Positions 1 through 64,000 of a stretch of 64,000 bases of DNA are shown here, piece after piece. The stretch comes from Paraphysomonas bandaiensis (Eukaryota > Protista > Chrysophyceae), in NCBI GenBank assembly GCA_965644295.1, contig CBFFRP010000287.1:1-64000 (forward strand). Direction: 5' to 3'. The notes below the pieces were generated by a model. The model ran no database searches. It had not been told where the DNA came from and worked only from the letters and a program-made list of their open reading frames with translations. The translations under genes and the position numbers were made by a program. Numbering within the stretch: the first letter of the stretch is position 1; each line of letters starts with the position of its first letter.

Positions 1-3000
1 CACGAATGCAACATTACTCAGATAGCACATAACAATATATATATATACAATCATACATTCAACAAGATAATTCGTACACTGCACACTGCCCCCATCCATC
101 CATCCATCCATCAAGACAGACAAAACAGAGGATACCACACAATTGCAATCCACAACATTATATTACAAAGAAGCGTAGCAGACTCAGACGGTGGTGCATG
201 TATTGTCTCTCACGAGTAGTCAGAACAGGTCTGTGAATCATGCCATCTTCATTGTCCACTACCCACATACACACAGCCAAACATATCATGCACGAATGCA
301 ACATTACTCAGATAGCACATAACAATATATATATATATACAATCATACATTCAACAAGATAAGTCGTACACTGCACACGGCCCCCCCATCCATCCATCCA
401 TCCATCAAGACAGACAAAACAGAGGATACCACACAATTGCAATCCACAACATTATATTACAAAGAAGCGTAGCAGACTCAGACGGTGGTGCATGTATTGT
501 CTCTCACGAGTAGTCAGAACAGGTCTGTGAATCATGCTATCTTCACTGTCCACTACCCACATACACACAGCCAAACATATCATGCACGAATGCAACATTA
601 CTCAGATAGCACATAACAATATATATATATATACAATCATACAGTCAACAAGATAAGTCGTACACTGCACACGGCCCTCCCATCCATCCATCCATCAAGA
701 CAGACAAAACAGAGGATACCACACAATTGCAATCCACAACATTATATTACAAAGAAGCGTAGCAGACTCAGACGGTGGTGCATGTATTGTCTCTCACGAG
801 TAGTCAGAACAGGTCTGTGAATCATGCTATCTTCACTGTCCACTACCCACATACACACAGCCAAACATATCATGCACGAATGCAACATTACTCAGATAGC
901 ACATAACAATATATATATATACAATCATACAGTCAACAAGATAAGTCGTACACTGCACACGGCCCCCCCATCCATCCATCCATCAAGACAGACAAAACAG
1001 AGGATACCACACAATTGCAATCCACAACATTATATTACAAAGAAGCGTAGCAGACTCAGACGGTGGTGCATGTATTGTCTCTCACGAGTAGTCAGAACAG
1101 GTCTGTGAATCATGCTATCTTCACGGTCCACTACCCACATACACACAGCCAAACATATCATGCACGAATGCAACATTACTCAGATAGCACATAACAATAT
1201 ATATATATACAATCATACAGTCAACAAGATAAGTCGTACACTGCACACGGCCCCCCCATCCATCCATCCATCCATCCATCAAGACAGACAAAACAGAGGA
1301 TACCACACAATTGCAATCCACAACATTATATTACAAAGAAGCGTAGCAGACTCAGACGGTGGTGCATGTATTGTCTCTCACGAGTAGTCAGAACAGGTCT
1401 GTGAATCATGCTATCTTCACGGTCCACTACCCACATACACACAGCCAAACATATCACGCACGAATGCAACATTACTCAGATAGCACATAACAATATATAT
1501 ATATACAATCAAACAGTCAACAAGATAAGTCGTACACTGCACACGGCCCCCCCATCCATCCATCCATCCATCAAGACAGACAAAACAGAGGATACCACAC
1601 AATTGCAATCCACAACATTATATTACAAAGAAGCGTAGCAGACTCAGACGGTGGTGCATGTATTGTCTCTCACGAGTAGTCAGAACAGGTCTGTGAATCA
1701 TGCTATCTTCACGGTCCACTACCCACATACACACAGCCAAACATATCACGCACGAATGCAACATTACTCAGATAGCACATAACAATATATATATATACAA
1801 TCATACAGTCAACAAGATAAGTCGTACACTGCACACGGCCCCCCCATCCATCCATCCATCCATCAAGACAGACAAAACAGAGGATACCACACAATTGCAA
1901 TCCACAACATTATATTACAAAGAAGCGTAGCAGACTCAGACGGTGGTGCATGTATTGTCTCTCACGAGTAGTCAGAACAGGTCTGTGAATCATGCTATCT
2001 TCACGGTCCACTACCCACATACACACAGCCAAACATATCACGCACGAATGCAACATTACTCAGATAGCACATAACAATATATATATATACAATCATACAG
2101 TCAACAAGATAAGTCGTACACTGCACACGGCCCCCCCATCCATCCATCCATCCATCAAGACAGACAAAACAGAGGATACCACACAATTGCAATCCACAAC
2201 ATTATATTACAAAGAAGCGTAGCAGACTCAGACGGTGGTGCATGTATTGTCTCTCACGAGTAGTCAGAACAGGTCTGTGAATCATGCTATCTTCACTGTC
2301 CACTACCCACATACACACAGCCAAACATATCATGCACGAATGCAACATTACTCAGATAGCACATAACAATATATATATATACAATCATACAGTCAACAAG
2401 ATAAGTCGTACACTGCACAAGGCCCTCCCATCCATCCATCCATCCATCAAGACAGACAAAGCAGAGGATACCACACAATTGCAATCCACAACATTATATT
2501 ACAAAGAAGCATAGCAGACTCAGACGGTGGTGCATGTATTGTCTCTCACGAGTAGTCAGAACAGGTCTGTGAATCATGCTATCTTCACTGTCCACTACCC
2601 ACATACACACAGCCAAACATATCATGCACGAATGCAACATTACTCAGATAGCACATAACAATATATATATATACAATCATACAGTCAACAAGATAAGTCG
2701 TACACTGCACACGGCCCCCCCATCCATCCATCCATCAAGACAGACAAAACAGAGGATACCACACAATTGCAATCCACAACATTATATTACAAAGAAGCGT
2801 AGCAGACTCAGACGGTGGTGCATGTATTGTCTCTCACGAGTAGTCAGAACAGGTCTGTGAATCATGCTATCTTCACTGTCCACTACCCACATACACACAG
2901 CCAAACATATCATGCACGAATACAACATTACTCAGATAGCACATAACAATATATATATATACAATCATACAGTCAACAAGATAAGTCGTACACTGCACAC

Positions 3001-6000
3001 GGCCCTCCCATCCATCCATCCATCAAGACAGATAAAACAGAGGATACCACACAATTGCAATCCACAACATTATATTACAAAGAAGCGTAGCAGACTCAGA
3101 CGGTGGTGCATGTATTGTCTCTCACGAGTAGTCAGAACAGGTCTGTGAATCATGCTATCTTCACTGTCCACTACCCACATACACACAGCCAAACATATCA
3201 CGCACGAATGCAACATTACTCAGATAGCACATAACAATATATATATATACAATCATACATTCAACAAGATAAGTCGTACACTGCACACGGCCCTCCCATC
3301 CATCCATCCATCCATCAAGACAGACAAAACAGAGGATACCACACAATTGCAATCCACAACATTATATTACAAAGAAGCGTAGCAGACTCAGACGGTGGTG
3401 CATGTATTGTCTCTCACGAGTAGTCAGAACAGGTCTGTGAATCATGCTATCTTCACTGTCCACTACCCACATACACACAGCCAAACATATCACGCACGAA
3501 TGCAACATTACTCAGATAGCACATAACAATATATATATATACAATCATACATTCAACAAGATAAGTCGTACACTGCACACTGCCCCTATCAAGACAGATA
3601 AAACAGAGGATACCACACAATTGCAATTCACAACATTATATTACAAAGAAGCGTAGCAGACTCAGACGGTGGTGCATGTATTGTCTCTCACGAGTAGTCA
3701 GAACAGGTCTGTGAATCATGCTATCTTCACTGTCCACTACCCACATACACACAGCCAAACATATCATGCACGAATACAACATTACTCAGATAGCACATAA
3801 CAATATATATATATACAATCATACAGTCAACAAGATAAGTCGTACACTGCACACGGCCCTCCCATCCATCCATCCATCAAGACAGATAAAACAGAGGATA
3901 CCACACAATTGCAATCCACAACATTATATTACAAAGAAGCGTAGCAGACTCAGACGGTGGTGCATGTATTGTCTCTCACGAGTAGTCAGAACAGGTCTGT
4001 GAATCATGCTATCTTCACTGTCCACTACCCACATACACACAGCCAAACATATCACGCACGAATGCAACATTACTCAGATAGCACATAACAATATATATAT
4101 ATACAATCATACATTCAACAAGATAAGTCGTACACTGCACACGGCCCTCCCATCCATCCATCCATCCATCAAGACAGACAAAACAGAGGATACCACACAA
4201 TTGCAATCCACAACATTATATTACAAAGAAGCGTAGCAGACTCAGACGGTGGTGCATGTATTGTCTCTCACGAGTAGTCAGAACAGGTCTGTGAATCATG
4301 CTATCTTCACTGTCCACTACCCACATACACACAGCCAAACATATCACGCACGAATGCAACATTACTCAGATAGCACATAACAATATATATATATACAATC
4401 ATACATTCAACAAGATAAGTCGTACACTGCACACTGCCCCCATCAAGACAGATAAAACAGAGGATACCACACAATTGCAATTCACAACATTATATTACAA
4501 AGAAGCGTAGCAGACTCAGACGGTGGTGCATGTATTGTCTCTCACGAGTAGTCAGAACAGGTCTGTGAATCATGCTATCTTCACGGTCCACTACCCACAT
4601 ACACACAGCCAAACATATCATGCACGAATGCAACATTACTCAGATAGCACATAACAATATATATATATACAATCATACATTCAACAAGATAAGTCGTACA
4701 CTGCACACGGCCCCCCCATCCATCCATCCATCCATCCATCCATCAAGACAGACAAAACAGAGGATACCACACAATTGCAATCCACAACATTATATTACAA
4801 AGAAGCGTAGCAGACTCAGACGGTGGTGCGTGTATTGTCTCTCACGAGTAGTCAGAACAGGTCTGTGAATCATGCTATCTTCACTGTCCACTACCCACAT
4901 ACACACAGCCAAACATATCACGCACGAATGCAACATTACTCAGATAGCACATAACAATATATATATATACAATCATACATTCAACAAGATAAGTCGTACA
5001 CTGCACACTGCCCCCATCCATCCATCCATCCATCAAGACAGACAAAACAGAGGATACCACACAATTGCAATCCACAACATTATATTACAAAGAAGCGTAG
5101 CAGACTCAGACGGTGGTGCATGTATTGTCTCTCACGAGTAGTCAGAACAGGTCTGTGAATCATGCTATCTTCACTGTCCACTACCCACATACACACAGCC
5201 AAACATATCACGCACGAATGCAACATTACTCAGATAGCACATAACAATATATATATATACAATCATACATTCAACAAGATAAGTCGTACACTGCACACTG
5301 CCCCCATCAAGACAGATAAAACAGAGGATACCACACAATTGCAATTCACAACATTATATTACAAAGAAGCGTAGCAGACTCAGACGGTGGTGCATGTATT
5401 GTCTCTCACGAGTAGTCAGAACAGGTCTGTGAATCATGCTATCTTCACGGTCCACTACCCACATACACACAGCCAAACATATCATGCACGAATGCAACAT
5501 TACTCAGATAGCACATAACAATATATATATATACAATCATACATTCAACAAGATAAGTCGTACACTGCACACGGCCCCCCCATCCATCCATCCATCCATC
5601 CATCAAGACAGACAAAACAGAGGATACCACACAATTGCAATCCACAATATTATATTACAAAGAAGCGTAGCAGACTCAGACGGTGGTGCATGTATTGTCT
5701 CTCACGAGTAGTCAGAACAGGTCTGTGAATCATGCTATCTTCACTGTCCACTACCCACATACACACAGCCAAACATATCACGCACGAATGCAACATTACT
5801 CAGATAGCACATAACAATATATATATATACAATCATACAGTCAACAAGATAAGTCGTACACTGCACACTGCCCCCCCATCCATCCATCCATCCATCAAGA
5901 CAGATAAAACAGAGGATACCACACAAAAGCAATTCACAACATTATATTACAAAGAAGCGTAGCAGACTCAGACGGTGGTGCATGTATTGTCTCTCACGAG

Positions 6001-7656
6001 TAGTCAGAACAGGTCTGTGAATCATGCTATCTTCACGGTCCACTACCCACATACACACAGCCAAACATATCATGCACGAATGCAACATTACTCAGATAGC
6101 ACATAACAATATATATATATACAATCATACATTCAACAAGATAAGTCGTACACTGCACACGGCCCCCCCATCCATCCATCCATCCATCCATCAAGACAGA
6201 CAAAACAGAGGATACCACACAATTGCAATCCACAATATTATATTACAAAGAAGCGTAGCAGACTCAGACGGTGGTGCATGTATTGTCTCTCACGAGTAGT
6301 CAGAACAGGTCTGTGAATCATGCTATCTTCACTGTCCACTACCCACATACACACAGCCAAACATATCACGCACGAATGCAACATTACTCAGATAGCACAT
6401 AACAATATATATATATACAATCATACAGTCAACAAGATAAGTCGTACACTGCACACTGCCCCCATCCATCCATCCATCCATCAAGACAGACAAAACAGAG
6501 GATACCACACAATTGCAATCCACAACATTATATTACAAAGAAGCGTAGCAGACTCAGACGGTGGTGCATGTATTGTCTCTCACGAGTAGTCAGAACAGGT
6601 CTGTGAATCATGCTATCTTCACTGTCCACTACCCACATACACACAGCCAAACATATCACGCACGAATGCAACATTTCTCAGATAGCACATAACAATATAT
6701 ATATATACAATCATACATTCAACAAGATAATTCGTACACTGCACACTGCCCCCCCATCCATCCATCCATCCATCAAGACAGACAAAACAGAGGATACCAC
6801 ACAATTGCAATCCACAACATTATATTACAAAGAAGCGTAGCAGACTCAGACGGTGGTGCATGTATTGTCTCTCACGAGTAGTCAGAACAGGTCTGTGAAT
6901 CATGCTATCTTCACTGTCCACTACCCACATACACACAGCCAAACATATCACGCACGAATGCAACATTACTCAGATAGCACATAACAATATATATATATAC
7001 AATCATACAGTCAACAAGATAAGTCGTACACTGCACACTGCCCCCCCATCCATCTATCCATCCATCAAGACAGACAGACAGACAAAACAGAGGATACCAC
7101 ACAATTGCAATCCACAACATTATATTACAAAGAAGCGTAGCAGACTCAGACGGTGGTGCATGTATTGTCTCTCACGAGTAGTCAGAACAGGTCTGTGAAT
7201 CATGCTATCTTCACTGTCCACTACCCACATACACACAGCCAAACATATCACGCACGAATGCAACATTACTCAGATAGCACATAACAATATATATATATAC
7301 AATCATACAGTCAACAAGATAAGTCGTACACTGCACACTGCCCCCCCATCCATCTATCCATCCATCAAGACAGACAGACAGACAAAACAGAGGATACCAC
7401 ACAATTGCAATCCACAACATTATATTACAAAGAAGCGTAGCAGACTCAGACGGTGGTGCATGTATTGTCTCTCACGAGTAGTCAGAACAGGTCTGTGAAT
7501 CATGCTATCTTCACTGTCCACTACCCACATACACACAGCCAAACATATCACGCACGAATGCAACATTACTCAGATAGCACATAACAATATATATATATAT
7601 ACAATCATACATTCAACAAGATAATTCGTACACTGCACACTGCACCATCCATCAAG
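1..7656. repeat. Tandem satellite array, ~290-bp unit (274-300 bp), ~26 copies, continuing off the left edge; lies in an intron of the GlnRS gene
   Basis: The unit ATGCTATCTTCAC...GTCAGAACAGGTCTGTGAATC recurs at 824, 1112, 1408, 1700 ... 7202, 7502. Length variation comes from internal (AT)n, (CATC)n and (GACA)n tracts. The match ends at ...ATCAAG 7656. Confidence 0.98.
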
Positions 7657-7802
7657 TTAGACAACAGGACATCACGCACTACATCTAGTAGAAGTAGAAC
7701 GAACTACTATTCATTGCATTTGTTATGTCCACTGAAGTCATTTATATATACACTATCTCTGCTATTTCACAATGTGTAGCGCCAGTCTATGCGTCAAATT
7801 AC

Positions 7803-10377
7803 CTCGATGGGCACAGCCAAGTGAAAAGGAACCCACTGTACAGCTGTCTTGGCCTTTTCTCCAGAGTCGTCAGGCACTACTTCCACCGATATCTGTTCAA
7901 CGTCGCCTGTAACAAAACAAAGCCGCTTTTCAGTATACTACAAACATCATAGGGGACTCATTGCAATACCATTGGCATCAGTTTGAATATCCGTGCAGCG
8001 AACTCTGTGATATTACAAAATAACACATATCGTTATTAGTGAGATATAACCACCTGCAAGCGTATTTGAGGCTGACAACTTTACCAGGGGCAAAGCCAAA
8101 GAAATCCTGAATCCAGATGGTGCAGTTACATACATATGCATCTTAAGTAACGTATTAATTCAGATAATACAACATTACTGTCGTATGCAAACAATACAGA
8201 GAATTCGGCAAGGTACACTTCTATACGTACTGGAGAATCGACAGTGCGAACATCAGATTTGTCGATGTATACTTTAGATGTCATTCGCAGTGGGTGATCG
8301 CCTCTAGCCAGGTCGAATGGGAAATCCAACCCAACCCAATCTATTTCGCAAGTCGCATCGTCTGCAGTAGAAGCATTGGGAAGGTTGGAGAGGCCAGTGA
8401 TGGTCACGAGCACAGGATCCAGAACAACCATGACCTTCAAGTATTAAATAGGCATAAACAAGATCAAAGCCAACCATTCTATTAACACACGAGGAATAAC
8501 ACTTACTCTAGGTGAAGATTCGTGCAGGGTACTCCTCGCCCTGTAAATGACATAGTACTTAATTTTGTGATAACACGATAGGGGTGAAGCGCGACTTGCA
8601 ATGGCACAGCTGATAACTTACACCGAAGATAGCTTTTCATATTCGACCGTATTTTCATTGCGAGTAACTCCAATATCTGTGCAAAACTTATTCATAATCT
8701 CAGCAGTGAACCCACGTCTTCGAAGGCCCTATATACACCAATATTGGTCAAAATACGCCATAATAATTAAATATAATATCAAAACTACTTATCAATACAC
8801 CGCCAAGATATCTGCAAGAAACACTGGGGTGGTAATTGTAACGATACGAATGCTTCTGTTACCTTGATAGTGGGCATTCTGGGATCATCCCAGCCCCTCA
8901 TTACCCCATTATTCACAAGCTTAAGCAGCTTTCTCTTCGACAGCACTGTATACGCAACATTTAATCGAGACATCTCGTAAACCTGCACCACCAAATTTGT
9001 ACAAGTGTAAGTAACATATGTGAATAGTACAAATAAAACAAAGCTACAAAGAATAGAATTGTATGGTGCATCAAAACAGACGTCTACATGGTGGGTACCT
9101 TTGGTCTATACATATCAAGTGCCTCAAGAAGCCAAAAGTACGATTCTCGGCGACTTTCAAACTCCAGAGTACAGATTGAGTAATCGACATGCTCAATACT
9201 GAGTCCACACAATATTCAGCACATATATAAAAATAGGATAGCCATATCCCAATAAACAAAACAATTCGAGAATCATGTATATACGCCACAGACAGGATAT
9301 CATTGTTATTAATATATAGCGTACAGTACGTCTTACCTATCAATAAGACAGTGTGTATAATCATAAGTCGGGTATATGCACCACTTATCTCCCACATGCG
9401 GATGGGGCACATATTTAATACGATAAGCCACCTATACGCGTAACGCACACACGTGTTATACACAGAATGCACACAAATATTTTGCATCGTTGTGTTCATC
9501 AAACCTTCCCATCACAAAATAACGGCAGATCTCAGACATGCAGCACTAACTTATAAATAAAATTGCACATTGACACCAATTCATTTCTCTCAGGTGTATG
9601 ATATACCTGATCCCACATATTCGGGTTAGGAGATGACATGTCCATCTTCATGCGAAGAGTAGCCTTGCTTGATTCATACAGGCCCATACGCATCTTCTCG
9701 AACTCCAACAAGCTTTCTCTTATAGGCCTAAATTATGTCAATTAGCTCACAACCGTAAATTTTAGAAGTAATATTATTAATGTGATTGTCATGAACGCTA
9801 AAGGAAAGATGTTTTGTAGAAAATAATACAACAAAAGAATTGCGTTACTGAACCTGTTTCTCCAGGGACTGCAAGGGTCACCAGGCGAATCGGGGTTGGC
9901 TACCTTGGCTTTGGCAATTTCGCGAGAGGCCTCCATTTCAGCTTTGGTTTGATGACAAACGTAGGCCTTGTCGCGCTTGATTAATTCCACCGCAAGCTCG
10001 TGAAGTTTATCAAAATAATCAGAAGAAAAGGTGATAGGATTAGGTTTCCAACCGAGCCATTCAACATCCTCTCGCAGAGAATCAATATATTCCATGGACT
10101 CCGCCTCGGGGTTCGTATCATCATATCGAAATATAGTCTGCCGATTCTCGGGAGGAACTCCAAGCTTTTCGAACGCCAATGAAAAATTCATGTTCATACT
10201 TTTGCAGTGACCAATGTGAAGATAACCATTCGGTTCAGGCGGAAATCGAGTGCGGACTTTGCCTTGGTTGTGGCGAGCATGCTCCTCCAAAAGCTCCGGT
10301 GTATTCACCATGGACGGTAATTCTCGTGCCGCCAATTCGCGAGAAGAACTGGGGGTTGTGGAGCCTGTTTCACTCAT
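7803..10377 (-). CDS. QARS: Glutaminyl-tRNA synthetase, multi-exon; final exon(s) lie left of the satellite, outside the window
   Basis: [16 protein letters not shown] (HIGH motif) and RYDDTNPE in exon 1 (10377-9854). Manually spliced GT-AG exons give MWDQ|[44 protein letters not shown] (KMSKS-like), [10 protein letters not shown]|GLRRRG, and anticodon-domain [18 protein letters not shown] ending at a GT donor at 7802. No stop codon is reached in the window. Confidence 0.95.
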
Positions 10378-10761
10378 TGATATAGTAGGATAAGAGAAAA
10401 TTAATACAGGTGAGTGCCTGGTTTTATTATGCTAATATAAATTGTGCTCCTGCCAGAGTAAGAGATACCAATTCTTGTGGTTGTGGCATTTTCGTTCCCC
10501 ATGCACCATACCGGCATATACTGCTGTACAGAGTACTCTACCTGTATCACAGTTTCAGGGTAGGAACTGCACAACCGCACATCTGTTCTTCGCGTGCGTG
10601 TACAATGGTATTCCAGTATTCCATATGGTATACAGAGCTGCAGTTTCAGTGTACACTGTATGTGTATTGCATTTTAACCGAAATCCTTGCACCATTCACA
10701 ACACAGTCAAGTTGGATGGTATCGACGAAATTGACTATTACCACTGTCTCTACCACCTCAC

Positions 10762-11676
10762 ATGGATTTCATTGATGACGATAGTGGCGACGAACGGGAA
10801 GAATTGGACAATACAACGTGTGACCGGCGTGCCCTGCTGAGTCAGCGTCCTGAGAGTTGTGGAATTCTTCAGTTTCACTCTGGCATTGAGGAAGCGTTTT
10901 TATTGTATGTGGAACGCAATGCCAAAGAACGCAATCCGGAATCTGTACTTCGAGCAGCAGACAAATTTTGCTATTCTCGGCACTGGATGATGCATGTAGG
11001 TGATGAAAAGGGCACTGTACTGGACACTGTTATTCGCGACGTTGTAAACGCCAATGACAGACCCATAGTATGTGTAGAGATAGGGAGTTATTGTGGATAT
11101 TCTGCTGTTCGAATAGCTAGTCATTTCACGCACCCCTCCTCTAAACTCTACAGCATTGAAATTGAACCGAATTGTGTCCAGTGGACGCAGCGTATGGTGA
11201 CTCTGGCCCAGCTCTCAGATCGTGTGACAATTATTGAAGGAAACGTGTCACGGGCCATTGCGTATCTACTTCAGCTGAATGTAGAACCGGTCGATATACT
11301 TTTTATTGACCACGATAAAAAGTTGTATCTGAGGGACTTGATGGCATTCGAAAACTCTGGCTTGTTACGCCATCCAGGTGGGGTCGTGGTAGCGGATAAT
11401 GTGTTGTGCTTCAACTCTCCTCTCGACGATTATTTACGTCACGTGCGATGTCAACATGAAGATACTGCTGAAGTTTGTAGTGGTAGTGATGTTGATTTGA
11501 CTAATCTGCAACAGCGTATACCCTGTGGTCGTAATGTACACTATGCATCCAGTATACTTCACCGCTGCTCATTGGAGTACTCGTGTCCTGGTAGTGCAGA
11601 TATACCAAAAGGAGATTATTTAGAAGATGGTGTTGAAATTAGTATAATTGGTTCGTGCCCTAATACAGCCAAATAG
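10762..11676 (+). CDS. Catechol O-methyltransferase-like SAM-dependent methyltransferase, single exon
   Basis: 304-aa ORF with MHVGDEKG, VEIGSYCGYSA (SAM motif I), LFIDHDKKLY and VVADNV, the COMT-family metal and SAM ligands. Confidence 0.9.
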   Translation: MDFIDDDSGDEREELDNTTCDRRALLSQRPESCGILQFHSGIEEAFLLYVERNAKERNPESVLRAADKFCYSRHWMMHVGDEKGTVLDTVIRDVVNANDRPIVCVEIGSYCGYSAVRIASHFTHPSSKLYSIEIEPNCVQWTQRMVTLAQLSDRVTIIEGNVSRAIAYLLQLNVEPVDILFIDHDKKLYLRDLMAFENSGLLRHPGGVVVADNVLCFNSPLDDYLRHVRCQHEDTAEVCSGSDVDLTNLQQRIPCGRNVHYASSILHRCSLEYSCPGSADIPKGDYLEDGVEISIIGSCPNTAK

Positions 11677-12033
11677 TATGTCTTTATGGTATTAATTTAA
11701 AGTTATAGTGGACCTGTATCACGAGGATATATATTTTAGCGTTGTCAAAGTGGCCGAATTGGCTTGCCATGATATATTATGGGATTGACTTCGTCATTAT
11801 AATAAATGGTTCGAACTGGTCAAGTTTTGTAAAAACCCGAACCATATATTCTGCTCGCAAACAGCAATGAATTTGAAATTATCATTATTATCAAGGTTGT
11901 CTATATGCGGTACGCGTTGCTATTATCATTTTAACATGTAGCGCCCCTAATATTGGTGTAATTCTGATGTGGTTACATAATACATCCTCCCCATCAGGAA
12001 GTATACTATATGTGAAATACTCCTATCATCATG

Positions 12034-12157
12034 ATACCTGAAGACAGTAGATGTAAGATATATCCATATTCTGCTTGCTCACTGCGTTTGCTTTGAGGAT
12101 AGAGTGAGTGTGGTTGCACCTTGGTGCTTCCGGCGACACATAAGCAGCTTTCGTAGT
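12034..12157 (-). repeat. Dispersed ~430-bp repeat family, 5' half, inverted
   Basis: Reverse complement matches 33890-34025 and 54385-54510 (e.g. CTCAAAGCAAACGCAGTGAGCAAGCAGAAT). Confidence 0.85.
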
Positions 12158-12292
12158 TCCAAAAAAATAGTAGAATATCAGAGTCAAGCACTAGTTAGTT
12201 AAATTATTTTGCTACATTACTTCTGACTCCTACACCGGGAGCCCTATTGTTAATAATACGACACATACAACTATCCTCATATACTAAAAAAA

Positions 12293-12592
12293 TATTGTAT
12301 CTCACGAGTAGTCAGAACAGGTTTGCGAATCATGCTATCTTCACTGTCCACTACCCACACACACACAGCCAAACACATTACTCAGATAGCACATAACAAT
12401 ATATATATATATACAATCATACATTCAACAAGATAATTCGTACACTGCACACTGCCCCCCATCCATCCATCCATCCAAGGCAGACAAAACAGAGGATACC
12501 ACACAATTGCAATTCACAACATTATATTACAAAGAAGCGTAGCAGACTCAGACGGTGGTGCATGTATTGTCTCTCACGAGTAGTCAGAACAG
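12293..12592 (+). repeat. Solitary monomer of the intronic satellite (one unit plus ~28-bp terminal redundancy)
   Basis: Begins and ends with TATTGT(A/C)TCTCACGAGTAGTCAGAACAG. The body matches the 1-7656 unit apart from a short deletion at an AACA microhomology and a few substitutions. Confidence 0.95.
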
Positions 12593-12596
12593 ATAG

Positions 12597-12871
12597 GGTA
12601 AACTCGTCCCGGATGCTTCACTTCAGCAGTCAGGCTAATACCCAACTGTATCTTTAAGGCAAGCCTTTGCCGGATGCGTATTTATATTAGTGTCTCTTGT
12701 ATCACTCAAGCATTTGACTTTGAGTGAACAGAACGTTATCTGCTCTCTATTTATGCGACTCACGTTAGTTTCCCGAAGAAATCTCTCCGGTACTTATCCC
12801 TCAGAACACCACGAAAAAGGTGGGAGTGCGACTTTGTTTAGGGTTATGGCACATACACTGGCAACGTAGTA
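12597..12871 (+). repeat. Dispersed ~430-bp repeat family, 3' half
   Basis: CCCGGATGCTT...CAGAACGTTATCTGC...GAAATCTCTCCGGTACTTATCCCTCAGAACACCACGAAAA matches 34040-34320. Confidence 0.88.
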
Positions 12872-14139
12872 GAATGATACTTTGTTTCTAGTAAAGTTAC
12901 AAATCGTATACTAGATCACTTGCGCTTCAAGTCCATACTCATCTATCAGTGCAATCATACAATTGTAACTAAACTAATATTACACACTTCAACATTACAG
13001 ACATGTCATGTATCAACTACAACTTCAATGGAAAAGATTCGGTTTTACATGGACTTCCCATTGTCATTTCACTCTCAACGACAAACGATGCTATGCTCGT
13101 AACAGTAAGGGTGGACAATAAAATCTACCTAACTTTCTGGAAGAAGGGATCAAAAATAGCTGATGTGGCTTCTAACATCGTTGCCTTGGTGACGTATACA
13201 AAGTTGTATTGTAAAACCACCTTGAGCACAATTATTCTTTGCCTAAAGGTGTCAAACCGCAATCACTCTCTCGCCGACTGCTATACTCTCTTTCAGAATC
13301 CCTTCCATATAGCTCCATTCAACACATTATTAGTTAGTTCCGCATGTCTGACGCTGTGTTTTGAGCTGAATCCGAGGTAGTAGTGCTTCTAAAACGATAC
13401 AACACTTGAGCGACGAACACAAAGCATGTTTGATTCTTTATACGTGCTGTGAATGATCTCTCTGGGAATTCTTTTAATTAGAAAGTGGAGATGTATAAAT
13501 TGTATACGTTAGTTGCGATGTATATTTTCCTTCGTGTGATAATGTCATTCCGATTAATTGTTAATTTACAATAAATTGATGTTTTCTATGTTATGCTACT
13601 TTACATATTCCGTAGCAGATGATGCTTTGTATACGATAAATGCCAATACTGGTAGTCTATTTGTAAGTGTGTTTAAATTGAGATCACTCGGTCTATTTAG
13701 CATTTTAGTATACGCTATGCAGTGCATTTTAGATTGGTTATTTCCTCTATGACTTTAGCAATTAGCAATGGTCCCACAAAAAAGATACGGATCAAATGTA
13801 TCATTAGTTACATTTATATATTATTCTCTCTTTCGTGAAAATCGATTCGCTAAAGTGTTAATACTTAAATCGTTTGGTCTATTCCGTGATTTGTCACCAT
13901 CAGCAACAGATAAAAGCTTAGGATATGCATGGTCAATAATATATTGGCTATTGCTACCACTGATTTCTCCTTCACCAACTATTAATTTATCTGCTTTGCT
14001 TAGCTATATCTACCAGTGCTGTGATCACTTTATGAGCTCTACTGGAATTGGTCGACAACTTCTTCCACTACAACGTTCAACCAATTAAACTACTGGTATC
14101 ACCAAACCACTATATGTTCCATGATTGACTTCTCCTACA

Positions 14140-14420
14140 AGGCTTAATTTTCTTGAAGTGTCTACATATAGTTTTATAGCCATATTGGGCTTTTTCCTTC
14201 CTTTGATTTCATAATTCTCCTCCGTTTCTTACAACCCACATATTGTTTGTATGTCGCAATGGAGGCAGCTAGTGCCATATTAACGTCTTCTGGCCATGGG
14301 TACCCAACTTGTTTCATCTGAGTTACTCATGCTGATACCACCAGCTCAGAGCACTCTTATAGCTATGGAGAGCTTTAGCACTCACTGTTGCTTTATCCTT
14401 GCCTGGATTCATGGCATCAG
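14140..14420 (-). pseudogene. Decayed fragment of a probable Crypton-type (tyrosine recombinase) transposon; the relic may extend across ~13000-14800
   Basis: Minus-strand translation across stops and frameshifts: VSAKALHSYKSALSWWY...IATYKQYVGCKKRRRIMKSKEGKSP..YGYKTI. This resembles, from memory, the Y-x-SAL...YKR...EGKxP...GY segment of stramenopile Crypton recombinases. Catalytic residues were not found. Confidence 0.4.
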
Positions 14421-15189
14421 TAGTAATGTATGCACCACCAGCACCGATACCAGCTTCTTCCTCAATTTCTTCTCCGTTTATCAGTGGAGTTGGTATTTTC
14501 AGATCGCTTTCTCCACTATGCTACTATGTTTCGGTAGATCTTCATCAATTGTTACCTTGATATCGCCGCAAAGAGAATTTTTGGTACACTTTTTTGAATA
14601 TGCAACTGCAAGGTATATATATCTTCGGCATCCCGGTGTGCTTCATTGTCGCACCATTGCTATCTATTACCAAATATTGTCGTCTCTATTTCATAACCCG
14701 GTCATTATTTACATTTTGAGAGGTACTGTTTCTTTGTACAGTCGATTACATTCCTTCCAGTTTTACGATAATCTATATGACAAGTAGTTTGGCTATCGTA
14801 TTACGGATCCAGCAGCGCAACTGGGCAGCAGGATATTCAGTGAAGACAAAACGGCAAAAGACATTTTTGCAATGTCTTTCTGGAGCATGAAAAGCAGGAA
14901 TTATAGGGCTTTTACTGTTTTATTCAGTCGAAACCATGCAATTTTTTTTACATATTTTTCTACTTCAAACAAAAAATTAAATGTCAGGATTTTTCTAAAA
15001 AACGGTCGAAATATGTAAAATTGTGTAAATTACGTATGAAAATAATTTTTTCCTATAATAGATCGGGGGGTTTAGGATATATACTGTGTCGATGGTTGGG
15101 TGACTGTATAGTACGTATGGTATAGTGGTATATATGGTTCTACAACTTAGTAAGCAATATCTGGTAAAATAGAGGCAGTTCCAATTACA

Positions 15190-15500
15190 GTCCATCGACA
15201 GTTCATATGACGGTTTATGCAATAGTTTAGATGGTAGTGCACGCAATAGTTAGTCGGCATTTCGTATGACAGTTCATCGGCAGTTCATATGAGAGTGCAT
15301 GCAACAGTTCAGATGACAGTGCACACTGTTACTCCGCATTTCGTATGACAGTGGATGCAAAATCATTCAGATGACATTTTATACCACGATTCATATGAAA
15401 GTGTATGGAACAGTTTAGATGACAGTGTGTCACATGTACTACTTTTTATAAGACAGTTAAAAAGTAAAAGTAATGGTATAGTTCGGCAGTTCAAAGTAAA
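15190..15500. repeat. Degenerate ~12-bp-period minisatellite
   Basis: Variants of GACAGTTCATAT / AACAGTTCAGAT / GGCATTTCGTAT repeated many times. Confidence 0.7.
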
Positions 15501-16997
15501 TTATTACTATATGGAGCGAAGCATACCTCCTATAAAAAACCAAATATATTAACACGTAACTAATAACTATATTACACATGGGGTAATAGAGATATCCCAC
15601 CACACACAACTAACCACGCGAATTACACTTCCACTCCCAGCATTTCCGAAGCTTGTTGCCAAGAAAAAGTCTGGGGTGTTTCGTCATCCTACATTTACAT
15701 ATCACCCACTGTCTTCTTCTGGGCAATATATTATACCATATTTATCACATATAAAAGGTATAGTATGTAATACATAGAATCATACATTACTATATTATAA
15801 TACATACATCATGCCACAACTAATACGCACCTCTTTTCGTAGTTCATAGAGCGGGAACTCTGTGAGTACTCCCCAGTTGTGAGTAGTGATGATATTATCT
15901 GTAAGTTAGTGATGCAAAATACTTACATGCATGCATACATATATATTTTACATACATTATTTAACTGGTTATATACATTCTATAAGGCTTAACATATAGG
16001 ACTAATCACACAAAAGAAGCTATATATGATCATCATACAATTCAATGATACATACATTGCATGTCTTCTGTGGATGACTTCGATTGGGGTGACTTCTTCG
16101 ATAAATTCCTCTCCACAGTATATCCACAGCTGAAATATCATACTTGTAATCTATAAATATGACACCCTCAGTCGTATTCATCGTCCTGTACATACAGACT
16201 GATGTTAATCCTATGAGACATTTAATGGAACATACATATATAATACATACATATAGTGTGTATATTCCCTAACCCATATATATATTATACATAGCCACAC
16301 TGATAGCTCTAGTGGCTTAAGCTCTGTATTCACCTTATTCCGCCATCCTATGTGTCGTACCACATAAAAGAGGGCAATGAGGGCGCTCTTAGCCTTTCTG
16401 TGTGTACCTCGTTATTGATCTTGTATTGTTGTCTCTGAGATCATAGGGAGGAACAACTCGCCTTGTATATGATCCATACACACAACTCCGTCGAAATACG
16501 TCTACGGAAGAGCTGAGATCATTGTTTTACTGATGACATGGGCCTTCTATTGATGCGTGTAATCTATTACAGTAGTACGAATAATGTCATGCATGCATCA
16601 AACAACCAGCTAGAATACATACCGCTGTATTATGTAATACATACCATTATACATGTATAACCTCATACATATACCGGTATATACGGTATACATATATGAG
16701 ATTCACTGTATTTTATACATGTATTGACTATACATTTCCCAAAAACCTGCCTTTCTAAAATATACATACATACAGTACATGCCGTTTATGAGCGACTTGA
16801 TAAAATCACCGCAAAACTTAACTAACTTGCAGAAGTATTTAAGAAAATTTACACACTGCAGTGGTGATATTTATATTACAATGCTACTCTGATACTCCTG
16901 GGATTACGTATACGTGCTGCAGAGTGACTTTCTGTTCGATCTTTTTGCAGAGGTTTCGTGCTGAAAGTAATTTAAAGCACATTGCAGAATTGCAGTC

Positions 16998-19900
16998 ATG
17001 CGAGCTTCAAAGCCACAATTTTCGAAAATATGGTGTCTGATTGTTCTTTGGGTACTAGTTATCATATTCTGCTTGGTTTATATGTTTCAGTTCATCAATG
17101 ATGTTGACTTAGATTCCTCTGCTGATGGATTAATACGTAAATCCATATCTATCGTGCGTGGCAACAGCTCAGGAGGTATATTGAAGTTACGAACAAGGGA
17201 ACCTGTTCGTTTTTCAGATAAAGCTACTGATGACAGCAGAAACGTAAACTCCAAAACAACTCCGAGCAGCAAAAGCAGTATTTTACCTCCGAACTTGAGT
17301 ACCATTGTCCAATTGTCCTCAAAGCCGACTCAGCCATTCCGACAACCCATAAAATTGACTGCGAAACCCACAGAGCCCCGTACTGTCCTCACCCCACACA
17401 ACGAACCAAAAGTTTCCCCTAAAGAGTCCATTACTTTGAAACGAACGGGACAAATGTGGAAAATGAATATCACTGCTCAGCGAGAATATTTACAGAGGAT
17501 TCACGAGAACGACCCCGAACCGGGCCTGAAAAGCGCACAGGATTTTATTTCCTATGCCCAAGAAGCACTTAATAATGGTCAAGATCCTGACATTACAGCC
17601 AGTGCTGATGTTCCTAGTTCACGGCGTGAGTCCTTCTGGGCCACACCGGCGGAGTATATATCTGCTATCGAACAAGCTAAAGTAGGAAATACAGTAAAAT
17701 ATAGGATAGCTGGAGAAGACACCAGCTTGCCGTACGGTTATCCGGAAGAGAGTATTTTTATTCTCACGGCATCTTACAGAGATCCAGAGGCAGCTTCTAC
17801 AATAGCCAGGGCGTATGCTAGGTATGCACAGTGTGTTCGAGCTGATATACTATATACGTCACCGTATGGTGCCTTACCCAGAAATATATCAATGGTCTCT
17901 ATGATATGTGTAACATAGTACCATATACCATAATGTATAGTACTAAGTACGAGTGTCAAATTCACGGCTGCAGTTAAATTCACCCTCTGTGTAGAGCTGC
18001 TCACCCAGAACGTATTTTTTTTGGTATCCATGCACAGAATGAAGGGGGAGATCTAGAACCAGGTACCTACGGTAGTTACGCATATTACACCAAAATCAAA
18101 TATGTAGTATTACCAGTCTTTGTCGCAGCTTGCTGTGTGGTGTGTTCGTATGTATAAATGATAAGGAAAGTGGACGAAGTAGGAATGTATATGATCGTTC
18201 TTCGTATCTATCTCTCTGCGTAGTGTGCCAACTACTAGTCGATTTGTTGTACGCACCGGTTGTAACTATACAGTATATGTCAGAAAGAGATCCTATTGGT
18301 GGAATGAAGCATATAGGGGTACCTTGCCCGAGCCACCCTGTATGTAAACGGTAATCTCCATTCCTTGTATGTTTCGTCATTTCTCAACATACCTTGATTG
18401 CAAGTTTTCACTGAACTGATGTAATGTGTCTGCGTGATGAATACAAAGATCGTATTGGGTGTTACTGCAGTACAAAGGGTTATAACTCCACGTTATATAT
18501 TAATTCGTTCTTAAATCTGGTCGTGTATTACCGTCAATAGTTCTGCTTTTGCATAGTGATATCATATGTTTGAAAACAGGCTCGACCATATACGAGTGTC
18601 CAGAGCCCATTGGTCGAAATCGGAAGGTCCAACGGTTGCCCGTGCCTTGGCTGAAAGGCAAGTTGTTTGTTGTATCTTGAGGTTAACTGTACAACTATCT
18701 TCACTTCGTCTCCTTTATCTGTACTAGTATAATTGGTAGTTGTATGGTTTCATACTATTTTTCCGTTTACAGACTATATCAAAATGAAACCTATGTATTG
18801 GGAATTGACTCGCACTGCCACTTTCTGAGAGGTTGGGATAATGTTGTGATCGACATGTTCAAGCGAATCGGGAACGATTTAGCTATAATTACTTCTTACC
18901 CACCATCATACGAAGCGGTAGGTACATCCTTACCACAACTTATTGCGATTAATATTTGTTCTGTCGTTTGAATTATTATTGGATAGGAGCTTCAATTAGG
19001 CTATGGGGCAGAAAAATATGATGTCAACCCCACTCCACGGTACCAGAAAGGTTTGTCCAATGTTGCAGCAAACCGATATGTGTGGACATAATAAGTGGTG
19101 TTGTGTGTGCCGTGTTGCAGCACTATTGAATATATCGATTTTAAAGCACAAGATTTTAATTACTTGTATTTAGCAATTTGCCGAACTAGGAGAATGAATA
19201 TTCATACAACTGTCACGTTTAAGGTACTCTCCGTGTCAATATAGATATATACTCATCGCGGCTTCCTTCTCATTCAGCATGACATGAACCAAATGCCTCG
19301 TCCTCTACACGGTCCAGTCCGGGTTGCCTTTTTCGCAGCTGGATTTTCTTTTTCTCGAGGTCATCGCATTTTACGAGTGCCCTACGATTATCATACTCCT
19401 TATATATTTGATGGAGAAGAAACTTCGATGGGAGTTCGGGCATGGACGTGGGGTTATGACTTATACCATCCTGACAGAGATGTGATATCTCACCTGTATA
19501 TTCCATCTCATTCCAAACTGCGTCCAGTATTTTGGGATAGTCCGAATTGGAATATTCAATGGCCCACGCAGTTCGGATCTCTGATGAGGCTCCAAAAGCA
19601 GTTGCGTATATATTCCAAACTTCAAGGTTCCGTTAAAAGTGGGCCACATATCGAAGATCAATTAGATTTAGGTAGCTCTCAAATCGATTTAGTGTGCATG
19701 ATGTATCATATCACTGTTGCAATGTTGTAAGATACTTTTGTGTTAAATATTTATTGTCTAGATGAGTTTGAAAAGCACGATGTTGGACCCCGAAGAAATG
19801 TGGATCGGTATTGGCAATGGGCTGGAATTGATTTGCAAAATAATTGGGGGCAATCCTGTACTAAACCAGGTAGAAGATTTTATATGTATCGTATACATAC

Positions 19901-20274
19901 ATAATTAGAATTGTTAGAAATCTATTTGATGTTTGTGAATATAGTTAGTATCATTAAATTAATTTGCGTCTAGGAAACCCATCCGTGACTGGTAGGGAGT
20001 ACTGTTATTCGGCCAACTTATGCTCCAAGTACTCTTCTGGCGGGATGCCTTACGTACCATGGGCTCCTGGTACTGAAGGTATTACCCAGCGTATCGCGTG
20101 ATGCATTATCGTTATCATATATTGAGTAAACGCGACATAATAGGATTCATATAACGTGTTTGCGACGCTTTGTTGTCAAAATTATCATCGTATCACTTTT
20201 ATTACTCACCGTTCATTGTAGATATGTTTCCTCCAATGATTCGCAACTCTAAGTACCCCCCACGATTTAGTTAG
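16998..20274 (+). CDS. GT60-family polypeptide alpha-GlcNAc transferase (Skp1-HyPro GlcNAc-T / Golgi OGNT-like), type II membrane, multi-exon
   Basis: N-terminal TM (IWCLIVLWVLVIIFCLVYMF) and Ser/Thr/Pro-rich stem. Then IFILTASYRDPE, GPTVARALAE, GIDSHCHFLRGWD (DSH motif), FFAAGFSF, PYD...IFDGEE...RAWTWGYDLYHP. The last exon reads DMFPPMIRNSKYPPRFS* with TAG at 20272-20274. Confidence 0.88.
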
Positions 20275-20648
20275 ATGTAAGTCATGTATAGGCGAACATT
20301 TTCATTTGTGGGATATATTTCTGGAACAGCAGTTCATTTGTTGTTATAGAGAATAGAATATGTGAATACCTTACACTGCTATGGAAGTGCTAGTAGTCTT
20401 GGATAATGGCCAGAGTCTTATAAGATCTAACTTTTTGCGGTGTGTCAGTTGTTAGAGACGATAGTACTCATTAATTCGATATTTTCTTACTATAGACGTA
20501 TCGTTATTATTGCTCTACTCACACGGAAGGAAGTATGCCTCCCCAACGAAATCACACAGTTGTAAACAGTTTTTGCTAATTTGTTTATTTAAGAGCCGTA
20601 TAATAATGTTAATACGTCAATAGTACTGTTGAGTACTGCGATATTGAG

Positions 20649-23600
20649 TGTTGAGTTCTGCAATATGATGTGATATATATTGTGCAATTGAAGTGAGTTA
20701 ACAGTGTGCAATAGGTAAAGTCAACTCATAGGTGTAACGGGTGATTATAGTTACAAAGGAATTAAATTCCTTTGTAACACAATGGACATTTCACTGAAGT
20801 TAACTTTGCTCTACACGTAAACCGTAACCTTGCTGTTGAACACAATGCACTTTCAAGTAAGAAATTATAATTATTATTCTGAACACTTCACTACATATTC
20901 GTGTAACATATGTTGAAACATCTGTTCCCAGCAACACCTGTTTATCATATGTTCATCAGTCAGTTCTATATCTTGTATAGTCACACATCAGTAACTGAAT
21001 TTAATTCCTTTGTAACTATAATCACCCGTTACACCTATGAGTTGACTTTACCTATTGCACACTGTTAACTCACTTCAATTGCACAATATATATCACATCA
21101 TATTGCAGAACTCAACACTCCCACTCAATTGGATGTAGTTAACCATTCTAAAATATGTGAAGAACATTGCTATCGGATACGCAACCACCGAACCTCATAG
21201 GACACTGGTGGACGTATGACTCCGCTGGTATAGCTAGCTCCCACCATTCAGTAACACCTAACTAGGTACGACGAGCTCTCTTTACCTTGGGTACCTCTGC
21301 GATAATTTGTTCAGTAGTCTTAAATTTTTCCCCAAGATTTCGCTCCCTCTGTTCAATGAATATTGGACCTCTCAAAGCCTTGGTATATATATCAGCCATC
21401 TGTTGTCGACTGCTCACATGAATTAATTTCGCTGTATTAAACTGTTCGGGATCCACATGCTCTCTAATCATATGATACTTAATCTCAATATGTTTCGATC
21501 GTTGATGTTGCACTGGATTTTCCGATATATCCTGAGCACTTTGACTATCCAGGAATAATGGTGTGGGCTCGTCAATTTTCAATCCTACTTCACCAGTCAC
21601 CCCCCGAGACCATATCATTTCCTGTAATCCATTATATAAGCATTGATACTCTGCTTGCATAGTCGATGTAGCTACAGTAGACTGAAGTTTGGAACCCCAC
21701 GATAGTGGTCCACCAGCTCCAAACATAACATAACCTGAAGTTGATCTCCTCGTCAACGGATCGCCTGCCCAGTCAGCATCAGTGAACATATGAAGATCAA
21801 AATCTCTCCCTCTATAATGAATGCCTTTATCTGTAGTACCTCGTACATACTGCATTAAATACATCAGGAGCTTACATACAGTGATATTAACTTTCGTTGA
21901 GAATCGTGACAATACTCCCACTGCATATGAGATATCCGGCCTTGTATTCATAGATAAATAGAGTAACGCTCCTAGGAGTGGACGATAGGGAAAATTATCA
22001 ACTAACTTCTGCTCCTCAGCTGAATGCACATGTTCCACTCCCACTTTGACATCACTAGGTAGTGGGTATAGCCGCGTCTTGTCCCTTGCACCCAGAAAAT
22101 CCACATACTTCACCAATATCTTTTTGATGAACACTGTCTGGTCAAATTTGAGACAATTCGGAGTTCTCGTCACTCTCACGTTCAAAAAAAACTGGCCACT
22201 CTCATTCATATCTGTAATATCAAACCTTTCACATACTCGTCGCTTAATTTCCAAAATAATATTCGTATCTCGACATGCTCTCAGCATATTATCATCATGA
22301 CTGTGGTGAGCTTCGAAGACCATATAAACTTTTCTTCAGTTTAAAGCAATATCCTGGTGGCAATTTGAAATCTGCTGGTGTTGCATACTTATACACACAT
22401 CTCCTTTTATATCTGCATATACAAGAATGCATTAGATACGTCGAGTTGATGCACCACCATATTCATAACAAACGCGATAGCTAATAGCAATCTTACTGTT
22501 ACCGCTTTTACCACTGGAGTATAATTGTTGGCTCTACCAACCTCATGGCCTCCGCATCCAAGTACCACAAGTCTTGCTTTCTATCGTGGAATCGCACCCT
22601 CCTTGTTGCGTTTCAAAGCAAAGACATACTCAGGATTCCAATTGCAGTGACACTGGGGTAGGGATGATGGGCTTAACTTCCATTACTTCCCTTCGTTCCA
22701 GTCTGTCACGCTCAGCCTGTCTTGCTGTCAATGGAGTGACACTGGGGTAGGTATGGGCTTAACTTCCATTACTTCCCTTCGTTCCAGTTCGTCACATTCA
22801 GCCTGGCTGAACTCCATTGCTTCCGTTCCGGCAACTCCAAGGATTCGGAATATGTCTGAGGCACCTTAGGTCCCGCTGACGAGCACCAGATGGAATCTGC
22901 CTCCTCTAGTAGGCTGCACTCCACTTCGTCACACGAAGGTAATACGTGCTTCTCCCCTACTACTGACACATTCGTCACCACCCTTGGAGCCCTTGTGCGC
23001 CTGCCCCTAGTTGAGCGATCTGATGGAGCTTCCTCTCCCGGAGCACTTACGAAGTCAGAAGGGGATGGAACCGTCCCAGTCAACTGCTGTAATAAATGTC
23101 CGCTGGTCCCGTCGTCACGAGATCCAGAACTAGCAGATACTCTTGTCACAAGGTCTTCACTCATCCGCGATGATGTGAATAGGAGTCTTAACTTCCAGTT
23201 GCTCCTCACCACCTGACATCAGGGATCTATATCCCACAGTTAGACCTCTTTCCGAATCTATATTCGCGTGGTCTTGTTGTACAGTTGGCCGCCATCTTCA
23301 CATGGGTTTTGTCGATAACACTCCTCCCTGAGGAACCACTGCCACCGTGGCTTAGTCCATTTCTCGGTAGTAATCAGCCGATCTCTAGGGCACTGATACA
23401 TCAAACAGGGCATGAACAGACGTGACTATTGTATCTCCTACTATCAACACTTGATACCCCATCTGCTCGTTGGGAAACCCACAAAATATCCTGTTTGTGC
23501 CTTTTCCTCCCAGTCTTTCCGTCTATCGGCCTTCGGGACTAATACATACGCCTTGCACCCCCATTTCCTCTCAACCAGGATAACTCGGGCACCTTTCCTC

Positions 23601-24950
23601 CCAGGAACACACTCATAAGGCAACATCCACTAACTTTACTGTCCTCCTTGGCATTTTCCTCCATTACATGATGGCATGATGACGTAATAATAGGCTAATT
23701 CAAAACGTCATAATATTATATAGTGCCTCCCATGGCATTCCTCCATGCTCATCATAGTCTCCAGCCAGCACCTCTCTACCAGTGTTTAACTCTACAATTC
23801 TCGGTACTCTAAGTAGTTCCAATCCACACACCAGTGCCCGCAGCATTCCGCCTGAGACAATATTCTTCACCGCATCTTCACATACTTTGATGCCTTCTCT
23901 TTTGCCAGTGTTGAAAGCTTCCTACTCCTTGAGTCTCCATTGCTGACCCCTTCTTCGTCAGAGATATGACTCCTGGCTCTGCTTCATAATATTTCTCTAG
24001 CACTCTATGAACTTTAACAACAATGAATAGCTGCTTTCCGGCACAACTGCCTAGATACACTCGTTGGTCTACTGTTTAAGTCATAAGCACTTCACCATCA
24101 GATTCTATCTTATTGGACTCCCCTCCAGATGAGACATCATCATCTACATATTAGCACCATTCCGCCGATGAACTCTGTCTCTGTCTCTGTTCATGTGTAT
24201 GTTCAGCACTCCTGCTCGTTATCTATGAACAGCTGCACTGCTCTGCTGCTCTGCTCAGTGTAGAAGGCAGTTTTAGTAGAAAATACATTTCAGCCTATCA
24301 ATCTCTATTTCGTCTATATCATTGGCCAATATTTACAAGCTGGTATTTCGCTGTAGTCTTCTCGAGTACTACTCCCAACTCACTCCTAGACCTATCCACC
24401 AGCGTTTGAAGCATATGATTGGACAAAACCTCCTTATTGGGATCATCGTCTGGTAGTCGCCTCCATGTATCGGTTGGCACCCTCCAACACATCTGCGTCA
24501 TGTTCACATGCCTCCCAAATCGTTACAACACACGTGTCGCTTCACTTGTCAAACTTCAGCACCTTGCTGTCCTCCATCGCCTCATCAGAACTACCATCCG
24601 CTACCATGTTAACAATGGACATTTCACTGAAGTTAACTTTGCTCTACACGTAAACCGTAACCTTGCTGTTGAACACAATGCACTTTCAAGTAAGAAATTA
24701 TAATTATTATTCTGAACACTTCACTACATATTCGTGTAACATATGTTGAAACATCTGTTCCCAGCAACACCTGTTTATCATATGTTCATCAGTCAGTTCT
24801 ATATCTTGTATAGTCACACATCAGTAACTGAATTTAATTCCTTTGTAACTATAATCACCCGTTACACCTATGAGTTGACTTTACCTATTGCACACTGTTA
24901 ACTCACTTCAATTGCACAATATATATCACATCATATTGCAGAACTCAACA
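20649..24950 (-). mobile_element. Ty1/Copia LTR retrotransposon, internally decayed, identical LTRs, with an extra inverted LTR segment at its 3' terminus; TSD TTGAG
   Basis: 5' LTR 24950-24607 (TGTTGAG...AACA), PBS TGGTAGCGGA (24606-24597), PPT TTGAGTGGGAG (21128-21118), 3' LTR 21117-20779, inverted LTR piece 20649-20769. TTGAG at 20644-20648 and 24951-24955. RT/RNase H ORF 22323-21262 (TRPDISYAV, FTDADWAG, RSKHIEIKYH, ADIYTK) and an integrase C-terminal remnant at 23444-23626. Confidence 0.95.
21262..22640 (-). pseudogene. Copia reverse transcriptase/RNase H, disrupted
   Basis: R*KARLVVLG has an in-frame stop. HQLDVSNAFLY is followed by two +2 frameshifts, and there is a deletion between SPQSW and the DD motif. 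RNase H is intact. Confidence 0.9.
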
Positions 24951-24959
24951 TTGAGCTAT

Positions 24960-25106
24960 TGACACTTGTAGTAGTGTCCCTTGTACCACTCCAGTATATG
25001 GCTATGAGTGGGCAGAACGTTATCTGCTCTCTATTTCCCAAAGATATCTCTCCAGTACTTATCCCTCAGAACACCACGAAAAAGGTGGGAGTTCGACTTT
25101 GTTGAG
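24960..25106 (+). repeat. Dispersed ~430-bp repeat family, partial 3' segment abutting the Copia TSD
   Basis: GAGTGGGCAGAACGTTATCTGC...TACTTATCCCTCAGAACACCACGAAAAAGGTGGGAGT matches 12720-12835 and 34170-34285. Confidence 0.85.
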
Positions 25107-25727
25107 GAAATGAATTTGTCGAGGGTAGCTAATACTATTATTTTATTATTGACCCTATGAATCAAGATATACGGAGTATTATGACAATGGTATGATAGGC
25201 TTACTATTGGTATAGTATAACTGATATAAATTAGTATAACTGAAACAGAGACAAAGAGATTACAGATTTATAATGAAGACTAGCACTGGAGATTAATGAT
25301 GATTATATTTACATGACATTATAATGCACAATGCGCAAGGCTGGAGAATTCCGGGTTTTATATTCATTCTATCAGATGTGTATTCTAACTAGTATTGCCG
25401 AATTATCCAGTAAAACAGTTGTAATTTACGTATTCTGCATTGTCCTGAAGGGGTTGTGTATACATACTCTGTCAAAGTCTTTATGCATGTACTTCGCATA
25501 AACTACAATGAAATACTGACAGTATCTTCCCATATGCATTTATGATGAGTTATCATCATCAACTGTGATGTATGTATTGGTATAGAATGTAAATGAAGGT
25601 CATTCCGTTGGCCATGGAATCGTAGGTAGTATATAACTAATTGATACAACTACGGACGTCTGAGCATTGATGACTTTATTTTCCCCTTCCATGTGTTGAT
25701 GTTATATATAAAAATGTGTTTCTCTCT

Positions 25728-25953
25728 GCCTCCTTTCCCATTGCTACTTCTAGAAGAGTTTACTCTTAATATTTGAAATAGACATTACTAAGGACGTTAA
25801 AAGCCTCCTTTCCCATTGCTACTTCTAGAAGAGTTTACTCATAATATTTGAAATAGACATTACTAAGGACGTTAAAAGCCTCCTTTCCCATTGCTACTTC
25901 TAGAAGAGTTTACTCATAATATTTGAAATAGACATTACTAAGGACGTTAAAAG
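25728..25953. repeat. Three tandem copies of a 75-bp unit
   Basis: GCCTCCTTTCCCATTGCTACTTCTAGAAGAG...GGACGTTAAAA starts at 25728, 25803 and 25878, with one substitution. Confidence 0.95.
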
Positions 25954-26381
25954 TAACAACTCAACTGTTAAATATATATACTCAAAAATATGATGGTGTA
26001 AACAACTTAATTAACCGAACGTTTGACTTACTCAATTAGTAAAATTGTAATCAAGATATTATCACATCATTAATCGATATTTATTTATTATATTCTCTCA
26101 ACTATCAATCAAAATTATCAGGTCTTAGATATATACACAGTCTTATACAGACAAAGTACTTCAGTTTCATTGACATAATTCATAACATATTATTGATTCA
26201 TGAACTACAGCACTGCAGTTTTCAAAGTTATATTCTTTAACTAACAGTCAATATTCAAGTACCTTAACATACAGCTTTAATTTGCTTACGAATAAGCAAA
26301 ACTCAACATAACAACTCTCATCGTTCATTCTCATTCACGTATAATTCATAATATATCAAACTATTAGTTATTAGTTCATGT

Positions 26382-27186
26382 CAGGGATAGGGAACAATAT
26401 ATTGTATTGCAATACATTGTACAATATATTGCAATATATTGTAAAATATATTGATTGGTGGACTGGTCAAATATTCCATCAATAGTGCTTCTGTTAAAAG
26501 GCCTCACAATACTATTGCAATATATTGCAATCAATATTATGATAGTCATATAAGAAAAGATTCTCAACTGTAAGGTGCAAAATGGATATAAATAACAGAG
26601 AAATTGATTACAACATTACAAAAGATGATGAAGCTGATGTTCAATGTTGACTACGCGAATAAAAATCTTCAGTCAGCTCAAAAAATTAAGAAACGTACAG
26701 ATCCACGAGTCATTAACGGTTGCCTGGCCCTGGTATGTACTTCCAATACATGGGAACGTCTGTTCAGCACAGCTAAACATATTATATCAGTGTTGTGCAA
26801 AAGTATCCATCCTACTTAATATGCTGTTGTTTCTGAAAGCTATTCGACAGTTATGGCCTGATACTAGCATATTTCAATTAATTCTGTGGATGAATATGGT
26901 GATGTTGACGTCACCGATGATGGCTCAGAGGATGAGGACGAGGTGGATTTTTAGTAGCTATAAGCAGCAGTTGGTTTGGTTGTCATGTGATCTTTATGAC
27001 TAATACTAAAAATGAAATCTACGGATGTGTTTACTACTGATTAGTTATACTAATATATTGCAATACATTGACAATATATTGCAATATATTGTAATTGTAT
27101 TGTGGGACCGGTTTAAAAAATCCAACAATACTATTGATGGAACGCTATCTAACAATAGTATTGCAATATATTGTTCCCAATCCCTG
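26382..27186 (+). mobile_element. Non-autonomous hAT DNA transposon (805 bp) with 8-bp TSD
   Basis: TIRs CAGGGAT(A/T)GGGAACAATATATTG, TSD GTTCATGT at 26374-26381 and 27187-27194, subterminal TATTGCAATA repeats, and internal remnant TSNTWERLFSTAKHII of the hAT C-terminal dimerisation motif. Confidence 0.95.
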
Positions 27187-27580
27187 GTTCATGTAATCCT
27201 GTTTACAACTCCTGTATTCTGAACAAGTTAAAATACACTTTTAATCGCATACAAACAGCAATACTCAACGTAGGCAAAATATATAGTAGTTTCACATCAG
27301 GCTAGATTTATTTGCGAGAGAGAAATAATGGCAGATTCTGCTGTGCAAGTGTACAACAATGACATATCAGTGTGACATAAATTGCATGTGTGATGATGCT
27401 GATATATTATTAGATTACATCAATTATAGTATATTTTAGTTGTAACCATAGATAACGCAACAGTTCGAAAACAAGATTCTGTGATTTATTGTTTGTATTA
27501 TGTAGCGGCCAACCCACGGAACCTTGATTATTGTCTTAAATAAAAAGCTCTTATTCTGACCCGTACTTGTGCTTTCAGGA

Positions 27581-29231
27581 TTAGGTTGCGCAGAATCTAC
27601 ATCGGTGCTTACATAAAGTCGTGATGGGGTTATCTTTTCTCAGCTCCTCCACAGTTCCATCTGTCACTCCAAACAACTGCCCAATCACAGCTCCAGTATT
27701 GCTTCGACTTCTTGTAACTTCGTCTGAATGCATGCTTGCGACATCAGATTCCAGAGAGAGAGCATATGGGGAAAGTTCCTGCTGGAGAATATCGGGAGTA
27801 GATACGTTATTCGAAGCACCCGACGGTGGTGGCATTATAGGCGGTTCGCTTGACAAAACACCAGAATCACACGAAGCACACAATCCCTTATCGCAGTGAA
27901 ACATTTCCCGTAGTTCCCTGGATGGAGATAGTAGGAGACAACCACGGGACTGGCCAGTTTCAGAGTCAATTGTATTCATCGCAGAATGTAGGGTTGCGAG
28001 TGGAACCCAATGGGGTGGGTACTGATAACATGCAACCATTGTATTGTTAGATATAACTGCAAGAGTATTTATACATATACAATAGCGATACACTGTCCGG
28101 TACTACATCTAAGAAATGTATTCAAAATTTATGGGCATTTGTTGGATAAGTATACAACCTAAAAGAACTACAACTGATTTCAAGAAGCACAATATAATGC
28201 CATCATAATACTGTATTGTCATTCCTGTAATTGCAAAAATAACATGTGTATCAGATGTTTACGCTACCACATGTAATAAAAACTACACAATACTTCGTTG
28301 AATGCTCCATTTCCACCCATACCTTAAATCTAGCAACGTCCATGATGAGTACCATATCTTTCTCTTTATGATACCCCGCTATTGGACTAAAATGCCCCGA
28401 TCCGGTTTGATTCAGCACAGCTCTTGAGTACGAAACAATTATAACACACCCATCCACACAATCAATATCTCGAGAGCAACAGCAGGATACGATGGACCGA
28501 AACTCTTCTACTGTCATTTCAGATCCACTCTTCACGACTGCCTGAGACTACAGTAAGTTTGATAGCATACACAGGACTGCGAATATACAACGCGACCTTT
28601 GTTCCGTTGCATCTCGCAAGACACGCTAGTTTAGCCATGGTGATACCTTTGGCTTTGACAATATCAAGTGGCTCACAGCAATCGAGCATTGAATCATCGT
28701 ACCACCTGCGTGATTGTGTATAATATATCGGCTTCCAAACGAAATGCAGAACAATGTTAATTGAAAGTATACAAAACGGGAAGTACCAATATACATGTCA
28801 TAAATATAAAGAGCTAAGCGAAGTAACCCATGCGTATATCAGTACATCATATTAGTGTTGAACACAACAAAAAAACAAAAATAACACCCAGTATTCTGAC
28901 CTCCATACACCTTGCCAAACTCTTTGAGGGTCCACAAGCAAAGCATTCAATGCCATTGTTAGAGACCCAATCCCACAAAATGCTGGGTGTTTCTGTGTCG
29001 TATATTGCTCAGCAAGGCGGAAATAAGATTCCATGGTTCCGTCCTGTAAAGCTTCAGTAAAAAACACCCGCCCTTCCTATATCCAGTCAACACAATCAAA
29101 AGGGCACACATCATAGTAGTGCTTGATCCTAGTATTGTCCACATATACTCTATATAATTCAGTGCACCCACCTCCGAGCTGAATGCGACAGAAGGACTCA
29201 ACAACTCACGTCGATGAAAAGTTCCCTCCAT
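27581..29231 (-). CDS. PCS: Phytochelatin synthase (glutathione gamma-glutamylcysteinyltransferase), multi-exon
   Basis: [36 protein letters not shown] (catalytic Cys), [26 protein letters not shown] (His), IMDVARFK|YPPHWV (Asp), and a Cys-containing C-terminal tail. The start codon is uncertain. Confidence 0.93.
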
Positions 29232-29731
29232 TGCTCACTTACGAAATCGATTCTGGTTCGTACCTTGGCACAGGATATTTTATTGAAGGGCAACTAGCAA
29301 GCAGTGATGATGACGCCCTGGTTTGAATACATTAATTTTAAAGTATAGAATTCTTTGGTGCTCTGATATTGCGGATACTGTGCTGCTGTAGGGAGAAACC
29401 CCAGATGTTGAACGGTCCATACGGAGATCAAATTAAATTGCTCCATTTTCTGTTTCCCACTGTCGGTCAAAACCATGTCATTTAATGGACTATTTTGTTA
29501 AAACCGCAATATTTCGATTGCTAGAATGAAAAAATGATAGAATTAAACATAGCAGACACTTTTTCACGATTATTTTCATGATTTTTAACCTTTCTCATCC
29601 CTTCTTGCATTGGTACATGCAGCAGTATCTGTGCGAGAACGCGAGAACCAAATGATGATTAATATCCTCCAGCCGCCTGGATTCCTGCACCTGCACCTCA
29701 CTTTACGCAATTTAGAATAAATTATTTAGCG

Positions 29732-32167
29732 ATGCCGAAATTGGACACTTTTAATTCGAAACATGCAAAACTTTCTGGAAGCAAAGATATCCGACTGACG
29801 CACATTGCGTTGTGTCTCTTTGGTATTATCATCACCTTGTACATATGGATTATATTTAAATTTGGAATTGTGACCTCGCCGTGGAATAAAACAAATGAAT
29901 CGAAAGGGAAAATACCAAGTAAATACTTTTATGTCACTCAGCCTAGCCATATTGATAATGGATTCGACAGTATCCGGAATGTGATGAGTTATGGTAGCGA
30001 CCGGAATGATACGACTGGATCATCAATCCAGGCCAATAGTGCATATAAACACGGGGATCTAAATAAAAGCGAAAGTGACAACTTGAGCGATGCGGTAACT
30101 GCAGTAGTTCAATGTAGCACTACCAAGGGAAATCTTACAGTGGACGTTCGAGGACATTGGGCGCCTGTTGGGTCTCAGCAGTTCCTGAAGCTAGTTACAA
30201 AAGGTCTTTTCACTGATCTTCCGTTTTTTCGAGTGTGCCCTCGATATATTTCTCAGTTTGGGGCGAAATATGGGTGGCATGAAAGCGTGGGTGGTATTTT
30301 TGACGACCCAAGTTTATGGGGCAAGCGGGATATGAACTTTGGATACTTATTCTTTGCGGTAGGTGAATGCGACTCGTTATTTCACCACTAGTGACACAAC
30401 ATAAAATTATCTGTTCCAGTTCGTATCATATATGATGTTATCAATGTGTTCTGATGAATCGGTAGGGAAGTGGAGAGCATTCCAGATGCTCACAAATGGT
30501 GGTTGCCCTGTGTGCCAAGGAAGGGTGCCGAACCACTGGACTAGGTATAGTTGTGATTTGTGCGTAACAAAAATCCTTGATAGCTGCCTCTCAACAATAG
30601 TCTGTACATGCTCAGTGGACAATATATATGCTTGAATTTATTGGTACACTATTAGGTAGGGCTAGCTGGGAAGTTCCTGTCGCCACAATTCGTCGAGATG
30701 GATTCGATGTTTTGGTTAATATCGAACGTTCTGGATTCCCGTACCCAAGACTGGAAATGCACGGACAGCATCCTAATGCGAGCGGTCCTAATCAAGCTCG
30801 CATTAATCGCGAGAAAGACTATTTAGGAAATTATTATCCTTATATGGAGTACTGGAAAGAATGTCACATCGTTGCGAAAGATATTGAGCAAAACAGGCCA
30901 TTATATTATGATCATCACGAGGAGCTATCTGTCGTAGAATTATCGAATGACCGAGTTTTATTGCCACATAACTCTAGAGCTCTAGATGGTCCAATCTATG
31001 TACAGCTTCTTATTGTGGTGAATGGCGATAATGATGGTGGGCCGAATGTCAATTTAGCCGAGAGTGTCATCATTGAGGTAGCTATGCCGTTTTTCCTATA
31101 GTGTACGCTGTGATGATAGAGACCTTGTGCCTATCTTGGCTTTCAAGATTATGTACTTGTCCGTGTATTCGGTTCAGCTCTTTTAAGTGTAGCATTTTCC
31201 TGTCCGTGATGTATGTTTTTCATTTTCATGACAAAGCTATCCAAACTAGGCGCTCCTCCTTACAATGTACATAGGTCTTGCCGGAGTGGGCTCCTATGGG
31301 CGCTCAGAGATTCATTGACCTTGTTGACTCACTATTTTACGATGACGCGAGGTTTTTTCGTGTTATTAAGGTATGCAGTACCAGTTTTGTATGGTTGCAC
31401 TGTGAAATGGTTCAGTGGATTTTAATGATGCAGTTATTATCATGCTTGAACCATACTATGTAGAACCACATGTATATTATATGTATGAATTTCTAAAGAT
31501 GTATTGCGTAGAATTCGACTCATAGTTATATAATTTCCTGTATGCCTATATCTAATGTGAGCGTGTGTTATCCGTGATTCGTCAGTGAGCAAGACCAAGG
31601 TAGACTGGTGTAATGATTTTATAGGGTTTCATGGCTCAGTTTGGCATTGCATCAACACCAGAGCGGTCTACATTCTGGAGACAAAAGCCGATTCCCGATG
31701 ATCCTGTTACGGGGACAAATGTTCGCGGCACTGTGTCATTTGCTATGGCGGGACCGAATACTAGAACTTCACAGGTAATGCATAAAGGGTGCAATTCGTA
31801 ATTGATGTGATATTGATTAACTATAATTGTCATTCTATCAGTTGTGTAGTTGTACATGGATGAATATTATTCGTGAAACATATCATTGTAGTATTGTCAG
31901 ATATTTATCAACTATGGTGACAACTCAAGGCTGGATCGAGAGGGTTTTGCTCCTTTTGGTCGTGTGATTGAAGGTATGGAAGTAGTTGATCGACTATTCC
32001 ACCGGTATGGAGAAGGAGGTAGGGGTGATGGATCAGATGGGAAAGGTCCTGCACAGGGAAGAATAAATAGGAGTGGTCAGCAGTATTTGGATAAGTATTT
32101 CCCGAAATTAAGCTATATTAGGTTTGCAAAAGTTATGGAAGGATATACTTTTCATAATATTCCGTAG
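29732..32167 (+). CDS. Membrane-anchored protein with two cyclophilin-type peptidyl-prolyl isomerase domains, multi-exon
   Basis: N-terminal TM ([18 protein letters not shown]). Domain 1: [18 protein letters not shown]...[13 protein letters not shown]. Domain 2: [11 protein letters not shown]...FFRVIK|GFMAQFG...[17 protein letters not shown]|[28 protein letters not shown]. Confidence 0.9.
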
Positions 32168-32317
32168 CTTACACTTCAATGTATTTTTGTAAGATACCAT
32201 CTACGGAACCTTCTACACCACGTTTACTTCAACGCTTAAATTTGTATGTATGCCAGTACCTGGCAGCGACTGTCCATAGTAATCAAGAACTGCCCTCAAG
32301 AGATATTATTGAATTAA

Positions 32318-32489
32318 CATCTGTTTGTCATAGAATAACCAGTCAATGGTATAACCACACAGCAGTAACTGAATTTACTTCTTTTTTGTAGCTATATTTA
32401 CCGTTACAGCTATGAGTTGGTTTCACCTACTGCACACTTTTAACTCACTTTAATTGCACAACATATTGATCATACAGCAGAACTCGACA
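32318..32489 (-). mobile_element. Old diverged LTR fragment of the 20649-24950 Copia family
   Basis: CAGTAACTGAATTTA...CCGTTACAGCTATGAGTTG...TAACTCACTTTAATTGCACAA...GCAGAACTCGACA aligns with 24770-24950 with many substitutions. Confidence 0.8.
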
Positions 32490-33885
32490 ACCATTGCAGT
32501 GGTATATATACTATATTGTGCGTCACCTTATCTGTGCATTTGACATATATTTGATACCTATTAGAAGCAGTTAAGATTGACTATAACACAAATAGTAATT
32601 GTTACAATTCATCCGGAAAATCCTACTGTGACTGTTTTATCGCGGCATTAGCAACTTGAAGGTTGCACTACAGACCAAGAAAACTAAAGTAATGGATTTC
32701 CAAATATATGAAACAGCCAGTGTCTTAGCATCTTTAGTGCATCCAACTGTAGATGACTACATACATGTCAGTGAGTGATATAAACGTGTATTACACATCC
32801 TGATTAATGCTACTACCGACCCTAGTGATGTAGACTTTATACCATTCTATGGAACTACAGTGTGTGACGCAGCACTTTAATCACCTCTCTCTGATGGTAT
32901 GAGAAACTGTTCAAGACACGAGGAACAAGAAAAAATACAGCTTTGCTTGGTTTTTATTTAATGTCGAAGCTATTGAATTTTAGCTTGAAACTTTCTCCGT
33001 ACTTATTAATTACTAAAGTGTGGGGAAAAAGTGAAAAAGTCAACAGTACTGCCATAAGTCGTCTAATAGCACAACGTAATTGTAACTTTAATGTTTCCAA
33101 AATATGGGTTTAAGGGCAACTGAGTTATATTATAAAAAAATGTCTTCGGAAGGTAATTGCCTTATGTAATACTATAGTGCATGATGTTTTACGGAGGTAC
33201 AGAGCTGAACCCAGTCTATCTAGTTTTATAATTATATTTTTTTTCTATATAAACTCTGAGAAATGCTATAAACTTTAGTTAAGCTTCAGTGTAAAACCTA
33301 GTCACAAATACTATTCTAACATATAGCTATGCATTTCAAAACAATAAGGTCGTAACAGAAAGATCAAACCAACGTAGCATAATATAGCTCAGATATATAT
33401 ATAGAGGACGACAACTTAAAATTCTTTGACCTAATTTTTGATATTCATACAGTAGTTGTTCTTCTGGATTCACGACGGCAGGATAGTAACTGTTGTAGCA
33501 AAAAAAGGGGTGATCTATTGAGCTACTATTGAGGCACAAGGATAGTTCGAACATGATGGTTCATAGATAGAAGTGTAGAATATGAGAAGTAGCTAGTAGT
33601 TTTAGTTAAGTAAAATGGATGAGTATTTATAGGTCATATATATAGAGCAGGAAAGCACTATTTTCATTAAATAAGTTCACAGTAGCGCATAGAGGATTAT
33701 GTTCGTTTATTTTGTAGAATAGTATCGGTTTATCAGATAATATCAAGGAGTTTATTCATGAGTATTTTCTCAAACGGTAATCGTGCTGTTAGTAGGTAAT
33801 GTCTTATTATTATTAGCAACAGGCGTTTGTTATTTAGCATTGCAATTTAACTAATTAGTTCTTAACTCTGATATCCTATTATTTT

Positions 33886-34320
33886 TAACGCTACAAATGC
33901 AGCTTGCGCGTCACCGCAAGCACCAGGTTCAACCACTTTCGCTCTGTATCACTCAAAGCAAAAAGCAAACGCAGTGAGCAAGCAGAATGTTAATATACCT
34001 GACAACTGCTGACTTCAGGATATTGAGTCCTTAAGGTGAACAGCCCGGATGCTTGACTTCAGCAGGCAGCCCAATTACCCGGATGCCTGTTTATTCGTCA
34101 AGGCCCAAAAAGGCGTCTACACAAGCGACACTTATCAGTGTCCCTCTTGTGCCACTTAAGCATTTGACTGTGAGTGGGCAGAACGTTATCTGCTTGCTAT
34201 ATATGCGGCTCACGTTAGTTTCCTAAAGAAATCTCTCCGGTACTTATCCCTCAGAACACCACGAAAAGGTGCCAGTTTGACTTTGCTGAGAGATATGGTA
34301 CGTATACTGGCACTGTAGTA
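33886..34320 (+). repeat. Most complete copy (~430 bp) of an unclassified dispersed repeat
   Basis: Collinear with the copies at 12034-12157, 12597-12871, 24960-25106, 54382-54720 and 63847-63928. Contains the hairpin AATATACCTGA...TCAGGATATT and a direct repeat of CCCGGATGC. Confidence 0.88.
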
Positions 34321-35037
34321 GCTGTGGAGCTGTTTCTATAATTACTGTATGTATGGTTAATAGATGGCGCAGATTATATTAGAGTTAGAGTATAGTAATT
34401 AAAATTAGTCCCAAGTGTTGTTTCAAAAAAGCGTTTTACTACTTCTCACCCAATATTTTCTGTGGAAGTTTGAAGACACGACTTTTAGTGTCACTGATGA
34501 TGATGCCCAAACCCCTGGTAGCATCAGCATAGTGCTCCTGCACAGGAAGAAATGCTGCCGAAACTAGGCGAAGCTGCTGATTTCATAGCTTAAAAGTTTA
34601 ACCTAAGATACAACATTTCGAGAATGATCTGAAAATTAGTCGCTGTAGATCTTAAAGGGTCAGTAAATGATCGCTATTACGAGTAATTCATCAAGAGTAG
34701 TGAAACTACTCGATTAGGGTTCGAGATTTTGTGAAGAAAGAAATCAAAACAACAATCATACAAAAAGTAAAAAATGCAGCCTTCTGAACTCTTTTTATAA
34801 ATATTAAACTACTATCGTTCCCCCTATTTTTGTAATTTAATTCGTGTTTTATATTTTATGCTACCAAACTCATCCCATGATGATGTACAGTTCACGTTAA
34901 AGAAAGAACTTTACTATATTTAAAAGGTTCTTATGTTCATCACATTTGAACGGAGCTAACTGAAAACATAAGATCAGCACATACTCACATTTCGCAATGT
35001 CGTTCTAAGTAGTGTACTGAACTGTGAAGTATCAACA

Positions 35038-36204
35038 TCATCGCCCACAGCAGGCTACACAATCACATTGAAAACCATACCTTTCCATTAAATCGTGACA
35101 TGTGTCACTTTCACTGCCTTTGTCTATATAACTAATACACACTTCCTCACCAGCTTTGATCGGACGCAGAGCTATAGACGCTACAAGCAACATTTCATTC
35201 GATTTGCTTTCCGCTGATAATTTGGAATGTGGAACCTGGCGCTTTTCGTTTAAAAGTAGGACACGTATAGTGGCATTAGGGTTACATGAATGATTAAATC
35301 TACACAAGACAGGAAATAGGGCACTGCAAGTAGCTCCACTAGCAGCTCCACTAGCAGCTCCATCTGGAGCAGTGTCCAAAAGATTTTGTAATACGCATAT
35401 CTCTTTCTGCTGTATTACAGCTTCTGTGAAGGCAAGCTGCAGTAATGACGGGTGAAGAATACCATGAGCATTCGAGGCACAAATACACCAGAACTTCATG
35501 TACCCAGTGGTAGATACAAAGCTATCAATCTTCGATATAATGTGATCGTCGAACATGCTGTCAACATTCGACAGAGTACCATTAACATCTAAACATCGCC
35601 GTAATAAAATAACGGCGTCCGTGGAAAGTCTAATAAATTCATGTGTAATACTATCATTCGCTGGCTGAGTCCCATTCATCACTACGGTATGCGAGTAGCT
35701 CTCTATCACTTCAACGATAGTGTTACCTAAGGAAACTGACTGCTCGTAAGCTGCAACGACTCTTGCTGCAGCCAAGCAAAAGAGTCGAAATCGTGAGCTG
35801 CTTCGCCACATGTTATGAGCTCGGAGTAGCGCCACACTCGGCGTGGCAACAGTACATAAATATTTATGAGAAGGGGAGAAACTTATATGACACTCTTCAG
35901 AACAATATGATTCTCCACAGTTATATGCACACGTCATAGTTCTTTTTGGAAAGAAGTTATGGAAATGATTATTACGAGTGTCGGAAGCTTCATCAACAGC
36001 ATCTTCACTGGATCGAAAGGAAATTGGCTGATTGCATCCGATACACATATTTAATGGACTCGAATCTGTGTCATGAGTCGGTGTCGAAAGAAAAGGGGAA
36101 TCTATGACTATAATCTCTGATATTTCAATATCTCTTTTCGAAATCACCCCAAGACCTTTATTACGGACAGGAACAACGTCAATTATATCCGACGAGTAAC
36201 GCAT
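35038..36204 (-). CDS. SET and MYND-like (SMYD-type) lysine methyltransferase
   Basis: NKGLGVISKRDI (SET N-part), CIGC...CAYNCGESYCSEEC...HKYLC (MYND-like), RFNHSCNPN, GEEVCISYI, post-SET YGFQCDCVAC. Confidence 0.9.
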   Translation of the reverse strand: MRYSSDIIDVVPVRNKGLGVISKRDIEISEIIVIDSPFLSTPTHDTDSSPLNMCIGCNQPISFRSSEDAVDEASDTRNNHFHNFFPKRTMTCAYNCGESYCSEECHISFSPSHKYLCTVATPSVALLRAHNMWRSSSRFRLFCLAAARVVAAYEQSVSLGNTIVEVIESYSHTVVMNGTQPANDSITHEFIRLSTDAVILLRRCLDVNGTLSNVDSMFDDHIISKIDSFVSTTGYMKFWCICASNAHGILHPSLLQLAFTEAVIQQKEICVLQNLLDTAPDGAASGAASGATCSALFPVLCRFNHSCNPNATIRVLLLNEKRQVPHSKLSAESKSNEMLLVASIALRPIKAGEEVCISYIDKGSESDTCHDLMERYGFQCDCVACCGR

Positions 36205-38426
36205 TGACTGAAGCTTGCTAAGACCATCCCTCCAAGACTATCGGCTGAACCGCAATATCCACATCTTGTCCCAAGCCAAGAAATAGTGCATGTAAAGTTT
36301 TCTTCTATCGTACGTCGTCCCACACTGCTGAGTTGACTGACTGCGGTAGCATTTTCTGTGTACTTTATGTATTCCGCTGTAGTCACCCTTCATAACTTCA
36401 TATATACAATGCGGGAGTACGTGAAATTCTGTCACACTCATGTATACCTTTCAGTTTGTGTCGGTTGTAGATTGGAATACGGTGTTGTATTATGTGAAGT
36501 GTGTATGTATCATATAACTCATCTCTTCATATGTTACTTTGAACTATCAACAGTGCCATGAGAGGAGGTGATATCTACACCAGAAACAGAAGAATATCTT
36601 CTTCACCGTCGTGTTTCTTTCAACCTCTGCTCTGAAGCGATCCAGGTTCTTGTATGCATGTGAGGGTGACTGTTAATAGAGCTACATACCCTCTCACATA
36701 CATACACATATACACCCCTTGAGACAGGCACACACGTACATACCCGCCGTAAAATAACAAATATTAGTTATATTATGGTGATAGCGTGCCACTTCACCTA
36801 TTCTTATTTCACGTATATTAAGGAAGGAGGATTTGGTTATTGTTTGCTTAACTGAGTGAACTACGTGCCCTCTTCTGATTGCCATGCACACGCGCTGGTA
36901 CACCACAGTGGCCAAGGTCTTCTGAATTAGTCACAGTACCTCTCTGTATTGCTTTATTTCCCTAATTTTCTGGAAACTACGAATATCTTGAAACTTGAAA
37001 ATAGACCCTAATATATATCTAACAGTGGTTTTCGTAGCTGGCTTATATACAATCAACTTTCTTAGTCAAAAATTTACATATATTTCAAGTGCAAATAATA
37101 TATATACTGTAGTAGACATACATACTGCATATATTATTACTACTTAGTATAATATTGAATAGTACTCACTTACCTCTACTACTAGAACATAGCCTACTAT
37201 AGAAACTACCATAACTGAAATTACCAACATCCTTACATTCCATTCCTAACTCCCGATACAATTCTTTCAAAGCACTTTCATATACTCTACAAAACTATTA
37301 GGATTCAGCTTACAAATACATGATGCTGGACTAGAAGGATGGCCTCACAATATGGCACCTCTGCAGTTTTTATTGACTAGTGACAGCTACTCTGGTTTTT
37401 ACTCTCAGTGTGTATAGTTCATATTCTCTCTATTATCTACAGTTCACTGATTATTTCATTGAGGGGGCGTATTAGGATTCAGTTTAATACAAGATTGGAA
37501 TCGCATTTCAGTACACTCCCATGCTCGTTTAAGAAAGAATTCTATTGTCTTTCTTGCACGTAGATGAGAATCATCCCTACCAGCTTTTGTCAAAGCTTGA
37601 AGTCCACATAAAAGCCGATATGGTTGGATCCCTTCTTGTCGATTACCAAAATGTCAGAGGTCCCACAAAGTCTTCACACTAATGCACTATAGCCTTTAAC
37701 ATGTAATGCACTGTAGAGGTCCTCCTGTCATTGGGTATATCATTTGGTCCATCTAATTTCTTCCGGTCGTTAGCTGTATTGCACTGAACCCCAAAGAACT
37801 CCATCACTCGGTCTTTGTTGGCAGAAATTATCAGCTTATCTTCATCATCCAACCATTCAGGATAATGAGAACAAAAGCACTACGCCATATGCCTCACTTT
37901 GCCAGTATACACTGCCTTTGTTTTGGCATGAATTAAGAGAATGAGAGACGTTCTTGAAGTCGATGAGGAGGAAGCTCGAGATGTAGCAGGAGAAGTATCA
38001 TCTGAGAGGACCCATTGTATTAAATACGACAAGATATTCAATGTAGGTTCGATATTAAAGTGAATATGGTTTCTACGCAGATCACATATATCATACAGAT
38101 ACAACCTTGTATCTTTTGCATACGATTTCTACGTAGAAATCTCCGGAATTCTACTGTATTCTACATAGAAATCTCCGGTATTCAGTATGCCATGATAATT
38201 TCACGTACGGTAAAAATCTGATATTCTGATATTTCAGTTTTATTTTGTTGATATTCCAGGCGTAGGTGAAACATAGTCACACGCTACCCAAAAAATACTG
38301 CCACAGTATTTCACCTACGGTGCATATATATTGATTTATTAATAAATTCGTCCTGTTGACAAGCTGCCTCTCAGCCATCTAATTGTACCACTCTCTCGAA
38401 ACAACACTATTTCCCATTATAGAAAT

Positions 38427-39269
38427 ATGAGAATGTCGAGAACAGCTCTAAATGTTTTAGCCCTATTAATTTTGAGCTCATGTAAACTGGTGTCAAGTTT
38501 CAGCCACCCTCAATTGTACCATAATCTTCTTGGACACACCGAAACCATGATGGCTGCAACCCCCTTGTCTGTGCCCCTCGTTGAGGAAATTCTGCATTCA
38601 TATGACGAAGACTTAGAGCTTGTTCCTCAAAACATTTCTGAACCTGGTTATCATCCCGTTCTGTTCATGTTCAATAACATGACCAACTTGAAAACCGTTC
38701 CCGTTGATATTCTCTTTGGGTTGTGTGATCAGTATTATGAGTATATTGTGATTATTCCTTACATAAAATCTTCTAAGAGTGATAAAGTTCGCTCTGTTTC
38801 AACTATACTCTATTTGAATAACGCGGTTGCCGTTGTTGGCGGAAATATGTTTTATGGCATGCCCAAAAAGTTCGAGGATGTAGAAATGAGTGAATTTACG
38901 TTCAAGGTTATGGACCACAAAACTTCACAAGAATTAATCAATATGGTATACAAAAAAGGAAAAGAGTCATTTACCAGCGATTATATGGAGAATTATGATA
39001 CCTACAACCTCATTGTATCTATTTTCCAACAAGAAGGCATTCAGCGATATCGGGATACATATCTATGCTACCATTTTGTTTTTGACTGGAATAATGCTGT
39101 TTTTTCTCAGGCTTCATATCAGTTTGAAACATCCGATGATGCAATCCCTGGAGTTGAATCTATTCATGTTGAATCTAATTCTTTTATGGTCGACGCGAAC
39201 AGTGTATATGGTTCATTCTATGTCGACGCGAACTGGTTAGTTACGCAGCCATTACAAACCTGTGAATGA
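38427..39269 (+). CDS. Secreted protein, possibly acetoacetate-decarboxylase-like fold, single exon
   Basis: 280-aa ORF with signal peptide (ALNVLALLILSSCKLVSS). LEL...GYHPV, YYEYIVIIPY and AVVGGNMFYGMPKK resemble the ADC-superfamily G-R-E-x-x-G-x-P-K region. The ORF is solid; the function is tentative. Confidence 0.6.
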   Translation: MRMSRTALNVLALLILSSCKLVSSFSHPQLYHNLLGHTETMMAATPLSVPLVEEILHSYDEDLELVPQNISEPGYHPVLFMFNNMTNLKTVPVDILFGLCDQYYEYIVIIPYIKSSKSDKVRSVSTILYLNNAVAVVGGNMFYGMPKKFEDVEMSEFTFKVMDHKTSQELINMVYKKGKESFTSDYMENYDTYNLIVSIFQQEGIQRYRDTYLCYHFVFDWNNAVFSQASYQFETSDDAIPGVESIHVESNSFMVDANSVYGSFYVDANWLVTQPLQTCE

Positions 39270-40049
39270 TGTTTTACAGTTTAAAACTTAAATTATATAT
39301 GGAGAGCACCAATTCAGTGTATTCTGTACTGACACTTGAACAGTAATTAATGGATCAAAAGTATTGTGAAACAACATTTATGTAACTACCAGTCATTTTT
39401 TCATAAGATATGAAATGCTCCCACTCAATTTACAACTCTAAATATAAAACAATATGAAATACACGGAAAATAGACAATTACTCGACATATTACTTACAAT
39501 TCATATTCTATCATAGTGGTGTCCCCTGATTGAGGGAATAGCGGAAGGGAAGTGGTACTCTAAAGTTTTTGTCAATCTTTAAAGCGCAATGGCTAAGTAG
39601 ACTACCTGCTTGGCAAGAGATATATTCATCATCCTAAGCAATGTGAGGTTTCATAAATAGTGTTGACGCAACTTTGAACTTAGAGTAACAAAATGTTGGA
39701 ATACGTATGGTTCTCTAAGATAGTACTGTAGAATACGTTAAATACAATGTGAAAAACAGTAATACGTAGTCAATAGTCAAAGGTGCTATATAGCTATAAC
39801 TGTGAAACTGAAGTATTATATCATGACGATTCAAGATACGGAAGTTGAGCAGTGGTTGACATGAACGAAATAATTTATCATGTTGTTGACATGTGTTACA
39901 TGACAACACACACAATTGTGTATACAATTATAATAAAGTAATCTGTCTAGTTTGACTAACTTAAACTTCTCTTACAACGATCTTAATCATCTGAAAATGG
40001 TCAATTGTCAATATGGTAGCGAATGCGGAGGAGAGAAGGAGGATAGAGC

Positions 40050-41625
40050 TGATGTTCCATGGTTCGACGAGAGCAACGTTGAGCAATGGATCAAAGACTT
40101 TGAGGCGTGTTCCTTATGAGAAAGGAGCAGAGTGAGGTGGCTCTAGAAAGGCCACCAGAGGAAGAGGATTTCGGAATTCAACCCCCGAATAGTCTTGAGA
40201 CTAAGTCCTACAAAGAAGCGGTGGACAAGTATTGGAAGGCGAATGCAATTGCCTACTCATACTGCAGAGAGGCGGTGAAGCGATCTCCGAAGGCGCTGCA
40301 GATGTTTCATCTGAAGCACAAGGAGTTCAAGGCAGCTGAAGGAAGGATTAATAAGTTCAGCGCCAGAGAGACGGTTAGCACACTTAAATCGTGTTTTGAA
40401 GGAGGAACACAAAACAAGATTAGTGCTCTGCTTGCTCAGTTTGGATCATTCGAGATGAAGCCAGGGGAGACCGCGAAAGAGTATGTACTGCGTTTTGAGC
40501 TGCTTCTTCGTGAACTTCAGGCGCATAACCAAACGGTAACGAAAGAATCAAAAATTAGTCGGCTGAAGGAGGGAATTATCAGTGATGAATATGACGGTTT
40601 GAATTATGCTCTGTATTTAATGCCCGATGATGTACCATATGAATTGTTATCCAAACGTATCGAACAGTTCGACGACACCAAGTATGGGAGGAAAATCATA
40701 GAGAAGAAGCGCAAGAGCACGGAGGAGCTGAATCATATTGAAAAGCCTCGAAAGAAAAAGAGAGAGTATCTACAAAGAGGAAGTGCACTTATTGCTCTAA
40801 GAAAGGTATAATACACAATCATAATACAGAACAATGTAGGAAGAAAAAGGGGGAAACGAAGGGACAAAGACCGGGCAGTAAGGAATATACAGGATGCAGA
40901 GTATATGCAAATCCAAAAACCATCGCGCGAACGAATGTCCCCGAAATTCAACTGGAAAGACCAAGAAACCCCAGAAATCTGGGAAGGTTTTCACATTCGA
41001 GAATATCCGCAGAGGAGGAACCGAGTCTGACTCGGAGTCCGAAGCGAATATGCTTTATGACTGCGGTGTTGATATATATGATAAAAGTGACACATGTTGT
41101 ATGATTGGTACTGCTGAACACTATACATACATGGATACATGCTGTTCATCGTCAATGTTTTTGATAAATGATCAGCAAGTATTCGATGAATCAACTCCAT
41201 CAGATAGAGTTATCAGAGGCTCCAAGAAAGGAACGATGATCAATGTAACGGCAACAGGAAGGGTAAACGACTGGAAGGGTATCGAATACTCCGAAAACAT
41301 CAACAGATTTCTGTGTTCGGGGAAACATTTGAACGATATGGGTTATGAGTTCATCGTTTGGAATGGAATTCGAATTGTGGATCACAACACTGGACTGACA
41401 GTATTGGAGGGACCCATGCTTAATGGTATGACTGCGGTTCCTACGCAAACCTTACTGAGTCTGCCAGATGTATCCAGCTGTAGTAGAGGTGCACCAGAAG
41501 CAAATTTGACTGATCAGTATGGAGAAGATGAGTTGGAACTGCTGCATAGGAGAATGGGCCATTTCAACAAAGGGGCTCTAACTGAGGCACATAGAAGGAT
41601 GTTGTTCACTGGCTCAAATCTATAG
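40050..41625 (+). pseudogene. Copia gag-protease-GAG-pre-integrase, frameshifted
   Basis: ORFs 40107-40811 and 40894-41625 join through +2 frameshifts, restoring CRVCKSKNHRANEC (CX2CX4HX4C). Truncated shortly after HRRMGH. Confidence 0.88.
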
Positions 41626-43163
41626 AAAGATCTGATTATTACATGAGAGAACTACTTTGTTTTTAGCTATCTACGACCGATAAGGTAATTACGTGTGTAC
41701 ATATACTCACAGATGAGAGTATACCTTCCCGCACCGAAGAATATTACGCAGAAATCGACGCACTCCGAGTACGAACAGCACCTAGACCAAAGACGGTGAA
41801 TGATTATCAGCATCTCGTGAAGACTTTTCACATAGACGATGAAGACGGGCTGTTGTACAAGACCACCAGAGTGGTAGAAAGAAAGAGTGTCATTGTTGGT
41901 TATCGGTCACTTGTAACTGCGGGGAGAACCCACATTGAGCAGAAGGTACCCATACATATAGAAGATGTTCAGGTAATGACAAGGAATACGCCTGAATACA
42001 CGGGATAATATACGGGAACGAGGGACGCTTCTAGACTAGTACCACTGATGGACGGAGTACGTCCACTATCCCAGCACCTGAGAGCCATCAGGAGCAGCTA
42101 GTTAACCATGGTATTATTCAGGGAGCACCTGATGAAGATATGACTCAAGGGGTACTTGATGAAGATGCAGCTCAGGGAGAACCTGATCGAGCAGTAAAAC
42201 AGGGAGTACCTGAATATACTGATACTATAAAAAGTCTAACAGTACTAATACCCTACAGAGAGTATCTAAAAGGGATGCAGAGAAACGTAAGCGTTTACGG
42301 AGGAGGCTAGCTAATGCCTCAGTGTTAGGAGAAATTAACATGATAGAGGTAATGGATGCCGATGTAAATGTCATGGATTCAGAGTACTGAGAATGAACAC
42401 GTCCATGAACCGAACAGTTTTCTAGAGGCGGAGAGGTCCCCTCAAGCGGACGAATGGAGAACAGCCAGACGAATAGAGAAGAAAGCTCTTTTACGAAGAG
42501 GCGTGTTGAAGATAGTACGTCGACCATCAGGGTGTAATCTTTCTGATGAGAAAGACCGTGTTTACAACGTTTTATTAATTTAAAGTGCTTCCCAAACCGA
42601 GAATACACTGTCCAGAACACCAAACCGGTGAAACTGCCTCCTAACACAAGCAAACCGCGAGTATAGAATGAATTAAATTACGTTAAAACGTGTAAAGAAA
42701 AAGTGAAATCATACAACACTCTATCTTGCTGTGAATCATCTACAGTTTACAGTATCATACTTGTACATATACGGGACTTATATCCCTTCAAGAATACAGT
42801 AACCGCAATGTATACTAAATAAACTGAAAATGAAAGTACAACAGCATGCTACCTAGAGTACCGCAGTATAACACCGTATAACTCCACGTATAACAGTAAC
42901 TACAGGTATGCGTGACACTACCCCTTCTCCCTCCAGCTAGAGAAAAGAAATAGGAATACATATCTAGGATAGATAGAAGTAACACTTGTATCAGCCAATA
43001 TAGCGTCATTCCAAGCATTAGCAAATAAATATCCAATTCATGAAATAAAAGTAATAAACATACGTAGAGCAATATTCTGATAATAAGTATGAATAATAGT
43101 ATGAATGTTATAATATATATATGTGATATAAGCATGAGATATTAAATAAATAAATAAAAGTAA

Positions 43164-44300
43164 TCAACAATTAGAGGAGAATATTAGGATATTGTTGGCA
43201 GAATGCAGCATCCACCAATACCTTAGTAGAAGGATCAAATTCCGTGACTCGACCATATAGCAGTGAACGTCATAGGCACTCCATTCATATGTAGATTGAA
43301 ACAAAGGGCAATAGAGGTCTATACGTAACTGGCGACGGCCAACCCACCGCACATAAGAACATTCGACAACATACATCGTTGTATAACAATTCGGCAGATT
43401 AAGTTCATCATAGAAATCTGAACCCCATGCACGCAAATCTACATAAATTGTTTGACCAGGTGACACCCCTTCGATAGGTATACGTTTCAAACGTGCACGT
43501 TCAGATTTTGCCATAGCAGCAGAAAACAACAGAGGGAACAATTGAGGTTTCTGCTCACAGAACGACTGAAATTGCGAGGTGGAAGCAATATCCTGTGACC
43601 ATGGAAGCCATAATAACGAACCATCCTCAAACTGAACTTGGAATTCCATTCGAGAACGAACCTCCGGATCTCCTCGGTATGCAATCACAGCAACCACAGT
43701 ATACTGGTTAAAATCAATTTGCGCAACACGATATGCCTGCTCAGGCGTACCAAAGAACGGTTTGAGCCATGACATGTGCTACACAACTTCAAAACGCATC
43801 ACAACATGCATGCATGTGACATCAGCCTTATACGTGGATACCACTTCGTAAGGACCTTTGAAACGAGGGTATAATTTATTGGGCTTGTGCTGAGTTGGAT
43901 CCAGCCGCAACAAAACTAAATCACCAGGCTGATATTCGTTCAAAGTATGTGCAGGCGTGGCAGACTTGCGCTTGTCTTGGATCTTGCGCTGAACATCCAT
44001 GGCAACCGCTCGAATCTTCTGTAAGCTCTCATTCAAAATAGACACATAACCCGCAGCAGAAGATTCATCCATAGTCAGTTCACCCAAACGAAAATATGGA
44101 ATATCAACGGTACCAAACACATATTGAAAAGGAGAGAGTCCAGTCTCACTACTGACTTCATCATTCAAAATGAACTGAATCAACATGTAACACTCAATAT
44201 CCCCCCATGAATCTTGCAACCTCTCATCGTGGACTAAACCCTGTAGAAATCACAACAGCTCTCGATGAGATCGCTCGACCATATTAGACTCATGACGATT
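43164..44300 (-). pseudogene. Gypsy integrase C-terminus plus chromodomain and C-terminal extension
   Basis: ORFs 43779-44219 and 43164-43775 are in the same frame, separated by one TAG. Confidence 0.85.
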
Positions 44301-46504
44301 AGTTAATGACACTCGAAATCGAACTTCAAACCACTTCAATAGAAACTCCTCATAGAACCCAGCACTCACGAAGACCAATAATAGCAGTAGATTCAAAAAC
44401 TAATCCCATCCACACAATAGCAAGATAAGCCCTCGGATAACGCCTTAACATCAATCTCTGTAGTTCCAGTCGGGAAAAACTTAACATGACAAATTGCATC
44501 CTCGCATCAACCACAGAATTCACTTGTAGTTAAATAGAATACCACAGTGAAATTAAAAGATACTGAATTCTCAAATGCTCATAAGATTTAGGATTAACCT
44601 TTGCCTTATATATCCAGTATATAACCAAATGAGAATTACGTAGAGCCACTAATGGTCATGTAAATAGATTCCGCACTCAATGACATTAACCACAAGTATT
44701 TGATCATCATAAACTTCACGCAATTCAATTGTAGGAAATACGCTTCAACTCTAACACTTGTTCATTTCACCCGCCATTAGACACAATTGAATTTCCGTGA
44801 ATACAAGTCCGAAGTGAATCAGAGAGACACTAACCTTAGGACTGAATAACACTCCACCAAATACTCGCAACAGCCAAGTTGAGCAAGTCTTAGCTTAAAC
44901 CTTGTTGTACCCAGACATACTACAACAACGTTGTAAAACTCTTATTTCATTCATCATAAACAATAGAAGCGAGTTCACAAAGAAACTTAATTAATCCACT
45001 ATTCCGAATTTGAATCCATAATATTAACTCAAATCTCTCGTACCACCCTTTTGCAAGAAGAGACACACACAACTGGAAACCGTAAGTGTCTTACAACCCA
45101 TTTTGACAACTGAATCTGAAAGTAATCAACCACCATCATCCATGTATTTGTGCACCAAACTCTACTTTGACATATCTTATTTTGTACAATAATTGTAATT
45201 CATCCTCTCGATTTTAGAACGAAACAATATTTGATTAATGAAAATATCACCGGACCAATCAATAACCACCCCAATCAAAACATCATTCATCTCATTCTGA
45301 ATATATACGAACATAGTGCACTGGTCTTATATTTCAGTAACCATACGTAACGATTTCCCTCAGATACAACATTATAATATTGTAAACAATAGAATGATCC
45401 ACTCAACGCAATCTCATTGAAAAGAATCCAACAATAGAAATATCAACTGGAATAACAACAAGCTCGCAAAGTAATAACTCCCATTTTTAGTCTCGAAGTT
45501 AACCATCACTAGCATATATAATTCTTTCGCATGCAATAGTATTATCAACACCATACCTCCAAATATCATTGACACTTAACCATCGATCTCATACCCGATG
45601 CATAATACAGTCGAACAATTGAAAAATACCAGCGACAAAGTTTTCAAAATTTCATTGACATGTTGTATCACTGAACCATATTCACTTCAACGTAACAGAA
45701 ACTTCAATTTCGAACAACTTTCATTCAACAACTAACCATGAATTTAGACAAGTTAATTCGTTGCATTTATGGATACCATATATTCAAATTCAATCCCATT
45801 GCAGATCCAAAAAAAAACTGAGTAACCATTTTATAACCATCAACAAGACAATGAATATCTCAAACTCCTTCCTGTGTCCATTCATTCTCTTTAATACAAA
45901 ATGCAAAGCACACTGAAAACATATTGCTCCAAATATACTTTCCTCATACTGAAATTACAACATCAAAATTTACATTCTGTTCACATAGAGGCAATCGCGT
46001 TCATTAAAAAACTGTTTACTTCCTCTGAAATTATACTTTCGTATATGAATCATATAGTATTGCAAAACTTATCCAAACCATACATGACCCTTGCAAAACT
46101 ATAACAATAATTGCTTGCCATTGATGTTGAAACCATACCATTGATATTGAACAACTCTTTGCAGACTTTTTACCAATCTCAGACAATACTGTCATTCATT
46201 GAAACTTGATAAATTCACTGAAACCCATTCTTATACATTGAACTTAAAACCGAATTATTCTCTCGTAGTAGTCAGTATCACACAGGACTATTGAGCATAA
46301 TCTTAACTAGACATTATTGAATATGGATCACACTTCTCAAAAACTCAGAACTCTCATATTGTAACTCCTATCACAACGGTAAGGCTCACAACAACCTCAA
46401 TCCATTCCGAAATAAAATGAATAAAACCATGATAAATATTGCATCATCATAAATAATAAGATGAACTTTGAAACAAAAGACACTTGCTGTATTTGGAATT
46501 GAAC

Positions 46505-47152
46505 TTACTGAATCAATGGCGGCCCTGGCCCATGCTCCGCAATAAACACAAGATTTGAAAGCAATAAACTCAAACTCTTGTTCAACGTAAGAAACTGAAA
46601 AACGTAACAAGCTGCATCTTGCTTTATCAGCATAAACAAGGAATATTCAAACACCGAATAATTGAACACTGAAAAAGGTACGACTGACATGCGCTCGATT
46701 ACATCTGTAGCATCATTGGCAGTAGTCTCTTTTCCAAAGGAATTTGGAATTACCATTTCAGGATCAATGGCAACATGCTGCATAACAACTTGAGAATTAT
46801 CAACAAAAATCTCAGCCTCGAATGACTCTGACTGAACGTCCTGCTGCTCAACAAATTCCAACATATCATTGACAACATTCTGCACAATACAGTTCTCATC
46901 GGTTCTGTTCTGAAGTAGATCTGAATTAGCTGGAATCGCTCGTCTTGAGGAACGTCGAGACTCCAACTGCTGCAATCTTTGTTCGAACATTTCGAAATGA
47001 AGATCGATGGACTCAAAACGCTTGTTCAGCTGCTCTTGTTGTTCAGCAAACCGCTGCTTTTGTTGAGCAAACTGTTCATTTTGTTCAGCAAACCGCTGCT
47101 GAAGGAACTCCATAATCTTTGAAACCTCTTCTTCCGAACTCATAGTCGACAA
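46505..47152 (-). CDS. Gag-position ORF of the Gypsy element with N-terminal Q/E-rich coiled coil
   Basis: Starts 49 bp after the 5' LTR. QQRFAEQNEQFAQQKQRFAEQQEQ heptads. No capsid motif recognised. Confidence 0.5.
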   Translation of the reverse strand: MSTMSSEEEVSKIMEFLQQRFAEQNEQFAQQKQRFAEQQEQLNKRFESIDLHFEMFEQRLQQLESRRSSRRAIPANSDLLQNRTDENCIVQNVVNDMLEFVEQQDVQSESFEAEIFVDNSQVVMQHVAIDPEMVIPNSFGKETTANDATDVIERMSVVPFSVFNYSVFEYSLFMLIKQDAACYVFQFLTLNKSLSLLLSNLVFIAEHGPGPPLIQ

Positions 47153-47589
47153 TAATATAAATAAACAATGTTTCTTTCTATCCGACTAAAGTATTAATAC
47201 TGTAATCTTTCTGATGAGAAAGACCGTGTTTACAACGTTTTATTAATTTAAAGTGCTTCCCAAACCGAGAATACACTGTCCAGAACACCAAACCGGTGAA
47301 ACTGCCTCCTAACACAAGCAAACCGCGAGTATAGAATGAATTAAATTACGTTAAAACGTGTAAAGAAAAAGTGAAATCATACAACACTCTATCTTGCTGT
47401 GAATCATCTACAGTTTACAGTATCATACTTGTACATATACGGGACTTATATCCCTTCAAGAATACAGTAACCGCAATGTATACTAAATAAACTGAAAATG
47501 AAAGTACAACAGCATGCTACCTAGAGTACCGCAGTATAACACCGTATAACTCCACGTATAACAGTAACTACAGGTATGCGTGACAAGGG

Positions 47590-49115
47590 GTCAAACTAAT
47601 CAGATGTAAGTATGTTCACAAACTCAAGCGTGACATACTAGGCAACATACAGAAGTATAAAGCTCGACTCGTCGCACTAGGAAATCTTCAGGAGAAAACT
47701 GAGAAAGAGCCATCTACATTTGCACCGGTTGTCAAAGGGATAACTATCAGGCTCGTGATTGCAATTGCCTTTATGTTCCATATGCATGTACACCAGCTTG
47801 ATGTCAGTTCTGCATTTTGTTATGCAAATTTAGATGAAGATGTCTACATATGTACCCACCTCCAGATGAGGAGCTCAGCAATGGATGGTGTTTTAAACTC
47901 ATCAAAGCACGATATGGTTTACGAGCCTCACCGCGTCAGTGGAATCGCCACATCGATAAATTCATAAAGTCAATGCAGTTTAGATCATGCGTGTTAGATA
48001 CCTGCTTATATTATCGTTGGCACCAAGGCAGACTTACGTTATTACTCCTGTATGTAGATGACATCATAATCGCATCTATGGATTTTGAATTCCTTGTTTT
48101 TGTCAAGAACAAGTTCTGCCAAACGTTTGAGATGAGGGACATGGGAGAGTGCCAGAGTTTCCTAAATATCCGAATCACGAGAGGCGAAGACTGGTTCAAA
48201 CTAGATCAATCAAAGTATGCGGAGAAAGTGATTCAGAAGTTCAAATATGTCATGGGGAACAGTAGAAAGAATAAGGAAGCTCCGTTGCCATCAAATGCAC
48301 AAGAACTACTAGCTGCAGAACGGGAACTTACATCAGAACAGAAGGACTGGGTCTCAAAATTTCCGTATCGTAGTATTATTGGAGCAATCCTGTATCTCGC
48401 ACTCCACACAAGACCAGATCTCGCCTATGCAATCGGACTACTATCGAGATACAGCAGTAATCCTACATACGCATCGTGTCGTTTAGCTATTCATTTATTG
48501 AAATATTTGAGAGGCACCACCAGCAAAGGAATCAAATTCAGTGGGAGTAAGTTTGATTTACATGTATTTAGTGATGCGGACTGGGCAGGTGATATACTAA
48601 CGAGACGTTCAACTACCGGTTATATTGTATTCTTATGTGCTGGAGCAATCGCATGGCAGTCCAAACTGCAGACTACAGTTGCAACTTCCAGTATGGAGTC
48701 CGAGTGTATGGCTGAATATGCGGCCATGCAAGAACTGGTGTGGCTACGGGGGGTGTTACGAGAGCTAGGACTCGCATTGACGAAGCCAACCCCATTCTTC
48801 ATGGACAGCAAGAGTGCAAAAGATCTGTCAGAAAATCCAGTCTACCACAAAAGATCAAAACATATTCAGATAAAGTACCACTGGGTTCGGGAACACGTAA
48901 ATGGAAGGTTTCCTACAGCCAGATTGATTCATGTATCGACTAAGGATATGGCGGCAGACATATTTACAAAAGCGTTATCTACAAAGCTTTTTAAACTCCA
49001 TGAAAAAACTATCACAGGGGAAAGAGGAGCATTTCAAATGAAGTTGAGAAGAATCAGAAGAAGCGGTTCAAGAAAGGTTAAGGGTGTGTTTTTAGTGGGT
49101 AAGAATCCCACATAA
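47590..49115 (+). pseudogene. Copia reverse transcriptase/RNase H, one +2 frameshift at ~47848
   Basis: KYKARLVALG, HQLDVSSAFCY, YGLRASPRQW, LYVDDIII, TRPDLAYA, SDADWAGD, KRSKHIQIKYH, ADIFTKAL. Confidence 0.92.
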
Positions 49116-49587
49116 CTGTGTTACAGCGAAGTGTGATGTCCACAGTATCTTTGAAGATTTTCACATCCGTTTTATCCTAAGATGACTAGATGATATATAT
49201 AGCTGCAGTATAATGACGATTACTCGTTTCTACATTGAGGAGGAGTGTTGGAATACGTATGGTTCTCTAAGATAGTACTGTAGAATACGTTAAACACAAT
49301 GTGAAAAACAGTAATACGTAGTCAATAGTCAAAGGTGCTATATAGCTATAACTGTGAAACTGAAGTATTATATCATGACGATTCAAGATACGGAAGTTGA
49401 GCAGTGGTTGACATGAACGAAATAATTTATCATGTTGTTGACATGTGTTACATGACAACACACACAATTGTGTATACAATTATAATAAAGTAATCTATCT
49501 AGTTTGACTAACTTAAACTTCTCTTACAACGATCTTAATCATCTGAAAATGGTCAATTGTCAATACAAAAATGCCGTTGCAATATAT

Positions 49588-49610
49588 CAATATATTGTTC
49601 CTTATCTCTG
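49588..49610 (+). mobile_element. Orphan right TIR of the hAT family seen at 26382-27186
   Basis: CAATATATTGTTCCTTATCTCTG matches the TIR (CAATATATTGTTCCCTATCCCTG) at 21/23 positions and is preceded by a TTGCAATATA subterminal motif. Confidence 0.65.
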
Positions 49611-49875
49611 GTAAGTATAATCTTTGCAATATTTGTGTGGCGCAGCATGATGTTGAGCTTGTAGTAGACATATTGATGTGCGATGTACCACCCGTTTGTG
49701 AAAGTACTAGCGTTTGATCTGATAGGCGATTACTTACTTTCCATACTACTCATACTTCATACTACGTTGCCAGTAACAATTTATTTCTGGCTTGAAACTA
49801 CTGAAAACTAGCTAGATATTTTAATATATAAACATATATAAATGTAATACACCGCAGATATCAGAATCATGTGAG

Positions 49876-50393
49876 TTACTTTGGTCGAAAGGGAATTGCT
49901 GTGAAGGTATCCTGTGGTCTCTTGAATGATGGATGATATCCAAAATCTTTTTCCTGAAACGAACATAAAATGAACTACGTTCAGTAAACAAGAATAGGGT
50001 AAAGTACCAACAACTTTATTCCTCGTGTATGTCCAGCCTTTGCTCTGTCATATATTGCTGCGATGTCAGCCGTCATTTCCTTATACCTTTACGACATCGT
50101 TACTCAATTATCAAACTATACAAAATATATTACTTATTAGCAAATGGTCCAATATCAGCGTCGTAATTCTTTGACCACTCTTTGTTAGCATTTATTCGAG
50201 ATAAAATGTCGCTCTTACGATTCTCCAGCACATTTAAGTGTCGCTCGAACTCCGCTTTGCTTTTTTCATCAGCTTTGATTTCATCATCCAACATCTGAAG
50301 CTGCATTCGTAAATTGTCTAACACGCCTTTTATTGCAGAGGCAGTGCTATTCATTTCAATCATTTCTTTTCTCGTAATGCCGTCACTCATCAT
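49876..50393 (-). CDS. Small three-exon coiled-coil protein, SSNA1/DIP13-like
   Basis: Spliced product ...LDDEIKADEKSKAEFERHLNVLENRK...NYDADIGPFANK|YKEMTADIAAIYDRAKAGHTRGIKLL|EKDFGYHPSFKRPQDTFTAIPFRPK*, with clean GT-AG introns. The heptad register recalls SSNA1 (family call tentative). Confidence 0.7.
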
Positions 50394-50851
50394 TCACCGC
50401 GAAATATAGTAAGATTAAATATCAACAACACGCGCGAGCTTGCGCAGAGAAACAATTAAACAGCCCCTTAAGTTTTAACTTATGTCCACACCGTGTAATC
50501 ACGATAAATAGCAGTCCTAGTGACGGCAAGGCCCAGTGATTGCGAGTGCTTAACTACTCTTGTATATGGAGCCTGATTCCATAGCTGAGCCTCAACATTA
50601 TCCGCCGAAACCGCCTCCACTGCAAGATGATGACGTGAAATACTGCTGTACACTGACTGTACTCTGCTGACGTACATCTGTAAGGTGTATGGTGTACCAC
50701 ATATACAGTACGTATTCCGGTATTCACCGAATGGCCAAATGGACGATCACAGCACTGCTGTAGGTGTACCGTATACCATACGTGTATATAGACGCTCGTT
50801 CGAATATACCAACCAGATAATTAATTAGTGTAAGTATCTGCACTGCGTACC

Positions 50852-53800
50852 ATGATTGGACGGACCCTCTTCCTTCTTCTCTTATGTAGAGTATGTTTAG
50901 TTGGATCAAGAAGAGTGTCTGGACAGTCTGTTGAATCATATTTTTTCTTACGTGATGCTAATGATGGGCAGTGCTTTGCGGGAAATGTGTTTCAAAGATG
51001 TTCGAATACATCTCTGTGGTTCATTTCCTCCTCTGGAAGTGATTCTTATAACTTTCATCTTAAGCAGAATGGGCGTTCTCAGTGTTTATCACGGTACTTG
51101 CTTGTTAGCAATCAGTATTACGAAAGGCTTATGATTCGCACAGCTCTCAAGCCACTGAAAATGACACACAGTTGATGTTTTCAGATTGTGATGTCGTAGC
51201 TAACTGGAATCTCCTTGGTGATCCTGAATCAGGTGAATCGACTGACAGTTTTTAGGCTAAACTAAGAAATATGTTTATTAGGATATTTTCTGACTGATGG
51301 AGAAGCTTGTATAAACAGACATGGTAACAGTGCAGTTCTGATAAACTGTGACGATGGACGTACAACTTTTTCGGTGCAATGTAAGTGTCTTCAGTGTATG
51401 ATTATCTGTCATGCGTTTGCTTCTTTCACTTGTGTCTAGACTTAACCATGGCATGATGTAATACCGTATTTGACTATTCAGTCATAACACTGGAAGATAT
51501 AAGAACTATGTCGAGTAAGAATGTCGAGCTTCTTCATGCCATCGCTTTTAGAAATGAGTCTGCTATTAGTTTCATATTATCCCAGAGCGAAGACTTATAT
51601 AAGACCGTGAATGCTCAAGACTGGGATGGCCAGACTCCTGTTATGGTCGCTGCAGGGTTGGGAGAGCTCTCTGTCGTTAAACAACTAGTGGATGCTGGTG
51701 CAGATTTGAATGCACGAGATAAAGAGGGCATTTCTGCACTTATGGAGGCTGCGGCCAATAATCATACAGGGGTAGTGGAGTACTTGTGTGGCATTGGTGC
51801 AGATGTAGATGCGACCTCAGTTTCAGGAGTCACTGCGTTATGGCTGGCATCTGCTGAGGGTCATGACGTGATTGTAAGTTTTCTTTTATCTGAGAATGCT
51901 GATACTGGCATTTCTAGACAAGATGGTATTACACCTCTCATGGTAGCAGCCTCTCAGGGATTAGCTAATACAGTGTCAGCTCTCGTGCAGTCTGGGTTGA
52001 ATGTCAATGACAAAGATAACGAGGGAGCATCGGCGTTGATTCATGCCGCCGAATATGGAGACTCTACAGTTGTTCGATTGCTGCTTTCACATGCAGCAGA
52101 TATAAATTATCTATCCGAGAATCAGTTCAGCCCTTTAATTGTCGCCAGTGCACATGGGCATATGGATGTGGTTCGTCTGTTAGTAGAGTATGGAGGCGAC
52201 GTCAATTTTCCCCACCCCGAAGGTGTCACTGCGTTAATGTATGCCTCAGCCAGCGGTCACCAGAAAATTGTATCGTACTTATTGGGGGAGAACGCAGATC
52301 CCAATGCGAAGCACAGTTTAGGAGGCACGGCTTTGATTGAAGCGGCTACAGGAGGTCACCTAGACGTTGTTGAAGAGTTAGTGAAGGCTGGAGCAGATAT
52401 CAATGTGGTGGATAGCGAAGGTGTAAATGCTCTAATGTCTGCATGTGCCAAGGGTCACTCTGAAGTGGCAAGGTTGGTATTTTTTGTGCATTCTTGCGTT
52501 GCCCAGTTATTTCCGTCTGTTGTAGATATATGTGAATGGGGTTATTTGTTGTTCTGATGTATTCGTCCTAGATATCTGCTGTCTCACGCGGTGGATCTTG
52601 ACTTAGCCTCACACTCTGGCGGCACAGCACTGATATATGCTGCCTCAAAGGGCTACACAGATATCGTAGCGGCCCTATTAAGTGCCGGAGCTGACATAAA
52701 TATTGCAATACATGCAACTGATTCATATCTAGAAAGTTTGGACGGCGAAAATAATGATGTAATAACCGAAGCAACTGGAAGTGCAATTGGTGAAGCAGAC
52801 ACAAAAGAAGTACTGGATGACCACAGAGAAGGTGCTACTGCCTTAATGGCAGCATGTGAGGGTGGACATATGGATACAGTTCGCCTATTGGTAGAGAGCG
52901 GAGCCAACGTTCATATTCCAGATGCCAGTCATATATCTCCCCTAGTGAATACTGTTCGTGCTAACTTCACAGAAATCACGCACTACTTGCTGCGCAACGG
53001 TGCAAACCCTAACGACCCGTTTATTGACAACGAGGTAAGTATTACTCTCTAGTAGTTATCGTGGTACATGCCGTATTCCAATACCAGGGATATAAAACAT
53101 GTGTATCCTACCTCATTCCATTTCCAAAGATACATGTATGAATATATTATCGACTACGGTGTAGTTATAAGAATATATGCTGATAATAAGGTTGATTATA
53201 TATATAATTATCACTACTTCTTTCGTGCACATATTAGGGAAGTGAGTATAATTTACTGCTGGAGGCTGTGTATGCTAAGGACTCTCGTCTTGCCCAGTTA
53301 CTTATAGAGTATGGAGCTCTGGTGAATGCCACTGATAACAACGGCACATCGGTGCTGGTGCATGCAAGTGCATTAGGTCTCGATGGTGTTGTGCGCGATT
53401 TATTAGGAAAGGACAATACGCTAATTATGTCCAATGAGGACAGAGTTACAGCACTTATTGTATCTGTGCAAAAGGGGTACGCAGAAGTTGTGAAAGTACT
53501 GCTGCGCAGTCACGGCGTGAGTGCCAATAGCCGTGATGATAGCCAGAGCACAGCGTTGATGGTGGCTGCAGCTGCAGGGTACCCAGTTATCGTAGAGATA
53601 CTTTTGCAATTCGGAGCGCAAGTAGATGCCCAGAATAGTGATGGACACACAGCTTTCATGTTTGCGACCCACGGCCAGGGGAGAGTAGAACATACTGCTT
53701 ACCTCGTACATCGCCACAGGAGAAGTGGGAAACAAGGTTTGTGGAAGGATGAATTAAGAGTGATTCAGGATCAGCGAGCAGCGTACGAGAGAATTATAAG

Positions 53801-54038
53801 TACTCTTAGAAAATATGGAGCAAATGAAAATATCAGGGTGAGTGATTATCTCTGTTTTTAATAACTGTATTATGGTGGGATATGGCCGTGCCAATCAGGC
53901 TGTGTTCAGTATTTTATCTCACTTAATTTTTGTGCATTTGATCAGGATTCGGAAGGACATATCGCAAGCGATTTCTCATTTTCTACTCCAAAGAAAAGTA
54001 AGCGTACTACACGTGATGAAACCCCTGCCGAATTATAG
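50852..54038 (+). CDS. Signal-peptide ankyrin-repeat protein with Cys-rich (ricin-B-like) N-terminus and KDEL-like C-terminus (PAEL), multi-exon
   Basis: Hydrophobic N-terminus MIGRTLFLLLLCRVCLVGS, and more than 14 G-x-T-A/P-L-x-x-A ankyrin repeats in ORFs 51508-52557, 52591-53052 and 53268-53861. The last exon 53946-54038 ends RDETPAEL*. Confidence 0.88.
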
Positions 54039-54381
54039 ATCTAGGTTTCATTGCTTAAATTATAAAGACTACTCTAAGCGAAAAATTATTTCGTTTATTT
54101 GATATTTACTGGCAACTACAGAGTTTGTATAATAATCATGTAGTCATAAGAGTATCTAGCGCTTAAGTATTTGTTACGTACATATATCGCGTACTGAGCA
54201 TTGATTGCAGTATCATTCAACATTTAACAATGCAGCACGTTATGCACATATATTGAAAGTCATATTATTAGCAATAGACGTTAAGAATCAGCACCAGTTC
54301 AGTAGCCAGAAGAAAACTAGTCAAGCTAGATAGACGTCTACCTGTAACTAAATAGTACAAACTCTATTATCCTACTAATGA

Positions 54382-54720
54382 ACGCTACGGAGGCTGCTTG
54401 TCCGTCGCCGCAAGCACCAAGGTGCAACCACCTCCATTCTATCGCTCAAAGCAAACGCCGTGAGCAAGCAGAATGTTGATATACCTGACATCTGCTGACT
54501 TCAGGATATTGAGTCCTTAAGAAGATGAACATCCCGGATGCTTGAATCAGGAGACAGCCCAATACCCCGGTAACCTTCAGGTGGGCCCTGTCCCGGACGC
54601 CTGTTTATTCGTCAGGGCCCAAAGACGTCTACACAAGTGACACTTATTGGTGTCCTTTGTACCACACAAGCATTCAGCTATGAGTGGGCAGAAGAATATC
54701 TGCTGTCTATGTTTGCGGCG
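54382..54720 (+). repeat. Dispersed ~430-bp repeat family, 5' three-quarters
   Basis: CCGCAAGCACCA...GAGCAAGCAGAATGTT...CTGCTGACTTCAGGATATTGAGTCCTTAAG...GAGTGGGCAGAA is collinear with 33886-34210. Confidence 0.9.
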
Positions 54721-55580
54721 TATATATTGACTATTGGTCATTTTCACAAGTAAGATCGTTACGATAACTTTATTGTAATCCAACTACAGTAGATAGACTA
54801 TTTTACTAAATTGCATATACAATGGGCAATGGGGTATATTACTCAACCAAGTCAAATTGATTGAATTACCTAGTCACACTATACACTATTATTGGCGGAA
54901 TAACCTAGTCAAAATAATAAATAATTCAACCTAGTCAATTTTGGTATTCAACCTAGTTGTTCTAATATCCATTGATTACACACTGTGACTATCTAAGATA
55001 CCATCTCAAGTATCAAAACAAACTTTCAAACATAACAATAAACTCATATATATTCTACATTCTACAGTATAATCCAACAGTATATTTTATTTCCCACCAT
55101 TCCTGATATTGTCAGGCCAAGCCTTTCATCAGATCCCGTAGGGGAGATACAATATTTCCTATACACCTGCCCTTTCTCCTGAATTAATCCCCCCGATTAG
55201 CTAACCTACGACAATATGAATTAATTTCGTGGAGATTTTATCACATTGCTTGAAAGACTAGTGGAAAAGAGAATATAATGATTAGGGGGAAATCGTACGT
55301 GATAAACACATCAACATTATGTCAAAAAAGAAAAATTTCAGCCCACAGCTCAACACAATTCCCAACACGCAAAAGGGCGTAAAAGAAAGTGAATTAGAAT
55401 CGACAAGATAAATTCTGATTACAAAAATTTCTTCAATTCAGTTATTGACTTCAATGATACTTAACAGATTATGATACTTAACAGATTATTGCTTGTACAC
55501 AAAATTCCTTAAAAACATATTAGGTTTGATCATAGGTTATAAACCACCAATCATACAGCACACTTTTGAGTAGGTAGAAA

Positions 55581-57043
55581 TTATATCCGCAATCGTTTGT
55601 GTGGCATTCGATTCCCCGTGATATCAGCAAAAGAGTGCACAGTACTTCCAACTGAACCGCTTGAATCTCGACTGCGTTTAAATTCTAAGGCGGCGGCAGT
55701 TGTGTCTTCGGTGGTATATATATTGGATGGTTCTGAATTTTCTTTTGCTGCCTGATCCTCATTGGCGTGTAATTGTTGTGCTAGAAGCCGCTTTGCTCCT
55801 ATAGTAGTTCGCAAAGTACGATTACGCTTCACAGGTAACACAGTAATAACTTTTTCCATCAGCCATACAGAGGCTTTTCTTTTTCCACCCTTTCCCACTT
55901 CCCATATCCCTGTGTGGCTGGTCCCGTCAGAGTAAGTCATCGTACCGTGTCCATGCTTCTCTCCCATCTCCCACTCCCCTTCGTATTTCTTCTTATCCCC
56001 CTGCGCATACGTCATTACTCCCTTGCCATGTCTCCGTCCTGCTTTCCATGCGCCGACATACACCCTCCCACTTCCGTATGTCATTATTCCCAGTCCATCT
56101 TTTTCGCCATTTGACCACGTGCCGGAGTACTTATCACCATTAATGTATGTCATGCTGCCTTGACCTTCACGAACACCATTCACCCAAGTTCCGTCATATT
56201 CACTTCCATCAATGTAAGTGTACACACCATAGCCTTCTATACGCCCCTGCTCCCATTGGCCCTCATACTTTGACCCATTTGTGAAACAGTAAACCCCTTT
56301 TCCATGCTTGAGACCTCCCATCCATGAACCGCAGTAGGTACCGTTCGACTCGACCATATGACCTTCACATTGAATTTTTCCTTGCACCCAGGCACCGTCG
56401 TAAATAGCCCCGGTAATATATATCATTTTTCCGGTTCCATGCTGTAGATTATTTTTCCAGCAACCCGTGTATATATCTCCATTGCGGTAACTCATAGTAC
56501 CTTTACCGTGAGCAATATCGTCTTTCCAGGCTCCATGGAATACATCGCCAGTGGTATAGGTCATTCGACCCTCGCCCCACCTTTTCCCCCCTTTCCACTC
56601 CCCTTCATAGGCTCCGCCCATATTGTATTTCATTCTACCTTCTCCACATGGACAGTCACGCTCCCAACTACCTTCGTAGAAGTCACCGTTGCAGTACTGC
56701 ATGCGCCCCTGACCATGTCGATATCCTTCGCGCCATTGACCGGAATATAAACCCCCATCGGCATACGAAAGCTGACCTAGACCACTTTTCTCATCCCTCA
56801 GCCATTGTCCTTCATATACACTGCCGTCGCTGTATGTCATTTTACCAGGGCCATGCTTTCTTCCTGCTTTGGTCACACCTATATATTCCACATCAATGCA
56901 ACTTCCACCACTGTCAACACATGATAATGAACGAGTCATTAAAACGTCATTATGAAGCGCATTATCAGGGTTGCTACATTTGGAACACACTATTGCATTT
57001 TTAGTTTGGGTGATCAAGCAGCATTCGTCGCAGGTTACGTGTC
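55581..57043 (-). CDS. MORN-repeat protein (~15 repeats) with N-terminal Cys/His zinc-finger-like segment; upstream exons unresolved (to ~57600)
   Basis: Repeats of YxGxWxxGxxHGxGxMxYxxG. The exon opens at AG|GACAC giving GHVTCDECC...CSKC. Basic C-terminus KRLRI. Confidence 0.9.
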
Positions 57044-57691
57044 CTACAATGTGGACGATTAGTATAGTATTATATTTGACGTTAAGTTAACTTACCACAC
57101 TGAAACGCATCGTTTGACGTCATATTATTACATTGACAGCACTGTACAATGGAGTTGGTACCATCTAATATGCTTCCACTGACATTCTCTTTCGATCTTT
57201 TGAGACTCTTTCTTATAGATTTGGCGATACTTTTTCTTAGACCACTCATGAGCACCTAAAATATAGTTGCAAGTTGTGGGCTCTACCAGAATGCTTCTTG
57301 TAGCTGTCAAACTGTCAGCAGTTGGTTCATTCTTTTACAGAACTAACAAACGGTCACTACGCTATACAGTGTGTATCCAGATATTTTACGGGAAACACAA
57401 CCTCTTTATAACGGATGTCTATCCGGTTACAGATATCACACTGGCTGTATCTTCAACAGAGGGTTGAAAGAAAAATGCAAAGTACGAATAAGAGGAAAGG
57501 AATGCTGCGTGTTCATACTCATGCTTGTGTTGAGTACATGAATAGGCATAGAGGTGGACATCAGATGTAAAAGAATGAGCCAAAGGCAGGTATTGAATAC
57601 CTGTGCATCCCTGTAAAATATATTCCATACCGTCCGTTCATTCGCTAATATGAAATTGGGTACTGGTGTAAACACTGTTGTCCAGAGTTGT

Positions 57692-60600
57692 ATGATTATC
57701 CTAAATGTATTACTTCTAATGACAATTGCCACCGCTCTGGAGCCACAGGCATGCTCTGTACATGTTCTTTCATCTCAAGGAGCGAGAGGTAAGCACATGT
57801 GTCGCAGTGGCACTTTTATTAAATATACCACACGATAGGAGGACTTGCCACTGTGCAGTGGATCTGGACCACAATAAGTGGAAATGAATCTACTCAAGTG
57901 TACTTCACATTGCGAGATGTGACTACCAGTCAATATATTGAGTCTATTATAGTGCCGAATTCAGGACTTTACACATTCCTACTTTCCAGTGAACTCGACA
58001 CAGAACACACATATCAGACCTATGTGGAATCTGCAGATGAAGGAGCACGAACAACTATATGTTGGGCTTATGGAAACTTTGATGTAGGACCTAAAGAATG
58101 TGATGGGGGTGTTGTAGACACTATTGCTGGGTCTGAGACGGGTACGGAGTTTGGCACTGTGGATGGTATTGGTCTAGATGCTCGATTTACAACTGTGATT
58201 GCAGTGGATATATCTCCCGATGATAGTTTTGCTTTGGTTGCATCCCTCGGGAACAGAAAAATATACTTTATGGACTTGAATACGTTGTTGGTAGAGGTTG
58301 TCGTATCTGTCCCAACGAATAATTATCCTCGTGGGGTGGCAATATCTTCTGACTTATCTTTTGCTGTCTTTACTGCTGCTAGTGGGTATTCCGGAAAGGT
58401 TTATATTATCACAGACCTTTTCACTTGGGCCTTTTCTGAACTATCAGGGAGCCCTGTGTTTGGAGTTCCCACTGGCATTGCATTAAGTGCTGATAACACG
58501 TATGCGGTAGTATCAGAATACTGGGACGATATTGTGAGCAAGGTGGTAATAGCTACTGGTGTAAAAACGACCATAGCTAGCGTACGTCGACCATGGGGGT
58601 TGGATTTTTCCCCAAGCGGTATATTGTTAGTTGCTCGTCCAACGGTGCCCTCTGTAGTTGTAGTGGACGTGTCATCAGGGAGTGTATCATCTGTTACTGA
58701 TTCGTATAATGGGACACTGAAGCAGCCGATGGGTGTCGCCATATCGGAAGATGAGTCGTACTTCCTGTTTACGGATCAGCTGGATAATAAATTGTTTAAG
58801 GTAGATATAGCCACATGGTCGGTGGTAGAATATGCAGGATCAGGCGTAAGCTCAACTGTGGATGGTGTGGGTAGTGATGCCTCATTCAAGGCTCCACATG
58901 ATGTGGCCATCCGAGGCGCGTTGGATTATTCTCTGGTTGTGGACTATTCGGGATATAATGTGCGTAAGGTATTGTTGCAATGTGAGAGTATTCCCAGCGG
59001 TGCACCTACAATATCTCCCTCATCGTCATTTCCTACTTGTTCTCCGTCGACACCTGCTCCCAGTTTGGCTCCATCGTCTCCTGCAAATGAATGTGATGGG
59101 GGTGTTGTAGACACTATTGCTGGGTCTGAGACGGGTACGGAGTTTGGCACTGTGGATGGTATTGGTCTAGATGCTCGATTTACAACTGTGATTGCAGTGG
59201 ATATATCTCCCGATGATAGTTTTGCTTTGGTTGCATCCCTCGGGAACAGAAAAATATACTTTATGGACTTGAATACGTTGTTGGTAGAGGTTGTCGTATC
59301 TGTCCCAACGAATAATTATCCTCGTGGGGTGGCAATATCTTCTGACTTATCTTTTGCTGTCTTTACTGCTGCTAGTGGGTATTCCGGAAAGGTTTATATT
59401 ATCACAGACCTTTTCACTTGGGCCTTTTCTGAACTATCAGGGAGCCCTGTGTTTGGAGTTCCCACTGGCATTGCATTAAGTGCTGATAACACGTATGCGG
59501 TAGTATCAGAATACTGGGACGATATTGTGAGCAAGGTGGTAATAGCTACTGGTGTAAAAACGACCATAGCTAGCGTACGTCGACCATGGGGGTTGGATTT
59601 TTCCCCAAGCGGTATATTGTTAGTTGCTCGTCCAACGGTGCCCTCTGTAGTTGTAGTGGACGTGTCATCAGGGAGTGTATCATCTGTTACTGATTCGTAT
59701 AATGGGACACTGAAGCAGCCGATGGGTGTCGCCATATCGGAAGATGAGTCGTACTTCCTGTTTACGGATCAGCTGGATAATAAATTGTTTAAGGTAGATA
59801 TAGCCATATGGTCGGTGGTAGAATATGCAGGATCAGGCGTAAGCTCAACTGTGGATGGTGTGGGTAGTGATGCCTCATTCAAGGCTCCACATGATGTGGC
59901 CATCCGAGGCGCGTTGGATTATTCTCTGGTTGTGGACTATTCGGGATATAATGTGCGTAAGGTATTGTTGCAATGTGAGAGTATTCCCAGCGGTGCACCT
60001 ACAATATCTCCCTCATCGTCATTTCCTACTTGTTCTCCGTCGACACCTGCTCCCAGTTTGGCTCCATCGTCTCCTGCAAATGAATGTGATGGGGGTGTTG
60101 TAGACACTATTGCTGGGTCTGAGACGGGTACGGAGTTTGGCACTGTGGATGGTATTGGTCTAGATGCTCGATTTACAACTGTGATTGCAGTGGATATATC
60201 TCCCGATGATAGTTTTGCTTTGGTTGCATCCCTCGGGAACAGAAAAATATACTTTATGGACTTGAATACGTTGTTGGTAGAGGTTGTCGTATCTGTCCCA
60301 ACGAATAATTATCCTCGTGGGGTGGCAATATCTTCTGACTTATCTTTTGCTGTCTTTACTGCTGCTAGTGGGTATTCCGGAAAGGTTTATATTATCACAG
60401 ACCTTTTCACTTGGGCCTTTTCTGAACTATCAGGGAGCCCTGTGTTTGGAGTTCCCACTGGCATTGCATTAAGTGCTGATAACACGTATGCGGTAGTATC
60501 AGAATACTGGGACGATATTGTGAGCAAGGTGGTAATAGCTACTGGTGTAAAAACGACCATAGCTAGTGTACGTCGACCATGGGGGTTGGATTTTTCCCCA

Positions 60601-63456
60601 AGCGGTATATTGTTAGTTGCTCGTCCAACGGTGCCCTCTGTAGTTGTAGTGGACGTGTCATCAGGGAGTGTATCATCTGTTACTGATTCGTATAATGGGA
60701 CACTGAAGCAGCCGATGGGTGTCGCCATATCGGAAGATGAGTCGTACTTCCTGTTTACGGATCAGCTGGATAATACATTGTTTAAGGTAGATATAGCCAC
60801 ATGGTCGGTGGTAGAATATGCAGGATCAGGCGTAAGCTCAACTGTGGATGGTGTGGGTAGTGATGCCTCATTCAAGGCTCCACATGATGTGGCCATCCGA
60901 GGCGCGTTGGATTATTCTCTGGTTGTGGACTATTCGGGATATAATGTGCGTAAGGTATTGTTGCAATGTGAGAGTATTCCCAGCGGTGCACCTACAATAT
61001 CTCCCTCATCGTCATTTCCTACTTGTTCTCCGTCGACACCTGCTCCCAGTTTGGCTCCATCGTCTCCTGCAAATGAATGTGATGGGGGTGTTGTAGACAC
61101 TATTGCTGGGTCTGAGACGGGTACGGAGTTTGGCACTGTGGATGGTATTGGTCTAGATGCTCGATTTACAACTGTGATTGCAGTGGATATATCTCCCGAT
61201 GATAGTTTTGCTTTGGTTGCATCCCTCGGGAACAGAAAAATATACTTTATGGACTTGAATACGTTGTTGGTAGAGGTTGTCGTATCTGTCCCAACGAATA
61301 ATTATCCTCGTGGGGTGGCAATATCTTCTGACTTATCTTTTGCTGTCTTTACTGCTGCTAGTGGGTATTCCGGAAAGGTTTATATTATCACAGACCTTTT
61401 CACTTGGGCCTTTTCTGAACTATCAGGGAGCCCTGTGTTTGGAGTTCCCACTGGCATTGCATTAAGTGCTGATAACACGTATGCGGTAGTATCAGAATAC
61501 TGGGACGATATTGTGAGCAAGGTGGTAATAGCTACTGGTGTAAAAACGACCATAGCTAGTGTACGTCGACCATGGGGGTTGGATTTTTCCCCAAGCGGTA
61601 TATTGTTAGTTGCTCGTCCAACGGTGCCCTCTGTAGTTGTAGTGGACGTGTCATCAGGGAGTGTATCATCTGTTACTGATTCGTATAATGGGACACTGAA
61701 GCAGCCGATGGGTGTCGCCATATCGGAAGATGAGTCGTACTTCCTGTTTACGGATCAGCTGGATAATACATTGTTTAAGGTAGATATAGCCACATGGTCG
61801 GTGGTAGAATATGCAGGATCAGGCGTAAGCTCAACTGTGGATGGTGTGGGTAGTGATGCCTCATTCAAGGCTCCACATGATGTGGCCATCCGAGGCGCGT
61901 TGGATTATTCTCTGGTTGTGGACTATTCGGGATATAATGTGCGTAAGGTATTGTTGCAATGTGAGAGTATTCCCAGCGGTGCACCTACAATATCTCCCTC
62001 ATCGTCATTTCCTACTTGTTACCCTTCTGTATCGGAAACTGTTGTATGCCTTCCAGGCGATCGTGAGTACTGTAATAATCGGGGATTTTGTTCTCCAACC
62101 GGTGAAGAATGTGTTTGTGACGATTTTTTGCATTATTGGCCCTCTGAAAGATGTGCTACATGGCATGATGGTCGTGAGCTTGAGGACGGTTGGTTTTGCT
62201 ACCCGAATACTGTGGATCAGTACTGTAGTTGGATGGGAGTATGTGATTCATCTGGATTGGAGTGCTTATGTTTTGATTATCAGCATCGGTCCACTGTGGA
62301 TCGCTGTTTGACTTGGTTTCCGGCACCTACTCCTTCTCCAGCTGTAGCTTCTACTGAGCCGACTGTTGACATAACTTGTGTTCCAGGAGATCGTAAGTAC
62401 TGTAATAATCGGGGATTTTGCTCTCCAACCGGTGAAGATTGTGTTTGTGACGATTTTTTGCATTATTGGCCCTCTGAAAGATGTGCTACATGGCATGATG
62501 GTCGTGAGCTTGAGGACGGTTGGTTTTGCTACCCGAATACTGTGGATCAGTACTGTAGTTGGATGGGAGTATGTGATTCATCTGGATTGGAGTGTATATG
62601 TCAGGATTCTGAACATAGATCATCTACAGATCGTTGTTCGACGTGGTCCCCTGTGCCAACACCACGTTCCGTAGCTACTCCTCATTCCTGTACACCAGAC
62701 TCACGGTCTGATTGTAATAATCGAGGGAGGTGTCATTCTGATGGAAAATCATGCGTGTGTGATGACCCTTTGCATTACTGGCCCTCGGAAATGTGTTCTA
62801 CCTATCATCATGGATCTCAACTCGAAGAATCCCAGTGTTGTACTCCGAATTCAATCGACTATTACTGTGCATGGATGGGAGTATGTGATTCCACTGGATC
62901 AAAATGTATATGCAATGATCCAGATCACAGAATTGCTTCAGAGCGTTGTCAGTATTATCATGATATTGTACCGTACTCTCCTGCGCCTTCCAGTACCTTT
63001 TCATGTCCAGAACTTATGTCTATAGGTGAACATGACTCATTTGGAAACAAGCCAAGAAGATTCTTCAACTCTGATAATTCTGTGTATTGGCTCATTTCTC
63101 TTATCGCCGTCATCACAGTACTTGCCGTTGTTGTTGCCTGGGTTCTAGTATCATCCAGGCATGCTAAAAATGTAGAAGGCACTTCTCACCAATTTCCAGA
63201 GCGGAACTCATTTCAAGTTATCTCTCCTTATTACGGCAATACGAATTTGGGAGCTGATAATGTTCCATCAGATGCACGTGCTGAAGTTGAGCTACGATCG
63301 AACTCGTTTGCAAGATTGCGATCCACTATTGGCCGGAAATCTCTACAGCCGTTCAATCGATCTTCAGTGTATGAGGAATTCGAGGATACCCAAGATAATG
63401 ACATTACGGATAAATCTTCTGTTGCCGTAGTGCAAAATGATTATGCCAGAGTGTGA
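57692..63456 (+). CDS. Giant type I membrane protein (~1900 aa): signal peptide, Ig-like N-domain, four NHL-type beta-propellers, six EGF-like Cys modules, TM, cytoplasmic tail
   Basis: Exon 1 MIILNVLLLMTIATA..., intron 57789-57838 (GT-AG), then a 1867-aa ORF. DGIGLDARF/DGVGSDASFKAPHDVAI and PxGVAIS NHL motifs, PTxSP linkers, CNNRGxC...CVCDD modules, TM WLISLIAVITVLAVVVAWVLV. Confidence 0.92.
58096..62020 (+). repeat. Four in-frame tandem 993-bp (331-codon) repeats
   Basis: Units start at 58096, 59089, 60082 and 61075. Only three variable sites were seen. Confidence 0.97.
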
Positions 63457-63846
63457 TCGCTGTTTGTGGTTCATGTAATCTGTTTGATGCGACATTTTAT
63501 GGTATAAATGCTAATACATTCGTGTTTTGAAATGGCACTCCTACTTCACATCGATTGCATTCAATGCAGTTGTAAAAATTGTAGTAGATAAATTATTAGT
63601 CTTGTAGGAATATCTTTAAGCAATGATTATTATTATCATGATGTGATAGTTTTCTGCTTAAAGTAATACTTTAGGATTGATTATATTCATGCTTACACTG
63701 CAACCACATTCCAGGACATGTTTTCTACGAAGTACGTCAATATCATAAATCTGCTACGCGACTGTGAAGATTGCCATCAATAGTTCTTCTGCCGTACTCA
63801 TGTAATAATCAGACTTTCATATATAGTTCTTCTAGAATTATACTTT

Positions 63847-63928
63847 AAGTACCGGATAGATTTCTTCGGAAAACTAACGTGAGCCGCAAACACAAAGAAC
63901 GTTCTTCCCAATCATAGCCAAATGCTTG
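63847..63928 (-). repeat. Dispersed ~430-bp repeat family, partial inverted copy
   Basis: AAGTACCGGATAGATTTCTTCGGAAAACTAACGTGAGCCGCA...AAATGCTT is the reverse complement of ~34157-34245 with indels. Confidence 0.8.
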
Positions 63929-64000
63929 TAATTGCAATTAAATTGCATGAATTTTACGTAACAATTGAAATTTAATTGCTCGCTGGAAGTTTGCAAAGAA

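Follow-up and report, generated by a model that had tools for sequence, protein, structure and literature searches.

How does an LTR retrotransposon come to lie in a chromosome with the same end of its LTR at both borders of the insertion? The question is raised by an element of Paraphysomonas bandaiensis located in the window, i.e. the whole stretch of 64,000 nucleotides that was analysed (positions 1-64,000 of contig CBFFRP010000287.1, assembly GCA_965644295.1), whose positions are used as coordinates below. A preliminary description had reported a truncated 3′ LTR that runs through a perfect 14-1-14 palindrome into an inverted copy of about the first 120 bp of the LTR, with the target site duplication (TSD) TTGAG lying outside; each of these features was confirmed in the sequence, base for base. 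The parts of the insertion are as follows.

20644-20648, unstranded: left TSD copy TTGAG, the same as 24951-24955.
20649-20769, plus strand: inverted copy of LTR bases 1-121, identical at 121/121 positions to both LTRs.
20750-20778, unstranded: perfect 14-1-14 palindrome of 29 bp, marking the strand-switch or hairpin point.
20770-20778, plus strand: nine added nucleotides CTTTGTAAC, complementary to LTR 102-110 and separating the inverted piece from the truncated 3′ LTR.
20779-21117, minus strand: 3′ LTR, 339 bp, without its last 5 bp (TAACA in element orientation).
20997-21007 in the 3′ LTR and 24830-24840 in the 5′ LTR: native micro-palindrome GAATTAAATTC (LTR 111-121).
21118-21132, minus strand: polypurine-tract region CCAATTGAGTGGGAG (element orientation), directly upstream of the 3′ LTR.
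21118-24606, minus strand: internal region, 3489 bp, copia genes with broken frames.
24594-24606, minus strand: primer-binding site (PBS) TGGTAGCGGATGG, starting directly after the 5′ LTR.
24607-24950, minus strand: 5′ LTR, 344 bp, complete, with TG...CA ends.
24951-24955, unstranded: right TSD copy TTGAG, enclosing the whole insertion with the left copy.

The element is a Ty1/copia LTR retrotransposon, in which RVT_2, the gene order, the LTRs with PBS and polypurine tract, and a 5-bp TSD are all present. An RVT_2 (Pfam) fragment at 22407-22568 scored 34.2 bits vs. a cut-off of 31.6, and a second, weaker one lies within 21262-22323, the domain being interrupted. A fragment of the integrase SH3-like domain (PF25597) was located at 23444-23626, 5′ of RVT_2 on the minus strand; integrase upstream of reverse transcriptase is the copia gene order. 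The integrase core is deleted in this copy and the protease is also absent. With a longest ORF of 353 aa, many stops in all frames and no uninterrupted gag-pol, the element, a young one, is a non-autonomous deletion derivative. Most copies of the family have the same LTR spacing of ~3.83 kb, and the 15-mer CCAATTGAGTGGGAG stands ahead of the 3′ LTR in all family copies; the tract itself reads GAGTGGGAG. The 5′ LTR reads TGTTGAG...TTAACA (24950 to 24607) and is matched by the 3′ LTR at 339/339 bases, the direct repeat 20779-21078 / 24612-24911 showing 100% identity. Nowhere in the LTR was a complement of at least 7 nt to the 36 nt following it detected, and there is therefore no sign of self-priming.

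Read on the plus strand, 20649-20769 corresponds to the LTR in sense, from the terminal TGTTGAG onward, and represents the predicted U3; it would be exactly U3 if transcription begins, as predicted, at about LTR 122. The repeat search returned a 124-nt inverted match to the 3′ LTR, of which the 3 extra nucleotides (GAG) are a chance overlap of the TSD and the polypurine tract. A perfect inverted repeat of 121 nt cannot have arisen by chance and, as the LTRs are also identical at 339/339 bases, the whole structure is attributed to one recent event. The 29-bp palindrome is composed of the LTR’s own palindrome at LTR 111-121 and the nine added nucleotides, which differ from the forward continuation of the LTR, AGTTACTGA. 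The micro-palindrome is overlapped by a second, 5-1-5 palindrome, TCAGTTACTGA (LTR 120-130).

Perfect 5-bp TSDs of varied sequence were found in 15/15 normal family copies that could be paired, and a match of two 5-mers is expected by chance with p ~1/1000. TTGAG is, however, also identical to LTR bases 3-7 and adjoins the polypurine tract (AATTGAGTGGGAG); loss of 6 bp at an inverted PPT-LTR junction would produce an identical left border with no TSD involved. Sequence 20100-20648, the left flank, occurs only once in the genome, while the right flank from about 24960 is a 5′-truncated copy of a ~150-bp dispersed repeat. A genome search for an empty site with the left flank returned only its own locus; the other copies of the right-flank repeat diverge leftward and thus provide no paralogous empty site. 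Metagenome contigs, scanned for exact patterns, matched neither the predicted empty site nor the left flank by itself.

The other family members had been suggested earlier as places in which to look for the same junction, and none of them carries it: the 29-bp palindrome and the 20778/20779 joint each occur once in the 62.5-Mb genome by pattern search. A genome-wide list of ~100 outward-facing U3 termini gave only about six outward-facing pairs on the same contig, found by eye. Two of these pairs, in the window and at locus C279, have reverse-complementary flanking 5-mers, such that an inverted identical LTR terminus at each border abuts a TSD typical of the family. The terminus survey, based on perfect 21-22-mers and pairing by eye so that diverged or truncated events of this kind would escape it, thus revealed two more same-end insertions in the family (C279 and C119, the latter of the U5/U5 type), each with a perfect 5-bp TSD. 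Same-end events therefore number three among roughly 60-100 surveyed insertions of the family. The two additional loci are:

C279:6066-8087: U3/U3 fold-back, ~187 bp, TSD AACTG on both sides.
C119:92347-111154: U5/U5 inverted partial dimer, TSD GATGC on both sides.

C279 contains no element, just the U3 fold-back within its TSD: LTR 1-63 is joined to the complement of LTR 123/125-1 with a 2-nt microhomology, and the fold-back was later split by a DNA transposon with its own 9-bp TSD. At C119, two outward-facing 3′ LTRs are present and a 5′ LTR is absent; as inverted repeats, the arms match over 987 bp at 100% and over 521 bp at 99.6%, and one of them was later split by a 13.9-kb nested element. 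One inner joint, between the integrase region and the PBS, falls exactly on the U5/PBS border, where minus-strand DNA naturally has its 3′ end. These features, together with the matching outer 5-mers, led us to reject two unrelated insertions at C119. A further candidate, C358, proved to be ordinary nesting in an older, 87%-identical inverted LTR: the new element has full ends and its own TSD, TCCTT, which adjoins the same palindrome, and the remainder of the old LTR lies on its far side. At C432, the copy and an older inverted LTR are 20 bp apart.

A U3 terminus at both ends within one 5-bp TSD means that a single integrase reaction took two like ends. That integrase had accepted two U3 ends was proposed in the preliminary description, and the proposal is supported by U3 on both sides within one TSD, by the length of that TSD, which is the norm of the family, and by the parallels at C279 and C119. 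The inverted piece moreover ends exactly at LTR base 1, abutting the TSD, which supports same-end integration. We therefore consider it probable that the locus arose by same-end concerted integration of an aberrant product of reverse transcription. As the window, C279 and C119 demonstrate together, the integrase of this family repeatedly inserts fold-back by-products of reverse transcription.

The starting product would have been a full-length cDNA of the non-autonomous copia element that had lost 5 bp at its U5 end, and this end would have been linked to a snap-back piece comprising ~130 nt of plus-strand DNA, presumably abortive. In this piece, the strand would have reached the palindrome at LTR 111-121, folded onto the complementary strand for 9 nt and then been joined to the cDNA, a joint probably made before or during integration. 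With the U3 terminus (TGTTGAG...) at both ends, one concerted integrase reaction would then have generated the 5-bp TSD TTGAG. The two overlapping palindromes (LTR 111-130) may act as a pause and switch hot spot. A switch at the LTR’s own micro-palindrome, as originally suggested, agrees with the data, since the switch point falls within it and the C279 breakpoint (LTR 123-125) lies inside the overlapping second palindrome, 2-9 nt from that of the window; the two points are near but unequal (at or before LTR 121 in the window, at or after LTR 123 at C279). Within same-end integration, we tentatively ascribe the joints to strand switching of reverse transcriptase in one molecule. Template switching in the family is indicated by copies whose LTRs are identical and whose internal halves show a mosaic of differences amounting to 0.7-3.7%.

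The inner joints could instead be the work of the host. In such a case two donors would have been integrated and the two inner cDNA ends united by NHEJ, before or after strand transfer, the 9 palindromic nucleotides being P-nucleotides from a hairpin opened off-centre. The LTR339/LTR102 joint, blunt, with 5 bp lost and no microhomology, is less like a polymerase jump and can be explained by end-joining no less well than by strand switching; the perfect 14-1-14 palindrome likewise resembles an opened hairpin. By reasoning, a pure snap-back single strand has one duplex end and needs further steps to become a two-ended duplex, and concerted integration in vitro normally takes two separate donor molecules (PMC8487063). 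The C119 inner end at the U5/PBS border is, in addition, the natural end of a reverse-transcription intermediate. Nevertheless, host joining requires two integrase-competent U3 ends per complex plus either the rescue of a broken chromosome or prior ligation, and the 100% identity of the 1.5-kb arms of C119 is more simply obtained by self-copying. Sequence alone cannot separate end-joining from strand switching; on balance, we regard end-joining as rather unlikely.

Rearrangement after integration appears very improbable. A normal element would have inserted at TTGAG, and a replication template switch or break repair would later have placed an inverted copy of the 3′ LTR stretch 20997-21117 at the outer edge of that LTR. 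Strictly, ~125 bp inserted and one base lost would suffice, the source sequence is just 227 bp off, and both LTR ends share the 4 bp (TGTT) that follow the TSD. Yet two coincidences are needed, as the copy must stop at the LTR/internal border (to within 4 bp) and must land exactly at the LTR/flank border. Furthermore, this scenario leaves unexplained both C279, where a U3 fold-back sits in a TSD without an element, and C119, where a joint is exactly at the U5/PBS border.

The locus is known from a single assembly that has some duplicated haplotig-like contigs (e.g., C190/C202 and C336/C495), and perfect inverted repeats are typical of fold-back chimeras. A chimeric long read or a mis-join would, however, not stop exactly at LTR base 1 beside a matching 5-bp TSD, and the structure lies mid-contig with unique flank beyond. 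C279 and C119 were later hit by other transposons and are therefore old, real structures, which makes an artefact extremely improbable. Least credible are two separate insertions, with an older opposite LTR or fragment hit or adjoined by a new element, followed by deletions and a chance TTGAG: insertion into or next to older LTRs is known for the family (C358, C432), but C358 keeps the old LTR on its far side and its own TSD whereas the window has no far-side LTR, the U5 end of the window element is incomplete, the nine joint nucleotides are not the forward LTR continuation, the inverted piece shows 100% identity, and the 5-mers would match by chance with p ~0.001.

Complex copia insertions flanked by a TSD have been ascribed to abnormal template switching (Sabot and Schulman, 2007; PMC1950507). 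As in those cases, the window insertion is of copia type, a composite that arose in one reverse-transcription round and entered the genome as one event, and its hallmarks are a single 5-bp TSD enclosing the whole and near-identical outer LTRs. Those insertions are, however, direct tandems of three LTRs, bounded by one normal U3 end and one normal U5 end. In the present structures the extra part is inverted, and both termini are consequently the same LTR end (U3/U3 in the window, U5/U5 at C119). Defective HIV-1 proviruses whose inversions or asymmetric LTRs were attributed to errors of reverse transcription (PMC9278108) also illustrate that cDNA rearranged during reverse transcription still integrates; that paper deals with genome inversions or 3′-LTR deletions and does not describe the same LTR end at both termini.

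Inverted copia cDNA segments also arise before chromosomal integration in autointegration, whose ‘suicide’ products are inversion and deletion circles of Ty1 and of the Arabidopsis copia element SISYPHUS (PMC7197481; Garfinkel, 2006, as cited there). In autointegration, an intact LTR terminus becomes linked to an internal site, with circles as the outcome, whereas the present structures are linear and chromosomal, with no LTR terminus in their inner joints. We rejected it because none of these joints, namely LTR339/LTR102 with the palindrome centre in the window, LTR63/LTR123 at C279 and integrase region/PBS at C119, involves LTR base 1 or 344.

In vitro, Ty1 integrase performs concerted integration with two identical U5 oligonucleotide donors (PMC8487063), and the acceptance of two like ends by an integrase is already routine in the test tube. 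In both settings a Ty1/copia integrase inserts two like ends into a target, and the stagger is the normal one; the Ty1 reaction is a test-tube one with designed donors, while here we deal with natural genomic insertions, three in one family. In the limited open-access literature covered by our search, no description of a natural same-end insertion of an LTR retrotransposon was found, which is not proof of novelty.

The three loci are evidence, from a natural genome, that a copia integrase carries concerted integration through with two U3 or two U5 ends, so far a test-tube result. Devine and Boeke (1994) reportedly described artificial Ty1 transposons that have U3 at either terminus. The loci further indicate that fold-back by-products of reverse transcription enter the chromosome at a measurable rate, and they point to a specific, biochemically testable breakpoint region, the overlapping palindromes at LTR 111-130. 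They also offer a one-step origin for LTR hairpin loci, which are proposed to set off retrotransposon silencing in the first place but have rarely been seen to do so (PMC11624286).

A route from LTR elements to mobile inverted-repeat elements, envisaged in the preliminary description, was not upheld, as no copy of either junction has propagated: the junctions are unique, and the terminus survey gave single instances instead of several copies at different sites. Ginger elements, DNA transposons of the cut-and-paste type, have a gypsy-like integrase as well as terminal inverted repeats (PMC2836005). They share with our loci an integrase-type enzyme acting on inverted termini that start with TG, and a short TSD. 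In contrast, Ginger has its own transposase and is multi-copy, whereas the structures described here are single-copy retrotransposon dead ends.

Mu killer and LTR hairpins are regarded as transposon-silencing triggers (Slotkin, 2005, as cited in PMC11624286). As in Mu killer, a partial inverted duplication of a transposon could yield hairpin or antisense RNA against its own family; Mu killer is, however, a DNA rearrangement of a DNA transposon with siRNA demonstrated, while the hairpin RNA of the window locus is a predicted one. It is conceivable, though we think it quite unlikely, that the family regularly makes fold-back cDNAs at a palindromic hot spot around the predicted U3/R border and that these, because integrase accepts like ends, are inserted as ready-made LTR hairpins, silencing triggers from birth. 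If so, the inverted U3 of the window would act as a promoter that faces inward and drives antisense transcription of the element, these loci would form a built-in brake on a transposition burst by silencing their own family, and the ~187-bp U3/U3 fold-back of C279 would represent the simplest form that an integrase-bounded inverted-repeat unit can take. Read-through RNA of 20640-21125 is predicted to fold into a perfect stem of ~124 bp.

The insertion at 20644-24955 is a minus-strand copia element with the U3 end of its LTR at both tips, inside one target site duplication (TSD). Its parts are listed below, LTR n denoting base n of the 344-bp LTR.

24950->24607, minus strand: 5′ LTR, 344 bp, TGTTGAG...TTAACA
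Directly after the 5′ LTR, minus strand: tRNA-type primer-binding site (PBS) TGGTAGCGGATGG
24606-21118, minus strand: internal region, 3489 bp, with stops in every frame
Just before the 3′ LTR, minus strand: polypurine tract (PPT) ...GAGTGGGAG
21117->20779, minus strand: 3′ LTR, 339/339 identical to the 5′ LTR, final 5 bp missing
20770-20778: 9 extra nt, complement of LTR 102-110
20649-20769: inverted LTR piece, plus strand reading LTR bases 1-121 at 100% identity
20750-20778: perfect 14-1-14 palindrome, made of the 9 extra nt and the LTR's own GAATTAAATTC (LTR 111-121)
20644-20648 and 24951-24955: TSD TTGAG, immediately outside both borders

Each structural detail of the preliminary description (LTRs, 5-bp loss, palindrome, inverted piece and TTGAG) matched the sequence. 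The internal region retains remnants of copia genes, namely two RVT_2 pieces with an integrase SH3-like C-terminal domain 5′ of both. The insertion site is intergenic, between host genes, with a GlcNAc-transferase-like exon ~0.9 kb to the left and a phytochelatin-synthase-like exon ~2.6 kb to the right.

Searches across the source assembly (62.5 Mb, 669 contigs) found the palindrome and the 20778/20779 joint each only in the window. When the family was surveyed for this junction, as the preliminary description had suggested, the joint itself had no second copy, but same-end insertions, i.e., like LTR termini at both borders inside one TSD, were present on contigs C279 and C119. For this survey LTR termini were listed with their flanking bases, and like ends that faced outward on the same contig and were flanked by reverse-complementary 5-mers were paired by eye; among termini with perfect 21-22-mers, exactly these two cases were obtained besides the window. 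Their features are as follows (L numbers are loci in the assembly).

C279:6066-8087 (6061-8092; L081): U3/U3 fold-back, AACTG on both sides
L081:516-2338 (C279:6215-8037): DNA transposon splitting the fold-back, ~1.8 kb, ~75-bp terminal inverted repeats, 9-bp TSD CACTTCAAT
C119:92347-111154 (92342-111159; L054, L079, L080, L078, L053): U5/U5 inverted partial dimer, GATGC on both sides
C119:92867-106778 (L054, L079, L080): nested element, 13.9 kb, 769-bp direct terminal repeats, 99.9% identical

The C279 fold-back (~187 bp) consists of U3-side sequence only, with a U3 terminus at each end; the joint between LTR 1-63 and the complement of LTR 123/125-1 has a 2-nt overlap. The DNA transposon, a high-copy one (>1000 first-look candidates), arrived after the fold-back. 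A ~370-bp internal segment of it has many overlapping, staggered matches elsewhere (e.g., C435:173501-174966 and C107:36445-38106), which suggests tandem arrays. The C119 structure has two outward-facing 3′ LTRs and no 5′ LTR. Its left arm, broken by the 13.9-kb nested element, extends 3.3 kb inward from the U5 end and reaches the integrase-coding part; the right arm begins at exactly the first base of the PBS, continues for 100 nt, skips ~2.25 kb and goes on to the U5 end. In the outer ~1.5 kb the arms are mutually inverted copies (100% over 987 bp, and one gap in a further 521 bp). Of the inner joints, one sits precisely at the U5/PBS border, and the 2.25-kb deletion forms the other. Because completed minus-strand DNA naturally has its 3′ end at the U5/PBS border, the first joint carries a mark of reverse transcription. 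Since both structures were later struck by other transposons, they are genuine rather than recent errors of assembly. The 769-bp repeats of the nested element have no TG...CA ends and an apparent TSD of only 2-3 bp; a further ~1-kb direct-repeat pair lies inside it (98968-99973 and 103779-104779).

A remaining weakness of the TSD reading in the window is that TTGAG is also LTR 3-7 and is present beside the polypurine tract; the left border could be mimicked if an inverted PPT-LTR junction lost 6 bp. On that reading, which is less economical, the insertion would have no TSD at all. In 15/15 family copies with both borders readable, the TSDs were perfect, 5 bp long and varied in sequence. For an inverted duplication after integration, the copied stretch would need to stop at the LTR/internal border and its new position to coincide exactly with the LTR/flank border; neither C279 nor C119 can be accounted for in this way. 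Two independent insertions with deletions would require a chance TSD (p ~1/1000 for a random 5-mer match), leaving the 9 nt at the joint without explanation; the outer end of the inverted piece is exactly LTR base 1, abutting the TSD. An assembly fold-back would not place an exact LTR terminus beside a matching TSD in mid-contig.

Another candidate, C358:168766-173056 (L061), was rejected as ordinary nesting inside an older, 87%-identical inverted LTR: the remaining part of the old LTR lies on the far side, and the new copy is complete at both ends, with TCCTT as a TSD of its own. The window insertion shares neither the far-side LTR remainder nor the complete ends. The TCCTT insertion point directly adjoins the same palindrome in the old LTR, suggesting that integration may also favour the palindrome region as a target (compare PMC6911290). 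LTRs of the C358 copy end in TTAATA, not TTAACA.

No empty site was found in the assembly, where the left flank is single-copy and a truncated dispersed repeat makes up the right flank, and metagenome scans gave no match. The same insertion with the same flank occurs on both contigs of the pairs C190/C202 and C336/C495, so the assembly contains some duplicated, haplotig-like contigs; none of those found covers the window insertion site. The dispersed repeat (~150 bp, >1500 first-look candidates genome-wide) is 5′-truncated at 24960-25107; other copies reach ~40 bp further left, ending ...GACTTTGTTGAGGG, and a second window copy lies at 12682-12842.

Three insertions of one family thus hold like ends within one family-typical TSD. 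We infer that integrase inserted each by an ordinary concerted strand transfer with a 5-bp stagger, using a pair of U3 ends in the window and C279 and a pair of U5 ends in C119. The earlier proposal that integrase accepted two U3 ends finds support in the like ends inside one 5-bp TSD in the window and C279. Ty1 integrase requires little beyond the terminal bases, and the assay for its concerted integration supplies a pair of identical U5 donors (PMC8487063); like-end integration of the family agrees with this established biochemistry.

The breakpoints (LTR 116-121 in the window, LTR 123-125 in C279) both fall in two overlapping 5-1-5 palindromes, LTR 111-121 and 120-130. This region lies downstream of a TATA-like GATTATAG (LTR 94-101) and includes an initiator-like TCAGTT, whose A is LTR 122; from these motifs the inverted piece is predicted to equal U3. 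The simplest story for the like-ended substrate would have three steps. Plus-strand synthesis would stall at the palindrome region; its 3′ end would fold onto the complementary or displaced strand, copying 9 nt (window) or 61-63 nt (C279); and the snap-back piece would be joined to the U5 end of full-length cDNA, by a further polymerase jump or by host end-joining of two molecules. The window LTR339/LTR102 joint is blunt, with 5 bp lost and no microhomology, and together with the P-nucleotide-like palindrome would fit well with a hairpin that was opened and then end-joined. In C119 the 1.5-kb arms are perfectly identical, for which self-copying would be the better fit. Autointegration, which yields inversion circles in Ty1 and Arabidopsis SISYPHUS (PMC7197481), was excluded because none of the inner joints in the window, C279 or C119 involves an LTR terminus.

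The closest described case is that of three-LTR copia complexes flanked by a TSD, which have been put down to abnormal template switching (PMC1950507). Their repeats, however, are direct and their U3 and U5 ends normal, whereas the window insertion has an inverted piece and U3 at both ends. For HIV, defective proviruses with inversions or asymmetric LTRs have been described (PMC9278108). A limited search of the open-access literature found no description of a natural same-end LTR-retrotransposon insertion.

The predicted fold of a read-through transcript of 20640-21125 contains a ~124-bp perfect stem (-264 kcal/mol, z = -25.9). Hairpin RNA might possibly arise from the insertion, Mu killer being a precedent as cited in PMC11624286. 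The inverted U3 points into the element and could drive its antisense transcription. Junction searches and the terminus survey of the assembly gave no sign of renewed movement of the window, C279 or C119 structure, and the suggested route from LTR elements to inverted-repeat elements is therefore unsupported. Ginger transposons illustrate only that integrase-type enzymes are able to serve inverted-repeat elements (PMC2836005).

The family has at least 251 LTR starts in the assembly (up to 2 mismatches allowed). Most paired copies, like the window copy, have an LTR spacing of ~3.82-3.85 kb (~4.6-5.1 kb in a few), so the deletion derivative seen in the window is the non-autonomous form that was commonly amplified. 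The family LTR, when searched, did not contain the complement of the PBS, and self-priming does not apply to this family. Comparison of loci L002-L010 with the window revealed copies with 100% identical LTRs and mosaic internal regions differing by 1.7-3.7% (0.7-3.7% when halves are compared); the 5′ half of the window copy is nearest the C358 and C242 copies, the 3′ half nearest those of C95 and C352. This pattern is typical of recombination during reverse transcription and fits frequent template switching between co-packaged RNAs.

At C352:290491-290519 (L007, L035), 7 extra nt, GCTAACA, lie between the 3′ LTR and the TSD TAATT. It resembles a further untidy U5 end, perhaps produced from a mixed template pair; GCTAACA also terminates a variant LTR in C324. 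One strand of C386:89250-90125 carries two U5 ends, 508 bp apart with identical next 8 bases, and two LTR starts likewise spaced 508 bp, both with the polypurine-tract motif in front; the 3′ LTR and its flank have apparently been duplicated in tandem. At L036 (C336:~8870-8995) a 5′-truncated LTR (bases 221-344) is followed by the PBS, and the sequence before it, TTCGAATCCCCCCTG, resembles a tRNA T-arm and may mark a tRNA-derived SINE inserted in the LTR.
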